This document shows positions 1-64,000 of a stretch of DNA of 64,000 nt, in pieces. Each line of letters begins with the position of its first letter. Within the stretch, counting starts at the first letter, position 1. The notes beneath the pieces are model-generated. The model was not told the origin of the DNA and did not search any database. It worked only from the letters and a program-made list of their open reading frames with translations. The stretch spans positions 95 through 64,094 of the forward strand of contig JAZNCT010000065.1 in NCBI GenBank assembly GCA_045587665.1, given 5' to 3'. The position numbers and the translations under genes were made by a program. The DNA is from Eubacteriales bacterium. GTDB taxonomy: Bacteria > Bacillota > Clostridia > Oscillospirales > CAG-272.

Positions 1-2
1 TT

Positions 3-758
3 GAAACAGGGGTCTCAAACGCCCTTCACAGCACAAAAACAGGCAGCGTGATAAGCGCAGATGATGTTTCGCCCTTGGCTCATCCTCTTTCTGTCAGGGT
101 AAGCTCAAAGAACCTGCTTCACTTTGTTAAAGACGTGGATGACACACGCAACGGATTAAAGATAACAGCCAGTGCAAACAGTTCAAGCTTTACCGCAGAC
201 GGTACATCTACCAACAGCTCAATAATAGGATATGCTTTTCCGTCAATGCCGCTGCCGCCGGGCACGTATACCTTGAGCATATCCGATGTTCCTTTTTCCG
301 ATAAAGAAGGCGCCGACAGAATACATATAAACGGTAAAAACCCTCTTACAGGCTCGAGCGAGGTGCTCGCATATATCTATTTTGACGGTAGGCAGAAGAG
401 ACTGACCTTCACCATGACGGAAACCTGGGAAGTGTATGTACATTTCCTGTTTTCTCCCGGAAGGACATGGGAAAATCAAGAATTTACTGTCCAGCTCGAA
501 AGAGGGACAGAGGCAACGCCATATGTCCCCTATACCGATGTGGAAGGAACGACGATCACGCTCACGGACGGCGAAAACGAGCAGACTGCTGTGGCAGATG
601 CGGATGGCAATGTCGCAGGACTTGTATCGGCTTCGCCGAGTATGACACTGACAAGCGACACAGAAAACGTAATCATCGAATGTGAATACAACCGAGACCT
701 TATGAAGGTCATAGATGAATTAACAAATGCAATAATAGCCCTTGGCGGCAATATCTAA
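3..758 (+). CDS. phage tail-fibre / receptor-binding protein, C-terminal part (5' end outside window)
   Basis: The reading frame is open from base 3, with no stop upstream of the GTG at 48, so the ORF is partial. It sits directly upstream of the XkdX-like and lysis genes. No family motif was recognised. Confidence 0.4.
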   Translation, partial: ETGVSNALHSTKTGSVISADDVSPLAHPLSVRVSSKNLLHFVKDVDDTRNGLKITASANSSSFTADGTSTNSSIIGYAFPSMPLPPGTYTLSISDVPFSDKEGADRIHINGKNPLTGSSEVLAYIYFDGRQKRLTFTMTETWEVYVHFLFSPGRTWENQEFTVQLERGTEATPYVPYTDVEGTTITLTDGENEQTAVADADGNVAGLVSASPSMTLTSDTENVIIECEYNRDLMKVIDELTNAIIALGGNI

Positions 759-780
759 CTTAAAAAACGGAGGAAAAAAT

Positions 781-972
781 ATGTTTAATTTAAAGGATTT
801 TATAAAAGCAGGACTTCTTGATGCTGTTGGCAAAATGGCAGACTACAAAATTATACTAAATGCGGCAGGCTGGCACGAAAAAGGCGTGCTTGATGAAAGC
901 GACCTTGCCGAGATAAACGCAGCTCTCAAGGCAAGAAAGGGCGGCGAGAGTGTGGAGGATGCGGCAGAATGA
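781..972 (+). CDS. XkdX-like small phage protein
   Basis: GGAGG RBS precedes ATG 781. The 63-aa product begins MFNLKDFIKAGLL. Its position between fibre and holins is typical of the XkdX family (recalled, not searched). Confidence 0.4.
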   Translation: MFNLKDFIKAGLLDAVGKMADYKIILNAAGWHEKGVLDESDLAEINAALKARKGGESVEDAAE

Positions 973-1250
973 ACCTTGCATACATAGCGGCTCTCATCGG
1001 TGAGATAGGGGTTCTTATCGGAGTTATCCTGCCTGTGATAGTAAGCGTCAGGAAGATAGCAAACGGCCAGAAGTGTCAACTGCGCAGTGATATGCTCCGC
1101 ATCTATTACCACAACAAAGATAAAAAGTCGCTGAGGCAGTATGAATATGAAAATTTCGTTATGCTCTATGAGGGCTATAAGGCCCTCAAGGGTAATTCCT
1201 TTATCGACAAGATATATTCGGAAATAAAGACCTGGGATGTGCTGACATGA
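969..1250 (+). CDS. phage membrane protein (one N-terminal hydrophobic helix)
   Basis: Start overlaps the upstream stop. Hydrophobic segment IAALIGEIGVLIGVILPVIV. Lies in the lysis-cassette context. Confidence 0.35.
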   Translation: MNLAYIAALIGEIGVLIGVILPVIVSVRKIANGQKCQLRSDMLRIYYHNKDKKSLRQYEYENFVMLYEGYKALKGNSFIDKIYSEIKTWDVLT

Positions 1251-1528
1251 AAAGAAGAAGCGAATTTTCAAAGAGGATCATCATCTTTATGACGGTCTTT
1301 ACACTTGTGATAACAGTCTTTGCCCTTGCGCTTATGTGGAGGACGGGAGATACCTCTCCCCTTGCATATCTCATCCCCTCGGTGTTTGCGGAATATGCAA
1401 CAGCCACAGGCTTCTATTATTGGAAAGCACGGGCAGAAAACAAGATAAAGCTGATGCGTCTTTACGGTAAGAGTGCTGAAAAGGTGCTCGAAAACGAAAG
1501 CGATCAAAACTATAACGGAGGATATTAA
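1247..1528 (+). CDS. putative holin (two hydrophobic helices)
   Basis: 93 aa with IIIFMTVFTLVITVFALALMW and a second hydrophobic stretch, followed by a charged C-terminus. Lies upstream of the endolysin. Confidence 0.45.
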   Translation: MKRRSEFSKRIIIFMTVFTLVITVFALALMWRTGDTSPLAYLIPSVFAEYATATGFYYWKARAENKIKLMRLYGKSAEKVLENESDQNYNGGY

Positions 1529-1531
1529 ATT

Positions 1532-1873
1532 ATGTCGGTCATTAACTTTATAACTACACATTGGGACAGTATTCTCATTGTCCTTTTTGCCTGCATGGCG
1601 TTGGGACTTCTTTATTTTAAGGGACAAAAGAGTCTCGTATACAAGATCCTTTACTCTCTCGTGACCGAGGCGGAAAAGCAGTTCGGCGGCGGTACGGGTG
1701 AGCTGAAGCAGGCTTTTGTCCTTAAACAGGTCTACAACACTCTTCCCGGCATGCTTAAGGCTTTCGTTTCCGAAAGAAAGCTGACAGAATGGATAGAGGA
1801 TGTTCTTGTCATGGCTAAAAAGAAATGGTCACAGAACGGGAATATTGCAGATTACATAGGCGGAGCAAAATAA
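1532..1873 (+). CDS. putative holin, LL-H-like
   Basis: 113 aa with N-terminal helix WDSILIVLFACMALGLLYF. Immediately precedes the endolysin. Family call is from memory. Confidence 0.4.
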   Translation: MSVINFITTHWDSILIVLFACMALGLLYFKGQKSLVYKILYSLVTEAEKQFGGGTGELKQAFVLKQVYNTLPGMLKAFVSERKLTEWIEDVLVMAKKKWSQNGNIADYIGGAK

Positions 1874-1894
1874 AGCAGACGAAAGGAAGTTTAT

Positions 1895-2458
1895 ATGATA
1901 ATACCATTCAAATGCAATAAAGTTAAACTTACATCCGCATACGGTAACAGGGTACTGAACGGGGTAAAGCAGTTCCATGGCGGTTACGATCTTGTGGGCG
2001 TTGGTTCATATGAAGTAGTTGCCGCTGTCCCCGGCAAGGTCATCCGCTCACGGATCGTCACCGACAAGACCAACACCACATGGCAGTGGGGCAATTACGT
2101 TTGCGTGCGGGGCACTGACGGGCTTGACTATTATTACTGTCATTTGGCAAGCCGCGCCGTTACAGAGGGGCAGACCGTCCGTGCCGGGGACAAGCTCGGC
2201 ATTATGGGCAACACGGGCTATTCATTCGGTGCGCATCTGCATTTTGAGGTGCGCAGGCAAGGCAAGGCTATTGATCCTTCTCCTATTCTTGGAATACAGA
2301 ACAGGATAGGTACATACCGTCTCCCGGACCAATACGAAAAGGACATCGCCATTCTCTCTGAAAAAGGCGTGATATCCTCGCCTTCCTACTGGCTGAAGCG
2401 CAAAAACGTCGACCCCTATTTCCCAAAGCTTATTCACAATATTGCGAAACAGTTTTGA
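1895..2458 (+). CDS. M23 family metallopeptidase (phage endolysin)
   Basis: M23 zinc motifs HGGYDL and GNTGYSFGAHLHFEV. Last gene of the prophage lysis cassette. Confidence 0.8.
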   Translation: MIIPFKCNKVKLTSAYGNRVLNGVKQFHGGYDLVGVGSYEVVAAVPGKVIRSRIVTDKTNTTWQWGNYVCVRGTDGLDYYYCHLASRAVTEGQTVRAGDKLGIMGNTGYSFGAHLHFEVRRQGKAIDPSPILGIQNRIGTYRLPDQYEKDIAILSEKGVISSPSYWLKRKNVDPYFPKLIHNIAKQF

Positions 2459-2490
2459 CACTAAATTTATAATTTGAGTAGAAAAAACCG

Positions 2491-2526
2491 AAAAAAGCTA
2501 AGTCAAATTTTGACTTAGCTTTTTTC
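2491..2526. terminator. bidirectional intrinsic terminator
   Basis: Perfect hairpin aaaaaagctaagtca/tgacttagctttttt, flanked by an A-run and a T-run. Confidence 0.7.
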
Positions 2527-2571
2527 TTAGCTTTCGGATTTATGGGGTACGATCCGGTTGATCTCATAAAA

Positions 2572-2604
2572 AACAAATACCGACACAAATGTGCCGGTAT
2601 TTGT
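2572..2604 (-). terminator. terminator of tRNA-Met
   Basis: Stem aacaaataccg/cggtatttgtt, followed on the minus strand by a T-run, directly after the tRNA 3' end. Confidence 0.6.
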
Positions 2605-2607
2605 TTT

Positions 2608-2684
2608 TGGTGGGGCATCAGGGACTCGAACCCCGGACCGACCGGTTATGAGCCGGTAGCTCTAACCAACTGAGCTAATGCCCC
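2608..2684 (-). tRNA. tRNA-Met (anticodon CAT), CCA encoded
   Basis: The reverse complement GGGGCATTAGCTCAGTTGGTTAGAGCTACCGGCTCATAACCGGTCGGTCCGGGGTTCGAGTCCCTGATGCCCCACCA folds as a cloverleaf. The anticodon loop is CTCATAA. A lysidine-type tRNA-Ile2 cannot be excluded. Confidence 0.9.
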
Positions 2685-2706
2685 TTATTTATTTTCAGCA
2701 AGAGAT

Positions 2707-2735
2707 ATTATACAACAATCCGTGCCATTTGTCAA
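2707..2735 (-). promoter_or_regulatory. sigma-A type promoter of tRNA-Met
   Basis: Minus strand reads TTGACA, 17 nt, TATAAT, about 20 nt upstream of the tRNA 5' end. Confidence 0.65.
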
Positions 2736-2848
2736 GCCCTATTTTTGAATTATTAGTAATTATTTTAAAAAGTTTTTTTGCTGTGGGTATTGATAGGATT
2801 TTTGGTCAATAATTATTATTAAGTAAATATAAATTTAAGGAGAACAAA

Positions 2849-3550
2849 ATGTCGGAAAAAGAAAACAAAGCAGATCAAAAACAAAACGATAGCTCTTCCT
2901 ATAGCGACTTTGAAGGAATAATCAAAAGCGGAAGCGTTGTTACCAAAAATTCAGAAGAAACCATTCACTGTCTCAGCATCATCGGTCAGGTAGAGGGTCA
3001 CTATCTGCTGGGAGAAAGTCAAAAAACAACAAAATATGAGCACGTTATACCCCTTCTTGTTGCCATTGAAGAAAGCGAGGATATAGACGGTCTTTTAATT
3101 GTTCTCAACACAATGGGAGGCGATGTTGAGGCCGGTCTTGCTATTGCTGAAATGATAGCTTCAATGTCAAAGCCAACTGTTTCCATAGTTCTGGGCGGCG
3201 GACATTCAATAGGAGTTCCTCTTGCCGTTGCCGCAAAAAAATCATTTATCGTGCCCTCAGCAACCATGACGATCCATCCTGTTCGCATCAACGGACTTGT
3301 TCTCGGTGTTCCCCAAACCTTCAGATATTTTGAAAATATGCAAAAACGGATCATCGACTTTATAACAAATCATTCAAACGCAGATGCCGACACACTGAGA
3401 GAGCTGATGATGCGCCCCGACGAGATCGCTACAGATGTTGGTTCGATAGTTGACGGCAACGAGGCTGTTGACATTGGAATAATAGATAAAGTTGGCGGAC
3501 TTTCTGATGCTTTGGCAGAGCTCAAAAAAATGATTAAGAATAATTCTTAA
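2849..3550 (+). CDS. ClpP/TepA-family Clp-fold serine protease-like protein
   Basis: Segment LIVLNTMGGDVEAGLAIAEMIASMSKPTVSIVLGGGHSIGVPLAVAA resembles the TepA/ClpP fold. Good RBS AAGGAG. Confidence 0.7.
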   Translation: MSEKENKADQKQNDSSSYSDFEGIIKSGSVVTKNSEETIHCLSIIGQVEGHYLLGESQKTTKYEHVIPLLVAIEESEDIDGLLIVLNTMGGDVEAGLAIAEMIASMSKPTVSIVLGGGHSIGVPLAVAAKKSFIVPSATMTIHPVRINGLVLGVPQTFRYFENMQKRIIDFITNHSNADADTLRELMMRPDEIATDVGSIVDGNEAVDIGIIDKVGGLSDALAELKKMIKNNS

Positions 3551-3566
3551 TTTTTGCAAAAACCTA

Positions 3567-3594
3567 TTGACAAATAAAAAAAATGTGTTATAAT
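3567..3594 (+). promoter_or_regulatory. promoter of perR-rbr with Fur-family-box-like AT dyad
   Basis: TTGACA, 16 nt, TATAAT. TTATAATATTATCA overlaps the -10 and resembles Fur/PerR boxes, but its half-site spacing is not canonical. Confidence 0.5.
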
Positions 3595-3635
3595 ATTATC
3601 AGAGTTAAGAACCATTCCTAAAAAGCGAGGTTATT

Positions 3636-4004
3636 ATGACCAAACAACGAAAGCTTATACTCAATATTATCAACACATCACGATCACATCCAAATGCGGA
3701 TGAAATATATCATAGAGCAAAGGAGATAATGCCTTCTATTGCGCTTGGAACTGTATACCGGAATTTGGGTTTGATGGTCAAAGACGGGGACATACGCAGG
3801 CTGGTGAGCGAAAACGCTCCCGACAGATACGACCGGGTCACCCCACTGCACGATCATATGGTTTGTACCAGGTGCGGAAAAATAAGTGACACAGATATTG
3901 GTTCACTTTGGGACGCCATTGAAAACTGCGTTGGAGAAAAGATCATCGGCTATGAGCTGATGGTTAAACACGTTTGCAATAGCTGCAAAAGCGAACAAAA
4001 ATAA
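3636..4004 (+). CDS. perR: Fur family transcriptional regulator, PerR-like
   Basis: Fur-type winged helix (LGTVYRNL), HDH motif, and CxxC pairs (CTRCG, CNSC). Directly upstream of rubrerythrin. Confidence 0.7.
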   Translation: MTKQRKLILNIINTSRSHPNADEIYHRAKEIMPSIALGTVYRNLGLMVKDGDIRRLVSENAPDRYDRVTPLHDHMVCTRCGKISDTDIGSLWDAIENCVGEKIIGYELMVKHVCNSCKSEQK

Positions 4005-4030
4005 ATTTATTATTTGAAAGGGTTTAAATT

Positions 4031-4570
4031 ATGGAACTTAAGGGATCAAGAACAGAAGCTAATCTTATGGCGGCATTTGCCGGCGAATCGCAGGCAAGAA
4101 ACAAGTACACATACTACGCTTCAAAAGCAAGAAAAGAAGGCTACGAGCAGATAGCTGCCCTCTTTGAGGAGACTGCTCATAACGAGAGGGAGCACGCAAA
4201 GATCTGGTTCAAGCTCCTCCACGACGGTGAGATCCCCTCAACTGCTGAAAATCTGAGAGATGCAGCAGCAGGCGAAAACTATGAGTGGACAGATATGTAT
4301 GCAGAGTTTGCAAGAGTTGCTGAAGAAGAGGGCTTTAAGAGAATTGCTTATCTCTTCAAGGCTGTTGGTGATATCGAGAAGGAGCACGAGGAGAGATACC
4401 TCAAGCTGCTTGACAATGTTGAAAACGGACTTGTATTCTCTAAGGACGGCGACGCTATCTGGAAGTGCAGAAACTGCGGTCACATCGTCGTTGGCAAAGT
4501 AGCTCCCGAGCTTTGCCCCGTTTGCGCACATTCCAAGTCTTATTTTGAAGTTAAGGCTGAAAACTACTGA
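4031..4570 (+). CDS. rbr: rubrerythrin
   Basis: Ferritin-like N-terminus [21 protein letters not shown] with ExxH motifs. C-terminal rubredoxin-like CRNCG....CPVC. Confidence 0.9.
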
Positions 4571-4585
4571 TAAACAAGTTGATTT

Positions 4586-4615
4586 GCCGAGACGCATATG
4601 CGTCTCGGCTTTTTT
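4586..4615 (+). terminator. intrinsic terminator after rbr
   Basis: Hairpin gccgagacgcatatgcgtctcggc followed by tttttt. Confidence 0.8.
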
Positions 4616-4705
4616 CGTTATGGACTCTTTTTGCTTCAAACACCTTGATTTTTTGATCTTTTTGTGGTAAAATAATCTTTGATTTTTTAGAGAGGTATAA
4701 AAATA

Positions 4706-6106
4706 GTGAAAAAAAGCTTGTTTGCGCCTACGGATATGACCGTTGGCACACCTTGGAAAAGTATTGTTATGTTTACCCTGCCTATGCTTATAGGCAACAT
4801 CGCTCAGCAGCTATACAACACTGTAGACAGTATTGTTGTTGGGCAGTATATCGGAGATAATGCGCTGGCTGCTGTTGGCAGTGCAGGTCCGATAGTCAAT
4901 CTTCTTCTCGTTCTCTTTATAGGAATCTCTGCCGGAACAAATGTTATGATCTCTCAATATTTCGGGGCAAAAAACAGAGAAAGCCTTTCCTATACCGTTG
5001 GAAATTCCATTACGGTAACCGCCATTGCTTGCATACTTCTTATGCTTCTTGCAACACCTTTTATAAGACCTCTTCTCGTTGTGCTCAACACCCCCGAAAC
5101 TCTTATTGAAGGCTACAATGATTATACCATTCTCGACGCCTGCACAGAATATCTCACCATTTCTGTTATCGGAGTTGCCGGTATGGCTTTTTATAATATT
5201 CTCAGCAGCATAATCCGTGGAATGGGAGATTCGGTTTCGGCACTTATATATCTGCTTGTGGCAACAGTGGTAAACATAGCTCTTGATATTTATTTTGTTG
5301 CTGTTCTCAGAATGGGCGTTGGCGGCGTTGCTCTTGCAACGGTTATTGCGCAGATCATCTCATCGGGGCTTTGCCTTCTAAAGCTTGCAAAAATGAAGGA
5401 GCATTTTGATTTCAAGCTGAAACATCTTCGCCCTTCCTCTCTTTTTGTTAAAACTATAATACGCCTCGGTCTGCCTGCAGGCCTTACACAGGCTATATTT
5501 TCCTCTGCAATGATCATCGTTCAGTCACTTACAAACTGCTTTGAAGAGCAGTTCATTGCTGCAAACGTTGTCATTATGAGAGTTGACGGCTTTGCCATGA
5601 TGCCAAACTTTTCTTTTGGCACAGCTCTAACAACATATGCCGGCCAAAATGTTGGTGCAGGCCTATATGACAGGGTTAAAAAGGGCGCAAAGCAAGGCAC
5701 GCTGATTGCAGTTGGCGTTTCAAGTGCCATAACGGTTCTTATTCTGCTTTTCGGAAAAAATCTCATGTGGCTTTTTACAGACACAAAAGAGCTTGTTGAA
5801 ATGAGCTATAATCTGATGCTCATTTTGGCAGTCGGATATATCGCCATGGCCGTTACTCAAAGTCTTTCGGGAATAATGAGAGGAGCAGGCGACACAGTGA
5901 CACCTATGTGGATATCCCTTATCACAACTGTTGCCGTGCGTGTCCCAATTGCATACGGAATCTCATATCTCACAAGAACTCCCTCTCTGCCCTACGGTAT
6001 AAAGGAATGTATTCAGATATCGCTTCTTTCATCATGGGTTATCGGAGCTATCCTTACTGTCATCTTCTACTGCGGTGGAAAGTGGCAGAAAACTGCTATT
6101 CAATAA
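4706..6106 (+). CDS. MATE family efflux transporter
   Basis: 466-aa polytopic membrane protein. N-terminal MATE signature PMLIGNIAQQLYNTVDSIVVGQYIG. GTG start with GAGG RBS. Confidence 0.85.
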   Translation: MKKSLFAPTDMTVGTPWKSIVMFTLPMLIGNIAQQLYNTVDSIVVGQYIGDNALAAVGSAGPIVNLLLVLFIGISAGTNVMISQYFGAKNRESLSYTVGNSITVTAIACILLMLLATPFIRPLLVVLNTPETLIEGYNDYTILDACTEYLTISVIGVAGMAFYNILSSIIRGMGDSVSALIYLLVATVVNIALDIYFVAVLRMGVGGVALATVIAQIISSGLCLLKLAKMKEHFDFKLKHLRPSSLFVKTIIRLGLPAGLTQAIFSSAMIIVQSLTNCFEEQFIAANVVIMRVDGFAMMPNFSFGTALTTYAGQNVGAGLYDRVKKGAKQGTLIAVGVSSAITVLILLFGKNLMWLFTDTKELVEMSYNLMLILAVGYIAMAVTQSLSGIMRGAGDTVTPMWISLITTVAVRVPIAYGISYLTRTPSLPYGIKECIQISLLSSWVIGAILTVIFYCGGKWQKTAIQ

Positions 6107-6288
6107 ATTTAAAAAGGTTTAGCACGGCTATGAAAGAAAAGAGATTCTTGATTGCTTATGATATTCATCTCTTCCATATCAGTGATATGTCTTAAGCACA
6201 AAGGAAATATGCAGCTTTCTATTTACAACTTGAAAAAAAACGTGTATAATATATATGATATTTTGTTTTCTAAAGGAGAAATGTTGAT

Positions 6289-7566
6289 ATGAAGGATAGA
6301 AGAATAGAAACGATCTGCGTTCAGGGAGGCTACACTCCCGGAAACGGCGAACCACGTCAGGTTCCGATCTACCAGAGCACCACATTTAAATATGACACCA
6401 GCGAGGATATGGGAAAGCTTTTTGACCTTGAGGCTTCGGGATATTTTTATTCCCGACTGCAAAACCCCACCTGCGACACAGTTGCAAGCAAGATATGCCA
6501 GCTTGAAGGCGGCGTTGCCGCAATGCTCACATCCTCAGGTCAGGCGGCAAACTTCTATGCCACATTCAATATCGCAAACGCAGGAGATCATATCATTTCC
6601 TCATCCACCATATATGGCGGAACCTTTAACCTTTTTGCGGTTACTATGAAAAAAATGGGCATAGACTTCACCTTTGTTTCCCCCGATTGCTCTGATGAAG
6701 AGCTTGATGCAGCCTTCAGACCAAACACCAAGGCTGTTTTCGGAGAAACGATCGCAAACCCTGCCCTTACCGTTCTCGATATAGAGAGATTTGCAAAGGC
6801 AGCTCATGCACACGGCGTTCCGCTGATAATCGACAACACCTTTGCAACACCTGTTAATTGCCGCCCCTTTGAATTTGGTGCTGATATCGTTACACATTCA
6901 ACAACAAAGTATATGGACGGTCACGGTGCACAGGTTGGCGGATGTATCGTTGATTCCGGCAATTTTGATTGGCTCGCTCACGCCGACAAATTCCCTGGAA
7001 TGTGCACTCCCGACGACAGCTATCACGGCATAACATATGCCAAAAAATTCGGCAAGGCAGGCTATATAACCAAGGCTACTGCACAGCTGATGCGTGATTT
7101 TGGCTCAACCCCCGCACCGCAAAATGCCTTTATCCTTAATTTGGGTCTTGAAAGTCTTCATGTTCGCATGGCTCGCCACTGCGAAAACGGTCTCGCCGTT
7201 GCAAAATTCTTAAAGGATCACCCCATGGTAGACTGGGTAAGCTATCCTTCGCTTGAAGGCGACAAATATTATTCACTTGCCAAAAAATATCTTCCAAGCG
7301 GCTCTTGCGGCGTTGTTAGCTTTGGAGTTAAGGGCGGAAGAAAGGCTGCTGAGGCATTTATGAAAAAGCTGAAGATATTTGCTATCGAAACCCACGTTGC
7401 AGATGCACGAAGCTGCTGTCTGCATCCTGCGTCTGCAACTCACCGTCAGATGAATGACGAAGAGCTGAGAGCCGCAGGCGTTGGTCCTGAGCTGGTTCGC
7501 CTTTCCTGCGGTCTTGAAAGCGCAGCGGACCTTATCGCAGATCTGGCTTCCGCTCTTGAAGGATAA
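6289..7566 (+). CDS. metY: O-acetylhomoserine aminocarboxypropyltransferase (sulfhydrylase), PLP-dependent
   Basis: Cys/Met-metabolism PLP family with [14 protein letters not shown] and [11 protein letters not shown] (PLP lysine). Adjacent to metA. Confidence 0.85.
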
Positions 7567-7592
7567 AATATAATAATATTAAGAGGTATTAT

Positions 7593-8513
7593 ATGCCAAT
7601 TAAAATTCCAAACGAGCTTCCAGCTACAAGGATACTTGAAGAAGAAAACATATTTGTGATGACAGAAACCAGGGCTATCACTCAGGATATACGTCCGCTC
7701 AGAATTCTCCTGCTCAACCTTATGCCAACAAAGATAGACACCGAAACACAGCTTTCACGTCTGCTCAGCAATACACCTCTTCAGGTGGAGCTCTATCTTA
7801 TGCACACGGCAACTCACAAATCTCAAAATGTTGCCGAAGACCACCTCACGGCCTTTTACCAGACCTTTGACGCCTATAAAAACGAATATTTTGACGGCAT
7901 GGTGATAACGGGTGCTCCTGTTGAAAAAATGGATTTTGAGGAGGTTGACTACTGGAATGAGCTCTGCGAGATCATGGAGTGGTCAAAAACTCATGTGCAC
8001 AGCACCTTCCACATCTGTTGGGGCGCACAGGCAGGGCTTTACTATCATTACGGTATAAACAAACAGCCCCTAAAGGAAAAGCTGTTCGGAGTGTTCCCCC
8101 ACAAAGCCGACTATGCAAGATCTATACTCCTGCGTGGTTTTGACAATGTGTTCAGCGTGCCCCATTCTCGTCACACAACGGTGAAAAGAGAGGATATCGA
8201 GGCCGTGCCCGATCTTAAAATAATTGCCTCCTCGGAAGAGGCCGGCGTATATGCCGTTTCCTCTAAAAACGGTAAACAGATATTTATCACAGGACATTCG
8301 GAATATGACCCACGGACTCTTGAAAAAGAATATCTCCGTGATAAAAACGCAGGTCTTCCCATATCTGTACCCAAAAACTATTACCCGGGTGATGACGATA
8401 CCAAAGAGCCGCTTGTGACCTGGCGCTCACACGCGAACCTGCTCTATTCCAATTGGCTCAACTATTTCGTCTACCAAACAACCCCCTATGATATTAAAAA
8501 AATGTCAGAATAA
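7593..8513 (+). CDS. metA: homoserine O-acyltransferase MetA
   Basis: [11 protein letters not shown]....LLNLMP....ICWGAQAG is the typical MetA family signature. Confidence 0.9.
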
Positions 8514-8520
8514 TAAAACA

Positions 8521-8548
8521 AGCTCGGAGCTTTTCTCCGAGCTTGTTT
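8521..8548 (+). terminator. intrinsic terminator after metA
   Basis: Hairpin agctcggag/ctccgagct followed by a T-rich tail. Confidence 0.7.
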
Positions 8549-8868
8549 GGCTTTAAGCAATAATATATCGGATTTCAGAAAATAAACTTAAGCTTTATCT
8601 CATAGCAAAAACTCTATTTTGGGAAACAGGCTGAGAGTGGCAAAAACAACTTACGCACATTTAAGTTTTTTGAATCATTAACTGAACAGCATCCTCAGGA
8701 GAAAATCCGAATTTTCAGTTGACTTTCATTTAGCAAAATGTTAAAATAAAAAAGAGCGAGCAAGTGTTAAGTGATAGATAAGATTACGGTTTCGGTCAAA
8801 TCCGGAATGACACCAAAACAGTATATTAAACAGCAAAAAAGGTAATTTTAATCGCATTTCTTATTAAA

Positions 8869-10605
8869 ATGAAAGATTTGGTGATTTTTATGAAAAAAAG
8901 CACTTTTGCAAAACTTTATACAAAAGAAGGAAAAGAGCTTACTGCCTCTGCCCTTCCGCACAATATATATCCAAGACCGCAAATGGTAAGAGATTCATTT
9001 TTTTGCCTCAACGGTGTTTGGGATTTTGGACACGGAAAAAACGAATGTTACGGAAAAGAGATAACAGTTCCCTTTCCTCCTCAGTCCTTGCTTTCGGGAA
9101 TTGGATATGACATAGACCAAAAAGAAACACTTTTTTACCGACGCCGTTTTTCTTTGCCTGCAGAGTTTTCTTGTGATGACAGCAGAATAATACTGCATAT
9201 CGGTGCGGCAGATCAGTGCACAAAGGTATATCTAAACGGCAGCCTGTTGGGAGAGCATAAGGGAGGCTATGACCCATTTTCTTTTGACATCACAGACTCT
9301 TTGGAAAAGGAAAACGAGCTGAAACTCCACATAAAGGACGAGCTTGATAAAAAGATCCTTCCATACGGAAAACAGCGAAAAAAGAGAGGGGGAATGTGGT
9401 ACACCCCATTTTCGGGCATATGGCAGACGGTATGGATAGAAGCCGTGCCGAAAGATCATATCAAAGAAATCTCAATTGATTGCAACACAAGCAATGCGAA
9501 AATAACTGTTTCGGTTTGCGGCAATGACGAGGGAGCGGTGCTGATATTCGAAGAAAAAGAATATCCCTTCGTAAACAAAAGCGTTACGATCAGTCCAAAA
9601 AACAAAAGGCTCTGGTCCCCTGAGGATCCGTATCTGTATTCTTTTAAAATACGTCTTGGCAAGGATGAAATAAGCTCATATTTTGCCCTGAGAAGCATAT
9701 ATGCCGATGTCTGTAACGGCATACCTCGCCTAATGCTCAACGGACGACCTTATTTTTTACACGCTGTATTGGATCAGGGCTATTTCAGTGACGGTCTTTC
9801 AACTCCCGCAGATCCGATCTGCTTCGAAAATGACATAATGCTTATGAAAAGCATGGGCGTCAACACACTCAGAAAGCATATAAAAGCTGAGCCTGAGCAG
9901 TTTTATTATGACTGTGACCGTCTTGGCATGATAGTGATGCAGGATATGATAAACAATGGCTCATATTCATTTATAAGAGACACCGCCCTGCCAACTATAG
10001 GCATGAAAAGAATGAACGACACTTTTCTTCACAGAAGCAGTGCGGCAAGAAAGGCTTTCATAGACTGTTCTCTTGAAATAATAAACCGCCTTAAAAATCA
10101 CCCCTCGGTTTGCTATTTCACAATATTCAACGAGGGCTGGGGACAGTTTTGCGGCAAAGCAATATATAAAATGATCAAAAATCTTGTGCCAAATCACATT
10201 GTTGATACGGCATCAGGCTGGTTTGAATGTAAAGAAAGCGATGTTGTAAGCCCCCATGTTTATTTTAAACCCTTCAAATTCAAAAAGGCGGAAAAGCCCG
10301 TTGTCCTCTCAGAATTTGGAGGCTATTCGCTGTCTGTGCCGGGTCATTCGTTCAACAAGGAAAAAACTTACGGATATAAGATATTTCATTCATCTGAGAA
10401 GCTCGAAAAGGCACTGTCAGAGCTTTATGAAAACGAAATAATTCCTGCAGTGAGCAAAGGTCTCTGCGGTGCAGTTCTCACTCAGCTTTCGGATGTAGAG
10501 GACGAGACAAACGGCCTTGTAACATACGACAGAGCGGTAAATAAGATTTCACAAAAGGCTATGAAGCACCTTTCTAAAAAAATATACAACGAACTTGAAT
10601 TTTGA
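8869..10605 (+). CDS. glycoside hydrolase family 2 protein
   Basis: 578 aa. N-terminal sugar-binding-like region (YPRPQMVRDSFFCLNGVWDF) and TIM-barrel region (NTLRKHIK, FNEGWG). The real start may be ATG 8890. Confidence 0.7.
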   Translation: MKDLVIFMKKSTFAKLYTKEGKELTASALPHNIYPRPQMVRDSFFCLNGVWDFGHGKNECYGKEITVPFPPQSLLSGIGYDIDQKETLFYRRRFSLPAEFSCDDSRIILHIGAADQCTKVYLNGSLLGEHKGGYDPFSFDITDSLEKENELKLHIKDELDKKILPYGKQRKKRGGMWYTPFSGIWQTVWIEAVPKDHIKEISIDCNTSNAKITVSVCGNDEGAVLIFEEKEYPFVNKSVTISPKNKRLWSPEDPYLYSFKIRLGKDEISSYFALRSIYADVCNGIPRLMLNGRPYFLHAVLDQGYFSDGLSTPADPICFENDIMLMKSMGVNTLRKHIKAEPEQFYYDCDRLGMIVMQDMINNGSYSFIRDTALPTIGMKRMNDTFLHRSSAARKAFIDCSLEIINRLKNHPSVCYFTIFNEGWGQFCGKAIYKMIKNLVPNHIVDTASGWFECKESDVVSPHVYFKPFKFKKAEKPVVLSEFGGYSLSVPGHSFNKEKTYGYKIFHSSEKLEKALSELYENEIIPAVSKGLCGAVLTQLSDVEDETNGLVTYDRAVNKISQKAMKHLSKKIYNELEF

Positions 10606-10633
10606 GATATTCTTCTATTATAGCCATAAAAGA

Positions 10634-10669
10634 ACAGCCTTTCGGTTAGAGCCGAAAGGCTGTGTTTTA
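10634..10669. terminator. hairpin terminator shared by GH2 gene and the fragment ORF
   Basis: Stem acagcctttcgg/ccgaaaggctgt, then gtttta. Confidence 0.6.
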
Positions 10670-10855
10670 TACCAGCGTGATCTCTCTTGCGCATCTTGGT
10701 TCAACGGCAAGCTTTATTTTGCGCTCGTGATCCCGATTATCGGCCCTAGTCAGATGAGTGTCGCTGAAATGTATCAGCCTCAGTGGCTTCGGGAGTCCTA
10801 TATCAATTTTTGTAAACAGCTTTTCCATAATAAGATCTGATCTTAAAAAATCCAT
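10667..10855 (-). pseudogene. N-terminal fragment of a metallophosphoesterase (62 codons)
   Basis: Contains calcineurin-like motif I, LRLIHFSDTHL, but stops after 62 aa, far short of a phosphoesterase domain. Confidence 0.45.
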
Positions 10856-10932
10856 TTTAGCCTTGTTTTATCACACATTCATCAAAGAATCTACCGCAAA
10901 ATCAAAAGTTTGCTGAAAATTTTGTTAAAATC

Positions 10933-10961
10933 TTGCAAATTGCGAATAAATGTGTTATCAT
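10933..10961 (+). promoter_or_regulatory. promoter of trpS
   Basis: TTGCAA, 17 nt, TATCAT, about 45 nt upstream of the ATG. Confidence 0.55.
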
Positions 10962-11005
10962 ATAAGGGATTATAAATATGAGTATATAACAAAGAGGTAA
11001 TAAAA

Positions 11006-12001
11006 ATGCTAAAGGATAAAAAAGTCTCATTTTCCGGAGTTCAGCCAAGCGGTAATCTCACAATAGGCAACTTCCTGGGTGCGCTCCGCAATTTTTCTAA
11101 ATACAGCGATGAATATCAAACATTTTACTGCGTTGTCGATATGCATGCGATAACGGTACGTCAAGTTCCCGCAGAGCTTCGCCGCAGAACATATGAGACC
11201 CTTGCCCTTTATATCGCTTGCGGTCTTGACCCGGAAAAGAACTGCCTCTATGTGCAGTCGCACGTTCCGGCACACGCAGAGCTATCCTGGATACTCAACT
11301 GCTATACTATGTTCGGAGAGCTTGGCAGAATGACTCAGTTTAAAGACAAAAGCGCAAAGCATCACGACAATATCAACGCAGGTCTTTTTACATATCCCAC
11401 ACTTATGGCAGCAGATATATTGCTTTATCAAACAGACGTTGTTCCCGTTGGCGTTGACCAAAAGCAGCACGTTGAGCTTGCAAGAAATATTGCTAACCGC
11501 TTTAATCAGGTATATTCCGATACCTTTACTGTTCCGGAGCCTATTATAGAAAAGAGCGGAATGAAGATAATGTCTCTTGCCGAGCCCACAAAAAAGATGA
11601 GCAAGTCTGACGAAAACACAAATGCTGTGGTTTATATTCTTGACGACAAGGACACAATAATTCGCAAATTCAAACGGGCTGTAACCGACTCTGACACCGA
11701 AGTGCGCTACGCTGAGGGCAAGGATGGCATAAACAATCTTATGTCTATCTATTCCTGCTTTACAGGCAAGAGCATGGCAGAGATAGAAGCCGAATTTTGC
11801 GGTAAGGGATATGGCGACTTTAAGCTTGCTGTGGGCGAGGCTTGCGCTGATGCGCTTTCTCCCGTTCAGACAAAGTTCAAAGAGCTTCTCCAGGACAAGG
11901 CTTATCTCGAAAACGTTATGAAAAACGGCGCTGACTGCGCATCTTATTTTGCTTCAAAGACACTTTCAAAGGTTAAGCGCAAGGTTGGATTTGTTATTTA
12001 A
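11006..12001 (+). CDS. trpS: tryptophan--tRNA ligase
   Basis: Class I signatures: a HIGH-region equivalent (GNLTIGNFLGAL) and KMSKS (KKMSKSD). 331 aa. Confidence 0.95.
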   Translation: MLKDKKVSFSGVQPSGNLTIGNFLGALRNFSKYSDEYQTFYCVVDMHAITVRQVPAELRRRTYETLALYIACGLDPEKNCLYVQSHVPAHAELSWILNCYTMFGELGRMTQFKDKSAKHHDNINAGLFTYPTLMAADILLYQTDVVPVGVDQKQHVELARNIANRFNQVYSDTFTVPEPIIEKSGMKIMSLAEPTKKMSKSDENTNAVVYILDDKDTIIRKFKRAVTDSDTEVRYAEGKDGINNLMSIYSCFTGKSMAEIEAEFCGKGYGDFKLAVGEACADALSPVQTKFKELLQDKAYLENVMKNGADCASYFASKTLSKVKRKVGFVI

Positions 12002-12016
12002 GAAAGGATTCTCAAA

Positions 12017-13177
12017 ATGCACGCTTCGCTTATAAAGGTGATAATAGGTATTGCGGCTGTGATCTGCGCCGCTCTTCTTGCCTATGTTTGCACGCCCCTT
12101 GTCAGGGTCTTAGCTTTTAAGATCGGTGCTGTAGATGTTCCCAAGGATCATAGACGTATGCACAGCGTACCTATTCCGAGAATAGGGGGCCTTGCAATTT
12201 TTATCGGTTTTGCCCTCACACTTCTCGCCTTTTGTCCCCCCAGCCGCTTTAATGCTGTTGCTCTTTTCGGCGGTCTTATCATCGTTGCAATGGGAGTCCT
12301 TGACGACATTTTCGCTCTCAATGCCTGGATCAAGCTTGCCGCGCAGGTGCTTGTTGCTTTTATTGCTGTGGCAGAAGATATCACCATTGACTTTCTCACC
12401 TTTGGTGACAAAATGGTGTCGCTTGGCGCCTGGGAGATACCAATAACGGTGCTTTGGATAGTTGGACTCACCAATTCCATAAATCTTATAGACGGTCTTG
12501 ACGGTCTTGCCTGCGGCGTATCCGCCATATGCTCCATGTCTCTTTTTGTGGTTATGATAATCTTAGGCGATTTCAGATCCGCTCTTATTATCGCCATTCT
12601 TACAGGTGCCTGCATAGGATTTTTCCCATTCAACGCCCACCCTGCAAAGATCTTTATGGGAGATACGGGCGCACAGACACTTGGATATCTGCTTTCTATC
12701 ATATCCATTCAAGGCGTGTTTAAAACTCACACGGTCTTCTCATTTCTCATTCCGCTTTCAATATTTGGCCTGCCGATCTTCGACACCTTTTTCGCTGTTT
12801 TCAGAAGACTGATCCACGGAAAAAGTCCATTCAGCTCGGACAGAGGTCATATACATCACCGTCTTATCGACATGGGCTTCGGGCAAAGAAAAAGCGTCAG
12901 TATCCTTTATTCGATATGCGGTATTCTCGGCATTGCCGCTGTGCTCCTGACCCTTAAATATTATATACCTGCGATCCTTATCTTTGTTTCCGGTGTTGCA
13001 CTTTTCATCACAAGCTCCTATGTTTATAAAAGTCCGGAAACAAGAGCCTATACAGCAATGTTTACAGACGAAGATGCTATCGAAAGCGGCATTAGGATCG
13101 CAAGCGACGAAGAACTTTCAAACCGCGTTGTAAATCTTGCAATAACGCCCGAAACAGAAAAAGAGGAAAAACAATAA
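12017..13177 (+). CDS. MraY/WecA-family glycosyltransferase (GT4, polyprenyl-phosphate sugar-1-P transferase)
   Basis: Polytopic membrane protein with NSINLIDGLDGLA, FMGDTG and HHRL motifs. Confidence 0.85.
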   Translation: MHASLIKVIIGIAAVICAALLAYVCTPLVRVLAFKIGAVDVPKDHRRMHSVPIPRIGGLAIFIGFALTLLAFCPPSRFNAVALFGGLIIVAMGVLDDIFALNAWIKLAAQVLVAFIAVAEDITIDFLTFGDKMVSLGAWEIPITVLWIVGLTNSINLIDGLDGLACGVSAICSMSLFVVMIILGDFRSALIIAILTGACIGFFPFNAHPAKIFMGDTGAQTLGYLLSIISIQGVFKTHTVFSFLIPLSIFGLPIFDTFFAVFRRLIHGKSPFSSDRGHIHHRLIDMGFGQRKSVSILYSICGILGIAAVLLTLKYYIPAILIFVSGVALFITSSYVYKSPETRAYTAMFTDEDAIESGIRIASDEELSNRVVNLAITPETEKEEKQ

Positions 13178-13205
13178 TAATTATATTTTATGGCGGAGGT
13201 GCTTT

Positions 13206-14042
13206 ATGCCAAAGAACAAAACAAATAGTGTTCAGAGCGATGCAGGCTCTGCCATAAAGGCTATTCTTCTTATCAGTGCAGTTGTTATAGCTGTGCTGAT
13301 GATAGTTGGAGGAATATATCTTGCCGGGCTATACGGTTCCCGTGGCGACGGTTCCAAAGAAGGCGTGGAAAACGATAAACATTTTTCCGCCTTTATAGAT
13401 AAAAACGGCGATAACTATGCCGAGCTTTCTGATATGGTGATCTCGCAAGATGAATTTGAAGAGCTGGTTTTGCTGTATGAGGGCCGCTCATCCTATTATC
13501 ATGAATGCACAGTTAAGCTCTCGGGGCAGGGAGGCGAGGCTGTGGAAAGAAACAAGCGAATAATAAAAAACGGTGAAAAATTCAACGTCAGAACATACAG
13601 AAAAAACACCTTGCTCGAAACTATCAAGTGCGACGGTGAAAGAATAATGATCATAAACGAGACTACAGGCGAAAGCTATGTCATTCCTGCAAAAGGACAG
13701 TCGCTTTATTCACTTGCCGGCGTCCCGGATCACGATGAGATAAAAGGATATATAGAAGAATATCTTAAGTCAGATAGCGAAGACACCTCGGTTTTATCCG
13801 AGTGTGCCTATCTGCTTGAACGAACAAGAGACGAAAATATTCTTACGCTTAATTTAACATACAGGGAAACCGGTATTTTAGAAAAATATCAGTATTACCT
13901 TGATTCCGGTATAATATATCGCTGTGAATCCACCTATGAAGCCTCGGGGAAAAAGATCACCCCATATCAGATGACCACCACATATTTTAAAGATGACCCT
14001 TCTGATATGATAAGCGAAGATTCGTTTTTGATAGACGACTGA
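13206..14042 (+). CDS. hypothetical membrane-anchored protein
   Basis: 278 aa with one N-terminal hydrophobic helix (AILLISAVVIAVLMIVGGIYLAGL). RBS GGAGG. No motif recognised. Confidence 0.5.
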   Translation: MPKNKTNSVQSDAGSAIKAILLISAVVIAVLMIVGGIYLAGLYGSRGDGSKEGVENDKHFSAFIDKNGDNYAELSDMVISQDEFEELVLLYEGRSSYYHECTVKLSGQGGEAVERNKRIIKNGEKFNVRTYRKNTLLETIKCDGERIMIINETTGESYVIPAKGQSLYSLAGVPDHDEIKGYIEEYLKSDSEDTSVLSECAYLLERTRDENILTLNLTYRETGILEKYQYYLDSGIIYRCESTYEASGKKITPYQMTTTYFKDDPSDMISEDSFLIDD

Positions 14043-14130
14043 AAAGACTGATTTCAAATTAAGACATTTTAAAAGCAAACAGATCCGCCTAAAATAGGCG
14101 GATCTGTTTGCTTTATTTATTATAATCTCT

Positions 14131-15648
14131 TTATACGGTTTCGCAGAAACGTACAAAGGCGGCTTGGCCTTCCTTCGTGCGCTTGTAAACTCCCGCATCT
14201 TCAAGCACCTTTACAAATGTTTTGCCTATCTCGGCCCTGAGAATCTCCATAACATTGCTGTCAGTAAATTCATAGTCCATTTCAAAGGCTTTAAACCAAT
14301 CCTCGTGCTTTGCAGTGCGCTCATCGGACGCCAAGTCTGCCTTTTCAAGGATCATAGAAGCGACCAGCTCCATTTCCCCCTTAAGCCTTGCAGGCAGAAC
14401 CGCAAGACCCATTACCTCAATAAGACCGATGTTCTCCTTTTTGATATTGTGAAGCTCTGAGTGTGGATGATATACCCCCATGGGGTGCTCTTTTGTGGTA
14501 ATATTATTGCGCAATACCAGGTCAAGCTCAAAGTCTCTACCCCGGCGGCGTGCAATAGGTGTTATTGTGTTGTGAGGCTCTCCCTCAGTTTCAGCAAAAA
14601 CAAAGGCACTTTCATCAGTATAGCCCCTCCATGTGCAAAGGATCTTGTCAGCCAGCTCAACCAGCTGCTCTTTTTCTGATGACCTGAGACGAATTACCGA
14701 CATAGGCCACTTAACTATTCCCGCACTCACATTCTCAAAGCCTGCAAAAGAAAGCTCTTTTTCGATCGGGGCTTTCTCCATTGCAAACGTGTACCTTCCT
14801 CCCTGCATATGATCGTGGCTGAGAATCGAACCGCCAACTATAGGCAGATCAGCATTTGAACCAATAAAATAATGCGGCAGATACTCTACAAAATCCAGAA
14901 GCTTTGCAAAGCTTGAGCGATTGATCGCCATAGGTGTGTGCTCTTTGCTCAGCGCAATGCAATGCTCGTTGTAATATACATAGGGTGAATACTGAAGGAA
15001 CCAGTCACAGCCATCGATCTTCAGAGGAATCAGCCTTATATTCTGTCTTGCAGGATGATCAAGACGACCTGCATAGCCTTCATTCTCACGGCACAGCAGA
15101 CATTTGGGATATCCGGACTGAGGCAGAAGCTTTGCAGCGGCTATTGCATTTGGATCCTTTTCGGGTTTAGATAAATTTATTGAAATATCTATATCTCCAT
15201 ACTCTGATGGAACAGACCAGCGCAGATCCTTTTTAACTCTGGCCTCTCTTATATAATTGCTCCTGCGGCTGAGGGCATAAAAATAGTCTGTTGCCTTTTC
15301 GGGGCTGTCAAGATAAAGAGCATCAAATGTCTTGCACACTTCGCTTGGACGCGGCATTATGGCACCCATCAGCTTTGTGTCAAACAGATCCCTGTAAACA
15401 ACACTGTTCTCTTCGATCAAGCCCTTTTCGTAAGCATAATCGCAAATCGAATTCAGTATAGAATCAAGCTCATCCTCCTGTGGTGACAGCACCTCGGGTA
15501 TTTCACTGTCATCCGCCTCGCTGTAGTCGTCAATTGAAAGCACCTCAAGCAACCTGTTTGTGGCATAGGGAATGTCACTGCTCTCGATAAGCCCATTTGC
15601 CTTAGCATAATTTATCAGTCTCTTGATTTGAATATCTATTGTTTTCAT
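14131..15648 (-). CDS. galT: UDP-glucose--hexose-1-phosphate uridylyltransferase (GalT, type 2)
   Basis: 505 aa, typical length and layout of the Gram-positive GalT family. Histidine motif SHDHMQGG. Confidence 0.8.
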   Translation of the reverse strand: MKTIDIQIKRLINYAKANGLIESSDIPYATNRLLEVLSIDDYSEADDSEIPEVLSPQEDELDSILNSICDYAYEKGLIEENSVVYRDLFDTKLMGAIMPRPSEVCKTFDALYLDSPEKATDYFYALSRRSNYIREARVKKDLRWSVPSEYGDIDISINLSKPEKDPNAIAAAKLLPQSGYPKCLLCRENEGYAGRLDHPARQNIRLIPLKIDGCDWFLQYSPYVYYNEHCIALSKEHTPMAINRSSFAKLLDFVEYLPHYFIGSNADLPIVGGSILSHDHMQGGRYTFAMEKAPIEKELSFAGFENVSAGIVKWPMSVIRLRSSEKEQLVELADKILCTWRGYTDESAFVFAETEGEPHNTITPIARRRGRDFELDLVLRNNITTKEHPMGVYHPHSELHNIKKENIGLIEVMGLAVLPARLKGEMELVASMILEKADLASDERTAKHEDWFKAFEMDYEFTDSNVMEILRAEIGKTFVKVLEDAGVYKRTKEGQAAFVRFCETV

Positions 15649-15793
15649 TATAATTCTCCATGTTTATTTCTAGTTATTATACCACCATAAGCAAAAAAGT
15701 AAATATAAAAACAAAAAACATTTTAACTGCACTCATCGTATAAACAATAATTTATTGGGATGTGGGGCGCTGCCACGCAACAAAAAACAAAAA

Positions 15794-15815
15794 AGAGTGC
15801 CCTGCAAAGCACTCT
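15794..15815. terminator. bidirectional terminator between galT upstream region and recX
   Basis: Stem agagtgc/gcactct, flanked by an A-run and a T-run. Confidence 0.6.
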
Positions 15816-15822
15816 CTTTCTT

Positions 15823-16455
15823 TTATGTATCAAAATGCGCAAAAGCATATTTGATATCACTCATAGAATATCCATAACGGCAAAGAGAAGCAATAAGCTT
15901 TTGCCTCTCTTTAATGTCGCCGGGCAAATCATCACAGCAGCTATACAGCTTCTCAAGACAGCGGGGTGCAAAATCTATTTCCGAAAGCATTTCCTCAGCC
16001 TCAAAAATTGCTTCATCCTCATATCCCCTTTGATGCAAATGAGCTATAATTCTGCTTTTTCCCCAAAGCTTACGCAAACACCTTTCAAGTTCTCTGACAA
16101 TATCCTCGTTTTCATTCAGATACCCCTTTGTGCGCAGAAGCTCAATAGCCGCCCCGGCAGCTGAGCTATCAAAACCCCTCCTGCGAAGCTTTAATTCAAG
16201 CGTGCGCGCTGTATTGGACCCAAAAGAAAGTATGTTCAGCCCCCTGATATAGGCATCGCATATGCGTGAGGCTTCTTCTATTTCCTCATATGTCTGCCTT
16301 GATATCTCTCCTCTTTTCAGCCTAAGCCCGGCATATTGAGAGGAGAGGAGCTTAAATCGGTTACGCTCGGAGTTTTCCCCCTGCTCCACCAAAATGTCCA
16401 CACACACAACGTCGCCCTCATTTGCCATAGAAAGGCGCACAATTTTTATTGTCAT
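15823..16455 (-). CDS. recX: recombination regulator RecX
   Basis: 210 aa, immediately downstream of recA. Repeated helical RecX-type segments (LRRRGF, LRTKGYL, LHQRGY). Confidence 0.8.
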   Translation of the reverse strand: MTIKIVRLSMANEGDVVCVDILVEQGENSERNRFKLLSSQYAGLRLKRGEISRQTYEEIEEASRICDAYIRGLNILSFGSNTARTLELKLRRRGFDSSAAGAAIELLRTKGYLNENEDIVRELERCLRKLWGKSRIIAHLHQRGYEDEAIFEAEEMLSEIDFAPRCLEKLYSCCDDLPGDIKERQKLIASLCRYGYSMSDIKYAFAHFDT

Positions 16456-16463
16456 TTTGCTTT

Positions 16464-17594
16464 TTATTCCTCATCAAGCTTAAGATCACTGAAATCAAGA
16501 TCAAGATCTGTTCCGCCATCTTCATCAAGCTCAAAGCTCTCCTCAATAAGAGCCCCTGTCTGGTCCTTCATATCACGTATCTTAGCCTCGATCTCATCAC
16601 AGATAGGCGGGTTTTCATCAAGGAATTTTCTCACATTTTCCTTGCCCTGACCGATTCTCTCGCCTTCATAGGAGAACCAAGAACCGCTCTTTTTGATTAT
16701 ATCAAGGGCAACGGCAAAATCAATTATCTCGCTGGTTTTCGAAATTCCCTTGCCATAAAGAATATCAAATTCTGCCACACGGAAGGGAGGTGCAACCTTG
16801 TTTTTGACGATCTTGCATTTAACGTGGTTTCCATAGACCTCACTGCCGTTTTTCAGCTGATCGGCTTTTCTCACATCTATGCGCACAGAGGCATAGAATT
16901 TAAGCGCACGACCTCCGGTTGTGGTCTCAGGATTTCCGTACATAACTCCCACTTTTTCACGGAGCTGATTTATAAAGATAACAACGCAGTTGCTCTTTGC
17001 AATAACAGAAGAAAGCTTTCTCATAGCCTGAGACATAAGTCTTGCCTGAACGCCAACACTTGAGGCACCCATATCTCCCTCTATTTCCTGGCGTGGAACA
17101 AGAGCGGCAACAGAGTCGATAACAACAACATCAATAGCACCGGAGCGAACAAGTGTTTCGGTTATATCAAGTGCGTCCTCGCCGCAGTCCGGCTGAGAAA
17201 CCAACAGATTGTCTATATCAACGCCAAGAGCCTTGGCATAAACAGGGTCAAGTGCGTGCTCAGCATCAATAAACGCCGCCTCGCCGCCCGTCTTCTGAAC
17301 CTCTGCGACGATGTGGAGAGCAACGGTAGTCTTACCCGAAGATTCAGGACCAAAGATCTCTATTATCCTTCCTCTCGGAACACCTCCTATACCAAGAGCC
17401 ATATCAAGCGAAAGCGAACCGGTGGAAACTGCCTGCACTTCCATATTGGTATTTTCGCCCAGCTTCATTATAGTTCCTTCGCCATAATTCTTTTTCAGCT
17501 GCGCAAGAGCGGTGCTCAGTGCCTTTTGGCGAGCGTCTTTATCATTTACATCAATCTTTTCAAATGTCTTCTTAGCGTTTTTAGTCTGCTTCAT
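16464..17594 (-). CDS. recA: recombinase RecA
   Basis: GPESSGKTT Walker [10 protein letters not shown] and VVIDSVAAL motifs, with an acidic C-terminal tail. Confidence 0.97.
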
Positions 17595-17641
17595 TTATTT
17601 CTCCCCTCTTTCGGAAAAACCGATTTACTCATTATGATGAT

Positions 17642-17670
17642 ATTTTACCACGGGTTATCCCCTTTGTCAA
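17642..17670 (-). promoter_or_regulatory. promoter of recA
   Basis: Minus strand reads TTGACA, 17 nt, TAAAAT. Confidence 0.55.
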
Positions 17671-17860
17671 TAGATTTTTCAAAAAATCTTTCCAAAAACG
17701 GAATTTTTATTATCAGACAGGGTAATCCAATAACTTTAAAATCTCTAAACAGGAATTTTAGACAAGCTTTTTTCGGCATGAACAAAAAAAACCGCTGTTG
17801 ACTTTGATTCATTTTTATGTTATCATAATTAAAAACAAAACCGTTAAGGAGGGCGTACAC

Positions 17861-18757
17861 TTGTCAAACACTTGCAGACTGTGTCCGAGAGAATGTAATG
17901 TTGACAGAACAAATCACCTTGGATATTGCAGATCACCAAAGGATATCCTTTTGGCAAGAGCCGCACTTCACCGTTTTGAAGAGCCTGTGATCAGCGGCAC
18001 GGGCGGCTCGGGAACAATATTTTTCTGCGGCTGCAATCTTGGCTGTGTTTACTGTCAAAACTCTGCAATAAGCCGCGGCGATCTCAGAAATACTGCCGCA
18101 AGAGCGGTGAGCAAGGATGATCTGGCCAAGATAATGCTCCGAATTAAAAATGAGGGCGCACATAATATAAATCTCGTCACACCGACACATTATTCGGATG
18201 CCATAGCAGAAGTGCTTATAAATATAAAAGATAAACTGGGCATACCCGTGATATATAATTGCGGAGGCTACGAAAGCGTCGAAAGCCTGCGCCGCCTCAA
18301 AGGCCTTATTGATATTTACATGCCGGATTTTAAATATTTTTCTCCTGAGCTTTCGGCAAAGTATTCAGCTGCCCCCGATTATTGTCTCCGTGCAGTAGAT
18401 GCTATCACAGAGATGTATGATCAGGTGGGGGACGCTGAAACAGATGATAAAGGCATTATGAAAAAAGGACTGCTTATACGGCATCTGGTGCTTCCCGGTG
18501 GAAGGAAGGACTCTGTGGAAATTCTCAAAATAATTTCTCAAACGCTGCCCATAGACAAAATATTTATCAGCATAATGAGGCAGTACACTCCCGATTTTAC
18601 CCCCGACGAATTTAAAGAGCTAAAAAGAAGGCTCACAAGCTTTGAATATGATTTTGTACTGAGCGAAGCCGAAAAAATGGGATTTTACGGTTTTTCTCAG
18701 GATAAAGAATCTGCAACACAAGTTTATACGCCGAATTTTTCTTTAAAAACTTTTTGA
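17861..18757 (+). CDS. radical SAM protein (PflA-like activase family)
   Basis: CxxxCxxC cluster motif CNLGCVYCQN. TTG start at 17861 lies 8 nt after AAGGAGG. The track start at 17798 lacks an RBS and overlaps the promoter TTGACT, 17 nt, TATCAT. Confidence 0.75.
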   Translation: MSNTCRLCPRECNVDRTNHLGYCRSPKDILLARAALHRFEEPVISGTGGSGTIFFCGCNLGCVYCQNSAISRGDLRNTAARAVSKDDLAKIMLRIKNEGAHNINLVTPTHYSDAIAEVLINIKDKLGIPVIYNCGGYESVESLRRLKGLIDIYMPDFKYFSPELSAKYSAAPDYCLRAVDAITEMYDQVGDAETDDKGIMKKGLLIRHLVLPGGRKDSVEILKIISQTLPIDKIFISIMRQYTPDFTPDEFKELKRRLTSFEYDFVLSEAEKMGFYGFSQDKESATQVYTPNFSLKTF

Positions 18758-18854
18758 TTTTTTGAATAAAATCAGACTCATATAGCAAAACTATTTCCGA
18801 AGATGATTTATCTTGAAAACAAAACCTATAAATTTTCGGAAAGGATTTAGGGAT

Positions 18855-19073
18855 ATGATGATTGACAGAATATGCCTGTTGCTGACGATAATAGGCGCAC
18901 TTAACTGGGGTAGCATCGGACTTTTTAAATTTGACCTTGTTGCATGGATCTTTGGCGGTCAAGGCTCACTTTGGGCAAGAATAGTTTATACCGTTATTGC
19001 ACTGGCGGGCATTTGGTGCATTTCCCTGCTTTTCAGAAGCAGAGAAGAGATCGAAGGTCGCTCTGATATGTAA
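18855..19073 (+). CDS. DUF378-family small membrane protein
   Basis: LLTIIGALNWGSIGLFKFDLVAWIFGG matches the DUF378 signature as recalled. Confidence 0.7.
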   Translation: MMIDRICLLLTIIGALNWGSIGLFKFDLVAWIFGGQGSLWARIVYTVIALAGIWCISLLFRSREEIEGRSDM

Positions 19074-19088
19074 ATTTTGATCTTCCGG

Positions 19089-19132
19089 AAAATCCGTTCG
19101 ACCGTCATTTGGGGCGGCTGAACGGATTTTTT
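19089..19132 (+). terminator. intrinsic terminator
   Basis: Stem aaaatccgttc/gaacggatttt followed by tt. Confidence 0.65.
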
Positions 19133-19163
19133 GAAATTTTTTTAAGTTTTTTCAAAAAAGGTA

Positions 19164-19192
19164 TTGCATTTTGCGAAATAATGTGATATAAT
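19164..19192 (+). promoter_or_regulatory. promoter of tRNA-Glu
   Basis: TTGCAT, 17 nt, TATAAT, 13 nt upstream of the tRNA 5' end. Confidence 0.65.
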
Positions 19193-19205
19193 ACTATGCG
19201 TTAAC

Positions 19206-19280
19206 GGCCCGTTGGTCAAGCGGTTAAGACACTAGCCTCTCACGCTGGGAACATGGGTTCGATTCCCGTACGGGTCACCA
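19206..19280 (+). tRNA. tRNA-Glu (anticodon CTC), CCA encoded
   Basis: GGCCCGTTGGTCAAGCGGTTAAGACACTAGCCTCTCACGCTGGGAACATGGGTTCGATTCCCGTACGGGTCACCA forms a cloverleaf with anticodon loop CTCTCAC. Confidence 0.92.
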
Positions 19281-19620
19281 AAAACAAAAGAGCACCACAT
19301 TTGTGGTGCTCTTTTGCTTTTTATGATTCAAACCGAATCGAACCCCACGAAATTCGAAATGAATTTCGTTAGTGCGAGCGTTTGTAAAGAAGCAATCACG
19401 CTAAGCAACAGCGCTCGCTTGGGTTCGATTTCCCGTATGAGCTCACCACATTTGTGGTGCTCTTTTGTTTTTTATGATTCAAACCGAATCGAACCCCACG
19501 AAATTCGAAATGAATTTCGTTAGTGAGAGCGTTTGTAAAAAAGCAATTACGCTAAGCAACGGCGCTTGCTTGGGTTCGATTTCCCGTATGAGCTCACCAC
19601 ATTTGTGGTGCTCTTTTGTT
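19281..19620 (+). repeat. tandem 151-bp repeat (2 units, 145/151 identical) plus three copies of one terminator hairpin
   Basis: caccacattt recurs at 19293, 19444 and 19595. Each unit ends in gggttcgatttcccgtatgagctcacca, a diverged copy of the tRNA-Glu T-arm/acceptor/CCA. Confidence 0.9.
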
Positions 19621-19703
19621 GTTCTCAAACCAAACCTAATTGATCCCCTGAAATCCTTAGGGATTTGTTTTTCAAATTTAAGAACATATATTTACATTAA
19701 AAT

Positions 19704-21398
19704 TCAATTAACCTCTCCAATCGAAACTCCGTTTTCGGTAAGATTAACATACCCATTTTTTATTGAAATATCGAAAAGGTGCGTTTTGGGTGTTTCATCT
19801 CTTGTTACCGCTTTTACTTTTGTAATGCCGTCTTCTCCTTTGACAAAGGAAAGGTCGTAAACCTGAGAATATATAGTCGTTTCGTACTCTATTTCACCTG
19901 TGCTTTTATCCTGAATCAAGAAAATAAAGGTAAACAATCCACTGGTTGTTCCATAACGCATACTGCAATTTTCATCAACTCCATCGCCGTCAACATCAAA
20001 TGTTGCGCTGTCGTAAGCAAGGGGTATTGTTGAGAAATTATCTATGTTTTTGAACTCTGCCCATGTTCTATACGAAACGTATTTATAGCCTTCTTTTACA
20101 GAAAATGGAACCATAAACCTATAAGTGCCGCTTTTCAATATACCAGAATGCTCTGCAACATAGCTCTTTGATTGTGTTTTATTCTTATTCAATACATATC
20201 CTATGGTAAAAAAAATTCTTTCTTCATCGAAGTCCGTCTCCAACCATTCCTCGCCTGATTTATATTCGATAGTAAACATTTCCCCAAAGATTACTTCTTT
20301 TTCTGTCTCATTATGCCAAACCACATTGAAAATATTATGTCCATCTTCGTCTTTATCTATGGAATGAATTGTAATATATACACCTTCGTAATCTGTGTAT
20401 ATATCTTCTCGAGGTGATATAGAATGATCATTCTGTTTTTGCGTAGGATTTGTAAGGAAACAAACCGCAACAACCACACACGCGGTGATCGCAGCTATTA
20501 TGAGCCAAAAGGCAGGCTTTTTGTAGTTAATAATGTGCTTAACACGATCCTTCACATCCACCTCTCCAAAGGCAAGCGGACAAGCCGCAATCATTCGTCT
20601 GTTTACGCTGCAAGTGAGAAGTGCTTCTGAATAGTCGGCTCTTGCATCACAGTCAAGCTCTTTGATAACCTTTTCATCACAAGCAAGCTCAATGTCGCGG
20701 CAAAGTAGAACGTAGCCAAGCCACATCAAGGGGTTAAACCAGTGGAGAATAAGCAGAAGAAAACCGAGAGGTTTCCAAAGGTGGTCTTTGCGCCGAATAT
20801 GCGCCATTTCGTGCGCTACAACGTATCCCATATCTTTCTCATTCATATTGAACGGAAGATAGATCTTCTGTTTTATTATACCGATTACAAAAGGAGATAC
20901 AACATTCTCGCTCTGATAGATGTTATCACAGAGCAAAATTGCAGTTCCGATCTTGCATTTCAGGCGAACGCAGCTGATTACCGTATAAATAAGCAAAGCA
21001 GCCATTCCGATTATCCAAAGCAACGCAAAGGTAGGTATCCATAGCTGTAAAGGATTTGCGCTTGTAGCAGGATTTGGGGCAAAGGAAGTGCCTATCACAG
21101 GATTTACGATTTGGTTGACTATCGGAATACCCGTATTTATTTTGGGAGTTCTATCCACCATAATTTCAGGACTTACCGTTTCAGAGCTTGGTATCAAACT
21201 AAATACACTTTCAATTGAAAACGGACAAATTAGACGAACCGCCACAATGCCCCAAAGAACTACTGTGATCCATTTGGGGGCCTTCTTTAGAAGCAAGCGC
21301 AGAAACAATACGGCAAGAACGATATAACTTGCCGATATGCTCATATTGATTACTCCGAGAAATATCTGTGACATCACTTTTCTCCTTTCCGGTAGCAA
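19704..21398 (-). CDS. BlaR1/MecR1-like M56 peptidase-domain signal transducer with non-PBP C-terminal domain
   Basis: Zinc motif HEMAHIRRKDHLWK in a multi-pass N-terminal half. Start overlaps the blaI stop. The C-terminal ~270 aa has no penicillin-binding motifs. Confidence 0.8.
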   Translation of the reverse strand: MLPERRKVMSQIFLGVINMSISASYIVLAVLFLRLLLKKAPKWITVVLWGIVAVRLICPFSIESVFSLIPSSETVSPEIMVDRTPKINTGIPIVNQIVNPVIGTSFAPNPATSANPLQLWIPTFALLWIIGMAALLIYTVISCVRLKCKIGTAILLCDNIYQSENVVSPFVIGIIKQKIYLPFNMNEKDMGYVVAHEMAHIRRKDHLWKPLGFLLLILHWFNPLMWLGYVLLCRDIELACDEKVIKELDCDARADYSEALLTCSVNRRMIAACPLAFGEVDVKDRVKHIINYKKPAFWLIIAAITACVVVAVCFLTNPTQKQNDHSISPREDIYTDYEGVYITIHSIDKDEDGHNIFNVVWHNETEKEVIFGEMFTIEYKSGEEWLETDFDEERIFFTIGYVLNKNKTQSKSYVAEHSGILKSGTYRFMVPFSVKEGYKYVSYRTWAEFKNIDNFSTIPLAYDSATFDVDGDGVDENCSMRYGTTSGLFTFIFLIQDKSTGEIEYETTIYSQVYDLSFVKGEDGITKVKAVTRDETPKTHLFDISIKNGYVNLTENGVSIGEVN

Positions 21399-21742
21399 TC
21401 TATCATTTTCTGTACTGCATCAATCTCCTCCTCTGAGATCTTCTGATGCTTTGTAAAAGCAGCAATAAACGCAGGGAGAGACCCCTCAAAGGTTTTCTCA
21501 ACCATTTCATTTATTTCGGCGGCTTGTACCTCATCCTTACTTACAAGAGCAGAAACAATAGTGTTCTCATTCTTAAGCACACCTCTTTCAGACAAACGCT
21601 TGATGACCGTATAGGTCGTTGTTGGTTTCCAGCCAAGCTGTTTACGGCAGAGATTCACCAGCTCACTGCTCTTTATAGGTTCGTGCTCCCACAAAATAAG
21701 GCAAAAGCGGTATTCACTTTCAAATACTTTTGGTGTTTCCAT
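21374..21742 (-). CDS. BlaI/MecI/CopY family transcriptional repressor
   Basis: 122-aa winged helix (WKPTTTYTVIKRLSERGVL). Operonic with the M56 protein. Confidence 0.85.
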   Translation of the reverse strand: METPKVFESEYRFCLILWEHEPIKSSELVNLCRKQLGWKPTTTYTVIKRLSERGVLKNENTIVSALVSKDEVQAAEINEMVEKTFEGSLPAFIAAFTKHQKISEEEIDAVQKMIDCYRKGEK

Positions 21743-21756
21743 TTGTGCTCTCCTTC

Positions 21757-21808
21757 CTCTAATATATTAGAGTAAATGTAGTCTAACACATTAGAGCAGA
21801 TTTGTCAA
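21757..21808 (-). promoter_or_regulatory. blaI promoter with two dyad operators CTCTAA-N4-TTAGAG
   Basis: Minus strand reads TTGACA, 17 nt, TAGACT. Dyads are ctctaatatattagag (21757-72) and gtctaacacattagag (21781-96), with centres 24 bp apart. Confidence 0.5.
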
Positions 21809-21919
21809 GAGGTTTTACAAAATTTTTTCAAACTTTTTCTATATACCAATCCAATCCTTAATAGAACGCCTATCAAAAAATATATGCTGACTTTTATATG
21901 CAAAAATCGGGCATTTACC

Positions 21920-21947
21920 TTGACAAAAAGTCAAATATGTGTATAAT
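21920..21947 (+). promoter_or_regulatory. promoter of aspS
   Basis: TTGACA, 16 nt, TATAAT. Confidence 0.6.
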
Positions 21948-21989
21948 AAATATGATATATTTCTTAATATGATTATGAGGAGAATAAAT

Positions 21990-23777
21990 ATGGCACAGTT
22001 GCTTACAAACAACGATAAACGCACCTGCTACTGCGCAGAGCTTTCCGAAAAGGATATCGGAAAAAAGGTCTGCGTTATGGGCTGGGCACAAAGGCAGAGA
22101 GACCTTGGCGCACTTATTTTCATAGATCTTCGCGACAGAAGCGGAATCATTCAGCTTGCTTTTGACGAGGAAACTAAAAAAGACGTTTTTGATGCGGCAT
22201 TCACTGTTAGAGCAGAATTTGTGCTCTGCGCACACGGAACAGTGCGTGCACGCTCATCCGTAAACCCCAATATTCCAACAGGAAAGATCGAGGTTGCTGT
22301 TTCTGAGCTCAAGATCCTCTCTTCTGCTCAAACACCTCCTTTTGAAATAGTTGAAAACAGCAAGGTCGGCGCAGAGCTTCGTTTGAAGCACCGCTATCTT
22401 GACCTTCGCCGCCCCGATATGCAGGGCAATATCATCGCCAGATCAAGGATAACAAAGATCGCACGTGATTATTATGCAGAAAACGGCTTTATGGATATTG
22501 AGACTCCCTGTCTCATCAAGCCCTCTCCCGAAGGAGCAAGAGACTATCTGGTTCCTTCCCGTGTTCATCCCGGCCGCTTCTATGCTCTCCCCCAGTCCCC
22601 TCAGCTCTACAAGCAGCTTCTTATGGTGTCCGGGTTTGACCGCTATTTCCAGATAGCGCGCTGCTTCCGTGACGAGGATCTGCGTGCTGACCGCCAGCCT
22701 GAGTTCACTCAGCTTGACACCGAAATGTCATTTGCAAGTGCACACGACGTTATGGCAATGCACGAGGGCTTTATCAAATATCTTTGGAAAGAATATTTTG
22801 GCAAAGAGCTTGGATATGACTTTATAAAAATGCCTTACCGTGAGGCTATGGAACGCTTCGGCTCGGACAAGCCCGATATCCGTTTCGGCTTTGAGCTTCG
22901 TGACCTTTCTGCTCTTCTTGCAAATTGCGAATTCAAGGTGTTTGCAGCAGCCATTGCCGAGGGCGGATCGGTTCGTGCTATCAATGTTAAGGGAGGGGCA
23001 CGATTCACCCGTAAGGAAATTGATTCCCTCACCGACTATGTTAAGACATATAAGGCAAAGGGTCTTGCTTGGCTCAAATGGGCAGAGGGGGGAGAAATAT
23101 CTTCTTCCTACGCAAAATTCCTCACAGATGAAGAAAATGAGGCTATCAAAAAGGCTATGGAAGCCCAGGCAGGTGACCTTATACTCATTGTTGCCGATAA
23201 AAACAAGGTAGTTTTCGATGCTCTCGGAAATCTGCGCTGCGAATGTGCAAAGAGACTTGGACTTCTCGATCCTCTTGACTTCAAATTCCTCTGGGTTACT
23301 GAATTCCCACTGCTTGAATGGAGCGAGGAGGATGAACGCTTCTATGCTATGCACCACCCCTTTACCTCTCCTATGGATGAGGATATGCAGTATATAGAAA
23401 GTGATCCCGGCAGAGTGCGCGCAAAGGCATATGACATAGTTCTTAACGGCACAGAGCTTGGCGGCGGCTCGGTTCGTATCCACAGCGAGGATATTCAAAA
23501 GAAGATGTTTGAAATTCTCGGTCTCACGCTGGAAGAAGCAAACGAAAAGTTCGGCTATCTTCTTGAAGCATTCAAATATGGCGTTCCTCCTCATGCAGGC
23601 CTTGCATTCGGTCTTGATCGCCTTGTAACTCTTCTGCTCGGACTTGAGGATATTCGCGATGTTATCGCATTCCCCAAGGTTCAAAACGCAAGTGAGCTTA
23701 TGTCAGGTGCTCCCGGGCCTGCTGACCCCAAGGGTCTTGACGAGCTTTGCATAGCCGTTACAAAAACCGAAGAATGA
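21990..23777 (+). CDS. aspS: aspartate--tRNA ligase
   Basis: OB-fold N-terminus (VMGWAQRQRDLGALIFIDLRDRSG) and class II motifs (FRDEDLRADRQPEFTQLD, GGGSVRIH, GLAFGLDR). ATG 21990 follows GAGGAG. Confidence 0.95.
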   Translation: MAQLLTNNDKRTCYCAELSEKDIGKKVCVMGWAQRQRDLGALIFIDLRDRSGIIQLAFDEETKKDVFDAAFTVRAEFVLCAHGTVRARSSVNPNIPTGKIEVAVSELKILSSAQTPPFEIVENSKVGAELRLKHRYLDLRRPDMQGNIIARSRITKIARDYYAENGFMDIETPCLIKPSPEGARDYLVPSRVHPGRFYALPQSPQLYKQLLMVSGFDRYFQIARCFRDEDLRADRQPEFTQLDTEMSFASAHDVMAMHEGFIKYLWKEYFGKELGYDFIKMPYREAMERFGSDKPDIRFGFELRDLSALLANCEFKVFAAAIAEGGSVRAINVKGGARFTRKEIDSLTDYVKTYKAKGLAWLKWAEGGEISSSYAKFLTDEENEAIKKAMEAQAGDLILIVADKNKVVFDALGNLRCECAKRLGLLDPLDFKFLWVTEFPLLEWSEEDERFYAMHHPFTSPMDEDMQYIESDPGRVRAKAYDIVLNGTELGGGSVRIHSEDIQKKMFEILGLTLEEANEKFGYLLEAFKYGVPPHAGLAFGLDRLVTLLLGLEDIRDVIAFPKVQNASELMSGAPGPADPKGLDELCIAVTKTEE

Positions 23778-23792
23778 TTTCTTGACAATCAA

Positions 23793-23823
23793 AAGGGCTG
23801 GAGCATTTTTAGCTACAGCCCTT
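23793..23823 (+). terminator. terminator after aspS
   Basis: Stem aagggctg/cagccctt followed by a T-rich tail. Confidence 0.55.
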
Positions 23824-23825
23824 GA

Positions 23826-24280
23826 TTTTATGTATTAGATCTCCCCTTTGCCGAATTTGGCGGTCAGGTACTTATAGAAGATCTCCCACGCTCATGCCTT
23901 GGCAGAGACTCTACGAGATCGCAGAGATCCTTTCTGTTGACGACAGAACAGGCGTTATATTTGATACAAATCATCTCATGTGGCAGAATAGTTTTGATTT
24001 TACAAAGGCTCTTGGGCACAAGATAGTTTCAACACATTTCTCAGACTACGATTTTATTGTCGAAAATCACTATCTGCCGGGAGAGGGAAAGATCGACCGG
24101 CACTCTCTCATGCACGCCCTTGACGATGCCGGCTACAAGGGTCCCTTTCTTTATGAAATAGGAAGCAGAAGTACTCCAAAAGTTTCACGTCAAGCTGCTC
24201 TCACAGCTGAGGACCTTATCAAAAACCATGAGGAGCTTATAAACTTCAAAGATCCAACTCCACACGATATATTCATATAA
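23826..24280 (+). pseudogene. C-terminal remnant of a xylose-isomerase-like TIM-barrel (sugar phosphate isomerase/epimerase) gene, frameshifted
   Basis: One frame reads FGGQVLIEDLPR. Around 23885 the homologous reading switches frame to ...GVIFDTNHLMWQ...LPGEGKID...KGPFLYEIG. The N-terminal half is absent, since aspS ends only 45 bp upstream. Confidence 0.55.
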
Positions 24281-24464
24281 GCATAATGCCCATTAAATGG
24301 CATGCACAATTTTTTGTAATTATTTGTTTTTAGAGTGAAGAAAGTAATACACGCTGTCTCGGTTGGATAGAAAAAGCAAGTCCGTTATCAAAATATTCAT
24401 TAAAAACGTTTCTGCACATATTCACTATTACCTTTAGCTTTGCAAAAAATCTCATCGGCCGGAT

Positions 24465-26042
24465 TCAGTGAAAAGTGAAAAATAAAAATCTCCCCGAGCT
24501 TTGTTCGGGGAGATTTTTTGGCTGGGCGGATGTGATGAAATCCGAACCATCTTGATTCGAAATATCTGATTCTGCGACGGAAAGTGCTTCAAGATCTTTT
24601 TGCACTTCTTCGTAGGTCACCTGTTTTTCTTTATTTATGTTATAGTAGATGACGAGCTTATCATCGTAAACATAAACGGCATTTATGAATGTATCTATCA
24701 TCTGCTGGCGGTAACTTTCATCTGTTACGTTGCCTGTAATGATGGCTTTTAACCAATTTCGATAATCTTCTTTTGTGAATGCATTTTTACTTGTTATCCG
24801 CAAATTTGCTAAGTCGATCTTCATCTCATCGATTTCGAAACTTAATTTCTCTATCTTCTCATTAAGCTTCTTAACCAAAAGCGAATTTTCGGCGTTTGCT
24901 ATCATAAGATCAACGGATGCATTTACCTCGCGTTCGGCTTTTTCGAGAGCTTTTTCCAGTTTCCCGATATTATCTGCCGAAAAATCCTTCTTGTATTGTT
25001 CATCTAACTTTTCCGCGATAAAATCTATTTTCTGAGGAGTAAGTATGTAATTGATGGTTTGCTCAACAACATATCTTTCAAGAACGTCCTTCTTTTCGTT
25101 TTTCTTTTTGCAGGTATGGTGTTTCTTTCGGGTGGCGCAAGTATAATAACGGTGAACGGTTCCGTCTCTTCCCTTGCCGCTCTCGCCTATCATATTAGAA
25201 CCGCACATTCCGCAGAACAGCTTTCCTTGCAACTGATATTTAATTTTGGCTTTCGAAGCAGCGGGTGCTCTTTTATTTGCTGCGATCTTTTCATTTACGA
25301 GCTTGAAAGTTTCATCATCAATTATTCTCGGATATATCTGCGGAATAATCTCATCCTGGAAGTTATACACTCCGATATATTTTTTGTTTCTCAAAATACT
25401 GTGTAGGCTTCCTATATGGAATTTCGATTTTAATCTAGGCTTAACGCCTCGGTCATTAAGATGCTTGACGATGTATGAGAGTCTCGTTCCTTTGGCATAT
25501 TCGTTAAAAATATACTTGACGATTTCTGCTTCGGCTTCATTTATTACGATCTTTTTATCCTTGACCTCGTACCCGTATGAGATAATTCCGCCGGTGAATG
25601 TTCCTCGGCTTCTTGCTACTTTCAGACCTCTTTTCACGTTCTGTGAGAGATTTGCCGAATAATATTCTGCCATACCTTCAAGCATGCTTTCGAGGATAAT
25701 TCCCATCGGATCTTCAGAGATGTTCTCCATGACAGAAACAACCTTGACATCGTTCTTTTTCAATTTTGATTTATATAAAGCACTGTCATAGCGATTTCTT
25801 GAAAATCTGTCCAGTTTATAAACAAGTACAACATCAAACTGTTTTTTCTCGGAGTCCTTGACCATCTGCTGGAACTGAGGACGGTGTTCTGCGTTTGTTC
25901 CCGTGCAGGCTCGGTCTATATAATTACCGATAACAGTGATATTATTTTGTTCTGCATATCTCATGCAGTCTTCTATCTGCCCTTCAATACTGCGTTCTGT
26001 CTGATTATAGCTTGAGTACCGCGCGTATATTACAGCGTTCAT
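24465..26042 (-). CDS. large serine recombinase (phage integrase)
   Basis: N-terminal resolvase domain MNAVIYARYSS...RSIEGQ with the catalytic Ser region, a recombinase domain, a Cys-rich zinc ribbon (CGMCG...YYTC) and a coiled coil. ATG 26042 follows GAAAGGAG. Confidence 0.9.
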   Translation of the reverse strand: MNAVIYARYSSYNQTERSIEGQIEDCMRYAEQNNITVIGNYIDRACTGTNAEHRPQFQQMVKDSEKKQFDVVLVYKLDRFSRNRYDSALYKSKLKKNDVKVVSVMENISEDPMGIILESMLEGMAEYYSANLSQNVKRGLKVARSRGTFTGGIISYGYEVKDKKIVINEAEAEIVKYIFNEYAKGTRLSYIVKHLNDRGVKPRLKSKFHIGSLHSILRNKKYIGVYNFQDEIIPQIYPRIIDDETFKLVNEKIAANKRAPAASKAKIKYQLQGKLFCGMCGSNMIGESGKGRDGTVHRYYTCATRKKHHTCKKKNEKKDVLERYVVEQTINYILTPQKIDFIAEKLDEQYKKDFSADNIGKLEKALEKAEREVNASVDLMIANAENSLLVKKLNEKIEKLSFEIDEMKIDLANLRITSKNAFTKEDYRNWLKAIITGNVTDESYRQQMIDTFINAVYVYDDKLVIYYNINKEKQVTYEEVQKDLEALSVAESDISNQDGSDFITSAQPKNLPEQSSGRFLFFTFH

Positions 26043-26120
26043 CCTGCTCCTTTCTGCATTTTCGTGAGACCACCAAAATGTCAATTCAAATTTGCAATAG
26101 TATGGCATTTTGAATAGATA

Positions 26121-26149
26121 TTGACAAAAATCGGCAGATATGATATACT
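26121..26149 (+). promoter_or_regulatory. promoter of toxin-like mRNA A
   Basis: TTGACA, 17 nt, TATACT, with TG upstream of the -10. Confidence 0.6.
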
Positions 26150-26266
26150 TATCGGCGGAGATCCGAAAGGAGATCCCGGAGAACACCATAAACGGTGGCG
26201 GTTGCTTCCCTTAATCGGGAATGCAGATTTCTTTTGTTTGCCTTCCCGAGAGGGGAGGTGATGCTG

Positions 26267-26356
26267 ATGTTTGTTACATGGGAACTGCTGTTCCTTTTTG
26301 CGGGTTTTATTCTCGCTCTGCTAACCTACATAGATAATCATAACAAAAAGAAATAA
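26267..26356 (+). CDS. 29-aa hydrophobic peptide, candidate type I toxin (holin-like toxin-type)
   Basis: Product is MFVTWELLFLFAGFILALLTYIDNHNKKK. SD GGGGAGG sits 8 nt upstream (ATG 26261 is an alternative start). One TM helix plus a basic tail. A paralog lies at 28280. Confidence 0.6.
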   Translation: MFVTWELLFLFAGFILALLTYIDNHNKKK

Positions 26357-26424
26357 CCGCCTCACTCCCACATAAGGCGGTTATTTCTATAATCGACAGG
26401 GGGCAACCGACATCGGTGCTCTCC
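26340..26424 (-). ncRNA. candidate antisense RNA A (antitoxin) convergent with the peptide gene
   Basis: Minus-strand consensus promoter TTGACA (26459-54), 17 nt, TATAAT (26436-31). Hairpin 26351-86 followed by ctttttgtt on the minus strand gives an RNA of about 85 nt overlapping the ORF 3' end. RNA ends are predicted, not measured. Confidence 0.5.
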
Positions 26425-26479
26425 GTTATTATTATATACCGCTTTATGCTTTTTGTCAATAGTTTTATTTGATTTATGA

Positions 26480-26516
26480 CCATTTTGTTGATGTCAACAA
26501 AATGGCTTTATTTTTT
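26480..26516 (+). terminator. strong plus-strand intrinsic terminator
   Basis: Stem ccattttgttga/tcaacaaaatgg followed by ctttatttttt. It would end a roughly 360-nt toxin mRNA that covers the whole antisense gene. Confidence 0.7.
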
Positions 26517-26547
26517 AAATTCGTAATCGTTTGGAATTTTGGGCTGT

Positions 26548-27651
26548 TTAGATTAACAGCCTTTGTATCTCCGGAATAGGAACTCTTGCTGGCAATACTT
26601 CGCGAGTTATAGCGTTAATTCCGCTTCCGATGTTATGAGCATAATATAAATAGCTATACATTTCCGCCGAGATGTCATTGAAATCCTCACACAGTGATGC
26701 TTTTACTGCATTAGGATAAATCAGTTTACAAACTATATCGGGATTTTCCAAGCACCAAGCGTATTTTTCTCTTTGAAGTTTCAGAGTTTCCGGAAATGCA
26801 AAGCCAATATCGGTTAAAAGGTGCACAGTACGCTTCTGCATTCCAGCTTTAACAATATCTAAAGGAGAAACATCCTCGGAAATACAAACTATGCCATCAC
26901 CAATAGCTTCTACGAGTATATTTTTATCAAGGCAAATATTTTCTAAGCCGTAATAGCTACTCAATATCGTTTCCCTGATTGCTTCAAGCGTTTCTTGTGA
27001 ATATTTATTAAAGAGTTTTGCCGTATATTCAAATTTTTCACATTTTTCTTCGGACAAGAGAGGGAAATCAAAATCAGCGTCTATTTCCCCCTTGCTTCCA
27101 TCTTTGTTCAATACTCCTAAAAGAACAGCCAATCGGTATATATGTTTACATGGCAGTTGACGTTCTTCAAAATCTCTGCAAGTGCATATTAACAAAGAGG
27201 TATCGTAAATCTCTCCACTGCCGATAAACTGTCCCTTTTGCATAGATGAAGATATGATCTCAGGGATACAGTCGACAGATCTATCAAATCTACTCCATTG
27301 TCCGGGTGAATTTGTTGAAGCCCAACAGCCGAATCCGGATATCATACCGGGTACGGCAGTATCGTTCTTCAAAACCTGCTTAACCTCATCTTCTTTTACT
27401 CCGTCTGCGTCTATAACACCGAGCTCTATAGCCAATCTATACATATGTTTGCACGGCATTTTTCTGCTTTTGAAATCAAAACACTCGCAATATTCAAGTG
27501 TTGTATGATATGTTCCGTGGCTTCCGCCGAATTTTCCGAATTTCTCCTCAACAGAAATATTTAAAGGAGTATTTTCTGCTCTTTTTGCTTTTTCAATTCT
27601 TTTATCTTGCCCCACGTAATCATGGCAATCCGACCATTTTGCAAAACTCAT
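26548..27651 (-). CDS. tandem SWIM zinc-finger protein of unknown function
   Basis: Two CxCxnCxH modules, CECFDFKSRKMPCKHMYRLAIELGV and CTCRDFEERQLPCKHIYRLAVLLGV, within a duplicated ~50-aa unit. The C-terminal ~180 aa has no recognised motif. Confidence 0.7.
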   Translation of the reverse strand: MSFAKWSDCHDYVGQDKRIEKAKRAENTPLNISVEEKFGKFGGSHGTYHTTLEYCECFDFKSRKMPCKHMYRLAIELGVIDADGVKEDEVKQVLKNDTAVPGMISGFGCWASTNSPGQWSRFDRSVDCIPEIISSSMQKGQFIGSGEIYDTSLLICTCRDFEERQLPCKHIYRLAVLLGVLNKDGSKGEIDADFDFPLLSEEKCEKFEYTAKLFNKYSQETLEAIRETILSSYYGLENICLDKNILVEAIGDGIVCISEDVSPLDIVKAGMQKRTVHLLTDIGFAFPETLKLQREKYAWCLENPDIVCKLIYPNAVKASLCEDFNDISAEMYSYLYYAHNIGSGINAITREVLPARVPIPEIQRLLI

Positions 27652-27875
27652 ATTGTTCTTACCAACTTTCTTAATATCGATGCCTCAAAATAATTCAATA
27701 AATTTACCTATATGCCCGTGAGGGTTTTTATTCTTTGTTATTACTTAATATTTCTTATTTATACCCATTTTTTACAATAAAATTAAAAAAACGAGACTAT
27801 TTGACAAAACATAACAAATTTTTCCATAAATTTCCATTATAATTAAATTACCAAATTATAGAAGGAGGAAATATT

Positions 27876-27989
27876 ATGGAAAATCAGAATTTACGTGAAG
27901 AACTGAAGTCCATCATTGAAGATGCCGATTTCAGTGAAAATGAACTGAAGATTTTAGTTGAAAAAGCAAAAGAAATTATGAATACATAA
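27876..27989 (+). CDS. 37-aa micro-ORF resembling the C-terminal helix of the neighbouring XRE proteins
   Basis: GAAGGAGG RBS 7 nt upstream. Product is MENQNLREELKSIIEDADFSENELKILVEKAKEIMNT. ELKILV aligns with ELKVLV of the XRE at 28931. Below the ORF-track size cutoff. Confidence 0.5.
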   Translation: MENQNLREELKSIIEDADFSENELKILVEKAKEIMNT

Positions 27990-27993
27990 TTTT

Positions 27994-28095
27994 TGGTTTT
28001 TGCTTTCAATTAAAAACTTCGCAAAAGACTTGAGCTGTTCGAGCTGTTTATCGTTCACCCGATAGATGTGTTTGAACAGCTCTCCTTTTTCTGCA
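27994..28095 (-). pseudogene. 3' remnant of a fourth XRE paralog
   Basis: Minus frame reads GELFKHIYRVNDKQLEQLKSFAKFLIESKNQK, homologous to the XRE C-termini. The HTH part is replaced by toxin module B and the stop codon is lost. Confidence 0.5.
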
Positions 28096-28101
28096 AAGTT
28101 C

Positions 28102-28130
28102 TTGACAAAAATTGTCAGTTGTGATATACT
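28102..28130 (+). promoter_or_regulatory. promoter of toxin-like mRNA B
   Basis: TTGACA, 17 nt, TATACT, homologous to 26121-26149. Confidence 0.55.
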
Positions 28131-28279
28131 TTTCTCGGATACCCGAGAGGGAATCCCGGAGAACACCATTACGGTGGCGGTTGCTTCCTTTCTTTAATTA
28201 CGAAAGGAACATCTTTGCTCCTTTCGATTAACATTGAAAGGAGTGGTGCTTATGATTTTCATTATGCACCTTGTTGAGC

Positions 28280-28357
28280 ATGGTTACATACGAAGCCTTA
28301 TTTGCTTTTGCTATGGTACTTATTGCGCTTGCGGCTTTATTTATCGACCGCAAATGA
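28280..28357 (+). CDS. 25-aa hydrophobic peptide, paralog of the 26267 peptide (possibly decaying)
   Basis: MVTYEALFAFAMVLIALAALFIDRK aligns with VTWELLFLFAGFILALLTYID. Relative to copy A, extra sequence of about 28 nt separates the SD (28236-43) from the homologous reading frame, and the SD-proximal ATG 28252 is out of frame with it. Confidence 0.45.
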   Translation: MVTYEALFAFAMVLIALAALFIDRK

Positions 28358-28359
28358 TA

Positions 28360-28446
28360 ACAAAAAAAGATAACCGCCTGACTTCCCAATCTAAACGGTT
28401 ATCTTTTAACTATTAGTACTGGGAGCAACCGTCATCGGTGCTCTCC
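28360..28446 (-). ncRNA. candidate antisense RNA B
   Basis: Minus-strand TTGACA (28481-76), 17 nt, TATAAT (28458-53). Hairpin 28367-28406 followed by tttttgtt on the minus strand. Confidence 0.45.
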
Positions 28447-28486
28447 GTTATTATTATATACCGCTTTTTATGTTTTGTCAATAGTT

Positions 28487-28903
28487 TTATTTGTTTTTGC
28501 TCTCATCTAAATATTTTATAAAAACTTTGAGCTGTTCGAGCTGTTCATCGGTCATTTGATCGATGCAAACGAACAGCTCTTTTTTATTATTGTCTATAGG
28601 CGATGCCGGGGCGGCTTCTTCTTTACCCAAAAGGAAATCAATCGATACGCCGAAATAGTCGGCTATATGATTTAACATTGATTTTATGTGCTCAAATAGC
28701 TCTTTCTCGTTGCCTTCTATTGGTGATGCTGGGGGATTTTCCTCTTTTTCTAAAAGATATTCTACCGATACATCAAAATAGTCAGCAATTTTCCTTAAAG
28801 TTGTTTGCCTTGGTACTGTATTATTATCCCAACACGAGAATGCTGCACCCGAAAGCCCAATAGCTTTGCATACTGCCGTAGGTGCTACATTTTTTTCGAA
28901 CAT
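28487..28903 (-). CDS. XRE-family HTH protein with internally duplicated linker module
   Basis: HTH region CKAIGLSGAAFSCWDNNTVPRQTTLRKIADYF. The segment IADYFxVSxxxLLxKEExxPASPIxxNxKELF occurs twice. C-terminal helix DQMTDEQLEQLKVFIKYL. Confidence 0.8.
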   Translation of the reverse strand: MFEKNVAPTAVCKAIGLSGAAFSCWDNNTVPRQTTLRKIADYFDVSVEYLLEKEENPPASPIEGNEKELFEHIKSMLNHIADYFGVSIDFLLGKEEAAPASPIDNNKKELFVCIDQMTDEQLEQLKVFIKYLDESKNK

Positions 28904-28930
28904 AATTTTATAAAAATATCTTTGAACATA

Positions 28931-29254
28931 TTACTTATCGTTTTTATTATCGATTAAATATTTCACCAAAACTTTGAGTTCTTGAATTTGTTCATCGGTC
29001 ATCTGATCGATGTGATCGAACAGTTCTTTTTTATTTTCATCAGCAGGTGAGGATGGGGCGGCTTTTTCTTTTTCTAAAAGATGTTCTACCGATACCTCAA
29101 AATAGTCAGCAATCTTCTGTAAATTTTTAGTGTTTGGCATAGCACCGTTTTTCCACTTTGTAATCGAGCCATGAGCAATGCCAATTTCTTTGACCACTTG
29201 CAACGGCTTCATTCTTTTTTCAGTGCAAAGATTATAAAAGTTATTCCAAAACAT
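28931..29254 (-). CDS. XRE-family HTH protein
   Basis: HTH region VVKEIGIAHGSITKWKNGAMPNTKNLQKIADYF plus the same C-terminal module. ATG 29254 lies 1 nt after the upstream stop (the track start at 29272 is TTG). Confidence 0.8.
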   Translation of the reverse strand: MFWNNFYNLCTEKRMKPLQVVKEIGIAHGSITKWKNGAMPNTKNLQKIADYFEVSVEHLLEKEKAAPSSPADENKKELFDHIDQMTDEQIQELKVLVKYLIDNKNDK

Positions 29255-29255
29255 T

Positions 29256-29579
29256 CTATTTTCTGCTATCAATTAAAAACTTCGCATAAGACTTGAGCTG
29301 TTCTAGTTGGTCAGCGGTCATTCGGTCGATGTGATCAAATAATTCTTTTTTGTTGTCATCTAAAGGTGATGCTGGGACGGTTTCTTCTTTTCCTAAAAGA
29401 TAATCTACCGATACTCCAAAATAGTCGGCTATTTGTGGAAGATATTTAGTGTAAGAGTTACTTTTGCCGCTTTTCCAATCGCTGAAAGCTTGTTTACCAA
29501 CTCCTAGATGTTCACATAAATCTTTTTGTTTTTTTGATTGAATAGATAATTCTTTTATAATATTGTTCAAAATATGCAA
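29256..29579 (-). CDS. XRE-family HTH protein, probable prophage repressor (CI-like)
   Basis: HTH region LCEHLGVGKQAFSDWKSGKSNSYTKYLPQIADYF. The track start 29732 lies inside its own promoter. TTG 29579 after AGGTAAG is the first plausible start, but it remains uncertain. Confidence 0.65.
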   Translation of the reverse strand: MHILNNIIKELSIQSKKQKDLCEHLGVGKQAFSDWKSGKSNSYTKYLPQIADYFGVSVDYLLGKEETVPASPLDDNKKELFDHIDRMTADQLEQLKSYAKFLIDSRK

Positions 29580-29637
29580 AAATCTTACCTGCCTTTCGTT
29601 TATATTCAACGAAATTCGAAAAAATCTTATTTTTGTC

Positions 29638-29666
29638 TTGACAGTAAGATATTTTCGTACTATAAT
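29638..29666 (+). promoter_or_regulatory. rightward early (lytic) promoter
   Basis: Consensus TTGACA, 17 nt, TATAAT. Confidence 0.65.
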
Positions 29667-29687
29667 GTTATTGCAAACAAAAAAATG

Positions 29688-29732
29688 TTTTACTGTTGCT
29701 TTTATTATACAGTAAAAAGATGTTTTTGTCAA
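29688..29732 (-). promoter_or_regulatory. leftward repressor promoter with 9-bp inverted repeat over the -10
   Basis: Minus strand reads TTGACA (29732-27), 17 nt, TATAAT (29709-04). Inverted repeat TTTTACTGT (29688-96) / ACAGTAAAA (29709-17). Confidence 0.6.
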
Positions 29733-29760
29733 GGAAAGTTATAAATAAAGGAGAGGAAAA

Positions 29761-29988
29761 ATGCCAAAGTATCTAACCCGCAAGGAAAAGAAAATCATTA
29801 AGAACCTCAAAGAAAGCTTGACGGCTATGAGTGACACCATGAACAAAGAAGTCTTGAAGCGTTCAAACGAGGGCGCACTCATGACAGATGAAGAGTTGGA
29901 GCGGATGTCACGAACCGAATATCTGATTTCACTTACGCTTCTCTGTCTCGAACGCTTTGAAGAGGCAAAGAGAGGGGGCAAGAGATGA
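29761..29988 (+). CDS. hypothetical early protein (75 aa)
   Basis: GGAGAGG RBS. First gene of the rightward transcript. Helical and charged. Confidence 0.55.
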   Translation: MPKYLTRKEKKIIKNLKESLTAMSDTMNKEVLKRSNEGALMTDEELERMSRTEYLISLTLLCLERFEEAKRGGKR

Positions 29989-30236
29989 AAGACAAAAGGT
30001 ATGAAATGATTTTGGAGAATAGCAGAGATGCACTGCTTGACGCTTCGAGAGCATTAAAGAAAGAAACCGAAAAGCTTAAAAGTGCAAAAGTGCCTGATCT
30101 CACCGCTTCAATGAAGCTATGCGAGGCTCTACATTCCGCATCTTTCGCTTTACTCCGCATGGAAGGGGTCAATGAACCGCTATCTCCCATCGGAGAGTAT
30201 ATTTCAAACAATGTACTTAATTACAAATTTATTTAA
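29985..30236 (+). CDS. hypothetical early protein (83 aa), paralog of next gene
   Basis: Overlapping start and stop. ILENSRDALLDASRALKKETEKLKS aligns with IISNVKDALLDYTKVLKSDVKKSIS of the next gene. Confidence 0.55.
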   Translation: MKDKRYEMILENSRDALLDASRALKKETEKLKSAKVPDLTASMKLCEALHSASFALLRMEGVNEPLSPIGEYISNNVLNYKFI

Positions 30237-30249
30237 AAAGGAGCTTATT

Positions 30250-30504
30250 ATGAACGCACAAACTTACAAGTACAACCCAACCGAAAAAGACCTTGAAATT
30301 ATCTCAAATGTTAAGGACGCTCTGCTTGATTACACCAAGGTGTTGAAAAGCGACGTCAAAAAAAGCATTTCCGATGGTAATGCAACCTCGGAAATGCTTG
30401 ACGGAAGAATTAGAATGCTCGGCTATGTTATGTCCCCTCTTCGTGCCTGCAAAACAATTGAGGGGGATTCTGAATCTGTCACTCAGTATTTTTCCCATTC
30501 GTAA
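30250..30504 (+). CDS. hypothetical early protein (84 aa)
   Basis: AAGGAG RBS before ATG 30250. The track start 30172 is rejected. Confidence 0.55.
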   Translation: MNAQTYKYNPTEKDLEIISNVKDALLDYTKVLKSDVKKSISDGNATSEMLDGRIRMLGYVMSPLRACKTIEGDSESVTQYFSHS

Positions 30505-30725
30505 AGATCTGTGGGGGCGTCACCTTCGGGGTACTGACCGTCAAGGATATCCCATTCAAAACACCCGGTAACATGACAGTATACATTGCTTGCGAGTGCA
30601 ACAGGATCGCTTGCCTCTCCATAAATCTGATTATCAAGAATCAGAGCATATTTTCCGCTTTCCGAACGGAATTTGATAATAAATGTACCAACAGAACTTT
30701 CAAATTTCCACATAACAACACCCAT
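30483..30725 (-). CDS. hypothetical protein (about 76-80 aa) with its own copy of the repressor-type promoter
   Basis: Product begins MGVVMWKFESSVGTFIIKFRSESGKYALILDNQIYG. The track start 30809 lies inside promoter 30801-29. Start is ATG 30725 or 30713, both with a weak RBS. Confidence 0.45.
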   Translation of the reverse strand: MGVVMWKFESSVGTFIIKFRSESGKYALILDNQIYGEASDPVALASNVYCHVTGCFEWDILDGQYPEGDAPTDLYEWEKY

Positions 30726-30800
30726 TTTTAATTTTTTACCAAAGCAAATTTTAACATGAATTTCAAAATTATCAATAAAAATTGTTTTACCGTTGCTTTC

Positions 30801-30829
30801 ATTATACAACGAAAAGCAGTTTTTGTCAA
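30801..30829 (-). promoter_or_regulatory. second copy of the leftward promoter module
   Basis: Minus strand reads TTGACA, 17 nt, TATAAT. Region 30775-30860 is a diverged duplicate of 29681-29763. Confidence 0.55.
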
Positions 30830-30856
30830 GAAAAGAAGTAAACAGGAGGTAAAAAT

Positions 30857-31063
30857 ATGAGTTACAACGAAATCAAGGCCCATTTGGCACTGCTCGGCAA
30901 GACCGGGCGAGACGTGATCGAGGAGTTGCGCCGCAGGGGTATCAACGTTAGCGACAGCACTTTCAGCAAGGCAATAAAGAACGTCGACAGCTCCCCGGCT
31001 ATTCAAAGGATCAGAAATGAAACCATAACTATTCTTAACGAATGGCAAGAACCAAAAAAATGA
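30857..31063 (+). CDS. small putative DNA-binding protein (Cro/Cox-like by position)
   Basis: 68 aa, AGGAGG RBS, helix-rich and basic (GRDVIEELRRRGINVSDSTFSKAIKN). The functional call rests on context only. Confidence 0.35.
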   Translation: MSYNEIKAHLALLGKTGRDVIEELRRRGINVSDSTFSKAIKNVDSSPAIQRIRNETITILNEWQEPKK

Positions 31064-31224
31064 AAAAAGCAACCGCAAATGAAATAAAAAATCCCTGCAA
31101 AGTATTGAGCGGTAGCTCGAACACCTTGTCAAATATAGTAAAAAATGAATAAGTGCGGCGAAATACGTGCGCACCATTTCGGAGACAAGGCTCAAAATAA
31201 CAATTGATATTTAAGGAGACACTT

Positions 31225-31461
31225 ATGAACGGGAGCAACAGAGAAAACAGAATAGTCAAGGGCATTGTTTGCTACAGGAATGATGACGGTTCTTTCAGCG
31301 ATGATATTGATGAAATCTACTGCGACGAATCTGAAGCCGAAGAGCTGACCGAATATGAAAAAACAAAGCTCACATATTTTGCGGAGAAGGTTCTCGCTCC
31401 CATGTTCATTAAGTACGTAAGGACATTAGAGGAGCGCAGGAATGCACCTTCAAATAGATAA
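31225..31461 (+). CDS. hypothetical protein (78 aa)
   Basis: AAGGAG RBS before ATG 31225. Confidence 0.5.
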   Translation: MNGSNRENRIVKGIVCYRNDDGSFSDDIDEIYCDESEAEELTEYEKTKLTYFAEKVLAPMFIKYVRTLEERRNAPSNR

Positions 31462-31475
31462 AAAGGAGAAAAAAC

Positions 31476-31886
31476 ATGAAAAAGATTATCGGAAAGATCC
31501 GCTTTGGTGGGAACGAGCTGGCGTTCAGCTTTGGCAATGGCAAAATGGACGTTGATGTGGAGACCATGAGAGACTTCACGGCAAAAGAACAGGAGACCGT
31601 GAATGAGGTCATCGGCGACATTGCCCGCATCTGCGCAAAGCTGACGAACAGAATCCATTACGAGAGCGAAACAACGAAAGCCTTTGCATGGCTTCCCAAG
31701 CTCTTCCCCACAAAAAAAGTACTTCAAAAAGAAGAACACCGCACTTTAAACACATTGTCCGCAAATTTCGGCAGCGGCGCAAAGAGAATACCCGATACCG
31801 AGCATTCTGACAGATTTTATATTGAGCTTGGCGGAATGAGGCTTATAGAAGAAAATGGCATCATCGTCGGCTGGTATGTGCCGTGA
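31476..31886 (+). CDS. hypothetical protein (136 aa)
   Basis: AAGGAG RBS. No motif recognised. Confidence 0.55.
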   Translation: MKKIIGKIRFGGNELAFSFGNGKMDVDVETMRDFTAKEQETVNEVIGDIARICAKLTNRIHYESETTKAFAWLPKLFPTKKVLQKEEHRTLNTLSANFGSGAKRIPDTEHSDRFYIELGGMRLIEENGIIVGWYVP

Positions 31887-32011
31887 GAGAAATATGGAAA
31901 AGGAAAGATTCACCCCACTGCCGAAATCGGTGGCGGAGAAGATTATTTTGAAGGTTTACAGTCGATTTTTCGACCTGCGGCAGACGAAGATCATGAAAGG
32001 AGCGGGCGGTA

Positions 32012-32233
32012 ATGGATAGCGAAAAAACAACCCCGGCGGAGCATGCGAAAATGACGCTGGCTATTGCGATGGCTAAAGAAAACATTCGTCTCTCCGAAAA
32101 GGGAACTATCAAAGAGGAGCGCAGCGACATCAGAGCCTTAATTCTCGAAGGTGCGTTTCTGATTCTCGAAGATGAGCGATCGCGCCATGAAGATAAAAAT
32201 GCTCCGATAATCGATACAAAGAGGTGGCTATGA
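32012..32233 (+). CDS. hypothetical protein (73 aa)
   Basis: ORF in the co-oriented early operon. Confidence 0.45.
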   Translation: MDSEKTTPAEHAKMTLAIAMAKENIRLSEKGTIKEERSDIRALILEGAFLILEDERSRHEDKNAPIIDTKRWL

Positions 32234-32430
32234 TGGAGACTGTAAGAAACAAGATATACCGTGCCGCAGTATGGATATTAACAATAATTTGCACGCTGAT
32301 TGGATTCTGGATGCTCATATCCTTCTTTGACATTGTGACCCACAACATGGAGAGCTATGCCGGCTACGGTGAGTATCTTGAATGGAATTTCTTCACAACG
32401 ATGTGGGATGTTATCAGGGGGCAGACATGA
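32224..32430 (+). CDS. small membrane protein (68 aa)
   Basis: Hydrophobic helix AAVWILTIICTLIGFWMLISFF. Overlapping start and stop codons with both neighbours. Confidence 0.5.
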   Translation: MAMMETVRNKIYRAAVWILTIICTLIGFWMLISFFDIVTHNMESYAGYGEYLEWNFFTTMWDVIRGQT

Positions 32431-34913
32431 ATTACGACAATTTTTTAAAGGCAAAGGCGATCAGTGCGCCTGTCTCGGGCTTTGACGTTCCGCTCGATGA
32501 GATAAATGATAATCTGAAGCCTCATCAGAAAATAGCGGTACAGTGGGCTGTAAAGGGCGGCAGGCGTGCGCTTTTTGAAGCCTTCGGTCTCGGAAAGACA
32601 GCTCAGCAGCTCGAATACTGCCGTCTTGTTACCGAGCACACGGGCGGAAGGGCTCTCATTGTCCTACCTCTCGGAGTAAAGCAGGAGTTCACAGAGGATG
32701 CGGTAAATCTTTTAGGGCTCGAAAGTCCGCCATACATAAAATCACAAGAGGAAGCAAATGCGACCGATGCAAAGATCCTCATAACCAACTACGAGAGGGT
32801 GAGAGACGGTAACATAGACCCGAGGACCTTTGACTGCTGCTGTCTCGATGAAGCCAGCGTTCTCCGTTCCTTTGGCTCAAAGACCTATCAGACCTTCGTA
32901 GACAAATTCCGCGGAGTTCCCTATAAGCTCGTTGCGACCGCAACACCCGATCCCAACAAATACAAGGAACTGATACATTACGCAGGTTTTCTCGAGATCA
33001 TGGACACCGGACAGGCTCTTACACGCTTCTTTCAGCGCGACAGCACAAAGGCAAACAATCTGACAATATACCCACATAAGGAAGAGGAGTTTTGGCTCTG
33101 GATATCAACATGGGCGTTCTTCCTTTCGACTCCCGCCGATCTCGGCTTTGATGCGGAAGGCTATGATCTTCCGCCGCTGGATATTCGTTATCACTGCGTT
33201 AAGGATATGAGCTCTCCGACATTTGACCGTGACGGACAGATGCAGATGTTCCGTGATGTTTCTGCAGGACTGACGGAAGCCGCAAGAGAAAAGCGTGAGA
33301 GCATCGAAGCCCGTGCAGATAAGATGCTTGAGATAATCGAGAGCGACCCCGAAGCTCGTTTTATCCTTTGGCATGATCTGGAGGATGAACGACACGCCAT
33401 AAAAAAGAGGATCCCCTCTGCCACCGAGATATACGGTGCGCAAGACATTGATCTGAAGGAAAAGCATGTCATAGATTTTGCCCACGGAAGGATCAAATAT
33501 CTTGCAACTAAAAAGGAGATCAGCGGACAGGGCTGTAACTTTCAGCGGCACTGCCACAGGGCGATCTTTATGGGCATAGATTACAAATTCAACGATTTTA
33601 TTCAGGCGATACACCGCATTTACCGTTTTCTTCAGAAGGAAAAGGTCATTATCGACATAATCTACACCGAAAATGAAACCAGTGTTCTCCGTGAGCTTCA
33701 AGAAAAATGGCAGAGGCATGACGAGCAGACCGAGAAAATGCGCGAGATCGTGAAAAAATACGGCATCTATACCGAAAAGTTAGTGGAAAAGATGCAAAGA
33801 AGCATAGGAGTTGAGCGAGTGGAAGTCAAAGGAGCATATTTCACGGCAGTCAACAATGATTGCATACTTGAAACGAGAAAGATGGAAACCGACAGCGTCG
33901 GTCTTATACATACCTCTATCCCTTTTTCGAATCATTATGAATATACACCGTCCTATAACGATTTCGGGCACAACGAAGACAATGATAAATTCTTTGATCA
34001 GATGGACTATCTGACCCCGGAGCTTCTTCGGGTCCTTAAGCCCGGCAGAGTGGCGGCGGTGCACGTCAAGGACAGAGTTCTCTTCGGCAACGCCACGGGT
34101 GACGGTATGCCGACGATAGATCCTTTTTCCGAAATGACGGTATTTCACTTCATGAAGCACGGCTTTAGGTATATGGGAAGGATAACGGTTGTTACAGACG
34201 TTGTAAGAGAAAACAATCAGACTTACCGGCTTGGTTGGAGTGAGCAATGCAAGGACGGCTCAAAAATGGGCGTAGGATGTCCCGAATATATCCTTCTGTT
34301 CCGCAAACTTCCGTCAGATACCTCAAAGGCATATGCAGATGAACCGGTTACCAAGACCAAAGAGGAATATACAAGAGCGCAGTGGCAGATCGATGCACAC
34401 GCCTTTGAGCGTTCTTCGGGCGACAGGCTTATTACCAAAGAAGAGCTTATGGAGACGGACGTATCAAAACTACAGAAGCTCTATACAAAATACAGCCGCG
34501 ATAATGTTTACAGCTACAAAGAGCATGTGGAACTGGCTAAAAAGCTTGACGGAGAGGGAAAATTGCCCGCTACATTTATGGTGGTAGCTCCTGCATCATG
34601 GTCTGATATGGTATGGGATGATATAAACCGCATGAGGACGCTGAACAGCACTCAGGCAAGACGAAAGCTGCAGATGCACGTCTGCCCCTTGCAGCTCGAT
34701 ATCGTTGAGCGCATTATAAACCGTTATTCAAACGAGGGCGATCTCGTATATGACCCCTTTGGCGGTCTTATGACGGTACCTATGACGGCGGTTAAAATGG
34801 GTAGAAGAGGCTATGGCTGTGAGCTTAACCCGGAATATTTCCGTGACGGCGTTGGGTATCTGAAAGCCGCCGAAGATGAAATGGAAACACCGACACTTTT
34901 TGATGTTATTTAA
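32427..34913 (+). CDS. SNF2/DEAD-like helicase domain fused to an N6/N4 DNA methyltransferase domain
   Basis: Helicase motifs GLGKT and CLDEAS. C-terminal beta-class MTase with HTSIPFSN (motif IV position) before DPFGGLMTVP (AdoMet motif). ATG 32427 follows AGGGGG. Confidence 0.8.
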   Translation: MNYDNFLKAKAISAPVSGFDVPLDEINDNLKPHQKIAVQWAVKGGRRALFEAFGLGKTAQQLEYCRLVTEHTGGRALIVLPLGVKQEFTEDAVNLLGLESPPYIKSQEEANATDAKILITNYERVRDGNIDPRTFDCCCLDEASVLRSFGSKTYQTFVDKFRGVPYKLVATATPDPNKYKELIHYAGFLEIMDTGQALTRFFQRDSTKANNLTIYPHKEEEFWLWISTWAFFLSTPADLGFDAEGYDLPPLDIRYHCVKDMSSPTFDRDGQMQMFRDVSAGLTEAAREKRESIEARADKMLEIIESDPEARFILWHDLEDERHAIKKRIPSATEIYGAQDIDLKEKHVIDFAHGRIKYLATKKEISGQGCNFQRHCHRAIFMGIDYKFNDFIQAIHRIYRFLQKEKVIIDIIYTENETSVLRELQEKWQRHDEQTEKMREIVKKYGIYTEKLVEKMQRSIGVERVEVKGAYFTAVNNDCILETRKMETDSVGLIHTSIPFSNHYEYTPSYNDFGHNEDNDKFFDQMDYLTPELLRVLKPGRVAAVHVKDRVLFGNATGDGMPTIDPFSEMTVFHFMKHGFRYMGRITVVTDVVRENNQTYRLGWSEQCKDGSKMGVGCPEYILLFRKLPSDTSKAYADEPVTKTKEEYTRAQWQIDAHAFERSSGDRLITKEELMETDVSKLQKLYTKYSRDNVYSYKEHVELAKKLDGEGKLPATFMVVAPASWSDMVWDDINRMRTLNSTQARRKLQMHVCPLQLDIVERIINRYSNEGDLVYDPFGGLMTVPMTAVKMGRRGYGCELNPEYFRDGVGYLKAAEDEMETPTLFDVI

Positions 34914-34924
34914 GGAGAAAAACT

Positions 34925-35638
34925 ATGCACTTCGAAACTATAAAACGAGACGAGATCCTGCCGATAATAGATCAGGCAAAAGACAGCGAGGAGCAGAAGG
35001 ATATTCTATGCGATCTTCTCGACTGCTCAAAAAAGGAGCTTAACGCTCTTGTTAAAGAGCTGCGTGCAGAGAGGGATAGCACAACAGCGAAAGAAAGCAC
35101 CTCCGGTGAATCGGCTCACATGGATGTCAGAAACAAACGCTGGACCCCGGAGGACTTGGAGAAGCTGAGCAAGCTTCATAAATCCGGAAAGACCTCAAAA
35201 GAAATTGCCGCAGAGCTTGGCAGAAGCACCACGGCCGTTATAAACAAGCTGAGACAGCTCGGGGTATCTGACCGATCGGAGCAGGACGCTCTTGTTCGTG
35301 CAGTTGCCACAAATGATGAGCTTGCAGAGATCGCAGCATATGCAGGTGAGCTTGAAGGGCTTATCAATAAAAAAGACGCAGAGATCCTGACGCTGCAGAG
35401 TGCGCTTGATGCTTCGTCTGCAGAAAAGGATCGTTATAACGAGGAGCTTGAGGCGGCGTGGAAAACAGCAGATGAAAAGGAAAAAGCACTTTCTGTGACA
35501 GAGGAGCGGTTGAAGAGCTTGAGGGAGCTTCTTATGAAATACGACCGCAAGCAGACCGTTCTCTCGTCGGCTCTGGCAAAATCTCTTGAATTTATCGCGT
35601 CGATGAACGCCATTATAGGGGAGGTGCTTAAAGCATGA
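34925..35638 (+). CDS. GcrA-like HTH protein with C-terminal coiled coil
   Basis: RWTPEDLEKLSKLHKSGKTSKEIAAELGRSTTAVINKLRQLGVS aligns residue by residue with the recalled GcrA N-terminus (WT.E....L..L...G.S...IA..LG..T.NAVI.K..RLG.S). Confidence 0.6.
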   Translation: MHFETIKRDEILPIIDQAKDSEEQKDILCDLLDCSKKELNALVKELRAERDSTTAKESTSGESAHMDVRNKRWTPEDLEKLSKLHKSGKTSKEIAAELGRSTTAVINKLRQLGVSDRSEQDALVRAVATNDELAEIAAYAGELEGLINKKDAEILTLQSALDASSAEKDRYNEELEAAWKTADEKEKALSVTEERLKSLRELLMKYDRKQTVLSSALAKSLEFIASMNAIIGEVLKA

Positions 35639-35994
35639 ATGAGAATGTATGCAAGCACTGCGGGCAGGTGGTAATGCCCGGAATGAGCTGTGACTGCCCG
35701 GGCGCCGTGGCAGAAGCACGAACCGAGATACAGAAGGCGAAGGCGCATGAAGCTATTGATACTCTTTTCGGAGAGGGATGCAAAGCCGATGGATATGAAC
35801 CTATCAGCGAGGAAGAGCTTCGGGCCCTCAAAAAGCTCGCTGATTATGTTGCCGAGCGCAAGCTGATATCCGCCTCCGCTCTTCTCGGCGGCGGCGTTAA
35901 GGCAAAGTTTGTCAGAGGAAGCGAAGGCAGGGTTAAGATCGAGCGCAGTGAGAGTAAGAAGTCGCAGACTGAGATAGGCTATTGGAGTAACTGA
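35635..35994 (+). CDS. hypothetical protein with N-terminal Cys cluster
   Basis: CKHCGQVVMPGMSCDC. 119 aa. Confidence 0.5.
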   Translation: MNENVCKHCGQVVMPGMSCDCPGAVAEARTEIQKAKAHEAIDTLFGEGCKADGYEPISEEELRALKKLADYVAERKLISASALLGGGVKAKFVRGSEGRVKIERSESKKSQTEIGYWSN

Positions 35995-36176
35995 AAATGG
36001 CGAAAATCCGAAGCAAAAGTGATAGAGAAAGTTGTGTGCATTATATAAAGCTCTTTAATATGCCCTTTTGTACATACGGCGCAAACGAAAACAATTTGAT
36101 GGACTCGCTGAGAAATCAACCTTGCGACATTAGGCACAAATGTCCCCTTGAAGAAAATGAAAAAGGAGAAACCACC

Positions 36177-37514
36177 ATGAATAAGACGAATCAAATCGTA
36201 ATGATACCCATATCAAAGCTTGAACATCATCCGAAAAATCCGCGAAAAAGTCTCGGAGATCTCTCTGAGCTGTCGGAATCGATAAAAAGCAAAGGAGTTC
36301 TTCAGAATTTGACGGTAGTACCTATTCCCGGCGCAGATGATGAAAGATATTATGTTGTCATAGGCAATCGCCGCCTCGGAGCTTCGAGAATGATCCTTGA
36401 TGAGCTGCCCTGTATAATTTCCGACATGAGCGAGGAAGATCAAGTGGCAACTATGCTGCTTGAAAATATGCAGAGAAGCGACCTGACAGTATTTGAACAG
36501 GCTGAGGGCTTTAAGCAGCTACGCTTTGAATTTGGAAAAAGCGTAGAAGACATATCTGCAAAGACGGGCTTTTCCGAAAGTACCGTCCGCCGCCGTCTTA
36601 AACTCTCTGAGCTTGATCATGAAAAGCTAAAAGAAGTATGCGAGGACAGGCAGATCACTATTGACGACGCTCTGAAGGTTTGCGATATCAAGGACGAAGA
36701 CGCAAGAAACGCCGTTCTTGAAACCATCGGCACAAAGAACTTTGAATATAAGCTTTCCAGTGAAATGGATAACCAAAAGCGCAAGGATCAGATCGAAGAA
36801 ATACTCAATGAAGTACGGAAATTCGCATTTACAAAGCTTGATAAATTCCCTTCATATGGTGACGATGTATGGAGATTTGTTAAATCATATTACACTTGGA
36901 ATGACGAGAAGCCCGAAAAGCCCGATTTTGACGCAAATTTTGCTTATGTTGTGAATTACAACAGCGTATCGCTTTATGCGGACAATACTCCTGAGCCCGA
37001 AGAGGATGAGGAAGAGGCGCGCTACGAGGCTGAGAAAAACGCAAGGATCGCCGAATGCAGAGCCGAGTGCAATTCTCTAAATGACAGGATATATAATCTC
37101 CGCACGTTGTTCGTTAAAAATCTGAAGATCGATAAACCTATGCTGGTAACGATCAATAAATGGGCACTGAAAAAGGCAAATGATTACTGCTCCGGTGTTG
37201 ACGCCTATATAAAGAGAGCTTCAAAAGGACTTGACAGTGGCGCAAATACTAAAGATATTCTTTCCGCTTATGAGCTTGATCCCTATAAACTGGCGTTTCT
37301 TTTGATGTTCGGAAGATACGCCGATGCGAAAACTCAGACTTACATCGACCGTGAATGGACAGGTAAGCCCGAATATAAAGACAACAAAACGCTGGACGAG
37401 ATATATGATGTCCTCACCGATTTCGGATATGAGATTTCAGACGAGGAGGAACAGCTTATAAGCGGCACGCATGAGATCTTCGGAAAAGACTTTTTAGAGG
37501 GGATCGAAGAATGA
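36177..37514 (+). CDS. ParB-like nuclease (ParB/Srx) domain protein
   Basis: IPISKLEHHPKNPRK...VVIGNRRLGASR is the ParB N-terminal domain signature. ATG 36177 follows AAAGGAGAA. Confidence 0.8.
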   Translation: MNKTNQIVMIPISKLEHHPKNPRKSLGDLSELSESIKSKGVLQNLTVVPIPGADDERYYVVIGNRRLGASRMILDELPCIISDMSEEDQVATMLLENMQRSDLTVFEQAEGFKQLRFEFGKSVEDISAKTGFSESTVRRRLKLSELDHEKLKEVCEDRQITIDDALKVCDIKDEDARNAVLETIGTKNFEYKLSSEMDNQKRKDQIEEILNEVRKFAFTKLDKFPSYGDDVWRFVKSYYTWNDEKPEKPDFDANFAYVVNYNSVSLYADNTPEPEEDEEEARYEAEKNARIAECRAECNSLNDRIYNLRTLFVKNLKIDKPMLVTINKWALKKANDYCSGVDAYIKRASKGLDSGANTKDILSAYELDPYKLAFLLMFGRYADAKTQTYIDREWTGKPEYKDNKTLDEIYDVLTDFGYEISDEEEQLISGTHEIFGKDFLEGIEE

Positions 37515-37786
37515 CAACAGCTGAGGCGAAGTGGGCCTTTGATAATGGTGTAATGGTCAGCCTTGAGATAGACCCAATAAAGCAAACACGTGCTTTTTAT
37601 AAATACATATGTGAGATTGGATATCGCCGCCGAAGGGACGGCAAGGTCTATTTGTTTGTCACCTGCTTTGACAGGTTTGCAAACAGTGAGACAAGAACAA
37701 CGGTGAGTGACGTTATGTTTGCACGGAAGGAGGATGAGGAGCGATGCCACAGAGAACTGGGTATCCAAAACGTACAGGTCTTGTGA
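37511..37786 (+). CDS. hypothetical protein (91 aa)
   Basis: Start overlaps the upstream stop. No motif recognised. Confidence 0.5.
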   Translation: MTTAEAKWAFDNGVMVSLEIDPIKQTRAFYKYICEIGYRRRRDGKVYLFVTCFDRFANSETRTTVSDVMFARKEDEERCHRELGIQNVQVL

Positions 37787-38262
37787 AGAAAGAACCGAAC
37801 GGGCGGTTTTATGTAGAGGGAGTGGATATTTCCGCTCTCTCTCCTGAGCTTTACAGCTGCTTATGGAAGCTGAAAGACTATGAGGAGAGCGGAATGTCGC
37901 CTTCGGACGTGGAAACGCTGAAGAACATCTATGACGATGCTTGCAAAACGATAAATAAATTGCGCCGTGAGTGTGACGAGATGCGCCGAAAGCTCATTGA
38001 GCTTCCCATCCGTCCGGGCGATACCATATATGACTGTTCCGAGTTTTTCACCGAAAAGGCGTATCCGGGCATAAAGACTATCGAGGTCAGCTCGGTAGAG
38101 ATATCGAAGGATAAGGACACCGGGCATTACCGCTATACCGTCTGCGAAAAAGGCTTTATAAAAGCCTCCTACCACCGTGAGGACTTCGGTACCAAAGTAT
38201 TTCTTGACCAAAAGAAAGCACAGATGTGCGCTGAGATGAAAGCGAGGGAGAGGGGACTATGA
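37744..38262 (+). CDS. hypothetical protein
   Basis: An alternative coupled start is GTG 37783, overlapping the upstream TGA. Confidence 0.5.
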   Translation: MPQRTGYPKRTGLVKKEPNGRFYVEGVDISALSPELYSCLWKLKDYEESGMSPSDVETLKNIYDDACKTINKLRRECDEMRRKLIELPIRPGDTIYDCSEFFTEKAYPGIKTIEVSSVEISKDKDTGHYRYTVCEKGFIKASYHREDFGTKVFLDQKKAQMCAEMKARERGL

Positions 38263-38498
38263 GACTGTCACAATTAACAAAGCTCATGGATAAAGGCGAG
38301 CTTATATGCGTTGACTATGATAATGTGCCGATAGACCAAATGAACGCTTATAGCGGAAAGGTAAGTGGTATTAAGAGAGACGATGCTATAAATAAATGCC
38401 ATGTTACGGGGATAAGCGCATTTTATGACGTGATATTGGTCTTGATTGAAAAAGGAGAAGACGATGAGCAAAAAGAAAGAACACCGAAAGAGATATGA
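38259..38498 (+). CDS. hypothetical protein (79 aa)
   Basis: Overlapping start and stop codons. Confidence 0.5.
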   Translation: MRLSQLTKLMDKGELICVDYDNVPIDQMNAYSGKVSGIKRDDAINKCHVTGISAFYDVILVLIEKGEDDEQKERTPKEI

Positions 38499-38616
38499 GA
38501 AAAAGCGCAGTTTTTATAATGCTGTGTATTTATGGAGCGCAAATGAGCCCCCGATATGGCACTATATAAAGTGGCTCAAATGGAAAAACAGCCGTCCTAA
38601 GTTAGGAGACTTTTGA
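38464..38616 (+). CDS. hypothetical basic 50-aa protein
   Basis: AAAGGAGAAG RBS. Product is MSKKKEHRKRYEKKRSFYNAVYLWSANEPPIWHYIKWLKWKNSRPKLGDF. Below the track cutoff. Confidence 0.4.
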   Translation: MSKKKEHRKRYEKKRSFYNAVYLWSANEPPIWHYIKWLKWKNSRPKLGDF

Positions 38617-38628
38617 ACAAATAATAAA

Positions 38629-38649
38629 ACCACCGCACATGGCGGTGGT
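38629..38649. terminator. hairpin between convergent genes
   Basis: Stem accaccgc/gcggtggt. Confidence 0.45.
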
Positions 38650-38657
38650 ATGGATTT

Positions 38658-38933
38658 TCAAAATAAGTCGCTATGCGAACCTGTTCTTGCAAGTGTCAGG
38701 ATAAGAATATCATTTTGAATTTTATAGACCAAAAGCCAATCCGGGCGGATATGACATTCCCTATATCCTTTATAATCGCCGATGAGCGAATGATCAAGAT
38801 ACTTTTCCGGTAACGCTTCGCCCGAAGCCAATATCTCAACAACCTTCTCAAGCTGTGACATATCAAGTCCTCGCTTTTGTGATAACTTATAGTCTTTTTT
38901 GAAACGAGAAGTCACTTCTATCTGATATTTCAT
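38658..38933 (-). CDS. yafQ: type II toxin, YafQ/RelE family mRNA interferase
   Basis: MKYQIEVTSRFKKDYKL...RECHIRPDWLLVYKIQNDILILTLARTGSHSDLF is the canonical YafQ signature. Confidence 0.9.
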   Translation of the reverse strand: MKYQIEVTSRFKKDYKLSQKRGLDMSQLEKVVEILASGEALPEKYLDHSLIGDYKGYRECHIRPDWLLVYKIQNDILILTLARTGSHSDLF

Positions 38934-39205
38934 GAGTTAAGCTCCTCAAAAAGCTCTTTAGTACTCGAATATTTCTTTGCGGAAATTTTGCCGGAAAGCA
39001 TATCCTCGGCTTCTTCTATTGCAGCGAGAGTTTCTGCATTTGGAATATCGGTTGCTATCTCAAAAGGTATTTTACCTTGACGCACTACCTGACGAAGAAA
39101 CATATTCATAGCGGTGGTCATATTCAGTCCCATATCAGAAAGCATTGCCTCGGCTTGCTTTTTCAGCTCCACATCCATTCTGATGCTCATATTTGTTGTT
39201 GCCAT
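38930..39205 (-). CDS. dinJ: type II antitoxin, DinJ/RelB family
   Basis: MSIRMDVELKKQAEAMLSDMGLNMTTAMNMFLRQVVRQGKIPFEI. Overlaps the toxin start. Confidence 0.9.
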   Translation of the reverse strand: MATTNMSIRMDVELKKQAEAMLSDMGLNMTTAMNMFLRQVVRQGKIPFEIATDIPNAETLAAIEEAEDMLSGKISAKKYSSTKELFEELNS

Positions 39206-39234
39206 AATTATTACCTCCTATTGTTAGTATATAT

Positions 39235-39263
39235 ATTATACTACAAAATATGTGCATTGTCAA
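39235..39263 (-). promoter_or_regulatory. promoter of dinJ-yafQ
   Basis: Minus strand reads TTGACA ATGCACATATTTTGTAG TATAAT. The ATGCACAT directly after the -35 is also present in the 45.8-kb switch promoter. Confidence 0.6.
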
Positions 39264-39292
39264 TACAAAAAACGATAAAGAAAGGAAACAAC

Positions 39293-40039
39293 ATGAGGCG
39301 AGTTAAGAAGCGCATATATTCGGGCGTGGTCTGTGAGCAGATAGTTTACAGCGTATCGGATAGGATCAAAAATATCGGGAAAAGCTCGCCTCGTGTGCGT
39401 TTTAAGAACGAGGAGGAGAGGGCGGCGCACCGCATCGGCATTGCCAGACGTAAGCACGCACGTCTCGTCAATGAGAATTTTTCTCCGTCCTCTCTTTATT
39501 CCACCCTCACCATGGACGATGAACACGAGGTCCACACATTCGATGAAGCGAGACGGCTTCGCAGTCTGTTTCGCCGCCGTTTGCAGTATGCTTACCCAGA
39601 TGCGAAGATCATTATTTATATGGGCAGAGGCAAGAGCACGCACAGAATCCATTTTCATATGCTTTCTGACGGTATTCCCCGTGAGTTTATCGAAAAGAGC
39701 TGGCAGCTGGGCTTGGTAAAACGAACCGAGAGCCTGCGAGACCACAATTATTATGACGGCATTGATTATGGGCAGGACTATACCGGTCTTGCAAACTACC
39801 TTTTCGACCACTGGACTGCGGAGCAGGGCGGTCATTACTATATGTCAACGAGAAATATGCGACAGCCAGAGGAAGAGGACGCTATCGAGGTCAAACGCCT
39901 TTACACGAAGGACAAGCCTCCGAGGGCGCCAAAGGGCTATGAGCTCCGTGAAAGCAAAGTTACAGAATTTGGCTTCCTATATTATAAATACATAAAAATC
40001 GAAAAAAAGAAGCGGGGGCGTCCGAAAAAGGATGAATGA
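39293..40039 (+). CDS. HUH-type rolling-circle replication initiator-like protein
   Basis: Motif I-like LYSTLTMD, HUH motif RIHFHMLSD, and Tyr candidates GLANYLFDHW / HYYMSTRN. ATG 39293 follows AAAGGAAA. The track start 39077 overlaps dinJ antisense. Confidence 0.5.
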   Translation: MRRVKKRIYSGVVCEQIVYSVSDRIKNIGKSSPRVRFKNEEERAAHRIGIARRKHARLVNENFSPSSLYSTLTMDDEHEVHTFDEARRLRSLFRRRLQYAYPDAKIIIYMGRGKSTHRIHFHMLSDGIPREFIEKSWQLGLVKRTESLRDHNYYDGIDYGQDYTGLANYLFDHWTAEQGGHYYMSTRNMRQPEEEDAIEVKRLYTKDKPPRAPKGYELRESKVTEFGFLYYKYIKIEKKKRGRPKKDE

Positions 40040-40086
40040 CGGCTCCCAAAAAGCCGAATAAAGGTCGGCTATTAAAAGCCTTGTAA

Positions 40087-40199
40087 ATGCGTAAATTTTT
40101 AATACAAAAAGACTGCCTGATCTTTGTATGCTCTGATCGGAGCTGATATCGACAGCTTCAGACGCACTCGGCAGGCGTTTGGATTTAAAATTTACGCAT
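40087..40199. repeat. 13-bp inverted repeat pair spaced 100 bp (candidate origin region)
   Basis: atgcgtaaatttt (40087-99) and aaaatttacgcat (40187-99), lying between the Rep-like gene and ssb. Confidence 0.6.
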
Positions 40200-40247
40200 A
40201 GAAAATCAAGACAAGCTTGATACATAACCAAAGAAAGGATAGTACAT

Positions 40248-40700
40248 ATGGCGAATTTTAATTTTAACAAAATAATGCTTGGCGGAAGGCTGACCGCCGA
40301 TCCCGAGAATAAGCAGACAACTGACGGCACATCGGTGACTACATTCACTGTTGCAGTCAACAGGCGAAGCACCGCCCCTGACGGTAAGCCCATAGCGGAC
40401 TTCTTTAAGGTTATCGCTTGGCGTTCCCTTGCCGACTTTGCTTATAAGTTTTTCCGCCGCGGCTCGGCGATATTCGTTGTGGGAACGGTTCAGAACCGAT
40501 CTTACATCGACCACGAGGGCACAAAGCGATATGTGACCGAGATCATAGCCGACGAGCTGAACTTTGTTGATTCAAAAGCGGAAGCTCCGACATCGACCGC
40601 AGGCACTGACGGTGCGTCCGTCGAGAAGCCTGCTCCTTTGCCGACCAATTTTTATTCGGCTGACCAGCTTGGTAAAGCTGACGACGATCTGCCGTTCTGA
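40248..40700 (+). CDS. ssb: single-stranded DNA-binding protein
   Basis: OB-fold N-terminus NKIMLGGRLTADPE with the acidic C-terminal tip DDDLPF. Confidence 0.93.
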   Translation: MANFNFNKIMLGGRLTADPENKQTTDGTSVTTFTVAVNRRSTAPDGKPIADFFKVIAWRSLADFAYKFFRRGSAIFVVGTVQNRSYIDHEGTKRYVTEIIADELNFVDSKAEAPTSTAGTDGASVEKPAPLPTNFYSADQLGKADDDLPF

Positions 40701-40715
40701 CGGAGGTGATAAGGC

Positions 40716-41132
40716 ATGACCGCAAAAGAACTCCGGGATTACAACGACCTCAAAAAGCTTATCGAACGCAATAAAACAAGACTGGCAGAGATATCCGCAC
40801 GTCTCGATCCCGGAAGTATGGACTTTTCGGGAATGCCGAGAAGCGGAAGTACGCGCAACACCACCGCCGACAATCTGGCACTTTATGTTGACCTAAAGAA
40901 CATCATCGAAAAACAGCAGACCGAATACCTGCGAAAGCAGATTGAGATCGAACGCTTCATCGGCACAGTGGATGATCTTTTTATGCACTGCATAATCTCA
41001 TATCACTTCATCGATAATCTTACATGGCAGCAGACTGCCCAAAAAATAGGCGGCGGCAACACAAAAGACAGCGTCAGAATGGCATGTAACCGATATTTGG
41101 AACAGCTTTCAAAAAGACCAAATGCTTCATGA
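40716..41132 (+). CDS. putative late-gene transcriptional activator (sigma region-4-like / RinA-ArpU-DUF1492-like)
   Basis: 138 aa. C-terminal HTH-like LTWQQTAQKIGGGNTKDSVRMACNRYLEQL. Lies directly upstream of the packaging genes. Confidence 0.45.
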   Translation: MTAKELRDYNDLKKLIERNKTRLAEISARLDPGSMDFSGMPRSGSTRNTTADNLALYVDLKNIIEKQQTEYLRKQIEIERFIGTVDDLFMHCIISYHFIDNLTWQQTAQKIGGGNTKDSVRMACNRYLEQLSKRPNAS

Positions 41133-41140
41133 TAAAAGTT

Positions 41141-41179
41141 GTTCGCTATGTTCGCTTTTTCTGTGATAAACTGTATAAT
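41141..41179 (+). promoter_or_regulatory. candidate late promoter with direct repeat GTTCGCT x2
   Basis: The -10 is ctgTATAAT (41174-79). The poor -35, TTCGCT, overlaps the second GTTCGCT (41141-47, 41150-56). Confidence 0.4.
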
Positions 41180-41292
41180 GCAAAATGCTAAAAGGTACTG
41201 TGAAACAAAAAAGAAAGAGGGCGGGCTCGCTGACCCCACTAAACGCACAGTTAGCAGGCAAAAATTTTGGGAAACTTTAATTGAAAACCATT

Positions 41293-41320
41293 AAAGCAGA
41301 TATTTAATATCTGCTTTTTT
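41293..41320 (+). terminator. intrinsic terminator inside the late leader, upstream of terS
   Basis: Stem aaagcagatat/atatctgcttt followed by ttt. Confidence 0.7.
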
Positions 41321-41355
41321 GCAGCAAAAAGTATGAAAAGGGGGGGTGATTTTTC

Positions 41356-41982
41356 GTGGCAAAAGGTGAAAAAAACGTTGTTTTTGATAAGAATTCGGCT
41401 TATATTTTGCAGGCGGGAACACCTGTTTTTCTTAAAACCGCCGACATTTGCGCAATGACGGGAAAATCCAATCAGTGGATCGGACAACTCACCTCGCAGG
41501 GAACACTGAACAAAACCAAGACGAAGCACGGATCTCTCTATGAACTTCTGCCGAACATCAAGGCGTATTGCGAAATGCTTGAAGAGAGGGCAGAAGAACG
41601 AAGCGATAACCCGGACATTGAGAAGCTCGAAATCGAAAAGCGAAAAGCCGACGTAAAGGCAAAAAAAGCAAAAGCCGCTATGGCAGAGCTTGAGATGAAG
41701 GAGCTGCAAGGCAAAATGCACCGCTCAGAAGATGTTGCGGCGATGACTGCCGATCTGATATACGCCATAAGAGGTGCAATGCTCGCGCTTCCGGGACGGC
41801 TCTCGGTTGATCTGTCGAGCATTTCCGACCCTGCCGAGATCGCTGTACGGATACAGAAAGAAGTTTATCTGGTTATGGACGAGCTCTCGGCATATGAATA
41901 CGATCCCGAAAAATACAGAGAGAGGGTAAAGGAACGCTACGGTCGGGATATAACCCTCGGTACGGATGATGACGACGAGTGA
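41356..41982 (+). CDS. terminase small subunit
   Basis: GTG start after GGGGGGTG. Helix-turn-helix-like N-terminus (ICAMTGKSNQWIGQLTSQG) and coiled coil. Immediately upstream of terL. Confidence 0.6.
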   Translation: MAKGEKNVVFDKNSAYILQAGTPVFLKTADICAMTGKSNQWIGQLTSQGTLNKTKTKHGSLYELLPNIKAYCEMLEERAEERSDNPDIEKLEIEKRKADVKAKKAKAAMAELEMKELQGKMHRSEDVAAMTADLIYAIRGAMLALPGRLSVDLSSISDPAEIAVRIQKEVYLVMDELSAYEYDPEKYRERVKERYGRDITLGTDDDDE

Positions 41983-43879
41983 AATTAAAAAGCTAAATGC
42001 CGCCATAACAAAAGCCGTTGCCGGCATGAAGCCTCCCGAAAATCTCACTGTTTCAGAATGGGCGGACAAGCACCGCCGTCTTTCACCCGAGGCATCAGCG
42101 GAGGTCGGTCAGTGGAGAACGAGCAGGACGCCTTATCTGCGTGAGCCTATGGATGCTTTCACCGATCCGAAGGTGAGGCGAATCGTTGTTTGGGCATCGT
42201 CTCAGGTCGGAAAAAGTGAAATGCTTAACAATATGGTCGGCTATGCCATATCCGAAGATCCTTCAAGCATTCTGTTCATTCACCCGACGAAGGATGATGC
42301 GAGAGGCTATTCAAAGCTCCGCATCGCGCCGATGATACGGGACTGCAAGCCTTTGAAAAGTAAGGTTGCGGAAGCAAAAAGCCGCGATTCCGGAAATACG
42401 ATACTTCAAAAATCCTATCCCGGCGGTATACTCACGCTTTGCGGATCGGGTGAAGCACATGATCTTTGCTCGAAGCCCATTCGTTACATATTCGGTGACG
42501 AGCGAGACCGCTGGGAGGCTTCAGCCGGAAACGAAGGCGACCCCTGGGAGCTGGCAAGAATACGACAGCTGACCTTTTACAACTCGAAGGCTGTTGAAGT
42601 ATCAACACCGACAATAAAAGGTGCCAGCAACATCGAGAAATCCTACAATGAGGGCACGATGGAGCGTTGGTGCAACAGATGCCCTCATTGCGGAGAATAC
42701 AGCGAGATAACCTTTGAGCAGATACGCTTTGAATATACCGAGAGCAAGGTCGGAAACGCAAAAGCCTTTGATGTTGCGGATATATTCTATATTTGCCCCG
42801 AGTGCGGCGGTGTTTCCACCGAGCATGAAATAAAGGCTCAGGATGCGAAATGGATCGCAGATAATCCCGATGCGTATGCGCAGAATCAGACACGCTCATT
42901 CAGACTTACTTCATGGGTATCTCCTTGGGCTTCATGGAAATCGAGCATTATCGAATATCTCAAAGCTCTCGGAGATCCCGAAAGGATGCAGGTCGTTTAC
43001 AACACCCGTTTCGGTCTGCTGTGGGAAAACCGAGGAGAGATCGAGAGTGAGAACAGCATCCTCAGCCGCCGTGAGGACTATGGAACAAACGAAAGCGGCG
43101 AGCCGATAGAGCTTCCCGACGGCGTTTTATGCCTCACTTGCGGAGTTGACACCCAGGATGACCGACTTGAATATGAGGTGGTCGGATATCGACATTTCGG
43201 CGAGAACTGGGGCATCAAAAAAGGTATTATCATGGGGCGTCCTGATACCGATGCAGTATGGAATGAGCTTGATACCGTTATCGATCACGTTTATCGATAC
43301 AAAAGCGGCACGGGTCTTAAAATATCAATGACATTCGTTGACGAAGGCGGACATTTCACAAATGAGGTTCGCCAAAGATGCCGCGAACGTCTCGGAAAAA
43401 AGGTGTTTCCCATAAAAGGCAAGGGCGGCGATGTTCCCTATACCTCTCCACCGAAAAAACAGAAGATCGTTATCGGCGGCAGGTTTATCGGCACATGCTG
43501 GTGGTATCAGATTGGCGTCGATTCGGGAAAGCATATCATTATGGCTAATCTCAGAGTGCAGGAGCCCGGCAGCAAATACTGTCATTTTCCTATCCGGGAT
43601 GATTATGGGCCGGCATATTTCAAAAGTCTTCTTTCCGAGGCGAATGTCTATGATCAGAAAACAAAAAAATTCGTCTGGAAAAAGATCCCCGGTCATGAGC
43701 GAAACGAAGCACTTGACTGCCGAAATTATGCAAACGCCGCCGAAAGGATGTTATCGCCCGATTATGACGCGCTTGAACGCCGTTTGAGAGGGAATACACA
43801 TATAACATCGGCCGCAGCACCAAAGCGTCCGCCTCAAGTTCGAAAAAAGCCAAACAAAAACCATTTCAGTGATTGGTAA
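41966..43879 (+). CDS. terminase large subunit, lambda GpA family
   Basis: 637 aa with TVSEWADKHRRLSPEAS...WRTSRTPYLREPMD and Walker-like SSQVGKSE. Confidence 0.85.
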   Translation: MMTTSEIKKLNAAITKAVAGMKPPENLTVSEWADKHRRLSPEASAEVGQWRTSRTPYLREPMDAFTDPKVRRIVVWASSQVGKSEMLNNMVGYAISEDPSSILFIHPTKDDARGYSKLRIAPMIRDCKPLKSKVAEAKSRDSGNTILQKSYPGGILTLCGSGEAHDLCSKPIRYIFGDERDRWEASAGNEGDPWELARIRQLTFYNSKAVEVSTPTIKGASNIEKSYNEGTMERWCNRCPHCGEYSEITFEQIRFEYTESKVGNAKAFDVADIFYICPECGGVSTEHEIKAQDAKWIADNPDAYAQNQTRSFRLTSWVSPWASWKSSIIEYLKALGDPERMQVVYNTRFGLLWENRGEIESENSILSRREDYGTNESGEPIELPDGVLCLTCGVDTQDDRLEYEVVGYRHFGENWGIKKGIIMGRPDTDAVWNELDTVIDHVYRYKSGTGLKISMTFVDEGGHFTNEVRQRCRERLGKKVFPIKGKGGDVPYTSPPKKQKIVIGGRFIGTCWWYQIGVDSGKHIIMANLRVQEPGSKYCHFPIRDDYGPAYFKSLLSEANVYDQKTKKFVWKKIPGHERNEALDCRNYANAAERMLSPDYDALERRLRGNTHITSAAAPKRPPQVRKKPNKNHFSDW

Positions 43880-43919
43880 TTGGTTCATGGTTCATGGTTT
43901 TTGGATCACCGACAACGGC

Positions 43920-43998
43920 TTCTCGGTTCGTCGACCACTGCTTGCAAGCAAGTCTTACACGATCTCCCCGAGCGTAAATTTGGATGATCCCCACCCTA
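43920..43998 (-). repeat. IS end repeat, tnpB-distal (RE side); candidate omega-RNA scaffold region
   Basis: 79 bp, beginning at the tnpB stop codon on the minus strand. CTCGG...CCGAG and GCTTGCAAGC stems. Confidence 0.6.
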
Positions 43999-45108
43999 CT
44001 GTAAAATTCGCAATCCTTCGTTAAGGATATTCCTTGCGGCGTTAATATCACGGTCATGCACAGCTCCGCACACAGGACAGGTCCATATGCGAACGGACAA
44101 ATCCTTTGTTCCGCTCCACTGTGCGCCGCATGAGGAACAAAGCTGGCTTGACGGATAGAAACGGTCAACGGTGGATAGTTGTTTACCATACCACTTTGCT
44201 TTATATTCCAGCAATCTGCGAAATTCTCCCCAGCTCGCATCTGATATTGATTTTGCGAGCCTGTGGTTCTTTTCGAGATTTTTTACCGCTAAATCTTCGA
44301 TGCAGATCACATCATATTGCCTCATTAGCTCGGTTGACAGCTTTTGAAGCATATCGCTACGCTGTGCAGATATATGCTCATGAAGCTTTGCCACTGCAAT
44401 TCTCGCTTTTTCCCGGCGGTTACTGTCCTTTTGTTTTCGGGACAACCGCCTCTGAAGACGTGCAAGACGCTTTTCGGCTTTGAGGTAGTGCCGCGGATTG
44501 GGGTATTCTATACCATCGGATGATATGGCAAAGTTACTCAGCCCCATATCAAGCCCCACGGCTTTTCCTGTAGGTGGAAGTTTGTCAATCTCCACATCGG
44601 TACAGCATATGGCAACATAATACCTGCCCGACGGTCGCTGTGAGACTGTTGCAGAAAGGATTCTGCCCTTCACTTCCCTTGATACACTGCATTTGACATA
44701 ACCGAGCTTTGGGAGCTTAACAGCTGTATCGGTTACGGCAATATTGCTGCCCGAAGCACCGCTTTTATAGCTCTTGTTTCGGTCATACTTGCTTTTGGAT
44801 TTCGGATAACCCGCAGGCTTGCCGGACTTTAAGGTTCGAAAGAAGTTTTTGTATGCTGCATCAAGATTTTTCAAAGAATACCGCAGGGCAGTCAAATCCA
44901 CCTCTTTGAGCCATTCAAGCTCTTTTTTCAGCTGGGTAAGGTCTTTGAAGCACGCAAAGTAATTCATTGTTTCTTTTGTGCTTTCATAGACCTTTATGCG
45001 CTTATCGAGATAGTAGTTATAGACAAAGCGGCAACAGCCGAAGGTGCGCTGTATTTGGTTTATTTGTTCGTTATTCGGATAAATTCGAAATTTGTATGAG
45101 TACTCCAT
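43996..45108 (-). CDS. tnpB: TnpB (IS605 OrfB-type RNA-guided endonuclease)
   Basis: [16 protein letters not shown]-terminus, RuvC residues in VGLDMGL, ICIEDL and [11 protein letters not shown], and zinc ribbon CSSCG...CPVCG. Confidence 0.9.
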
Positions 45109-45109
45109 A

Positions 45110-45340
45110 TCAGCTGCTTAACCTATGCATTTTGACGGGTTTGGATAGAATTTTATCAAATTCGCAATTTACGTATTCGCAGAACGGAATACCTTGCTTT
45201 GTGGCTTCTTCCTTGAAACACTCGTAGCGTTCCTTGTCAAAAAGAAGCTCTGCAAAGAGAAAGATTTTTTTGATTTGTTTCTCATCAAGGGTTAAATAAG
45301 CTTGTTCAACGAGAGTTTTAACTTCTTCTTTGAGTGTCAT
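45110..45340 (-). CDS. 76-aa protein translationally coupled to tnpB (not a TnpA)
   Basis: GGAGG RBS. Its stop TGA is 1 nt before the tnpB ATG. No HUH/Y1 motifs and no family recognised. Confidence 0.55.
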
Positions 45341-45377
45341 TTTGATACCTCCAAAAAATTATGCTTGTTGACGCAAA

Positions 45378-45456
45378 TTCTCGGTTCAACGACTACAGCT
45401 TGCAATCAAGTCTTACACAATCTCCCCGAGCGTAAATTCGGGTGCGTCCCACCCTA
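45378..45456 (-). repeat. IS end repeat, upstream (LE side)
   Basis: Same orientation as 43920-43998. Ends 37 nt upstream of the 76-aa ORF start. Confidence 0.6.
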
Positions 45457-45469
45457 TTTGAATTTACTA

Positions 45470-45498
45470 TTGACAAGTTCCGCCTTTTATGGTATAAT
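45470..45498 (+). promoter_or_regulatory. consensus promoter of candidate sRNA
   Basis: TTGACA, 17 nt, TATAAT. Confidence 0.6.
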
Positions 45499-45504
45499 GG
45501 AGGC

Positions 45505-45590
45505 AATCGGAGGAGTAAGGCTTCCCCCGATGCCCCTTTGGGTTATAGTGAGTGATTTCCTTTGCGGGCGGTGTCACTCACTATTTTTTT
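45505..45590 (+). ncRNA. candidate ~86-nt sRNA (two hairpins, second is an intrinsic terminator)
   Basis: Hairpin 1 pairs GGCAATCGGAGG with CCCCCGATGCC. Terminator atagtgagtga/tcactcactat plus T7. No credible ORF, because the terminator lies inside the only candidate frame. Confidence 0.5.
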
Positions 45591-45593
45591 ACC

Positions 45594-45716
45594 CTAATTG
45601 TTTTCATTGAGTAGCTTTTGAACTGATACCTTAAGCTCTTCAAGTGTTTCGCACTTGTCGATAAGCTCAAGTACCATTTTCAAAATGTACTCGGTATGAG
45701 TTGCCATCTCATCCAT
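45594..45716 (-). CDS. 40-aa helical protein, divergent from XRE gene
   Basis: AGGAAGTGAGGAA RBS. Product is MDEMATHTEYILKMVLELIDKCETLEELKVSVQKLLNENN. Own consensus promoter. Below the track cutoff. Confidence 0.45.
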   Translation of the reverse strand: MDEMATHTEYILKMVLELIDKCETLEELKVSVQKLLNENN

Positions 45717-45762
45717 TTCCTCACTTCCTTTCATAGCGGGTATCCCCGTGCCTTACACCTAT

Positions 45763-45870
45763 ATTATACACCTTTGAATGTGCATAGTCAAGATGGAATT
45801 GTGCACAAACTTTTGTGTATATTTTTGTGCACAATGTACACTTGAAAATGTGCACATTGCATAGTATAAT
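45763..45870. promoter_or_regulatory. divergent promoter pair with four TGTGCAC-core operators
   Basis: Minus promoter: TTGACT (45791-86), 17 nt, TATAAT (45768-63). Plus promoter: TTGAAA (45842-47), 17 nt, TATAAT (45865-70). Palindromes TTGTGCACAA (45799-808 and 45825-34), ATGTGCACAT (45848-57), and the variant ATGTGCAT (45778-85). Confidence 0.6.
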
Positions 45871-45899
45871 ATATTCATCTGGAAAGGAGGAATCAGAGA

Positions 45900-46121
45900 A
45901 TGTCATTGTCTCACAAAATTGACATACTATCGGCACTAAAAGAAGCAGGTTATTCTACTTATAGACTCAGAAAAGAAAAAATTTTCGGTGAGGGAACTAT
46001 TCAAAAATTCCGAAACGGTGGTTGTATAGACTGGGAAGTATTAGATCGTTTGTGTAATCTTCTTAACTGTCAGCCCGGAGATATATTGGAATACGCAAAA
46101 GAAGAAAACGGAGAGGAATGA
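45900..46121 (+). CDS. XRE-family HTH regulator (73 aa)
   Basis: The pattern ...STYRLRKEKIFGEGTIQKFRNGGCIDWEVLDRLCNLLNCQPGDILEY is typical of short HTH_26/YozG-like regulators. AAGGAGG RBS. Confidence 0.75.
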   Translation: MSLSHKIDILSALKEAGYSTYRLRKEKIFGEGTIQKFRNGGCIDWEVLDRLCNLLNCQPGDILEYAKEENGEE

Positions 46122-46134
46122 CCTCTCCGTTTTG
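46108..46134 (+). terminator. terminator of the XRE gene
   Basis: Stem acggagagg/cctctccgt followed by ttt. Confidence 0.65.
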
Positions 46135-46211
46135 CATATCAAATTTAAACGAAAGGATATTGTTTTATATCCCCATAGTTAAATCACGGGGATAAAGCAA
46201 GAAATAATGTT

Positions 46212-46466
46212 TTGACAAGCCAAGAAGCAAAGCTCCTGTGTGAGCATTATACAACGCTTATAGAAAAGCTTATGGCGGCAAAGATTGCTCTCATAGACGG
46301 CGGTGTTCAGAGCTACACCATAGACGGTCGTTCGCTGACAAAATTTGATTTAGACAAGCTCTCAAAAGAGATTGACGATGCCGTAAAAAAAAGAGACGAA
46401 TACCGTGCGCTTGCAAACGGCGCACGGCCGAGAAAGGCTTTTGGAATTATTCCAAGAGACTTTTAA
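46212..46466 (+). CDS. head-tail joining protein, lambda gpW-like
   Basis: 84 aa with YTIDGRSLTKFDLDKLSKEIDD. Lies between terL and portal, as in lambda. TTG start with a weak RBS. Confidence 0.55.
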   Translation: MTSQEAKLLCEHYTTLIEKLMAAKIALIDGGVQSYTIDGRSLTKFDLDKLSKEIDDAVKKRDEYRALANGARPRKAFGIIPRDF

Positions 46467-46570
46467 TTCTCGGAGCATAAAAAGGTATTCAGCGCAATGC
46501 GCTTAATACAAGCGATCCTCTCGGGTTTTCTCTCCTTTGTCCGAGAGGGTCGCAAACTATATATAGGACG

Positions 46571-48127
46571 GTGATTATCACGAATAATAAAGCAAAAAAA
46601 GCACCAAATGCAAGCGGCTACAGCGATGCGGGCGCAAGCACGTCAAAACGGTCGCTTAGTGGATTTATTGCGAGAAGCAGCGCGCCGTTTCAGGACATAG
46701 ATTTCAACAACAGAACTATGAGACAGCGCGCCCGTATGATCTATATGTCAACGCCTGTTGCGGCGTCCGCTATCAACACCAACAGAACAAAGGTGGTTGG
46801 AACGGGTCTGCACATGCGTTGCGCCATAAACAGAGATATTCTCGGGCTCTCGGAAAACGCCGCAAAGGAATGGCAGAAGAAAACCGAAGCCGAATTTCGC
46901 ATGTGGGCAAAAAACAAACGGAGCTGTGACGCTCTCGGACTTAATAATTTCTATGGACTGCAACAGCTCGCTGTCAAATCATGGCTCATGTCGGGTGACT
47001 GCTTCGCTTTGTTTAAGCGTTATGATGCGACAAAGATGAACCCCTATACTCTGCGCATCCACATGATAGAGGCTGACCGCATAGCAACGCCTACAGATGC
47101 CGGCTTATCCATCGTGGGAAATACCGTTGGAAAGAATTCGAAGAACGGCAACAGGATATTTGACGGAGTTGAGGTAGACAAAAACAATCAAGTCGTTGCA
47201 TATCACATCAGAAGCACATATCCCGGGCAACTGCTAAGCGAAAAGACAGAGTGGTATAGAATTCCCGCCGTAGGAGAGGAAACAGGGCTTCCGAACATAC
47301 TTCAGATAATGGACGCTGAGCGTCCCGATCAATACAGAGGCGTTACATATCTCGCCCAGGCAATAGAACCGCTCCTTCAGCTCCGCAGATATACCGAAGC
47401 ACAGCTTATGGCGGCGATAATTCAGTCCTTCTATACCGCATGGATCGTAACCGAAAGTGCGTCGAATGAAATTCCCTTCGGCGAGGTGGGCGGCGGAGGT
47501 ATGTCGGGTAATCCCGATGATCAGCCCGAAGAGGTAAGCGATAGCGAGAACGAATACGAGCTGGGGCCCGGTACGGTCGTTCATCTCAAAGAAGGCGAAA
47601 AGATAGAATTCGGCAATCCCAACATTCCTACAGCCGGATTTGACGTGTTCTTCAAAGAAATGTGCAAACAGCTCGGAAGCGGTCTTGAAATGCCCTATGA
47701 CGTTCTCATGAAAGAGTTTAATTCTTCTTACAGTGCCGCCAAAGGCGCGCTTGAAGAAGCCTGGGAAGCCTTCAAAATGCGCCGTGTATGGCTCGTTGAC
47801 GATTTCTGTCAGCCTGTATACGAGACTTGGTTATCCGAAGCCGTTGCTATCGGCAGAATTAAAGCTCCGGGATTCTGGAATGATCCGCTGATAAGAGAGG
47901 CTTGGTGCTCTGCGCGTTGGGACGGCCCTGCACAGACACATCTTGACCCTGTCAAAGAAGCGGCAGCAAATAAGATTCTTGTTTCTCAGGGGTGGAAAAC
48001 AAACGAGCAGGTCACAAGAGAATTCTACGGCGGCAGTTTTGATGAAAATGTCGAAACGCTGATCAGAGAAAACGAAAAATTAAAGGCGGCAAACGATGCC
48101 GCGGGAGGTATGAACAATGCAAAATAA
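46571..48127 (+). CDS. portal protein, lambda gpB family
   Basis: 518 aa, sitting after gpW. Family call rests on size, order and recalled similarity. Confidence 0.75.
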   Translation: MIITNNKAKKAPNASGYSDAGASTSKRSLSGFIARSSAPFQDIDFNNRTMRQRARMIYMSTPVAASAINTNRTKVVGTGLHMRCAINRDILGLSENAAKEWQKKTEAEFRMWAKNKRSCDALGLNNFYGLQQLAVKSWLMSGDCFALFKRYDATKMNPYTLRIHMIEADRIATPTDAGLSIVGNTVGKNSKNGNRIFDGVEVDKNNQVVAYHIRSTYPGQLLSEKTEWYRIPAVGEETGLPNILQIMDAERPDQYRGVTYLAQAIEPLLQLRRYTEAQLMAAIIQSFYTAWIVTESASNEIPFGEVGGGGMSGNPDDQPEEVSDSENEYELGPGTVVHLKEGEKIEFGNPNIPTAGFDVFFKEMCKQLGSGLEMPYDVLMKEFNSSYSAAKGALEEAWEAFKMRRVWLVDDFCQPVYETWLSEAVAIGRIKAPGFWNDPLIREAWCSARWDGPAQTHLDPVKEAAANKILVSQGWKTNEQVTREFYGGSFDENVETLIRENEKLKAANDAAGGMNNAK

Positions 48128-49328
48128 CACATTTACGCCGCTGAGCATTGCAAAGCCCTGCTATGCCATGGCAACGGAGAACGGAAGTGAAGCCGAGATA
48201 ACAATGTACGGTGAGATCGTCCAGAGCCAGCCGGAAAATTACTGGACGGGAGAGCCGATCGAGGGCTCTTACATCATCGAAAGCGAATTTCTCGCCGATC
48301 TGAAGAAGATAGAGAAATGCAGTAAGATAACCATAAGGATCAACAGCCTCGGCGGTGATGTCAGTGTTTCAAATTTGATCCACAACCGACTTCGCGACCT
48401 TGCAAACAGCGGTACAGAGCTTATCTGCATAGTTGACGGCGTGGCAATGTCCGCGGGAACGCATATTATGTGCGCATGTGATAAGGTCATTGTCCATCCG
48501 TCCAGCCTTATTATGATACACAAATGTATGGCGCATGTGTGGGGCTGGTATAATGCGGATGAGCTTCGCGCCGAAGCACAGTCGAATGATGCGTGGGATA
48601 AAACGCAGATCGCAATATATCAGCGCAAGACAGGACTTTCCGAGACTGTAATATCTCACATGATGGCTTCATCCACATATCTTTCGGGAAAGGAAGCCAC
48701 CGAAAAGGGCTTTGCGGACGAGCTTTCCGAGGGAGAGGGCGTGACCGTTGCTGCCAGTGCCGACAGACACAGCATTTTTGCGGGAGAAAGAGTTATTAGG
48801 CTCGGCATAGGCATGACAGCTCCCGAAAACATTCCGATAGCAGCCGCACCTTCATGTGCGGAAACTATAAAAACAAATGCCAAGGAGGAAAAAAACATGG
48901 CAAAAAACTTTAATGAGCTCAAAAATGAAAATCCCGAGCTCGCGGCGCAGGTAGAAGCCGATATCAGAGCTTCTGTTGCAGCCGAAGGAACCACAGCCGC
49001 CGCAGAGGCGACAGCGGCAGAGCGCGCCCGTCAGTCGGAGATCGATGAGATCGCTCAGCTTTATGATCCCGAAACGGTTCGCGAAGCAAAGTACACAAAT
49101 CCCTGCACGGCGCAGGAAATGGCGTTCAGAGCCGCGCAGAAAGCCGCAAAGACCGGCACTGCATTTATGGCAGGGATGATGAAGGATCATGAGGCATCCG
49201 GCGCAGGCAGTGTACAGTCTACTCCCGCCCCCGCTGATAATCCGAGGAGCAATGCAGAAAAGAGCGGCGAAGAAAAGCTGGCTGAAGCTCGCGCAAATGT
49301 AAGCGCACTTTTCGGCAAAAACAACTGA
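48117..49328 (+). CDS. prohead protease (ClpP/S49-like) fused to Ala-rich scaffold-like C-terminus
   Basis: ITIRINSLGGDVSVSNLIHNRL...VDGVAMSAGTHIMCACD is Clp-fold. The C-terminal 140 aa is a coiled coil. Confidence 0.8.
   Translation: MQNNTFTPLSIAKPCYAMATENGSEAEITMYGEIVQSQPENYWTGEPIEGSYIIESEFLADLKKIEKCSKITIRINSLGGDVSVSNLIHNRLRDLANSGTELICIVDGVAMSAGTHIMCACDKVIVHPSSLIMIHKCMAHVWGWYNADELRAEAQSNDAWDKTQIAIYQRKTGLSETVISHMMASSTYLSGKEATEKGFADELSEGEGVTVAASADRHSIFAGERVIRLGIGMTAPENIPIAAAPSCAETIKTNAKEEKNMAKNFNELKNENPELAAQVEADIRASVAAEGTTAAAEATAAERARQSEIDEIAQLYDPETVREAKYTNPCTAQEMAFRAAQKAAKTGTAFMAGMMKDHEASGAGSVQSTPAPADNPRSNAEKSGEEKLAEARANVSALFGKNN
48897..49328 (+). CDS. nested in-frame scaffolding protein (Nu3-like arrangement)
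   Basis: A perfect AAGGAGG sits 8 nt before the in-frame ATG 48897, inside the protease ORF. The product begins MAKNFNELKNENPELAAQVEADIR and is 143 aa. Confidence 0.5.
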   Translation: MAKNFNELKNENPELAAQVEADIRASVAAEGTTAAAEATAAERARQSEIDEIAQLYDPETVREAKYTNPCTAQEMAFRAAQKAAKTGTAFMAGMMKDHEASGAGSVQSTPAPADNPRSNAEKSGEEKLAEARANVSALFGKNN

Positions 49329-49343
49329 TAGGAGGATAGCAAA

Positions 49344-49715
49344 ATGTCAGAAAACATGGGCAAGATAGGCGAAATGACCTATGACGGTCTTATAAGCGAT
49401 GTAAGACCTGCTGTTTGTGTCGGCGCAGGCACTATCGCGGGCGGTGAAACAGATACCGAATATAAGCGCGGAACCGTTCTTGCAAAAGCAGAGGACGGAA
49501 AGCTTCACATTCTCGATTCCGAGGGTGAGGCAGACTGTATTCTTTGCGACGATATCACCGTAAAGGCGGGAGAGGACGTTACCGTACCCGTTTATATCGC
49601 AGGCTGCTTTAACACAAACAAGATCACCGTAGCCGAGGGCTACACCATCACAGAAGCGGATAAAGACAATCTTCGCAAGAGAGGCATTGTCTTTAAAGCC
49701 GCAATGAATTATTAA
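49344..49715 (+). CDS. head decoration protein, gpD-like
   Basis: 123 aa, directly upstream of the major capsid gene, as in lambda. Confidence 0.6.
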   Translation: MSENMGKIGEMTYDGLISDVRPAVCVGAGTIAGGETDTEYKRGTVLAKAEDGKLHILDSEGEADCILCDDITVKAGEDVTVPVYIAGCFNTNKITVAEGYTITEADKDNLRKRGIVFKAAMNY

Positions 49716-49728
49716 GGAGGTCTCCAAA

Positions 49729-50796
49729 ATGGAAGGACTTAATCTTTTTAACACTTATACCATGATAGCTCTTATGGAGCAGATCGCACCCGTTCCCACC
49801 TTCTTCCGCGACCGTTATTTTCCTACGGGCGCGGAGGATATTTTTGATGCAGATGAAGTTCTTGTTGAATACAAAAAGAATGGTCGCACCATAGCCCCTT
49901 TTGTATCCGACAGGGTTGGCGATATTCCTGTTGACAGAGGCGGTTATTCGGTTTCCAAGTATTCGCCGTGCAATATCGCTCCTTCAAGAGTTCTTACCCT
50001 TGACGCTCTGAAAAGCAAGGGGTTTGGCGAAGCACTTTTTGCAGGAACAAGCAAGGCAGAGAGAGCCGCAAGAATCCAGATGAATGATCTCGCAGAGCTT
50101 GGCGATATGATAACACGCCGTGAAGAATGGATGGCGGCTCAGACGATGATAAACAACGCCTGCACCGTTCAGGAATATATTGACGCCGATACCCTCGGCG
50201 AGCCCAAGTATATCAAGTTCTATGAAAAGGATTCTGCGGAGCATAAGTACACCCCTCACGCGCCTTGGAATAACGGAGGTGATTTCTTCGGCGATGTTAA
50301 CAAAATGTGTAAGATCCTTGCCGATAGAGGCTGTGCCACCGCAGACCTTGTGCTCGGAAGCGATGCCGCAGACGAGATACTGAATATCGAGAAGGTACAG
50401 AAGCTTCTCGATAAGAACAGCGGTATTATTACAGGCGAGATCAGTCAGGAGCTGACGAAGTATCAGGGTGTTGCTTATATGGGCTTTATCAATTTCGGCG
50501 GTTACAAGCTCAATCTCTTTAGCTGTGACGAATCCTATACCGATGAAAAGGGCGTGACACAGAAGTATTTCCCCGCTACCTCCGCAATGGTAACAGCCCC
50601 CGGATGCGGCGCAATGAGATATGCCAATGTTACGCAGATCGATTTCGGAAAGACCGATTACGAAACCTATACCGGCACTCGTATTCCGAGACTTGAGATC
50701 GAGAAGAACAACCGTAAGCTCGTTCTTACCTCAAGACCTCTCGCAACACCTAAGTATTATGCTCCCTATTGCTATGCGGAAAACGTCATAGCTTAA
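49729..50796 (+). CDS. major capsid protein, gpE family
   Basis: 355 aa. N-terminus NTYTMIALMEQIAPVPTFFRDRYF is typical of the lambda E family. Confidence 0.8.
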   Translation: MEGLNLFNTYTMIALMEQIAPVPTFFRDRYFPTGAEDIFDADEVLVEYKKNGRTIAPFVSDRVGDIPVDRGGYSVSKYSPCNIAPSRVLTLDALKSKGFGEALFAGTSKAERAARIQMNDLAELGDMITRREEWMAAQTMINNACTVQEYIDADTLGEPKYIKFYEKDSAEHKYTPHAPWNNGGDFFGDVNKMCKILADRGCATADLVLGSDAADEILNIEKVQKLLDKNSGIITGEISQELTKYQGVAYMGFINFGGYKLNLFSCDESYTDEKGVTQKYFPATSAMVTAPGCGAMRYANVTQIDFGKTDYETYTGTRIPRLEIEKNNRKLVLTSRPLATPKYYAPYCYAENVIA

Positions 50797-50820
50797 AAAC
50801 ACACGAAAGGAGAACAGGAT

Positions 50821-51204
50821 ATGAAGTATGTTAAGATCACACACGGCTACTACGGAGCGAAGGAGGGCAACATCATAAAAGCCAAAGGCAAAAATGATAA
50901 GCCTTTTCCGCTTCCGGACGAGGAAGCCGACAGAATAGTCGGTCTCGGCATTGCGGAATATGCAGGCGAGACTGTATATACGCAGGAGGCAGATGTTGCT
51001 TCTCGGGACACGGAGGAAAACGGTATTCCCGAGTATGATGACAGCACCGGCATGGCGGAGCTTAAGGAAATTGCCAAGAGAGAGGGCATAGCTGTTCCTT
51101 TTGGTATATCCAAAAAGGATCTGAAAACACTTCTTGACGAGCATTTCGCCGATGAAGATGAGTTGGATGATATGCCCGATCTTACCGCAGAGGAGCCTCG
51201 GTAA
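50821..51204 (+). CDS. hypothetical head-module protein with Rho-N/HeH-like motif
   Basis: MAELKEIAKREGIAVPFGISKKDLKTLL. Confidence 0.45.
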   Translation: MKYVKITHGYYGAKEGNIIKAKGKNDKPFPLPDEEADRIVGLGIAEYAGETVYTQEADVASRDTEENGIPEYDDSTGMAELKEIAKREGIAVPFGISKKDLKTLLDEHFADEDELDDMPDLTAEEPR

Positions 51205-51563
51205 TGAGCTTTAAGGATATGATCGAGGCTGACAACAAAGCCATATTCTTAAACGATTCAGAATTTGCCGAGAGGCACACTGTCAAATATGACGGCAAGG
51301 TGTTTGCCGACATTCCCGTTCTCTTTATCAAGGTAAAAGAGCTTGACAAAAAGGTGCGGAATATGGAAGGTACATACGGCATTACCGCTGTTCTCCATGC
51401 GGCTGAGTGCGATCTTGGCGGCAAGACGCCTGAGAGAGGGCAGCGAATCGCCATCGATACGGGCACAGCCCTCGGCAAGCCGTTTTTTTCTGATTTCAAG
51501 ATCGCAACATCGAAATGCGAGGGCGGCATGGTTACCCTCGAACTGGAGGCTTATGATGAGTGA
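51204..51563 (+). CDS. putative head-tail connector protein
   Basis: 119 aa. Call rests on position only. Confidence 0.4.
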   Translation: MSFKDMIEADNKAIFLNDSEFAERHTVKYDGKVFADIPVLFIKVKELDKKVRNMEGTYGITAVLHAAECDLGGKTPERGQRIAIDTGTALGKPFFSDFKIATSKCEGGMVTLELEAYDE

Positions 51564-52158
51564 AATGAGTGACATACGTAAACTCGGCATGTATATGCAG
51601 GTTGACACAGAAGGAAATCTCGACCGAGTGACAAAGCTTCTTGCAGGATTTTCACACGGTGCAGATAAAGCTATCGGCAGTGCTCTTAAGCGTGCCGCTT
51701 CTTCGGGTGAAACAGTTGCCGCTAAAGCATTAACCAAAGAATATTATTTAAAGCAGAGTGACTTTAAAAAGTACACATCAACAAAAAGAGGAAAGACCGC
51801 AACATCAACCGCTGCAGGAACACTCGCAGAGATCAACTATTACGGTATTCACATTCCGCTTATCAGGTTTGACACTCATATCGGCAAAGACGGACGGATC
51901 GTTACAAGAGTAAAACGCTCTTCCGCTCGCGAGACTATAAATAAAGCTTTTAAAGCACAATTTGGCAGTCATGTAGGTATTTACGAAAGAGTTGGCGAAA
52001 AGCGTTTTCCGATTCGAGAATTACTAGGTCCTTCGACACCGCAGATGATGGAAAACAATGAGAATGTTACGGATGAAATGGAAGAACGTATCAGAGAGAC
52101 CTTTGAAAAGAGACTTGATCACGAAATAACTGCTATCCTCAATGGTTGGAGGAAATAG
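51553..52158 (+). CDS. HK97 gp10-like head-tail protein
   Basis: Start ATG 51553 or 51556 after CTGGAGG. The track start 51343 is rejected because it overlaps the previous gene in another frame. Confidence 0.5.
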   Translation: MMSEMSDIRKLGMYMQVDTEGNLDRVTKLLAGFSHGADKAIGSALKRAASSGETVAAKALTKEYYLKQSDFKKYTSTKRGKTATSTAAGTLAEINYYGIHIPLIRFDTHIGKDGRIVTRVKRSSARETINKAFKAQFGSHVGIYERVGEKRFPIRELLGPSTPQMMENNENVTDEMEERIRETFEKRLDHEITAILNGWRK

Positions 52159-52160
52159 AA

Positions 52161-52658
52161 ATGACAAAAGTAATGCTTATTGATGCTCTGAAATCCTTTA
52201 TCGAAAACTCAGTCAAGGGCTTTTTGCTGCCCGAGAGGGTACAGGAAGGCGACACCGAGGAGATATTCAGAGCCCCTGCGGTGTACAAGCTCCGCCTCGA
52301 TAACAGCGGCGAAGCCAAGAAAAAAGCCCCGTATATAATCCTTCAGCTTGAAAGCGCTGTTGACAGACAGCCGAAATCCGAAAACGGCGAATCGGCAGTA
52401 GTTATCCGTCTGATATTCTGCGTTTATCATGAGAATGAGCAGGAGGGTGCGGTGGCTCTGCTGAATGTAATGGAAAAGGTGCGTCTCGATCTTATGAGAA
52501 CCGTTGTTGTCAGCAAATGCTTCAAGCTGGATGCCGATAAAGGTCTTGAAAGCCTTATCTATAACGAGGACACAGCACCATACTATGCAGGCGAGATGAT
52601 CGGTACATTCTTCATGCCGGCAATAGAAAGAGAGGTTGACACATGGCTAAAACCATAA
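52161..52658 (+). CDS. hypothetical tail-completion-type protein
   Basis: GGAGGAAA RBS before ATG 52161. Confidence 0.45.
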   Translation: MTKVMLIDALKSFIENSVKGFLLPERVQEGDTEEIFRAPAVYKLRLDNSGEAKKKAPYIILQLESAVDRQPKSENGESAVVIRLIFCVYHENEQEGAVALLNVMEKVRLDLMRTVVVSKCFKLDADKGLESLIYNEDTAPYYAGEMIGTFFMPAIEREVDTWLKP

Positions 52659-52927
52659 AGAAAACGGATACCGCCCACAGGGACGGTATCTTTGTTTACA
52701 TCGGGCCGTCTATCAGAGGCGTTATCGTAAGCGGCAGTATTTTCAGAGGAACAAGAGATGAAGTCCTCGAAAAGAATTCTGCCGCTCTTGCTCTCTGCCC
52801 CAAGATAGAACGGCTAATCGTTGCGGACAGCGAAATTATATCCGCAAAAAAGAAAATCAAGGAAGGCGGCAACAGCGTGAACATTGCTTACCGTGCCGTC
52901 ACAGAAAAAATTACAGGAAAGGAATGA
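52643..52927 (+). CDS. hypothetical protein (94 aa)
   Basis: Overlapping start. Lies upstream of the sheath gene. Confidence 0.45.
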   Translation: MAKTIKKTDTAHRDGIFVYIGPSIRGVIVSGSIFRGTRDEVLEKNSAALALCPKIERLIVADSEIISAKKKIKEGGNSVNIAYRAVTEKITGKE

Positions 52928-52933
52928 TGATCT

Positions 52934-54355
52934 ATGCTTAATCATGGAATAAATACCTACAAAAGCGGAACTAACTTTTCAGCCGTAAAGACTGCGGCTG
53001 TGGGTATTCCGCTTTTTATAGGCGCATGGCCCTGCCACATGGCAGGCGGCTATGTGGACGCTCCCGTCCTTGCCACGAGCTTTGATGAGGCGAAGGAAAA
53101 GGGCGGCTACAGCTATGAATGGAGAAATGCCGATTTTTCGCCTAAGTGGAATCTCTGCCAGGCGATGTATTCTCATTTCAAGCTCTTTGGAATGTCCCCT
53201 GCGATATTTGTCAATGTTTTTGACCCTTCAAAGCACACAAAGGATCTCGCTGAGACTTCCGTAAAGGTCGAAAATCACGTTGCAAAGCTCTCGGCGGACG
53301 TTATTGCCGACGGTCTCATTATCAAATCGGGTGATCAGTCACTCAAGGAAGGAACAGACTATGAGCTCATCTATGACGATGGCTGTCTTATCGAGCTTCT
53401 GAAGAACGGGGCAGGCTATGATGCGGTAAGTCTTACCGTTTCGGGCAAGACTGCCGATACTTCGATGATAAAGGCTGCCGATATCGAGGAAGCTGTGGAG
53501 AAGGCTGACCTTTGCAAGACCGTTCTCGGAATCGTTCCCGATCTTATCTGTGCTCCCGGATGGTCGAAGAATCCCAGCGTTGCCGCTGTTATGACGGCAA
53601 AAGCTGCCGCTATCGGCGGCCTGTTCTCCGGAAAGGCTGTATGTGATATCGATAGCTCTGCTGCAGGTGCTCCTACATATGATAAGGTTCTAAAGTGGAA
53701 GAACGACAACGGCTATACAGACGAGAACATGATCGACGCTTGGGGCATTGCCAAGGTGGGCGATTATCTCTTTGATATGTCCCTCATCATCTGTGGAAAG
53801 ATCGCATCGGTTGATTTCGGCAACGCAGGCTGCCCATATGAATCCCCCTCAAATAAAACACTGGCTATCTCAGGACTTGTAAACGAAGCCGGAGATGAGG
53901 TGAATTTGACGCCTGCACAGGCGGATGTCGTATCTGTCAATGCAGGCGTAGTTACAGCCTTTAACTTTGGCAGCTGGGTGCTTTGGGGTAACCACACAGC
54001 GTGCTACCCGGCAAGTGCCGATGTTGCAGAATATTTCATTTGCACAAGCCGTATGCATGATTGGATAAACAACACTTTCACAAACACCTTCTGGAGTGAG
54101 ATCGACAAGCCTATGACGAGAGTCCGCATAGATTCCATAATCAATAGCTTCAACTCTTGGCTCTCGGGCCTTGTTCATGAGGGCAAGCTATATGGAGGAC
54201 AGGTGGAATATATCGCAGACAACAATCCTGCCGCATCTCTTGTGGGCGGCAAAATTCGTCTCGACACCGCATTTGCGTCTCCCGTTCCTATGCAGCAGAT
54301 CAATATGCACTCCGAATTTGATGTAGATACTCTCGTAAACGCACTTAACGGATAA
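52934..54355 (+). CDS. contractile tail sheath protein
   Basis: 473 aa, followed by the tube, chaperone and tape-measure genes. Confidence 0.8.
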   Translation: MLNHGINTYKSGTNFSAVKTAAVGIPLFIGAWPCHMAGGYVDAPVLATSFDEAKEKGGYSYEWRNADFSPKWNLCQAMYSHFKLFGMSPAIFVNVFDPSKHTKDLAETSVKVENHVAKLSADVIADGLIIKSGDQSLKEGTDYELIYDDGCLIELLKNGAGYDAVSLTVSGKTADTSMIKAADIEEAVEKADLCKTVLGIVPDLICAPGWSKNPSVAAVMTAKAAAIGGLFSGKAVCDIDSSAAGAPTYDKVLKWKNDNGYTDENMIDAWGIAKVGDYLFDMSLIICGKIASVDFGNAGCPYESPSNKTLAISGLVNEAGDEVNLTPAQADVVSVNAGVVTAFNFGSWVLWGNHTACYPASADVAEYFICTSRMHDWINNTFTNTFWSEIDKPMTRVRIDSIINSFNSWLSGLVHEGKLYGGQVEYIADNNPAASLVGGKIRLDTAFASPVPMQQINMHSEFDVDTLVNALNG

Positions 54356-54374
54356 AGTAAGGAGGAAAAAGCAA

Positions 54375-54887
54375 ATGAAAGCAGGTGTTATTAACTTTGC
54401 TGTTTATGAAAACGGCAGTGAATATCTCGGTATTGCGAAGGTGACCCTTCCCGATACCGAAAATAAAACCTTTACAGTAAACGGTGCAGGTATCGCAGGC
54501 GATATCGATATGCCCGTACCCGGACACAGAAACGCCATGACGGCAACGATCGAGTTTACCGATGCCACCGAGGCGGCATATAAGCTGGCGGAGCACCGCA
54601 AGCACACTATAGATCTTCGTGCGGCGCATGAGGAGTATGACAGCACAGTGGGTGCTATTGCAGTCAAGGCGTATAAGCATATTCTTGACGTTATTCCAAA
54701 GAAGCTTGGCGGCGGAGATGTTGCTCCCGCAAGTCCTCAGAGCATTTCGGGCGAATACAGCGTGCTCTCCCGCAAGGACTATATCGACGGCGTGCTTGTC
54801 CGTGATATAGACCCTATCAACTTTAAGGACGTTGATGCGTCCGGCAATGACAGCCTTGCGGCAGTGAGAAGCGCACTTGGCAAGTAA
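54375..54887 (+). CDS. tail tube protein
   Basis: 170 aa, directly after the sheath gene. Confidence 0.75.
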   Translation: MKAGVINFAVYENGSEYLGIAKVTLPDTENKTFTVNGAGIAGDIDMPVPGHRNAMTATIEFTDATEAAYKLAEHRKHTIDLRAAHEEYDSTVGAIAVKAYKHILDVIPKKLGGGDVAPASPQSISGEYSVLSRKDYIDGVLVRDIDPINFKDVDASGNDSLAAVRSALGK

Positions 54888-54952
54888 TTTTATCAGCGGA
54901 GAGGGGCAAAAGCCTCTCTCCTGATTTTTAAACATGAAAAGGAGTTATAACC

Positions 54953-55312
54953 ATGGAAGATAATAAGATTCTCGATAATTTCAACGAAGAAACTGACGAT
55001 ATAGAGAAGGCAAAGCCTCAGCTTACATATGAGCTGAAAAATCCTGTTACTTACAACGGTAAGGAATTTAACGCACTTAACATTGACTTCGAAAAGCTCA
55101 AAGGAAAGGACGCAAGAGCGATCACTGCCGAGCTTCAGCGGCTGGGCATAGCGGTTCTTGTTCCCTCACTCTCGGAAGAATATCTTATAAGGACGATCGC
55201 GAAAGCCTGCGAAGAACCCATCGGCGCAGACTTTTTCGATCTTTTGTCTATTTTTGACTTTAATAAGCTGGTAGGAAGAGCAAGGGCTTTTTTGCAGAGG
55301 TCGGAGTTGTAA
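54953..55312 (+). CDS. tail assembly chaperone (gpE/G-like)
   Basis: 119 aa, between the tube and tape-measure genes. Contains a slippery site near its 3' end. Confidence 0.7.
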   Translation: MEDNKILDNFNEETDDIEKAKPQLTYELKNPVTYNGKEFNALNIDFEKLKGKDARAITAELQRLGIAVLVPSLSEEYLIRTIAKACEEPIGADFFDLLSIFDFNKLVGRARAFLQRSEL

Positions 55313-55470
55313 AAAACGACGACACAAGTGATTTAATGAGACTGTGTCTGATCCTATCCCGAGAGACATATACCCCGATATCGTATTGGCTTGATATTCC
55401 TTTGCGGGAGCTTGGGGAGTGGATAAGGTCATATATAGACCTCATAGACGAGCTGAAGAACAAGAGGTGA
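55288..55470 (+). CDS. -1 frameshift extension of the tail assembly chaperone (gpE+E' / GT-like)
   Basis: Slippery heptamer T TTT TTG at 55288-94 in the zero frame. The -1 frame is open to TGA 55468-70 and encodes ...YWLDIPLRELGEWIRSYIDLIDELKNKR. Confidence 0.65.
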   Translation, partial: FFAEVGVVKNDDTSDLMRLCLILSRETYTPISYWLDIPLRELGEWIRSYIDLIDELKNKR

Positions 55471-55474
55471 GGAT

Positions 55475-58400
55475 TTGGCAACAACATATGATATAAGCTT
55501 TAAACTGCAAGCGGGGCTTGCGGCGAGCTTTGGCGGTACTTTCGAAAAAGCGCAGAAAAAGCTTATGGAAACACAGAAAGAGATACAGGCTCTCGGAAAG
55601 GTACAGGGCAATATTTCCGCTTATCAAAAGCAGCAAGCGGCGATAGAAAGATGCCGCCAGTCACAGGAAAAATACAAAACGCAGATCGAAAACGTCAAAA
55701 AAGAGCTTCAAGCCCTAATCGGGAAGGAAGGAGAGCACGCCGCCGGTACATCCCAGCTTTCAAATAAAATCATTGATCTCAAAGAGAAATATGAAAAGGT
55801 AAGGCTCGAAGAGGAAAGACGCTGTGAAACGCTGAAAAAGCTGGATGATTCGCTGAAGGGATCCGGAATAAATACAGAAAATCTCAGCGGTGAGAGTCAA
55901 AGACTCGGAGAAGAGCTTAAAGATCTTAGATCCGAGCAGGATAAAGCTGCCGAAGCTGCCGAAAAATACAGAAACAAATCCGTTTCAGCCTTTACGGCGG
56001 CAGGTGAAGCCCTTGCGGCTTCGGGGATTCTGAGAACTCTCAAAGAGGGTTATGATCTCATGGCGGGGATCACTACAGGTGCGGCATCATATGCCGATGA
56101 GATCGGGACGGTATCGGTTCAGTACAGTATTGCCGCCGAGGATCTCCAAGCCTTTTATTATGCCGCCGAGCTCGTGGACGTAAGCGCGGAAACACTGACA
56201 TCGACCATGAGCCGCAACATTCGTGCTATGAACTCCGCAAGAGACGGCACAGAAAGCTATGTTGAGGCTTACGAAAAGTTGGGGATAAAAGTGACAGACG
56301 CAGACGGACAGCTCCGCGATTCCGAGACAGTTTATTGGGAAGTTATCGATGCTCTTGGAGAGATGGAAAACGAGACCGAGAGGGATGCTGTTGCAATCGA
56401 GCTCCTCGGCAGAAGCGCGCAACAAGTCAATACTCTTGTTGCGGCAGGCTCGGGCGTTATCAAGGGGTATGCCGCCGAAGCCAAAAGAGCGGGATATGTT
56501 ATGAATAATGAGACATTACAGGCTTGCATGGCTCTGGATGATGAGATACAGCGTCAAAACAGTAATTTGATGGCTCTGAAAAACACCATTGGCGCACAGC
56601 TTGCTCCGGAATATACAAAGTTAAAACAGCTCGAAAACGAGGCTCTTGTTGCTTTGACAGCGTTTGCTGATGAGCACCCCGAGCTCGTTAAAGGTATCAC
56701 AGCGGGTACTGTTGCGTTTGGCGGTTTAACGGCGGCTATCGTGGCATGTACAACCGCCGCAAAACTCCTCGGCAGTGTTTCCGGTATAGGCACTATCCTC
56801 GCAGTGGCAGGAGGAGCCGGTGCGCTTGTCGGAGTGCTTGCGGCAATGACCTCTGCTACCGAAGATCAAAACGACGCTTACGCTGAGCTCACGGCAACTT
56901 CACGCAAGCAGGCAAAGGAGATAGATGCGCTGAAAGCTGAATATGCGGAGCTCGTCAACGCAGGCAAGAAGAATACACATGAGGCGTGGCAGCTCGAAAA
57001 ACAGATAAAGAGCCTTTCGGAAGAATACGAAAGCTCAAAGCAAACAGCCCAAGCTCATAGAGAAGAGCTTGAAAGCATTATTACCACCCTTCAAAATTCA
57101 AGGGAAGAATACGAGAATACCATTAACAGCATAGATTCCGAATATGAAAGCAGTATTGCTCTTGTTACTAAGCTCGGGGAGCTCAGCGGCGGTTCGCAAA
57201 TGGTGGCTCAGAATCAGGCTTTAATAGTTCCGATTATCGATGAGCTGAATGAACGCTATGAAGGTCTCGGACTTGCTATCGACTTCACCACCGGAAAGAT
57301 CAATATGGGCTCGGATCAGCTAAAGCAAATAGCAAAGGAACAAGCGGCTGTTCTTAAACAGCAGGCTGACATGAAAGCTTATGCTGATGCGTTGTCCAAC
57401 TCTGCAAAAGCGGAAAACGCATATAAAGAAGCATGCAAGGAACTCAAAGCACTGGAAGAAGAATATTGGAAAGCCTATCGGGCATTCAACGCTGAACCTT
57501 CAGGAAATGCGATAGAAAAATTTTTCCTCTCGTTTACCAAAGATTATGGTGCTGAAGCTCAAATGAATGCCGCAAAACAATCATTGATCGAGCAAGGAAA
57601 AATAGTAGTCGACCTCAGAGAAAAATACGAGGAGCTTGCGGACAGTGTAGAATACTATGAAAAAGTTCTTGGATTTACAACGGATGCTATCGAAAGTGAG
57701 ACCGATGCTCTGGGGGATTATCAAAGCGCTGTTGCTTATGCGGTAAATGCAGTTCAGAGCGATCTTGAAGCCCTTGCCGAAAAGTATAAAGAGGCGTATA
57801 ACGCGGCATATGAGAGCATAACGGGTCAATATGATCTCTGGGATAACGCCGCCGAAGTTGTTCCAAAAAGCATTGCCGATATAAACAATGCTCTTGCAAC
57901 ACAGGCGGCCTATTGGAGCGATTATAACAAGGATATGGCATCTCTTACCGAGAGAGGGGAAAATATAGACGGCCTTGCAGAGGTTATCGCATCCTTTGCA
58001 GACGGCAGCGCAGACAGTGTGAACGCCATAGCCGGAATGGTAGACGCTTCTGATGAGGATCTTAAAGCGATGGTTGAAAATTTCAAAGAGATGCAGGAGC
58101 AGGAAGAAGCGGCGGCTAAAGCCATTCGTGAGAATGCTCTGACAGAGCTTGATGAGATCGAACTTCAAATGATCACATCAATTGAAAATCTCGATCTCTC
58201 CATGGAAGCCGAAAAAGCGGCTCGGAACACGATGGAAGCTTATCTTAAAGGTCTCGAAGAAGGATGCGAAGATATAACAAAACTCCTCTCGGATCTCCCG
58301 GTGCTTTCGGCGATGAGAAACAATCCGTTTATCGCCCCCTATGAAAGAAACAGATCGGAGCTATATCCTATAGAGGCATACGCAAGCGGAACAGAAAACG

Positions 58401-58753
58401 CCGCACACGGATTGGCACTGGTTGGGGAGTATGGTCCCGAGCTCGTATATTTTGGCGGCGGTGAGGTGGTTTATAACGCAATGAAAACAGAGCGGATGCT
58501 AAAGAAATTCCAGGCATGGCAGGATGCTCCGAGCCTTTTAGAGCGGGTTCAGGCATCGCCGCTCGTTATAAACAATACTTTGAGCGGACCGAGTGGCGGA
58601 AAATACGAGATCGCTATCGCCCCTGTTTTCCATATCACAGAAGGTGAAAATTCTTCCGAGAAAATGGAAGAATACAGTAATATTGTTGCAGATAAGGTTC
58701 TTGATCGCTTGAACGAGATCGGAATAGATGGAAAGAGAGGGGCATTTACATGA
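55475..58753 (+). CDS. tail tape measure protein
   Basis: 1092 aa, coiled-coil rich, with a central hydrophobic stretch. TTG start after GAGGTGAGGA. Confidence 0.9.
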   Translation: MATTYDISFKLQAGLAASFGGTFEKAQKKLMETQKEIQALGKVQGNISAYQKQQAAIERCRQSQEKYKTQIENVKKELQALIGKEGEHAAGTSQLSNKIIDLKEKYEKVRLEEERRCETLKKLDDSLKGSGINTENLSGESQRLGEELKDLRSEQDKAAEAAEKYRNKSVSAFTAAGEALAASGILRTLKEGYDLMAGITTGAASYADEIGTVSVQYSIAAEDLQAFYYAAELVDVSAETLTSTMSRNIRAMNSARDGTESYVEAYEKLGIKVTDADGQLRDSETVYWEVIDALGEMENETERDAVAIELLGRSAQQVNTLVAAGSGVIKGYAAEAKRAGYVMNNETLQACMALDDEIQRQNSNLMALKNTIGAQLAPEYTKLKQLENEALVALTAFADEHPELVKGITAGTVAFGGLTAAIVACTTAAKLLGSVSGIGTILAVAGGAGALVGVLAAMTSATEDQNDAYAELTATSRKQAKEIDALKAEYAELVNAGKKNTHEAWQLEKQIKSLSEEYESSKQTAQAHREELESIITTLQNSREEYENTINSIDSEYESSIALVTKLGELSGGSQMVAQNQALIVPIIDELNERYEGLGLAIDFTTGKINMGSDQLKQIAKEQAAVLKQQADMKAYADALSNSAKAENAYKEACKELKALEEEYWKAYRAFNAEPSGNAIEKFFLSFTKDYGAEAQMNAAKQSLIEQGKIVVDLREKYEELADSVEYYEKVLGFTTDAIESETDALGDYQSAVAYAVNAVQSDLEALAEKYKEAYNAAYESITGQYDLWDNAAEVVPKSIADINNALATQAAYWSDYNKDMASLTERGENIDGLAEVIASFADGSADSVNAIAGMVDASDEDLKAMVENFKEMQEQEEAAAKAIRENALTELDEIELQMITSIENLDLSMEAEKAARNTMEAYLKGLEEGCEDITKLLSDLPVLSAMRNNPFIAPYERNRSELYPIEAYASGTENAAHGLALVGEYGPELVYFGGGEVVYNAMKTERMLKKFQAWQDAPSLLERVQASPLVINNTLSGPSGGKYEIAIAPVFHITEGENSSEKMEEYSNIVADKVLDRLNEIGIDGKRGAFT

Positions 58754-58956
58754 CATACACAACAGCACAGGGCGATATGTGGGACAGCATCGCCCATAAA
58801 ACCCTTGGAGATGTCGGGCGCACGGACAAGCTGATGCTTGCAAACCAGGAGCACCTCGGTACACATATATTTCCTTCGGGAGTAGTGCTTACTATCCCTT
58901 CTATCACCGAGTCGCTCTCCGACAGTTTGCCGCCGTGGAAGAGGGTGAGCGGATGA
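58750..58956 (+). CDS. tail protein X-like (LysM-like) protein
   Basis: YTTAQGDMWDSIAHKTLGD...VLTIPS matches the recalled P2 gpX pattern. Confidence 0.6.
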   Translation: MTYTTAQGDMWDSIAHKTLGDVGRTDKLMLANQEHLGTHIFPSGVVLTIPSITESLSDSLPPWKRVSG

Positions 58957-60272
58957 GCCGCAAGGATCTTGCAAGACGAGCCGATATGTCGGTCTTTATC
59001 GCAAATGTCGATGTCACATCATCCGTTAAAAATCATCTGATATCTCTCACTTACACCGATAATGAGGACGAAGCAGACGATCTGCAATTGAAGCTTGCAG
59101 ATCGCGACTGCCTTTGGCTCGAAAAATGGTTTAATACCGTAGTTGATGCCGCTGCGAGTGTTCCGAGAGAAAACGACGGCGAAGAGGATAAGGAAGAAAC
59201 GACTGTAGCATACAAGGTCACCGCCGCCAACGGGGCCGGTGCCTATCTTCGCCCGGATAGCTCGTATACACTGCTTAACGGCATGACTATTCCTTATGGC
59301 ACGGTCGTCGAGGTCAAAAGCATTTCGGGTGGCTGGGCAAATATCGAATACGGTAACGGTATCAGCTGTTATATTAAGTCATCTTATATCACTGCCTTTA
59401 CAGCATCCTCTGCAGACAGCGGAGAACCCGTTTCAAAGGGTCTCGACATAAGCGCATCCGTAGTTCTTCAGAACGAAAAAAGCGACGGCAAGGACAAAGC
59501 CATAGATTGCGGAAGCTTTGAGCTTGATAGCATTGATTTCGACGGCCCTCCGGCTACAGTCAATATCAAATGCACATCGCTGTCCTTCAGAAAGAGTATT
59601 CGCCAAACAAAATCGAACAGGTCGTGGGAGAGCTACTATCTATCGGGTATTCTTGCGGAAATAGCAGGCAAAAGCGGCATGGCGTATATGTATCTCTCAG
59701 CACACGATCCTTTTTACAGTCGCAAGGATCAGATCGACACAAGCGATATTGCCTTTTTGACACAACTCGCTCATGACAACGGCTCTGCGATAAAGGTAAG
59801 CGGTAACATTGTCATAATCTACGACAGCAGCGGTTGCGGTGAAAGCATAAAGACTATAACTCGCGGTGACGGCACGTATCTCAAATGGAAGCTCGGCAGT
59901 GGCGAAGCTGATACCAAATATCATAAATGTCGTGTTTCATATACCGATCCCGAAACAGGAAGGGTGATCGAAGGTACTGCCAAGAGCACCGAAAAGACAA
60001 ATGACGGCAAAAATGAGCAGATCCTTGAAATAAAAGCAAAGGTTTCAAGTGCCGAGCAAGCATCGGCGCTTGCCAAAAAGAAATTGCAAATGGCAAATCG
60101 TTTTGAAAACACGGCATCCTTTACCGTGCCGGGAGATCCTTTTCTCCTTGCGGGATGCGTTGTAACCCTCAAAAAATGGGGGGCATGGAGCGGTGATTAT
60201 GTGATATATCAAGCCAAGCACTCGGTATCAAGAAGCGGATATACCACGCAAATAAGCCTTAGAAAGAAATAG
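58953..60272 (+). CDS. late control gene D-like tail protein (gpD/XkdQ-like)
   Basis: ATGA overlap with the upstream stop, after GAGGGTGAG. Size and position match P2 gpD. Contains an SH3-like insert (GAYLRPDSSYT...GWANIEYG). Confidence 0.65.
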   Translation: MSRKDLARRADMSVFIANVDVTSSVKNHLISLTYTDNEDEADDLQLKLADRDCLWLEKWFNTVVDAAASVPRENDGEEDKEETTVAYKVTAANGAGAYLRPDSSYTLLNGMTIPYGTVVEVKSISGGWANIEYGNGISCYIKSSYITAFTASSADSGEPVSKGLDISASVVLQNEKSDGKDKAIDCGSFELDSIDFDGPPATVNIKCTSLSFRKSIRQTKSNRSWESYYLSGILAEIAGKSGMAYMYLSAHDPFYSRKDQIDTSDIAFLTQLAHDNGSAIKVSGNIVIIYDSSGCGESIKTITRGDGTYLKWKLGSGEADTKYHKCRVSYTDPETGRVIEGTAKSTEKTNDGKNEQILEIKAKVSSAEQASALAKKKLQMANRFENTASFTVPGDPFLLAGCVVTLKKWGAWSGDYVIYQAKHSVSRSGYTTQISLRKK

Positions 60273-60280
60273 GAGGTACT

Positions 60281-60577
60281 ATGCAGGAAAATCTAATACA
60301 GAACATGGTCAGAATAGGCATTGTAACGGCGGTAGATAAGCCCAAAAGACGCGCAAGGGTTCATTTTCCGGATTTAAATATCGTTTCTGATTTTCTCTAT
60401 GTGCTGAGATCCCCTCCGTTTATTCCCGATAAGGATGAAAAACAGCAGACCGAGACCGCCGAAACGCATACTCACGATCTTGTCATAAAGCCGTGGCTTC
60501 CTTCGGTCAATGATAAGGTGCTGTGCCTATACATCCCCTGTGAGGGCGGAGACGGCTTTATATTGGGGGCGATCTGA
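60281..60577 (+). CDS. baseplate spike/assembly protein V-like
   Basis: 98 aa with VRIGIVTAVDKPKRRARVHF, an OB-fold type N-terminus. Confidence 0.55.
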   Translation: MQENLIQNMVRIGIVTAVDKPKRRARVHFPDLNIVSDFLYVLRSPPFIPDKDEKQQTETAETHTHDLVIKPWLPSVNDKVLCLYIPCEGGDGFILGAI

Positions 60578-60978
60578 TGCAAATAGGAAGCTTGGGAGAT
60601 GTTATTTTTAAAGTTTCCGAAGAGGAGATCAAAACGCTCAGAGACGCGCAGTGGAGCGGTAAAGGCGGTTGGCAACAGCATAAACGGCACATGAAAATGC
60701 CTCTGCTCGAATTCACGGGAACGGAGCTTGACAGCTTTAAGTTCAACATCCGCATCTCGGCATATCTCGGCACGAGAGATGTGATGAGTGAAATTGCGCA
60801 GCTTCTCAAATACGAAAGAGAGGGAAACGTTTTGCTTCTCACTTTGGGCGAAAAGAAATACGGCAGATATCGCTGGGTGATAGCATCTCACACTATCAAA
60901 ATGAATTATTTTGACAGTGAAGGTAATCTTACCGATGCCGATCTTTCTATCACCTTAACAGAATATCCCAGAACATAG
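60577..60978 (+). CDS. tail protein, P2 gpU-like
   Basis: MQIGSLGDVIFKV...LEFTG...RWVI pattern, as recalled for the GpU family. Confidence 0.5.
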   Translation: MQIGSLGDVIFKVSEEEIKTLRDAQWSGKGGWQQHKRHMKMPLLEFTGTELDSFKFNIRISAYLGTRDVMSEIAQLLKYEREGNVLLLTLGEKKYGRYRWVIASHTIKMNYFDSEGNLTDADLSITLTEYPRT

Positions 60979-60988
60979 GAGGTAAGCC

Positions 60989-61303
60989 GTGCAAACGATC
61001 ACTATAACGGCAATGACGCCGCAAAAATTTGATTTTATAGAAAACAGCAAGCTCAGGTCCGTGGCGCAGAATATAGCCTTGATCTGTTCAACGAAAAAAG
61101 GAACGGTTCCTTTTTACAGAGAATTCGGAATTCCTATGGCGTTTATAGACAAGCCGTCAAGTATTGCCAGAACTTTGATGATAGCCGAGATAACCGAGGC
61201 CGTTGAGCACTTTGAAACACGAGCCGAAATCAAAAACATCACATTTTATCAAGAAGGAGAAAAATGTTATCCCAAACTGGAGGTTGAGCTGATAGATGAA
61301 TAG
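60989..61303 (+). CDS. baseplate protein gpW/gp25-like
   Basis: 104 aa, GTG start after GGAGG. Lies immediately before the baseplate J gene. Confidence 0.6.
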   Translation: MQTITITAMTPQKFDFIENSKLRSVAQNIALICSTKKGTVPFYREFGIPMAFIDKPSSIARTLMIAEITEAVEHFETRAEIKNITFYQEGEKCYPKLEVELIDE

Positions 61304-62426
61304 TTATATGTTTGCGAGCACAGACGGCGCCGAGCTGTTGTCGGCTCTTGTGGCAAGCTATGAAAAGCTGACAGGGAGGACGCTTCTTCCCGCAGATCCC
61401 GACCGCATATTTATTTCATGGGTTGCGGCTATAATTTGCGAAGAGAGGGTGCGTCAGAACTACATAGGAAATCAGAATATCCCAAGTCGCTCCGGCGGTG
61501 CGGATCTTGATGCTCTCGGAGAGTGGATATATTCTTTTCGCCGTCCGAGTGCCACTGCCGCAAGATGCACGGTGCAATTCAATATATCCGAGCCGCAGGA
61601 AACGTCTATTCTTATTCCAAAGGGAACAAGAGTGTCGGGCGGCGGTACGCTTATTTTCAGCACTATAGAAGATAAATACATTGATATAGGTATGACGTCG
61701 GCGCAGGTGGAGGTGTGTTGTGAAGAGTCGGGAAAGATCGGAAATGATTATCTGCCCGGGCAAATAAACACCTTGATAGATGTGGATTATGTCCTTTATT
61801 ATAAATCCTGCGAAAACATCAATACCTCTTTTGGCGGATCGGATGAACCGGATGATAAAGAATATTTCTCTCTTATGAGAAGCAGTCTTGGCGCCTATTC
61901 GGTGGCAGGACCGGAGGGTGCCTATGTGCATCTTGCCAAATCCGCTTCCAATGATATAGCCGATGTAAAAGCTCTGAACGACGGTCCCGGACGTGTTGCT
62001 ATATATGCTCTTATGAAGAACGGAACACCGGCGCAAGCCGAGATGAAGGAGGCCATTATCAAAGCCTGCAGCCCGGACGACAAGCGCCCTATGACCGATT
62101 TTGTGGTGTCGAAAGACCCTGAAACAGTGGAATATGATCTGTCCTTCAAATATTTCATCCCCGGCGATGCCGAGGCCTCGGCATCGGATATCGAAAATGC
62201 GGTAAACGCCGCAGTGAATGAATATATCTCATGGCAAAGCGCAAAAATGGGCAGAGATATAAACCCAACAGAGCTGATATATCTTGTGAAAAAAGCCGGT
62301 ATAAAGCGTGTTGAAGTGGAAAGTCCTGTTTTCACCAAGTTAAATGACGGCACGGGGGGAACCGTTCCACAGGTGGCAAAGCTCGTGAATATCAATATAG
62401 CAAACGGAGGATATGAGGATGAATAA
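61296..62426 (+). CDS. baseplate J-like protein
   Basis: 376 aa. Size and position between the gpW-like and gpI-like genes fit baseplate J. Confidence 0.75.
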   Translation: MNSYMFASTDGAELLSALVASYEKLTGRTLLPADPDRIFISWVAAIICEERVRQNYIGNQNIPSRSGGADLDALGEWIYSFRRPSATAARCTVQFNISEPQETSILIPKGTRVSGGGTLIFSTIEDKYIDIGMTSAQVEVCCEESGKIGNDYLPGQINTLIDVDYVLYYKSCENINTSFGGSDEPDDKEYFSLMRSSLGAYSVAGPEGAYVHLAKSASNDIADVKALNDGPGRVAIYALMKNGTPAQAEMKEAIIKACSPDDKRPMTDFVVSKDPETVEYDLSFKYFIPGDAEASASDIENAVNAAVNEYISWQSAKMGRDINPTELIYLVKKAGIKRVEVESPVFTKLNDGTGGTVPQVAKLVNINIANGGYEDE

Positions 62427-63045
62427 TTTACCGGGTGCGGATATTCTTCTTTCCTCTTTTCCGCCGTCTCTTGCGGTTGATGGGAATAAGTACACCCTCG
62501 CAAGAGTGATCGCAGAGGAACTTCAAGAGCTCCTTTCAGGCTGTGATGATCTGCGTATATACAGCCGCATGGATGAGCTTGATGAAGAATTGCTTGATAT
62601 TCTTGCTTTCGATTTTGCAGTGTCTTGGTACTTATACAACGGCACTATCGCAACCAAGCGTGCGCAGATCAAATCCTGTTTTTATGTTCGCAGATATATG
62701 GGAACCAAGGCGGCCCTTGTTCAGGCCTTGTGTGACCTTTGCCCCGGCTCCTCTGTTGAAGAATGGTTTGAATACGGCGGAGATCCTTATTATTTTCGTG
62801 TTATTCTTGATGTAACTGAGCAGCGTTTGCCTATAGTCCAGCAGGATGTAGAGCGATATATAAATATTTTTAAATCACTTCGCTCGGTTCTCGAAAGCAA
62901 CAATATAGTATACAGAACCCGTGACGATGTGGGTATAAGTGACAAGGGACAGGTATTCTTTATAAATACTCCAAAAAGCTCAGAGCACAGCTCTGTAAGA
63001 GCAGGAGTATATCCCGAAAGCCTGTTGATAGAATCGCTTTATTAA
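62413..63045 (+). CDS. tail protein I-like (P2 gpI family)
   Basis: LLSSFPPSLAVD....LLDILAFDFAVSWY....KRAQIKSCFYVRRYMGTKAAL. Confidence 0.7.
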   Translation: MRMNNLPGADILLSSFPPSLAVDGNKYTLARVIAEELQELLSGCDDLRIYSRMDELDEELLDILAFDFAVSWYLYNGTIATKRAQIKSCFYVRRYMGTKAALVQALCDLCPGSSVEEWFEYGGDPYYFRVILDVTEQRLPIVQQDVERYINIFKSLRSVLESNNIVYRTRDDVGISDKGQVFFINTPKSSEHSSVRAGVYPESLLIESLY

Positions 63046-63055
63046 GGAGGAAGAC

Positions 63056-63364
63056 ATGGCGCTTACAAGCGAGTTTTTTAACGACATACAAAATTTTGCA
63101 AAAGAAAACATTTCCGCAGCCAGATACATAAGCGGTGAAGGGATTGGGATCTGTGAGCTGAGATCTATAGAGAAAACCGAAAACGGCACCGTTCGTGTTG
63201 AAGTTGCTATCGAAAAGAGCAACATAAAGATCACGGAAATGCAGCTTTACGGAAAAAACGGACATCTCTGGGCAAAACAAAAGCTTGATATAACAATAGG
63301 TCATTCCGAAGCGGGTATTATTTACCGTTTTGAGATCAATCTGAAGGAGGATAAATATGTATAA
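63056..63364 (+). CDS. hypothetical tail-fibre-region protein
   Basis: AAGGAGG RBS. 102 aa. Confidence 0.45.
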   Translation: MALTSEFFNDIQNFAKENISAARYISGEGIGICELRSIEKTENGTVRVEVAIEKSNIKITEMQLYGKNGHLWAKQKLDITIGHSEAGIIYRFEINLKEDKYV

Positions 63365-63914
63365 ACCGACCAAGTGGGAGGATCATGTGGTCGTTCCAAG
63401 AAACGAAATAATATTAGAGCATATCGAGGGCGATCGCTATAGGATCGCAAATGCAGGCGAAGTTATCAACAAAGGAACACTCCTATCTGCCGAAATTTTT
63501 AACAAGCATGAGCACGCTACTTTTGAAACGGTTGTCGCTCTTTGCTCGTTGCTTCAAAAAACTCTCCTGCACGGTGACGAGCTTAAAGCACTCGGAGAGC
63601 AGCTTTCAAAATCTCCGTTCTTCCTAACGGATGAACGTGCGGTAACTCTCGAGGATTTTGCAGAAGGCCCGTCCTTTCTGTACACCGTTGATTTTTCGGG
63701 TGCGAATATCAGAAACAATACCGAATATATCGTAATTCCATTTATAACGGAAGTGACTCGCTCGGTAGAGACAACATCGTATTACGCAAACACTCCGCTC
63801 ATTTACGCTGAAACAAAAAGAACTACAAACATGCTGGTCAGAGTTTGGCGCCCCGATCCAGAAAGTGTGATCGACAGTTTCTCGTTTAGATTTTTAGTTG
63901 TGGGAGGCATGTAA
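63357..63914 (+). CDS. hypothetical tail-fibre-region protein
   Basis: 185 aa with an overlapping start. Confidence 0.45.
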   Translation: MYKPTKWEDHVVVPRNEIILEHIEGDRYRIANAGEVINKGTLLSAEIFNKHEHATFETVVALCSLLQKTLLHGDELKALGEQLSKSPFFLTDERAVTLEDFAEGPSFLYTVDFSGANIRNNTEYIVIPFITEVTRSVETTSYYANTPLIYAETKRTTNMLVRVWRPDPESVIDSFSFRFLVVGGM

Positions 63915-64000
63915 TGAACGTGATAATAAAATCAAGAGATCAGAATAGAGCTGTTGATGCTATTCTTAAAGATTTCGGTCATAGTGAAAGCCCTTCAAAT
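63914..64000 (+). CDS. hypothetical protein, 5' part only (continues beyond window)
   Basis: TAATG overlap with the upstream stop. The frame is open to the window end. Confidence 0.4.
   Translation, partial: MNVIIKSRDQNRAVDAILKDFGHSESPSN

Follow-up and report, generated by a model that had tools for sequence, protein, structure and literature searches.

The bsrG/SR4, bsrE/SR5 and bsrH/as-bsrH modules of Bacillus subtilis prophage regions encode small hydrophobic toxins with a basic C-terminus. [quoted passage not shown] For the bsrG mRNA, this pairing of the 5' and 3' ends and the sequestration of the SD have been described (PMC3834814). In hok/mok/Sok of plasmid R1, the regulated SD belongs to an upstream frame, mok, which overlaps hok out of frame and whose product is irrelevant; the mRNA is held inert by an anti-SD element together with 5'-3' fold-back pairing. 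The hok gene possesses an SD itself, and the target of Sok is the initiation region of mok, on the 5' side. Split ribosome-binding sites (RBS) are known from phage T4, where an intervening hairpin shortens the distance between SD and start codon from 27 to 11 nt in gene 25 and from 22 to 5 nt in gene 38 (PMC3014915). The T4 hairpins enhance the translation of structural genes, with no competing start codon.

The locus analysed here (locus B) occupies positions 28102-28481 of the window, the whole stretch of 64,000 nucleotides under study. [quoted passage not shown] It differs from that group in its host, an uncultured gut lineage of Clostridia, in a 25-aa toxin that scores under the Pfam cut-off, and in a hairpin with a masked out-of-frame AUG that separates the SD from a toxin start lacking an SD of its own. 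With hok/mok/Sok it has no sequence relationship, and the host lineage of hok is Gram-negative; B nevertheless has an overlapping out-of-frame upstream frame with the regulated SD, the fold-back pairing and the anti-SD element, whereas its toxin start is SD-less and its antitoxin pairs with the 3' UTR. As in T4, a distant SD would be bridged by a hairpin (36 nt to about 10 nt, predicted); unlike those of T4, the hairpin of B lies in a toxin mRNA and holds within it a conserved AUG that is canonically spaced.

Results

Locus B is an intact small-toxin/antisense-RNA module and not a broken copy. Judged from its sequence, it is probably a type I toxin-antitoxin module arranged like BsrG/SR4, and its toxin of 25 amino acids is Hol_Tox-like (Table 1). 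It resembles locus A (26121-26516) and other A-type modules in the promoter pair, leader, P1, anti-SD/SD hairpin, central hairpin and 3' box. The first-pass annotation had described B as keeping the promoter, the leader core, the 3' box and a consensus antisense promoter, all of which were present at the positions given there. The alignment of A and B spanned promoter, leader, terminator and 3' box; the sense promoter of B was also kept in locus A (repeat family D6), and the 3' box with the antisense promoter showed 90% identity across 80 nt. The toxin mRNA is predicted to start near 28137, and the stem-loop at its 5' end may protect that end. The same genome holds a third paralogue of the module.

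Table 1. Coordinates of the observed and predicted features of locus B (window positions).
Feature	Position	Strand	Remarks
Sense (toxin mRNA) promoter	28102..28130	+	TTGACA 28102-07, 17 nt, TG-extended TATACT 28125-30; 11/12 matches
Predicted 5'-terminal stem-loop	28137..28156	+	GGAUACCCGAGAGGGAAUCC; in minimum-free-energy and centroid folds
Leader, 5' strand of long-distance helix P1	28157..28188	+	CGGAGAACACC...ACGGUGGCGGUUGCUUCC; pairs with 3' box 28421-28447
Hairpin 1	28185..28209	+	Anti-SD-like UUCCUUUC (28185-92) / SD mimic GAAAGGAA (28202-09); fold and covariation
Hairpin 2	28218..28243	+	Anti-SD CUCCUUUC (28218-25) sequesters SD GAAAGGAG (28236-43); minimum-free-energy folds and covariation
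Hairpin 3	28245..28270	+	Outer stem GGUGC (28245-49)/GCACC (28266-70); inner helix AUGA (28252-55)/UCAU (28259-62)
Out-of-frame ORF from SD-proximal AUG, 54 aa	28252..28416	+	Overlaps whole toxin ORF and central hairpin; stop TAG 28414-16
Linker, hairpin 3 to toxin AUG, 9 nt	28271..28279	+	No SD; best anti-SD pairing -1.9 kcal/mol
Toxin ORF, 25 aa, Hol_Tox-like	28280..28357	+	MVTYEALFAFAMVLIALAALFIDRK; codons 28280-28354, stop TGA 28355-57
Predicted antitoxin RNA, ~85-90 nt	28358..28446	-	5' stem-loop and terminator hairpin; complementary to toxin mRNA 3' UTR
Central hairpin	28365..28407	.	AAAAGAUAACCG ... CGGUUAUCUUUU; good intrinsic terminator for antisense (seven U after), weak for sense
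3' box, 3' strand of P1	28421..28447	+	GGGAGCAACCGUCAUCGGUGCUCUCCG; complement is 5' domain of antitoxin RNA
Antisense (antitoxin) promoter	28481-28453	-	TTGACA-17-TATAAT; 12/12 matches
Candidate terminator of full-length toxin mRNA	28529..28585	+	GAGCUGUUCG ... CGAACAGCUC then UUUUUU; centroid fold; inside 3' end of opposite-strand XRE gene; tentative

The predicted fold of the B module had a z-score of -4.5, and when the 3' box was added the fold reached -114.5 kcal/mol with z = -8.3; by these z-scores the features of B exceed chance. Among 50 modules, the duplexes of leader and cognate 3' box had a mean of -44.9 kcal/mol against -35.5 kcal/mol for non-cognate pairs, and none of 5000 permutations reached the observed value. 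The shorter helices covaried: helix 1 had changes on both sides in seven of seven pairs (91.7% of cells paired), and helices 2-3 in eight of eight. In 66 distinct module sequences, whose alignment had been fitted to the model, the anti-SD/SD helix scored 0.56 against 0.30 for shuffles and 0.11-0.26 for slid controls, with 93.5% of cells paired. The pairing of the SD of B with the 3' end of 16S rRNA was calculated at -15.3 kcal/mol. It had been claimed before that the SD GAAAGGAG is locked by CTCCTTTC in eight perfect base pairs, that copy A pairs CCTTCCC with GGGGAGG for the same purpose, and that such a compensatory hairpin implies function. The lock of B was present in the minimum-free-energy folds, the pairing of A was confirmed in the sequence, and the argument for function is supported by the covariation across modules. 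The predicted architecture of sigma-70-type promoter, P1, locked SD and convergent antisense promoter is thus supported by covariation and by the precedent of the experimentally probed bsrG mRNA.

On the antisense strand, the fold of the central hairpin has 19 paired positions with UUUUUUUG after them (z = -7.1). In the sense orientation the loop of this hairpin measures 19 nt and no terminator was called, and the toxin mRNA likely reads through it. Relatives have a clear terminator just beyond the antisense promoter. The ends of the antitoxin RNA were derived from the positions of its promoter and terminator. The first 32 nt of the predicted A and B antitoxins differ at few positions only, and therefore cross-talk is plausible, rather than the specificity that had been expected of antitoxin B; the predicted A/B cross-duplexes had -52 and -54 kcal/mol, compared with -71 and -74 kcal/mol for the cognate ones. 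The first-pass annotation did not include the probable read-through of the central hairpin, the pairing of leader and 3' box, or the hairpin at 28245-28270 that masks ATG 28252.

The toxin frame, already noted in the first-pass annotation as a homologous peptide, encodes a small hydrophobic membrane-type peptide with a charged C-terminus. Against PF16935 (Hol_Tox), whose curated gathering cut-off is 23.3 bits, the B toxin stayed lower, at 19.8-20.3 bits from profile position 1 (E = 5e-4 to 7e-4), and the toxin of locus A scored 29.4 bits; 12 of 19 related toxins matched the family at E <= 0.01. The Pfam family search within the genome itself listed neither B nor C, the 25-aa toxin and its relatives were not found in a collection of 15 billion proteins, and the toxin profile had no relative among solved structures. 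Purifying selection acts on the toxin frame: its pN/pS was 0.27, compared with 0.87 and 3.1 in the other two frames, the entropies at the three codon positions were 13.5, 4.9 and 23.6, and the differences between the B toxin and its relatives were mostly synonymous.

The distance that separates the SD and the toxin AUG is 36 nt in locus B and 8 nt in locus A, and hence B has 28 nt of extra sequence, in agreement with the earlier estimate of about 28 nt. The ATG at 28252, 8 nt past the SD, opens a frame different from that of the toxin. This frame had been reported as a 60-aa ORF running through the terminator; it is indeed open to its TAG, and has 54 aa when counted from the ATG and 60 aa from the TTG given by the ORF finder. 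The 54-aa ORF had no Pfam match, and its product was not found in the collection of 15 billion proteins. In the predicted fold, the SD-proximal AUG is paired in the inner helix of hairpin 3, and the linker that follows this stable hairpin is single-stranded and U-rich. In A-type modules (36 loci), it is the toxin start that stands 7-10 nt past the SD GGAGGUGAU, without hairpin 3 and without a second start.

The initiation region of B recurred in 21 distinct loci of about 10 genera in the same bacterial family, which came from 13 of 401 sampled genomes, and these counts overstate independence because the 21 loci are phylogenetically related. In this layout a start codon stands 7-10 nt downstream of a strong SD, a GGUGC/GCRCC stem is present, and an SD-less toxin start (ATG or GTG) comes after the stem. 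The upstream start codon was ATG in 20 of the 21 loci and TTG in the remaining one, and it stays conserved although 62% of the synonymous sites differ in the toxin ORF next to it (pS 0.625). Its frame differed from that of the toxin in 20 of the 21 loci, the relative with an upstream AUG in the toxin frame being L047; the offsets from upstream AUG to toxin start were 28, 29, 31, 32, 34 and 35, with 30 once only. Among relatives, the ORF from the upstream AUG varied from 24 to 54 aa, with an offset of 1 or 2 modulo 3. The toxin ORF with its start codon was intact in all 21 loci except L176, which has a nonsense codon, and L197, which has no start codon at the canonical site; in two lineages with intact toxins (L174 and L175) it starts with GUG, and help from an SD is the only plausible support for such a start.

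Hairpin 3 formed in the predicted folds of B and of every one of the 20 B-type loci that were folded, at -8 to -14 kcal/mol. The upstream AUG was fully paired in 17 of the 20 B-type folds, compared with 5.6 expected from loop shuffles, and its partner strand varied (UCAU, UCGU, UUUAUA, AUCAU or GUCAU). The outer stem GGUGC/GCRCC was invariant or altered only with pairing kept, by a few changes in the 3' arm (A to G, C to U), and it offers little true covariation because it is almost invariant; its conservation could also serve another partner. The toxin start usually followed the stem after 8-14 nt, mostly 9 or 12, and the linker sequence was not conserved; no conserved purine-rich motif was found in the linkers of the tabulated B-type loci. 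With the hairpin closed, B is predicted to have an effective SD spacing of 10 nt, and relatives one of about 9-16 nt. Some of the relatives, at 13-16 nt, have spacings longer than optimal. Selection acts on the upstream AUG and on the stem as well, and on this comparative sequence evidence the displaced start of B is not decay.

A covariance-model search at the order level found modules beyond the family in one other genus only, all with low scores in the A-type range, and a pattern scan of metagenomes gave four loci, two of them new variants. The 16-nt 3'-box pattern used to scan genome contigs was too short and gave mostly chance matches, with nine true modules. A blastn search in distant mode gave no match to the module in annotated phages and plasmids, nor did the B-type pattern match in IMG/VR. 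The Rfam gathering scan of the window returned two tRNAs only and no known RNA family over locus B. No description of the B-type initiation region was found in the literature searched, an absence that does not prove novelty; the region apparently represents a conserved sub-type that has so far not been described.

Discussion

For locus B as a whole, we give about an even chance to an intact BsrG/SR4-type module with a split-RBS/decoy-start initiation region. In such a region, closed hairpin 3 would mask AUG 28252 and cut the distance from the SD to AUG 28280 from 36 nt to about 10 nt. The closed state would be a split ribosome-binding site like those of T4 genes 25 and 38 and would permit low-level initiation of the toxin. 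When the hairpin opens, ribosomes would start at AUG 28252 and block the toxin start while making an out-of-frame peptide that is not under selection, so that AUG 28252 would act as a competing decoy. Since the closed hairpin would lead to toxin and the open one to the decoy, the hairpin would set the share of initiations that yield toxin, an extra safety layer beyond SD sequestration and the antitoxin. We read AUG 28252 here as a selected start codon with an unselected product, that is, a decoy or leader ORF; the split-RBS/decoy mechanism itself, including the choice between the two AUGs by the ribosomes and its timing, is what we infer from this anatomy.

In its most specific form, the proposal is a two-start switch in which one strong SD serves either a masked out-of-frame decoy AUG or, by hairpin bridging, an SD-less toxin AUG, with the stability of the hairpin (possibly through temperature, ribosome load, or refolding after antitoxin binding) setting the toxin share. 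We put this forward tentatively, as possible rather than probable; such a switch is not known to have been described for toxin-antitoxin systems. The predicted SD/anti-SD duplex can extend into the GGU of the 5' arm of hairpin 3 (12 bp with one bulge), and therefore ribosome binding may open the hairpin and favour AUG 28252.

Other routes from the SD to the toxin frame were considered and rejected. The first-pass annotation had allowed an unconventional start at ATG 28280 or at TTG 28271 or 28274. Start at ATG 28280 is supported by the layout in 21 loci and by selection on the toxin frame, and the TTG codons fell away because they are not conserved. An N-terminally extended toxin from an in-frame upstream start, those TTGs included, was rejected for that reason and because most relatives have in-frame stops between the upstream AUG and the toxin start; stops just 5' of the toxin start were TAG at -3 in L013, TAA at -6 in L175 and TAG at -9 in L174. 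Termination-reinitiation from a short upstream ORF was excluded because no upstream ORF of any relative stops near the toxin start, and past the SD no start codon is available to the ORF of B that stops at TGA 28275-77. Entry into the toxin frame from the upstream AUG by a programmed frameshift or bypass was rejected because relatives would need opposite shifts (offsets 1 and 2 modulo 3).

The main rival to the split-RBS/decoy model is a coupling like that of mok and hok, in which translation of the leader ORF from AUG 28252, and not its product, would unfold the region for AUG 28280, hairpin 3 and the anti-SD hairpin keeping the leader ORF silent. In hok, ribosomes must translate mok as far as the initiation region of hok (PMC9841398). 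The upstream start of B at ideal SD spacing is conserved (20 ATG and one TTG in 21) and its product is not, the upstream ORF overlaps the toxin out of frame as mok does hok, the long-distance 5'-3' pairing and the anti-SD element are both present, and the opening of hairpin 3 by the SD/anti-SD duplex would suit this reading too. However, hok owns an SD, whereas the sequence before the toxin start of B has no appreciable anti-SD pairing (-1.9 kcal/mol) and the start is GUG in two lineages. SD-independent internal initiation is poor in Firmicutes, which counts against such coupling, as do the lack of a leader-ORF stop near the toxin start and an antitoxin that targets the 3' UTR (opposite 28358-28446) and not the leader initiation region. 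We therefore consider mok-like coupling unlikely, and the split-RBS/decoy model is preferred.

Activation by processing is less probable still, and we regard it as quite improbable. An endonucleolytic cut between hairpin 3 and AUG 28280 would give a leaderless or short-leader mRNA for 70S ribosomes; the primary transcript would never give toxin, and the SD and upstream AUG would serve the unprocessed, harmless form. The SD-less toxin start and the U-rich, single-stranded linker after a stable hairpin would fit, and many type I toxin mRNAs are reported to become translatable only after processing (PMC11228461). The cleavage site is purely hypothetical, though, in a linker whose sequence is not conserved, and a cut there would leave the narrow range of hairpin-to-start distances and the masked upstream AUG unexplained. 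GUG starts, such as those of L174 and L175, are poor for leaderless initiation, which also counts against processing.

The first-pass annotation had offered an inactivated toxin with a live antisense RNA, an orphan antitoxin possibly guarding against locus A. The out-of-frame SD-proximal AUG, the perfect consensus of the antisense promoter, the nearly identical 5' domains of the A and B antitoxins (which make cross-protection physically plausible) and the existence of decayed copies in the family would suit it. Yet the truly decayed copies look different, L176 having TAG at codon 4 and L198 being truncated, whereas the same supposed defect recurs in 21 loci of about 10 genera with a toxin pN/pS of 0.27, B differs from relatives mostly at synonymous sites, and the upstream AUG and stem are under selection. 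Decay was accordingly not supported, and we think it very unlikely. That the real product is the 54-aa protein from ATG 28252, with the 25-aa frame incidental, is scarcely credible: this ORF has the sole SD at canonical spacing and a gene caller would choose it, but it matches no family, is missing from 15 billion proteins, switches between +1 and +2 frames and from 24 to 54 aa among relatives, has pN/pS of 0.87 and 3.1 in those frames, and crosses the terminator hairpin.

A gene copy that looks broken, with a displaced start and an SD that serves the wrong frame, is thus a conserved design, and this matters for annotation, since a gene caller would take the wrong frame. If the split-RBS/decoy mechanism holds, two start codons competing under the decision of one hairpin would be a new layer in keeping lethal peptides silent yet inducible, and the split-RBS principle would extend beyond T4 to genes of Firmicutes, both cellular ones and those of mobile elements. 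If the two-start switch is true, it would give the first example of a split RBS beyond the T-even phages and, for Gram-positive type I systems, the first of a decoy or leader ORF. The initiation element is compact (about 45 nt) and would therefore be a natural candidate for a tunable translation-attenuation part.

Organization of locus B and its paralogues

Direct reading of locus B, a type I toxin-antitoxin module of the BsrG/SR4 layout, found all the listed elements where the first-pass annotation had placed them, including a peptide frame homologous to the toxin of locus A and an ATG opening a different frame. Of the four highest-scoring promoter-like sites in the 25.9-28.7 kb interval, two were the promoters of B and two their locus A counterparts. 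Repeat finding and alignment identified A (26108-26475) and B (28089-28497) as paralogues sharing promoter, leader, central hairpin, 3' box, and antisense promoter. A third paralogue, C, of the A/C type with toxin MKVENVTWNDLIQIAFLVFAILSCFYNKKR, was present in the same 1.73-Mb genome (G000:C56, approximately 5000-5360, minus strand; the same as locus L009, approximately 2000-2360, minus strand), flanked by ilvC and ilvD, a chromosomal housekeeping setting and not a prophage. The promoter and leader of B overlie the 5' part of a 71-aa ORF ending in NDKQLEQLKSFAKFLIESKNQKL, the leftover C-terminus of an XRE paralogue.

Table. Features of locus B, its surroundings, and the predicted antitoxins (window coordinates)
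Feature	Position	Strand	Details
Sense promoter	28102-28107, 28125-28130	+	TTGACA, 17 nt, TG-extended TATACT; promoter scan
Antisense promoter	28481-28453	-	TTGACA, 17 nt, TATAAT; promoter scan
Leader	28157-28188		
Anti-SD	28218-28225	+	CTCCTTTC; pairs with SD in predicted folds
SD	28236-28243	+	GAAAGGAG; 8 nt upstream of ATG 28252
Hairpin 3	28245-28270		
Upstream frame	28252-28416		ATG; frame differs from that of toxin; open as far as 28416
Toxin-like frame	28280-28357	+	ORF reading
3' box	28421-28447		
Predicted antitoxin B	28355-28446	-	
Predicted antitoxin A	26338-26424	-	
XRE-remnant ORF	27954-28169	-	71 aa
XRE-repeat hairpin, just 3' of B	28529-28585	+	long hairpin and U6 (fold)
XRE-repeat hairpin, just 5' of B promoter	28033-28088	+	long hairpin and T-run

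Survey of related modules

When 201 genomes of the source family were searched at the DNA level, relatives matching B through the SD-to-toxin region were identified, and a covariance model from 12 relatives was run on 401 family genomes; with two collection scans, the searches gave 61 distinct modules. Thirty-six were A-type, in which the SD GGAGGUGAU was followed 7-10 nt on by the toxin start itself, and 21 were B-type. In the latter, the SD (GRAAGGAG) was followed after 7-10 nt by an upstream start codon (ATG in 20, TTG in one), then GGUGC, a loop of 15-19 nt, GCRCC, a linker usually of 8-14 nt (mostly 9 or 12) without SD-like sequence, and the toxin start, which was mostly ATG (GTG in loci L174, L175, and L176; absent at the canonical site in L197). 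The B-type loci, from 13 of the 401 sampled genomes and about 10 genera, share descent, and their counts are not independent events. Outside the family, none was found in 400 order-level genomes, annotated phages or plasmids, or IMG/VR. Literature searches returned the BsrG/BsrE/BsrH family, hok/mok, and T4 split sites as the nearest known systems, and the B-type initiation-region layout was in none of the descriptions found.

The upstream AUG lay 28, 29, 31, 32, 34, or 35 nt from the toxin start, and 30 nt only in L047, so that it was out of frame with the toxin in 20 of the 21 loci. The upstream ORF was 24-54 aa long, and since 1-nt indels in the hairpin loop shift its frame class, its product is not conserved. 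L047 (contig JAGCZO010000137.1 of a Yak rumen Clostridia MAG), the sole B-type-like locus with an in-frame upstream AUG, has a 37-aa toxin extended by 10 residues at its N terminus and no canonical AUGA/UCAU inner helix; the locus may represent an evolutionary step between the two types. Two B-type loci, L014 (G188:C25) and L058, kept the ancestral GTTACAT motif, with the hydrophobic toxin MITTDAILAV...KNRK starting at an ATG whose frame is +1 with respect to that motif; the sequences appear to record a reading-frame change (overprinting) that left the SD, masked AUG, and hairpin layout unchanged. Tandem arrays of two or three modules per contig were also seen, one mixing A-type and B-type (G183:C14; L011, L171) and one with leader-less B-type copies (G139:C20; L013, L177).

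Selection on the toxin frame and upstream start codon

Across 16 B-type toxin ORFs, the toxin frame had a pN/pS of 0.27, compared with 0.87 and 3.1 for the alternative frames, and column entropy by codon position was 13.5, 4.9, and 23.6. These sequence patterns indicated translation of the 25-aa frame and purifying selection on it. The upstream AUG, GGUGC, and GCACC were kept almost without exception despite a between-locus synonymous difference of 62%, which indicated that they are also under selection. The earlier suggestion that B is an inactivated toxin did not agree with a selected frame and a layout common to 21 loci; genuine decay, for which L176 (TAG at toxin codon 4) and L198 (degenerate SD, truncated body) provide the family yardstick, looks different. 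The comparison pointed to the displaced start as a conserved design, not decay, and B is very probably an intact member of a conserved sub-type. An N-terminally extended toxin was ruled out in most loci by in-frame stops between the upstream AUG and toxin start (TAG at -3 in L013, TAA at -6 in L175, TAG at -9 in L174). TTG 28271/28274, once proposed as starts, were set aside on account of such stops in relatives and the lack of conservation of these codons.

The locus A peptide matched Pfam Hol_Tox (PF16935) with 29.4 bits. The locus B peptide fell short of the 23.3-bit cut-off, with 19.8-20.3 bits (E = 5e-4 to 7e-4), and its alignment began at profile position 1, at M28280. Among 15 billion collected proteins, the 29-aa A toxin was on 33 contigs, and neither the B toxin nor the B upstream-ORF product was present.

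Hairpin 3 and initiation of toxin translation

That the SD of B is sequestered by its own anti-SD was borne out by predicted folds and by covariation. Across 66 distinct sequences, in an alignment fitted to the model, this hairpin and the one upstream (UUCCUUUC/GAAAGGAA) covaried, with 93.5% of cells paired and a covariation score of 0.56 versus 0.30 for shuffles and 0.11-0.26 for slid controls.

Between the SD and toxin start, a common two-part hairpin (hairpin 3) was the predicted minimum-free-energy structure in 20 of 20 B-type folds (-8 to -14 kcal/mol), with a GGUGC/GCRCC outer stem and an inner helix pairing the upstream AUG. The outer stem was conserved, not covarying; the few 3'-arm changes, A to G (L047, L174/L176) and C to U (L011), all kept pairing. 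The AUG was fully paired in 17 of 20, versus 5.6 expected when the other loop bases were shuffled. Because its partner strand varied (UCAU, UCGU, UUUAUA, AUCAU, GUCAU) while the AUG was constant, the AUG is under a constraint that goes beyond pairing, for which a start-codon role is the simplest account. The 3' half of hairpin 3 (TCATTATGCACC) approximates the reverse complement of the 5' half (GGTGCTTATGA, giving TCATAAGCACC), and GGTGC directly after the SD was already present in some A-type modules (L171, L192); the hairpin may have originated by inverted duplication of the ancestral start region.

The toxin start had no SD of its own (anti-SD pairing of -1.9 versus -15.3 kcal/mol for the real SD). 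Since the toxin is translated, lacks an SD, and begins with GUG in some relatives, the sole SD must serve it, in agreement with the earlier proposal of unconventional initiation at ATG 28280. Closed hairpin 3 would bridge the SD to AUG 28280 as a split ribosome-binding site, with a predicted spacing of 1 + 9 = 10 unpaired nt versus 36. Such bridging is the known route by which a distant SD can reach a start codon, as in T4 genes 25 (27 nt to 11) and 38 (22 nt to 5) (PMC3014915). With hairpin 3 open, ribosomes would start at AUG 28252, make an unselected peptide, and pass over the toxin start out of register. A competing start is the best reading of this conserved, masked, out-of-frame AUG, and in-frame avoidance fits this, because an in-frame start would give an extended toxin. 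However, the SD/anti-SD duplex is predicted to be extendable into the GGU of the hairpin 3 5' arm, so ribosome binding itself might open the hairpin, which counts against bridging. We put forward the combined split-site-plus-decoy model tentatively, with somewhat more doubt than confidence; for the best explanation overall, with that model included, we consider the case evenly balanced.

The main rival, mok/hok-like coupling of the toxin to the upstream frame (PMC9841398), accounts for a conserved upstream start codon whose product is irrelevant, but it provides no means of bringing ribosomes to an AUG or GUG that lacks an SD. Two defining features of mok/hok also differ here: the toxin is without an SD, and antitoxin pairing does not involve the region where leader translation begins. 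We consider this rival unlikely. Activation by processing to a leaderless mRNA is quite improbable.

Antisense RNA and the mRNA ends

Transcription from the consensus antisense promoter would give an RNA predicted to fold into a 5' stem-loop and a long hairpin with seven U behind it (z = -7.1). The sense-strand central hairpin was weaker, and no terminator was called there by the scan because G-U pairs became C-A mismatches, the loop was 19 nt, and the U tract was short. When the 3' box was included, the leader and 3' box formed a long helix in the predicted sense RNA fold (-114.5 kcal/mol; z = -8.3 versus shuffles). Among 50 modules from many genomes, the duplex of a leader with its own 3' box averaged -44.9 kcal/mol, versus -35.5 with the boxes of other modules (0 of 5000 permutations as good), and visible compensatory changes included GAAGCUGUC/GACAGCUUC and GAGUCAUCC/GGAUGGCUC. 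The same architecture, predicted in B, has been probed experimentally in bsrG/SR4, where nt 1-35 pair with nt 232-262 as helix P1, the SD is inside a helix, and antitoxin binding to the 3' side releases the 5' end and lengthens the helix that holds the SD (PMC3834814).

Several relatives had a clear terminator directly beyond the antisense promoter. For the full-length B mRNA, the candidate terminator is the XRE-repeat hairpin just 3' of B, which lies within the opposite-strand XRE gene, so the toxin mRNA may end inside, and antisense to, the 3' end of that gene. Both XRE-repeat hairpins are inside C-terminal coding repeats of opposite-strand XRE paralogues.

Possible cross-talk between antitoxins A and B

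The first-pass annotation had expected antitoxin B to be specific. The first 32 nt of the predicted antitoxins differed at only a few positions, and the predicted cross-duplexes were strong: -52 and -54 kcal/mol in the 5' domain versus -71 and -74 for the cognates, and -100 and -104 versus -175 for whole RNAs, or approximately 70-77% and 57-60% of cognate energy, respectively. These predictions, with the near-identical 5' ends, make cross-talk plausible, contrary to that expectation. The terminator loops have diverged, and any A/B specificity would have to come from these hairpin loops.

What the first reader, a model, noticed from the sequence alone, without database searches (positions are those of the whole stretch)
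45594..46134. Self-contained mini genetic switch (XRE + 40-aa protein) with palindromic TGTGCACA operators inside the head module
Two consensus promoters diverge from a 110-bp region. It contains TTGTGCACAA twice (45799-808 and 45825-34), ATGTGCACAT once (45848-57, in the spacer of the rightward promoter), and the variant ATGTGCAT (45778-85, in the spacer of the leftward promoter). Rightward lies a 73-aa XRE regulator with its own terminator. Leftward lies a 40-aa amphipathic protein. The symmetry, with one operator in each promoter spacer and two between them, is that of a bistable CI/Cro-type switch. Yet it sits between terL and gpW beside an IS, far from the real immunity region. It may be cargo that arrived with the IS, a remnant of another element, or the controller of the DinJ-YafQ promoter, which carries the same box.
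Basis: seen in the sequence. Interest (0 to 1): 0.6.

Follow-up and report, generated by a model that had tools for sequence, protein, structure and literature searches.

The report
Repressor-plus-antisense-RNA gate on a phage TnpB insertion
The small "switch" is real but not free-standing: with a previously overlooked antisense RNA it forms the control end of a 2.3-kb insertion carrying the RNA-guided nuclease TnpB, and the same undescribed control module turns up in more than 160 gut-phage and metagenome loci with many different repressors.

Summary
Three exact TGTGCACA palindromes lie within 57 bp, against 29 in the whole 1.73-Mb genome. There are two near-consensus divergent promoters, an HTH_26 (XRE-type) gene and a 40/46-aa ORF.

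- A relative with 88% terL identity has terL and gpW 11 nt apart. So 43880-46211 is a single insertion holding both the switch and TnpB.
- In four sister contigs the order is XRE <-> small ORF -> convergent sRNA -> 76-aa ORF -> TnpB -> omegaRNA scaffold.
- The small ORF is not Cro-like. It is a conserved two-helix protein (dN/dS about 0.06).
- In 164 of 165 usable relatives the small ORF is followed by an antisense sRNA gene. This gene has its own promoter and terminator and a hairpin with an invariant loop (GUAAGGCU).
- The divergent regulator and its operators are hypervariable across relatives (XRE, HTH_26, Arc/RHH types).

Best reading: the XRE represses P_L and its own promoter, and the sRNA adds a second, post-transcriptional block. 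Together they gate downstream cargo, which here is TnpB and its guide RNA. It resembles known repressor-plus-antisense systems (pCF10 prgX/prgQ/Anti-Q, IncI/IncB leader ORF with pseudoknot, inc18 CopR/RNAIII). As a family it is undescribed and has no Rfam or Pfam entry.

The proposed link to the DinJ promoter remains untested.

The parts
43880..43902 (.). Junction between the terL stop and the element. It holds GGTTCA-t-GGTTCA-tggttttt, which repeats the outer end of the scaffold and looks like a footprint of earlier insertions.
   Evidence: Alignment A1. Compared with the junctions in L002 and L022.
43903..43998 (-). omegaRNA/right-end scaffold, copy 1, directly 3' of the tnpB stop. The last 16-17 nt (43903-43919) form a fixed guide-like tail that travels with the element.
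   Evidence: 79-nt direct repeat with 45378-45456 at 86% identity. Homologous to the sequence after tnpB in L011 and L022.
43996..45108 (-). TnpB, 370 aa, with the RuvC motifs GLDMG, IEDL and DRDINAARN present.
   Evidence: Pfam HTH_OrfB_IS605, OrfB_IS605 and Cas12f1-like_TNB, all above cut-off. Translation.
45110..45340 (-). 76-aa ORF that ends one base before the tnpB start. It has its own GGAGG ribosome-binding site and no family match.
   Evidence: Conserved at 99% next to tnpB in L022-L025.
45378..45469 (-). Solo scaffold, copy 2 (short form, 45378-45456), plus the junction tttgaatttacta. It is inserted between the sRNA promoter and the 76-aa ORF and is absent from sister contig L022.
   Evidence: The same junction is seen in modules A, B and C of the relative contig.
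45470..45498 (+). Promoter of the antisense sRNA, TTGACA-17-TGnTATAAT (12 of 12 positions). It is convergent with P_L.
   Evidence: Conserved in relatives.
45505..45590 (+). Antisense sRNA of about 86 nt. It has a 5' hairpin with the invariant loop GTAAGGCT (45515-45522) and a terminator hairpin plus T-run (45545-45590) that ends at the stop codon of the small ORF.
   Evidence: No Rfam match.
45594..45734 (-). Conserved small ORF, 46 aa (40 aa from the ATG at 45716). Predicted two-helix hairpin.
45749..45756 (-). Leader motif GTAAGGCA, 6 nt after the P_L -10, at the predicted 5' end of the mRNA.
   Evidence: Present at this exact position in 149 of 164 relatives that carry the loop.
45763..45791 (-). 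P_L, TTGACT-17-TATAAT. The half-operator ATGCACAT (45778-45785) lies in its spacer.
   Evidence: Spacer palindromes are enriched in homologous promoters.
45799..45857 (.). Three palindromic operators: TTGTGCACAA at 45799-45808, TTGTGCACAA at 45825-45834, and ATGTGCACAT at 45848-45857 in the P_R spacer.
45842..45870 (+). P_R, TTGAAA-17-TATAAT, which drives the XRE gene.
45900..46121 (+). 73-aa XRE-type regulator of the HTH_26 family.
   Evidence: 863 homologues. 99-100% identical in L022, L023 and L025.
46103..46148 (.). Constant right end of the cassette, GAAAACGGAGAGGAATGACCTCTCCGTTTTGCATATCAAATTTAAA. It encodes the ..ENGEE* tail and forms the hairpin. It is invariant behind three different regulators.
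   Evidence: Alignment A2. Hairpin.
46149..46211 (+). Element-derived leader in front of gpW. gpW now starts at TTG 46212. The native RBS and ATG seen in the empty site have been replaced.
   Evidence: A remnant of the original gpW start is kept beside terL in L022.

Best explanation
The XRE gene, its TGTGCACA operators and the two divergent promoters make up the specificity half of a three-part control module. The other half is constant. It comprises a transcript that starts with GUAAGGCA, a conserved 40-aa ORF, and directly behind that ORF a convergent gene for an ~86-nt antisense sRNA with its own strong promoter and terminator.

The module gates whatever lies downstream of the small ORF. 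In this prophage lineage that cargo is a 76-aa ORF, TnpB and its omegaRNA scaffold. The whole 2.33-kb unit is one insertion into the terL-gpW junction.

Proposed working:
- The XRE dimer binds the palindromes. It represses P_L through the box in the P_L spacer and the box 7 nt upstream of its -35. It also represses its own P_R.
- Any P_L transcript that escapes must cross the convergent sRNA promoter and pair with the sRNA. Pairing would start at the hairpin loop GCCUUAC/GUAAGGC. This blocks or destabilises the part of the mRNA that carries the cargo.
- In most relatives the same loop can also pair with a GUAAGGC copy 24-25 nt downstream, just before the cargo RBS. This suggests competition between a pseudoknot and the antisense RNA, as in IncI/IncB plasmids.

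Net effect: the nuclease and its guide RNA are kept silent in the lysogen. They can be expressed transiently when repressor and sRNA are absent, for example on entry into a naive cell.

Shown: the anatomy, the single insertion, the conservation and covariation of the RNA, the coding selection on the small ORF, and the variability of regulators and operators.

Inferred: binding, repression, the mode of sRNA action, read-through into tnpB, and the timing.
For: - **Single insertion.** L027 (terL 88% identical) has the terL stop, 11 nt, then the gpW ATG.
- **Operon order.** In four samples (L022-L025) the order is XRE <-> 46 aa -> sRNA gene -> 76 aa -> TnpB -> scaffold. The RBS of the 76-aa ORF lies 14 nt from the sRNA -35.
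- **No promoter or strong terminator between P_L and tnpB.** On the minus strand no other consensus promoter was found between 45763 and 45110. No strong terminator lies between 45594 and 43996.
- **Two other phage types.** In L011-L014 a divergent HTH_26 and small ORF head an operon whose last gene is TnpB, with only a 13-nt gap before it. L003 shows the same layout with a 'type A' small ORF and a 21-nt gap.
- **Conserved RNA motifs.** 164 of 165 usable small-ORF loci carry the invariant loop. 147 have the complementary GTAAGGC 24-25 nt further on. 149 have GTAAGGCA 6 nt after the -10.
- **sRNA structure.** All 82 distinct sRNA variants have a terminator hairpin plus T-run in the antisense orientation, with 31 arm types. 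The stems around the loop covary (6.9 contiguous pairs against 3.9 in shuffles).
- **Hypervariable regulators.** Regulators and operators differ beside a constant small ORF and sRNA (alignment A2; 101 distinct divergent ORFs, some probably spurious). Spacer palindromes are enriched, 42% against 14%.
- **Operator-regulator pairing.** TGTGCACA clusters occur only with this XRE lineage.
- **TnpB looks active.** The RuvC motifs are intact and the Pfam domains are complete.
Against: - No transcript data.
- The window copy is rearranged relative to L022. A solo scaffold sits between the sRNA promoter and the 76-aa ORF. The downstream partner of the loop is reduced to AAGGC. The post-transcriptional part may therefore be impaired here.
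- TnpB lies within the fetched flanks (at most about 6 kb downstream) in only 9 of 180 loci holding the small ORF. The module is therefore not TnpB-specific.
- The relative contig CAYPKQ010000049.1 keeps three or four cassettes with intact regulators and no cargo. This suggests that the regulator and sRNA may themselves be the payload.
- The 16-nt tail after the scaffold does not match the empty site. The genome has no Y1 transposase and only one copy of the element. A homing role for TnpB is therefore not demonstrated.
Confidence: 0.55

Rival explanations
1. Cross-immunity payload. The cassette's useful products are the repressor and the sRNA themselves. Expressed from the prophage, they would shut down the early operon of incoming phages or other mobile elements that use the same operator type and the same leader and sRNA target. 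TnpB would be only a passenger.
For: - In L011-L014 and L003 the same architecture heads early-type operons with Sak and M78 peptidase genes.
- The relative contig holds three or four cargo-less cassettes with three different intact regulators.
- The sRNA loop is invariant across all relatives, so a kissing contact with foreign targets is conceivable.
- The sRNA promoter is a perfect consensus, as expected for constitutive expression.
Against: - No locus among about 230 fetched uses TGTGCACA operators or this XRE at a true early operon. No target is therefore known.
- The sRNA stems differ between lineages, so full pairing in trans would be limited.
- The four sister contigs keep the TnpB cargo.
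Confidence: 0.17
2. Self-contained bistable CI/Cro-like switch. The XRE and the 40-aa protein antagonise each other at shared operators, independently of the neighbouring genes.
For: Divergent promoters each have one box in the spacer, with two further boxes between them.
Against: - The 40-aa protein has no DNA-binding family match. It is predicted as a bare two-helix hairpin.
- It is nearly identical next to XRE, HTH_26 and RHH regulators that have unrelated operators.
- It is always followed by the sRNA gene, and usually by cargo.
Confidence: 0.08
3. Type I toxin-antitoxin-like addiction module. The small protein would be a toxin. The convergent sRNA would be its antitoxin. The XRE would add transcriptional control.
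For: - A small ORF with a convergent sRNA that ends at its stop codon resembles 3'-overlapping type I pairs of Firmicutes prophages (from general knowledge).
- The location on mobile elements fits.
Against: - The protein is acidic and amphipathic with no hydrophobic segment.
- The sRNA does not overlap the ORF or its RBS. It overlaps the intergenic region before the next gene.
- A downstream gene starts about 125-140 nt after the ORF in most loci with enough flank.
Confidence: 0.06
4. Inert relic. The cassette is decaying debris of an old insertion and has no present function.
For: - The window copy is rearranged by the solo scaffold insertion.
- The element is single-copy with no transposase in the genome.
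- In L002 the copy after gpW has a truncated small ORF and one degenerate box.
Against: - The XRE is 99-100% identical in four other samples.
- Both promoters, the sRNA promoter and the terminator match the consensus.
- The small ORF is under strong purifying selection.
- All three exact palindromes are retained.
Confidence: 0.1

Closest known systems
pCF10 prgX / prgQ / Anti-Q control of conjugation in Enterococcus faecalis (from general knowledge)
   Same: A repressor acts together with a small ORF at the head of a long operon. A counter-transcript from a convergent promoter limits expression of the downstream genes. Convergent transcription can make the system switch-like.
   Different: - The regulator here is a 73-aa HTH_26 protein transcribed divergently, not an RRNPP peptide receptor overlapping its target.
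- The small ORF has no signal-peptide character.
- The sRNA has its own promoter downstream of the ORF.
- No attenuator terminator is visible on the sense strand.
IncI-alpha (ColIb-P9) and IncB (pMU720) replication control: repY/repZ or repB/repA with Inc RNA / RNAI
   Same: Shared features are a leader ORF, a hairpin whose loop can pair with a complementary stretch just upstream of the next gene's RBS, and an antisense RNA covering that hairpin. PMC8053102 summarises that the antisense RNA blocks leader-peptide translation and the formation of a pseudoknot needed for RepZ translation. Here the loop GCCUUAC has the complement GUAAGGC 24-25 nt downstream in 147 of 164 relatives.
   Different: - There is no sequence relationship.
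- The leader ORF here is a strongly conserved protein, not a mere coupling device.
- A DNA-binding repressor with operators is added.
- The cargo is not a replication gene.
- The pseudoknot is inferred only. In the window itself the partner is reduced to 5 nt.
inc18 plasmids (pIP501 CopR plus RNAIII), from general knowledge
   Same: A small transcriptional repressor and an antisense RNA from a convergent promoter give dual negative control of one downstream gene.
   Different: RNAIII acts by transcription attenuation in a leader that has no ORF. No attenuator is visible here, and a conserved small protein is present.
Controller (C) proteins of restriction-modification systems (from general knowledge)
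   Same: A small XRE-family HTH protein binds palindromic boxes in or next to promoter elements. This delays or limits expression of a nuclease when the mobile unit enters a new cell.
   Different: C genes are usually co-transcribed with the nuclease and act as activator then repressor. Here the XRE gene is divergent, no activation is evident, and an sRNA layer is added.
IS200/IS605-family TnpB-omegaRNA elements (Meers et al., PMC10055086; IStron conflict, PMC10690162)
   Same: TnpB has complete domains followed by a conserved 3' scaffold. The element sits in a conserved intergenic junction, as expected for elements maintained by homing.
   Different: - There is no TnpA in the element or the genome.
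- There is no recognisable left end directly upstream of tnpB.
- tnpB is embedded as the last gene of a regulated operon.
- A fixed 16-nt tail travels with the scaffold.
- Solo scaffolds are attached to cargo-less regulatory cassettes.

Membership tests
XRE-type regulator, Pfam HTH_26 (PF13443) | Profile match above the curated cut-off over the whole domain | tested here: met
   49.3 bits against a cut-off of 22; residues 12-67 cover profile positions 5-62 of 63. 863 homologues all carry PF13443.
CI/Cro-type bistable switch | Two divergently transcribed DNA-binding repressors that antagonise each other | tested here: not met
   The leftward product has no HTH, Pfam or PDB match. It is predicted as a two-helix hairpin. 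The same protein accompanies unrelated regulators.
CI/Cro-type bistable switch | Repeated operators shared by back-to-back promoters | tested here: met
   Four boxes: one in each promoter spacer and two between the promoters.
CI/Cro-type bistable switch | Controls the phage's own early lytic operons from the immunity region | tested here: not met
   The unit lies inside a 2.33-kb insertion between terL and gpW that is absent from L027. Downstream of P_L are the 76-aa ORF and tnpB.
IS200/IS605 family element | TnpB with RuvC and TNB domains followed by a conserved right end / omegaRNA scaffold | tested here: met
   Pfam domains. The scaffold is conserved after tnpB in L011 and L022.
IS200/IS605 family element | Y1 (HUH) transposase TnpA in the element or in trans | tested here: not met
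   PF01797 was not found in the 95%-complete genome, although the control genomes were positive.
IS200/IS605 family element | Guide (the flank after the right end) matches the vacant donor site next to a TAM | tested here: inconclusive
   The 16-nt tail CCGTTGTCGGTGATCC does not match the empty site of L027. In L022 the flank beyond the tail is the antisense of the old gpW start. The TAM is unknown.
Antisense-RNA / leader-ORF / pseudoknot control (IncI-alpha, IncB type) | Separate antisense RNA gene with its own promoter and terminator covering a hairpin of the leader | tested here: met
   At sequence level only. The promoter matches 12 of 12 positions. All 82 variants have terminators and covarying stems. 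Expression could not be tested.
Antisense-RNA / leader-ORF / pseudoknot control (IncI-alpha, IncB type) | Hairpin loop complementary to a stretch just upstream of the regulated gene's RBS | tested here: inconclusive
   Met in 147 of 164 relatives and in L022. A second module type has loop CAACCGCC with GGCGGT downstream, but only two examples were seen. In the window only AAGGC remains.
Type I toxin-antitoxin | Small hydrophobic or membrane toxin whose mRNA is paired by the antisense RNA | tested here: not met
   The protein is acidic and amphipathic. The sRNA ends at the stop codon and covers the intergenic region.
Any described RNA family (Rfam 15) | Covariance-model match | tested here: not met
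   Only sub-threshold chance hits (mir-242_2, NrrF) were found in 43500-46600 at E up to 1.

The most novel reading that the evidence does not exclude
Gut Clostridia phages and other mobile elements share an undescribed, portable tight-expression platform. Its parts are a swappable small repressor with matching spacer operators, an mRNA starting with GUAAGGCA, a conserved 40-aa two-helix protein, and a convergent sRNA whose invariant loop competes with a cis pseudoknot partner. Compact cassettes of this platform spread through the intergenic gaps of phage late operons. In this lineage the platform times an RNA-guided nuclease (TnpB plus omegaRNA) so that it fires on entry into a new cell and stays silent in the lysogen, as a weapon between phages or a homing device.
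Probability: 0.3. Interest if true: 0.8.

Novelty: new variant of a known kind. Interest (0 to 1): 0.62.

Why it matters
If the reading holds, it matters in four ways.
- It would be a natural example of an RNA-guided nuclease placed under a dedicated repressor-plus-antisense-RNA gate. How TnpB expression is controlled in its native elements is largely unknown, and I found no paper describing such a control.
- It defines a widespread module: at least 160 loci in IMG/VR and metagenomes, plus two inducible prophages of a cultured Flavonifractor plautii strain. The module has sharply conserved RNA motifs and has no Rfam or Pfam entry. In GenBank phage records it is currently annotated on the wrong strand.
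- The constant RNA and small-ORF half combined with interchangeable repressor/operator halves is a natural set of orthogonal tight switches for Firmicutes.
- It explains why small 'immunity-like' switches turn up inside structural gene modules of gut phages.

Tried and rejected
- **DNA search against GenBank phages.** A distant-mode search with 43850-46600 gave no match.
- **Other copies in the genome.** I looked for more copies of the element, the sRNA or the scaffold. Each is single-copy, apart from the second scaffold copy inside the element itself.
- **Rfam.** Nothing was found.
- **PDB sequence searches.** The XRE gave no hit. The small-ORF profile hit only designed helical proteins.
- **Other TGTGCACA sites as XRE targets.** The only other close pair lies upstream of an nrdD-like gene. 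I read it as tandem NrdR boxes (from knowledge of the NrdR consensus) and rejected it as a target.
- **DinJ-YafQ link.** The exact DinJ protein is not on record elsewhere. No fetched locus encodes DinJ or YafQ, and none carries the box outside P_L. The link is untestable here. By my rough estimate the shared 8-mer after the -35 has a chance probability of a few percent.
- **More examples of the second ('type A') small-ORF/sRNA type.** These were wanted to test loop-partner covariation. The protein-based scan found none. The DNA pattern scan returned only coding false positives.
- **Target-site rule for the cassettes.** GAAAGGA lies beside several ends but not all. No rule was derived.
- **Group I intron (IStron) reading.** I considered it for the insertion in a late operon. 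No intron model matched.
Full report
**1. Observation**

- TTGTGCACAA lies at 45799-45808 and 45825-45834. ATGTGCACAT lies at 45848-45857. The shorter ATGTGCAT lies at 45778-45785.
- The promoter scan finds TTGAAA-17-TATAAT on the + strand (45842-45870) and TTGACT-17-TATAAT on the - strand (45791-45763). Both match 11 of 12 positions.
- One box lies in each promoter spacer and two lie between the promoters.
- Exact TGTGCACA occurs four times in the window, three of them here.
- In the whole 1.73-Mb assembly it occurs 29 times against about 24 expected. The only other close pair lies upstream of an nrdD-like gene. I read that pair as tandem NrdR boxes, unrelated to this finding.
- The rightward 73-aa ORF is an HTH_26 protein above Pfam's cut-off.
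- The leftward ORF has no family match. It does have 15 homologous clusters at 67-96% identity.
- Its core evolves with dN/dS of about 0.06, so it is a real protein. AlphaFold predicts a two-helix hairpin with mean pLDDT 87.

**2. The switch is part of one insertion together with TnpB**

- A viral contig with 88% terL identity (L027) has the terL stop, 11 nt, then the gpW ATG. The 2.33 kb from 43880 to 46211 is therefore one insertion.
- Read on the minus strand the insertion contains, in order: P_L; the small ORF (45734-45594); the antisense of an sRNA gene; a solo scaffold copy (45456-45378); a 76-aa ORF (45340-45110); tnpB (45108-43996); and a conserved scaffold directly after the tnpB stop (43998-43903).
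- The XRE gene is transcribed the other way from P_R.
- Four contigs from other samples (L022-L025) carry the same insertion at the same site without the solo scaffold. There the RBS of the 76-aa ORF follows the sRNA promoter's -35 by 14 nt.
- On the minus strand there is no other consensus promoter between P_L and the 76-aa ORF. There is no strong terminator between the small ORF and the end of tnpB.
- TnpB has all three Pfam domains. The RuvC motifs GLDMG, IEDL and DRDINAARN are visible in the translation.
- The genome holds one copy of the element and no Y1 transposase.

**3. The overlooked third component: a convergent sRNA gene**

- Directly behind the small ORF lies a perfect TTGACA-17-TGnTATAAT promoter (45470-45498). 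It points back at the ORF.
- About 86 nt follow it. They contain a 5' hairpin and a terminator hairpin whose T-run ends at the ORF's stop codon.
- I fetched 160 further loci that encode the small ORF from IMG/VR and metagenomes.
- Of 165 usable instances, 164 have the octamer AGCCTTAC downstream of the ORF stop, mostly about 60-70 nt away (sRNA sense: GTAAGGCT).
- The octamer is the loop of a hairpin whose stem covaries. There are 18 inner-arm types, and 6.9 contiguous pairs on average against 3.9 in shuffles with a maximum of 4.6.
- All 82 distinct variants have a hairpin plus T-run in the antisense orientation, with 31 different arm sequences. A -10 box sits directly upstream.
- These features are those of a transcribed, terminated antisense RNA family. 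Rfam has no match.

Two more copies of the loop's complement are positioned precisely.
- GTAAGGC lies 24-25 nt after the loop in 147 of 164 loci. This is inside the sRNA promoter spacer and 12-30 nt before the RBS of the next gene.
- GTAAGGCA lies exactly 6 nt after the -10 of the promoter that drives the small ORF in 149 of 164 loci. This is the predicted 5' end of the mRNA. The background expectation is 0.02 per 80 nt.
- A second, rarer module type has a different small ORF and a loop CAACCGCC (L003) or AACAAACCGCC (L002 module A), with GGCGGT / GGCGG at the corresponding downstream place. Loop and partner therefore change together. With only two examples this is a hint, not proof.

**4. The repressor half is interchangeable**

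- A relative contig from an uncultured Lachnospiraceae MAG (loci L002, L008, L009) has cassettes after terL, after gpW, after the capsid gene and after the sheath gene.
- The window has empty sites after its capsid and sheath genes.
- Alignment A2 shows three segments:
  - a constant left arm holding the scaffold, the sRNA gene, the small ORF and the P_L -10;
  - a variable middle;
  - a constant right end, GAAAACGGAGAGGAWTGACCTCTCCGTTTTGCATATCAAATTTAAA, which encodes the last residues (..ENGEE) of each regulator and forms the hairpin.
- The variable middle holds one of three regulators. The first is this XRE with TGTGCACA boxes. The second is an XRE 59% identical with different inverted repeats. 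The third is an Arc/RHH-type protein with TTGCGCAA-type palindromes (PHROG 'Arc-like repressor').
- Across all loci the nearest divergent ORF gave 101 distinct sequences. They include RHH, HTH_3 and HTH_26 types, and some are probably spurious.
- The promoter spacers are hypervariable and enriched in palindromes: arms of 5 or more in 42% against 14% of shuffles.
- TGTGCACA clusters occur only where this XRE lineage is present. This pairing of operator and regulator is the best available sequence evidence that the XRE reads these boxes.

**5. What the module controls**

- In most loci with enough flank a co-directional gene starts about 125-140 nt after the small ORF.
- The cargo differs between loci: Amidoligase_2, a serine recombinase, unknown proteins of 180-210 aa, and Sak-containing early operons.
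- TnpB is the last gene of the operon in L011-L014 and L003. It is the main cargo in the window lineage. TnpB is found in only 9 of 180 loci holding the small ORF.
- The module is therefore a general gate. TnpB is its cargo in this lineage.
- Two cultured examples exist, both inducible prophages of Flavonifractor plautii from the OMM12 consortium (PMC10197239):
  - Castelnaud has the module with an Arc-like repressor.
  - Chenonceau has the module inside its head module, antisense to the structural genes as in the window, with a 65-aa cargo and a terminator.
- In both GenBank records the small ORF and sRNA region is covered by ORFs called on the opposite strand.

**6. Mechanism**

Shown:
- the anatomy and the single insertion;
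- the covariation and conservation of the RNA;
- coding selection on the small ORF;
- the co-variation of regulator and operator.

Inferred:
- The XRE represses P_L and P_R through the boxes.
- The sRNA acts on the P_L transcript between the small ORF and the cargo. Possible routes are promoter collision, duplex formation, or blocking the pairing of the loop with its downstream partner.
- tnpB and its scaffold are expressed only by read-through from P_L.
- Expression is transient on entry into a cell that lacks repressor and sRNA.

The role of the 40-aa protein is unknown. It stays the same next to unrelated regulators, which argues against a specific anti-repressor. I favour a role tied to the RNA half, but without evidence.

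The window copy differs from L022 in two ways. A solo scaffold has been inserted, and the sRNA promoter spacer is of the 'type A' kind. The loop partner is thereby reduced to AAGGC. The post-transcriptional layer may be weakened in this copy.

**7. Comparison with known systems**

- In how it works it is closest to known combinations of a repressor with an antisense RNA. These are pCF10 prgX/prgQ/Anti-Q, inc18 CopR/RNAIII, and the IncI-alpha/IncB leader ORF with pseudoknot and antisense RNA (summarised in PMC8053102).
- In logic it also resembles controller proteins of restriction-modification systems.
- It is not a member of any of these families by sequence.
- It fails the defining feature of a CI/Cro switch, because there is no second repressor.
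- It fails the defining feature of a type I TA pair, because the protein is not hydrophobic and the sRNA does not cover the ORF.
- The TnpB part meets the protein and scaffold criteria of IS200/IS605 elements. It lacks TnpA, a left end next to tnpB, and a guide that matches the vacant site.
- Literature searches found no description of this module or of repressor/antisense control of tnpB.

**8. DinJ link**

- The DinJ-YafQ promoter reads TTGACA-ATGCACAT-9 nt-TATAAT. P_L reads TTGACT-ATGCACAT-9 nt-TATAAT.
- The 14-mer TTGACWATGCACAT occurs only at these two places in the genome. ATGCACAT alone occurs 4 times in the window against about 2 expected.
- The DinJ promoter also has its own palindrome over the -10 (TTGTTAGTATA / TATACTACAA), which would serve for autoregulation.
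- No relative carrying this TA pair was found. Cross-regulation remains possible but untested.

**9. Verdict**

- The feature is one instance of an undescribed but widespread three-part control module, here attached to TnpB inside a single insertion in the head module.
- Novelty: a new variant of a known kind of control.
- Interest is moderate to high.
- Earlier first-reader notes on the neighbouring IS, sRNA, 76-aa ORF and DinJ promoter, and on look-alike modules in two other genomes, agree with the anatomy. They were used as leads only.

Noticed in passing
own genome, contig C20, 18940-18990 (outside the window): Two TGTGCACA-containing boxes lie 32 bp apart upstream of an nrdD-like gene (its N-terminus resembles an ATP-cone). 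They look like tandem NrdR boxes and are unrelated to the XRE.
   Followed up: partly
L003 4130-4410 and L002 3370-3600: A second 'type A' version of the module. It has a different small ORF (..KRLIEYLKS.xWSDxxIVxLLxYI..) and a different sRNA. The sRNA loop is CAACCGCC (L003) or AACAAACCGCC (L002), with its complement GGCGGT / GGCGG downstream. In L003 the GTAAGGCA leader lies 6 nt after the -10, as in the main type; the L002 copy is degenerate. No further examples were found.
   Followed up: partly
L003 4868-4945: A solo omegaRNA-type scaffold lies directly upstream of, and co-directional with, an XRE gene 81% identical to the window's. That XRE has no TGTGCACA boxes. Scaffolds and this XRE lineage keep turning up together.
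   Followed up: no
window 46149-46215; L022 7150-7185: gpW now starts at TTG 46212, overlapping a two-codon mini-ORF (ATGTTTTGA). L022 keeps a remnant of the original gpW RBS and start (ATGACTAAAGACGAATT) between the element and terL. The insertion therefore hit the 5' end of gpW and supplied a replacement start.
   Followed up: partly
window 43880-43902: GGTTCA-t-GGTTCA repeats the outermost bases of the scaffold tail. This looks like footprints of repeated insertion or excision at the same spot.
   Followed up: no
window 43903-43919; L002 3246-3262; L008 (module B): The same 16 nt (CCGTGGTCGGTGAACC or CCGTTGTCGGTGATCC on the minus strand) follows the scaffold at different insertion sites. 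In L011 and in two short-form copies it is absent. A fossil guide seems to travel with the cassette, which argues against canonical right-end cleavage.
   Followed up: partly
L018-L021: Four of the contigs that carry one small-ORF variant were inspected. All four end at the small ORF stop or about 60 nt beyond it, inside the sRNA hairpin region. This suggests an assembly break at a repeated or polymorphic sequence.
   Followed up: no
L229 (ON453903) 500-860; L230 (ON453904) locus 4930-5415: In the GenBank records of Flavonifractor phages Castelnaud and Chenonceau, the small ORF, the sRNA gene and the cargo ORF are covered by hypothetical ORFs called on the opposite strand.
   Followed up: partly
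window 39217-39247: The DinJ-YafQ promoter has its own inverted repeat, TTGTTAGTATA / TATACTACAA, over the -10. This is a plausible autoregulatory operator independent of the shared ATGCACAT box.
   Followed up: no
window 43996-46121 versus L022: Between the window and L022 the XRE is 100% identical and the 76-aa ORF 99%, but TnpB is only 93% identical. This points to mosaic recombination inside the insertion.
   Followed up: no
window 45560-45590 and 46105-46133: The insertion places two terminator-like hairpins on the + strand between terL and gpW/portal. Late transcription must read through them. This fits the antitermination checkpoint upstream of terS that an earlier first-reader note proposed.
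   Followed up: no
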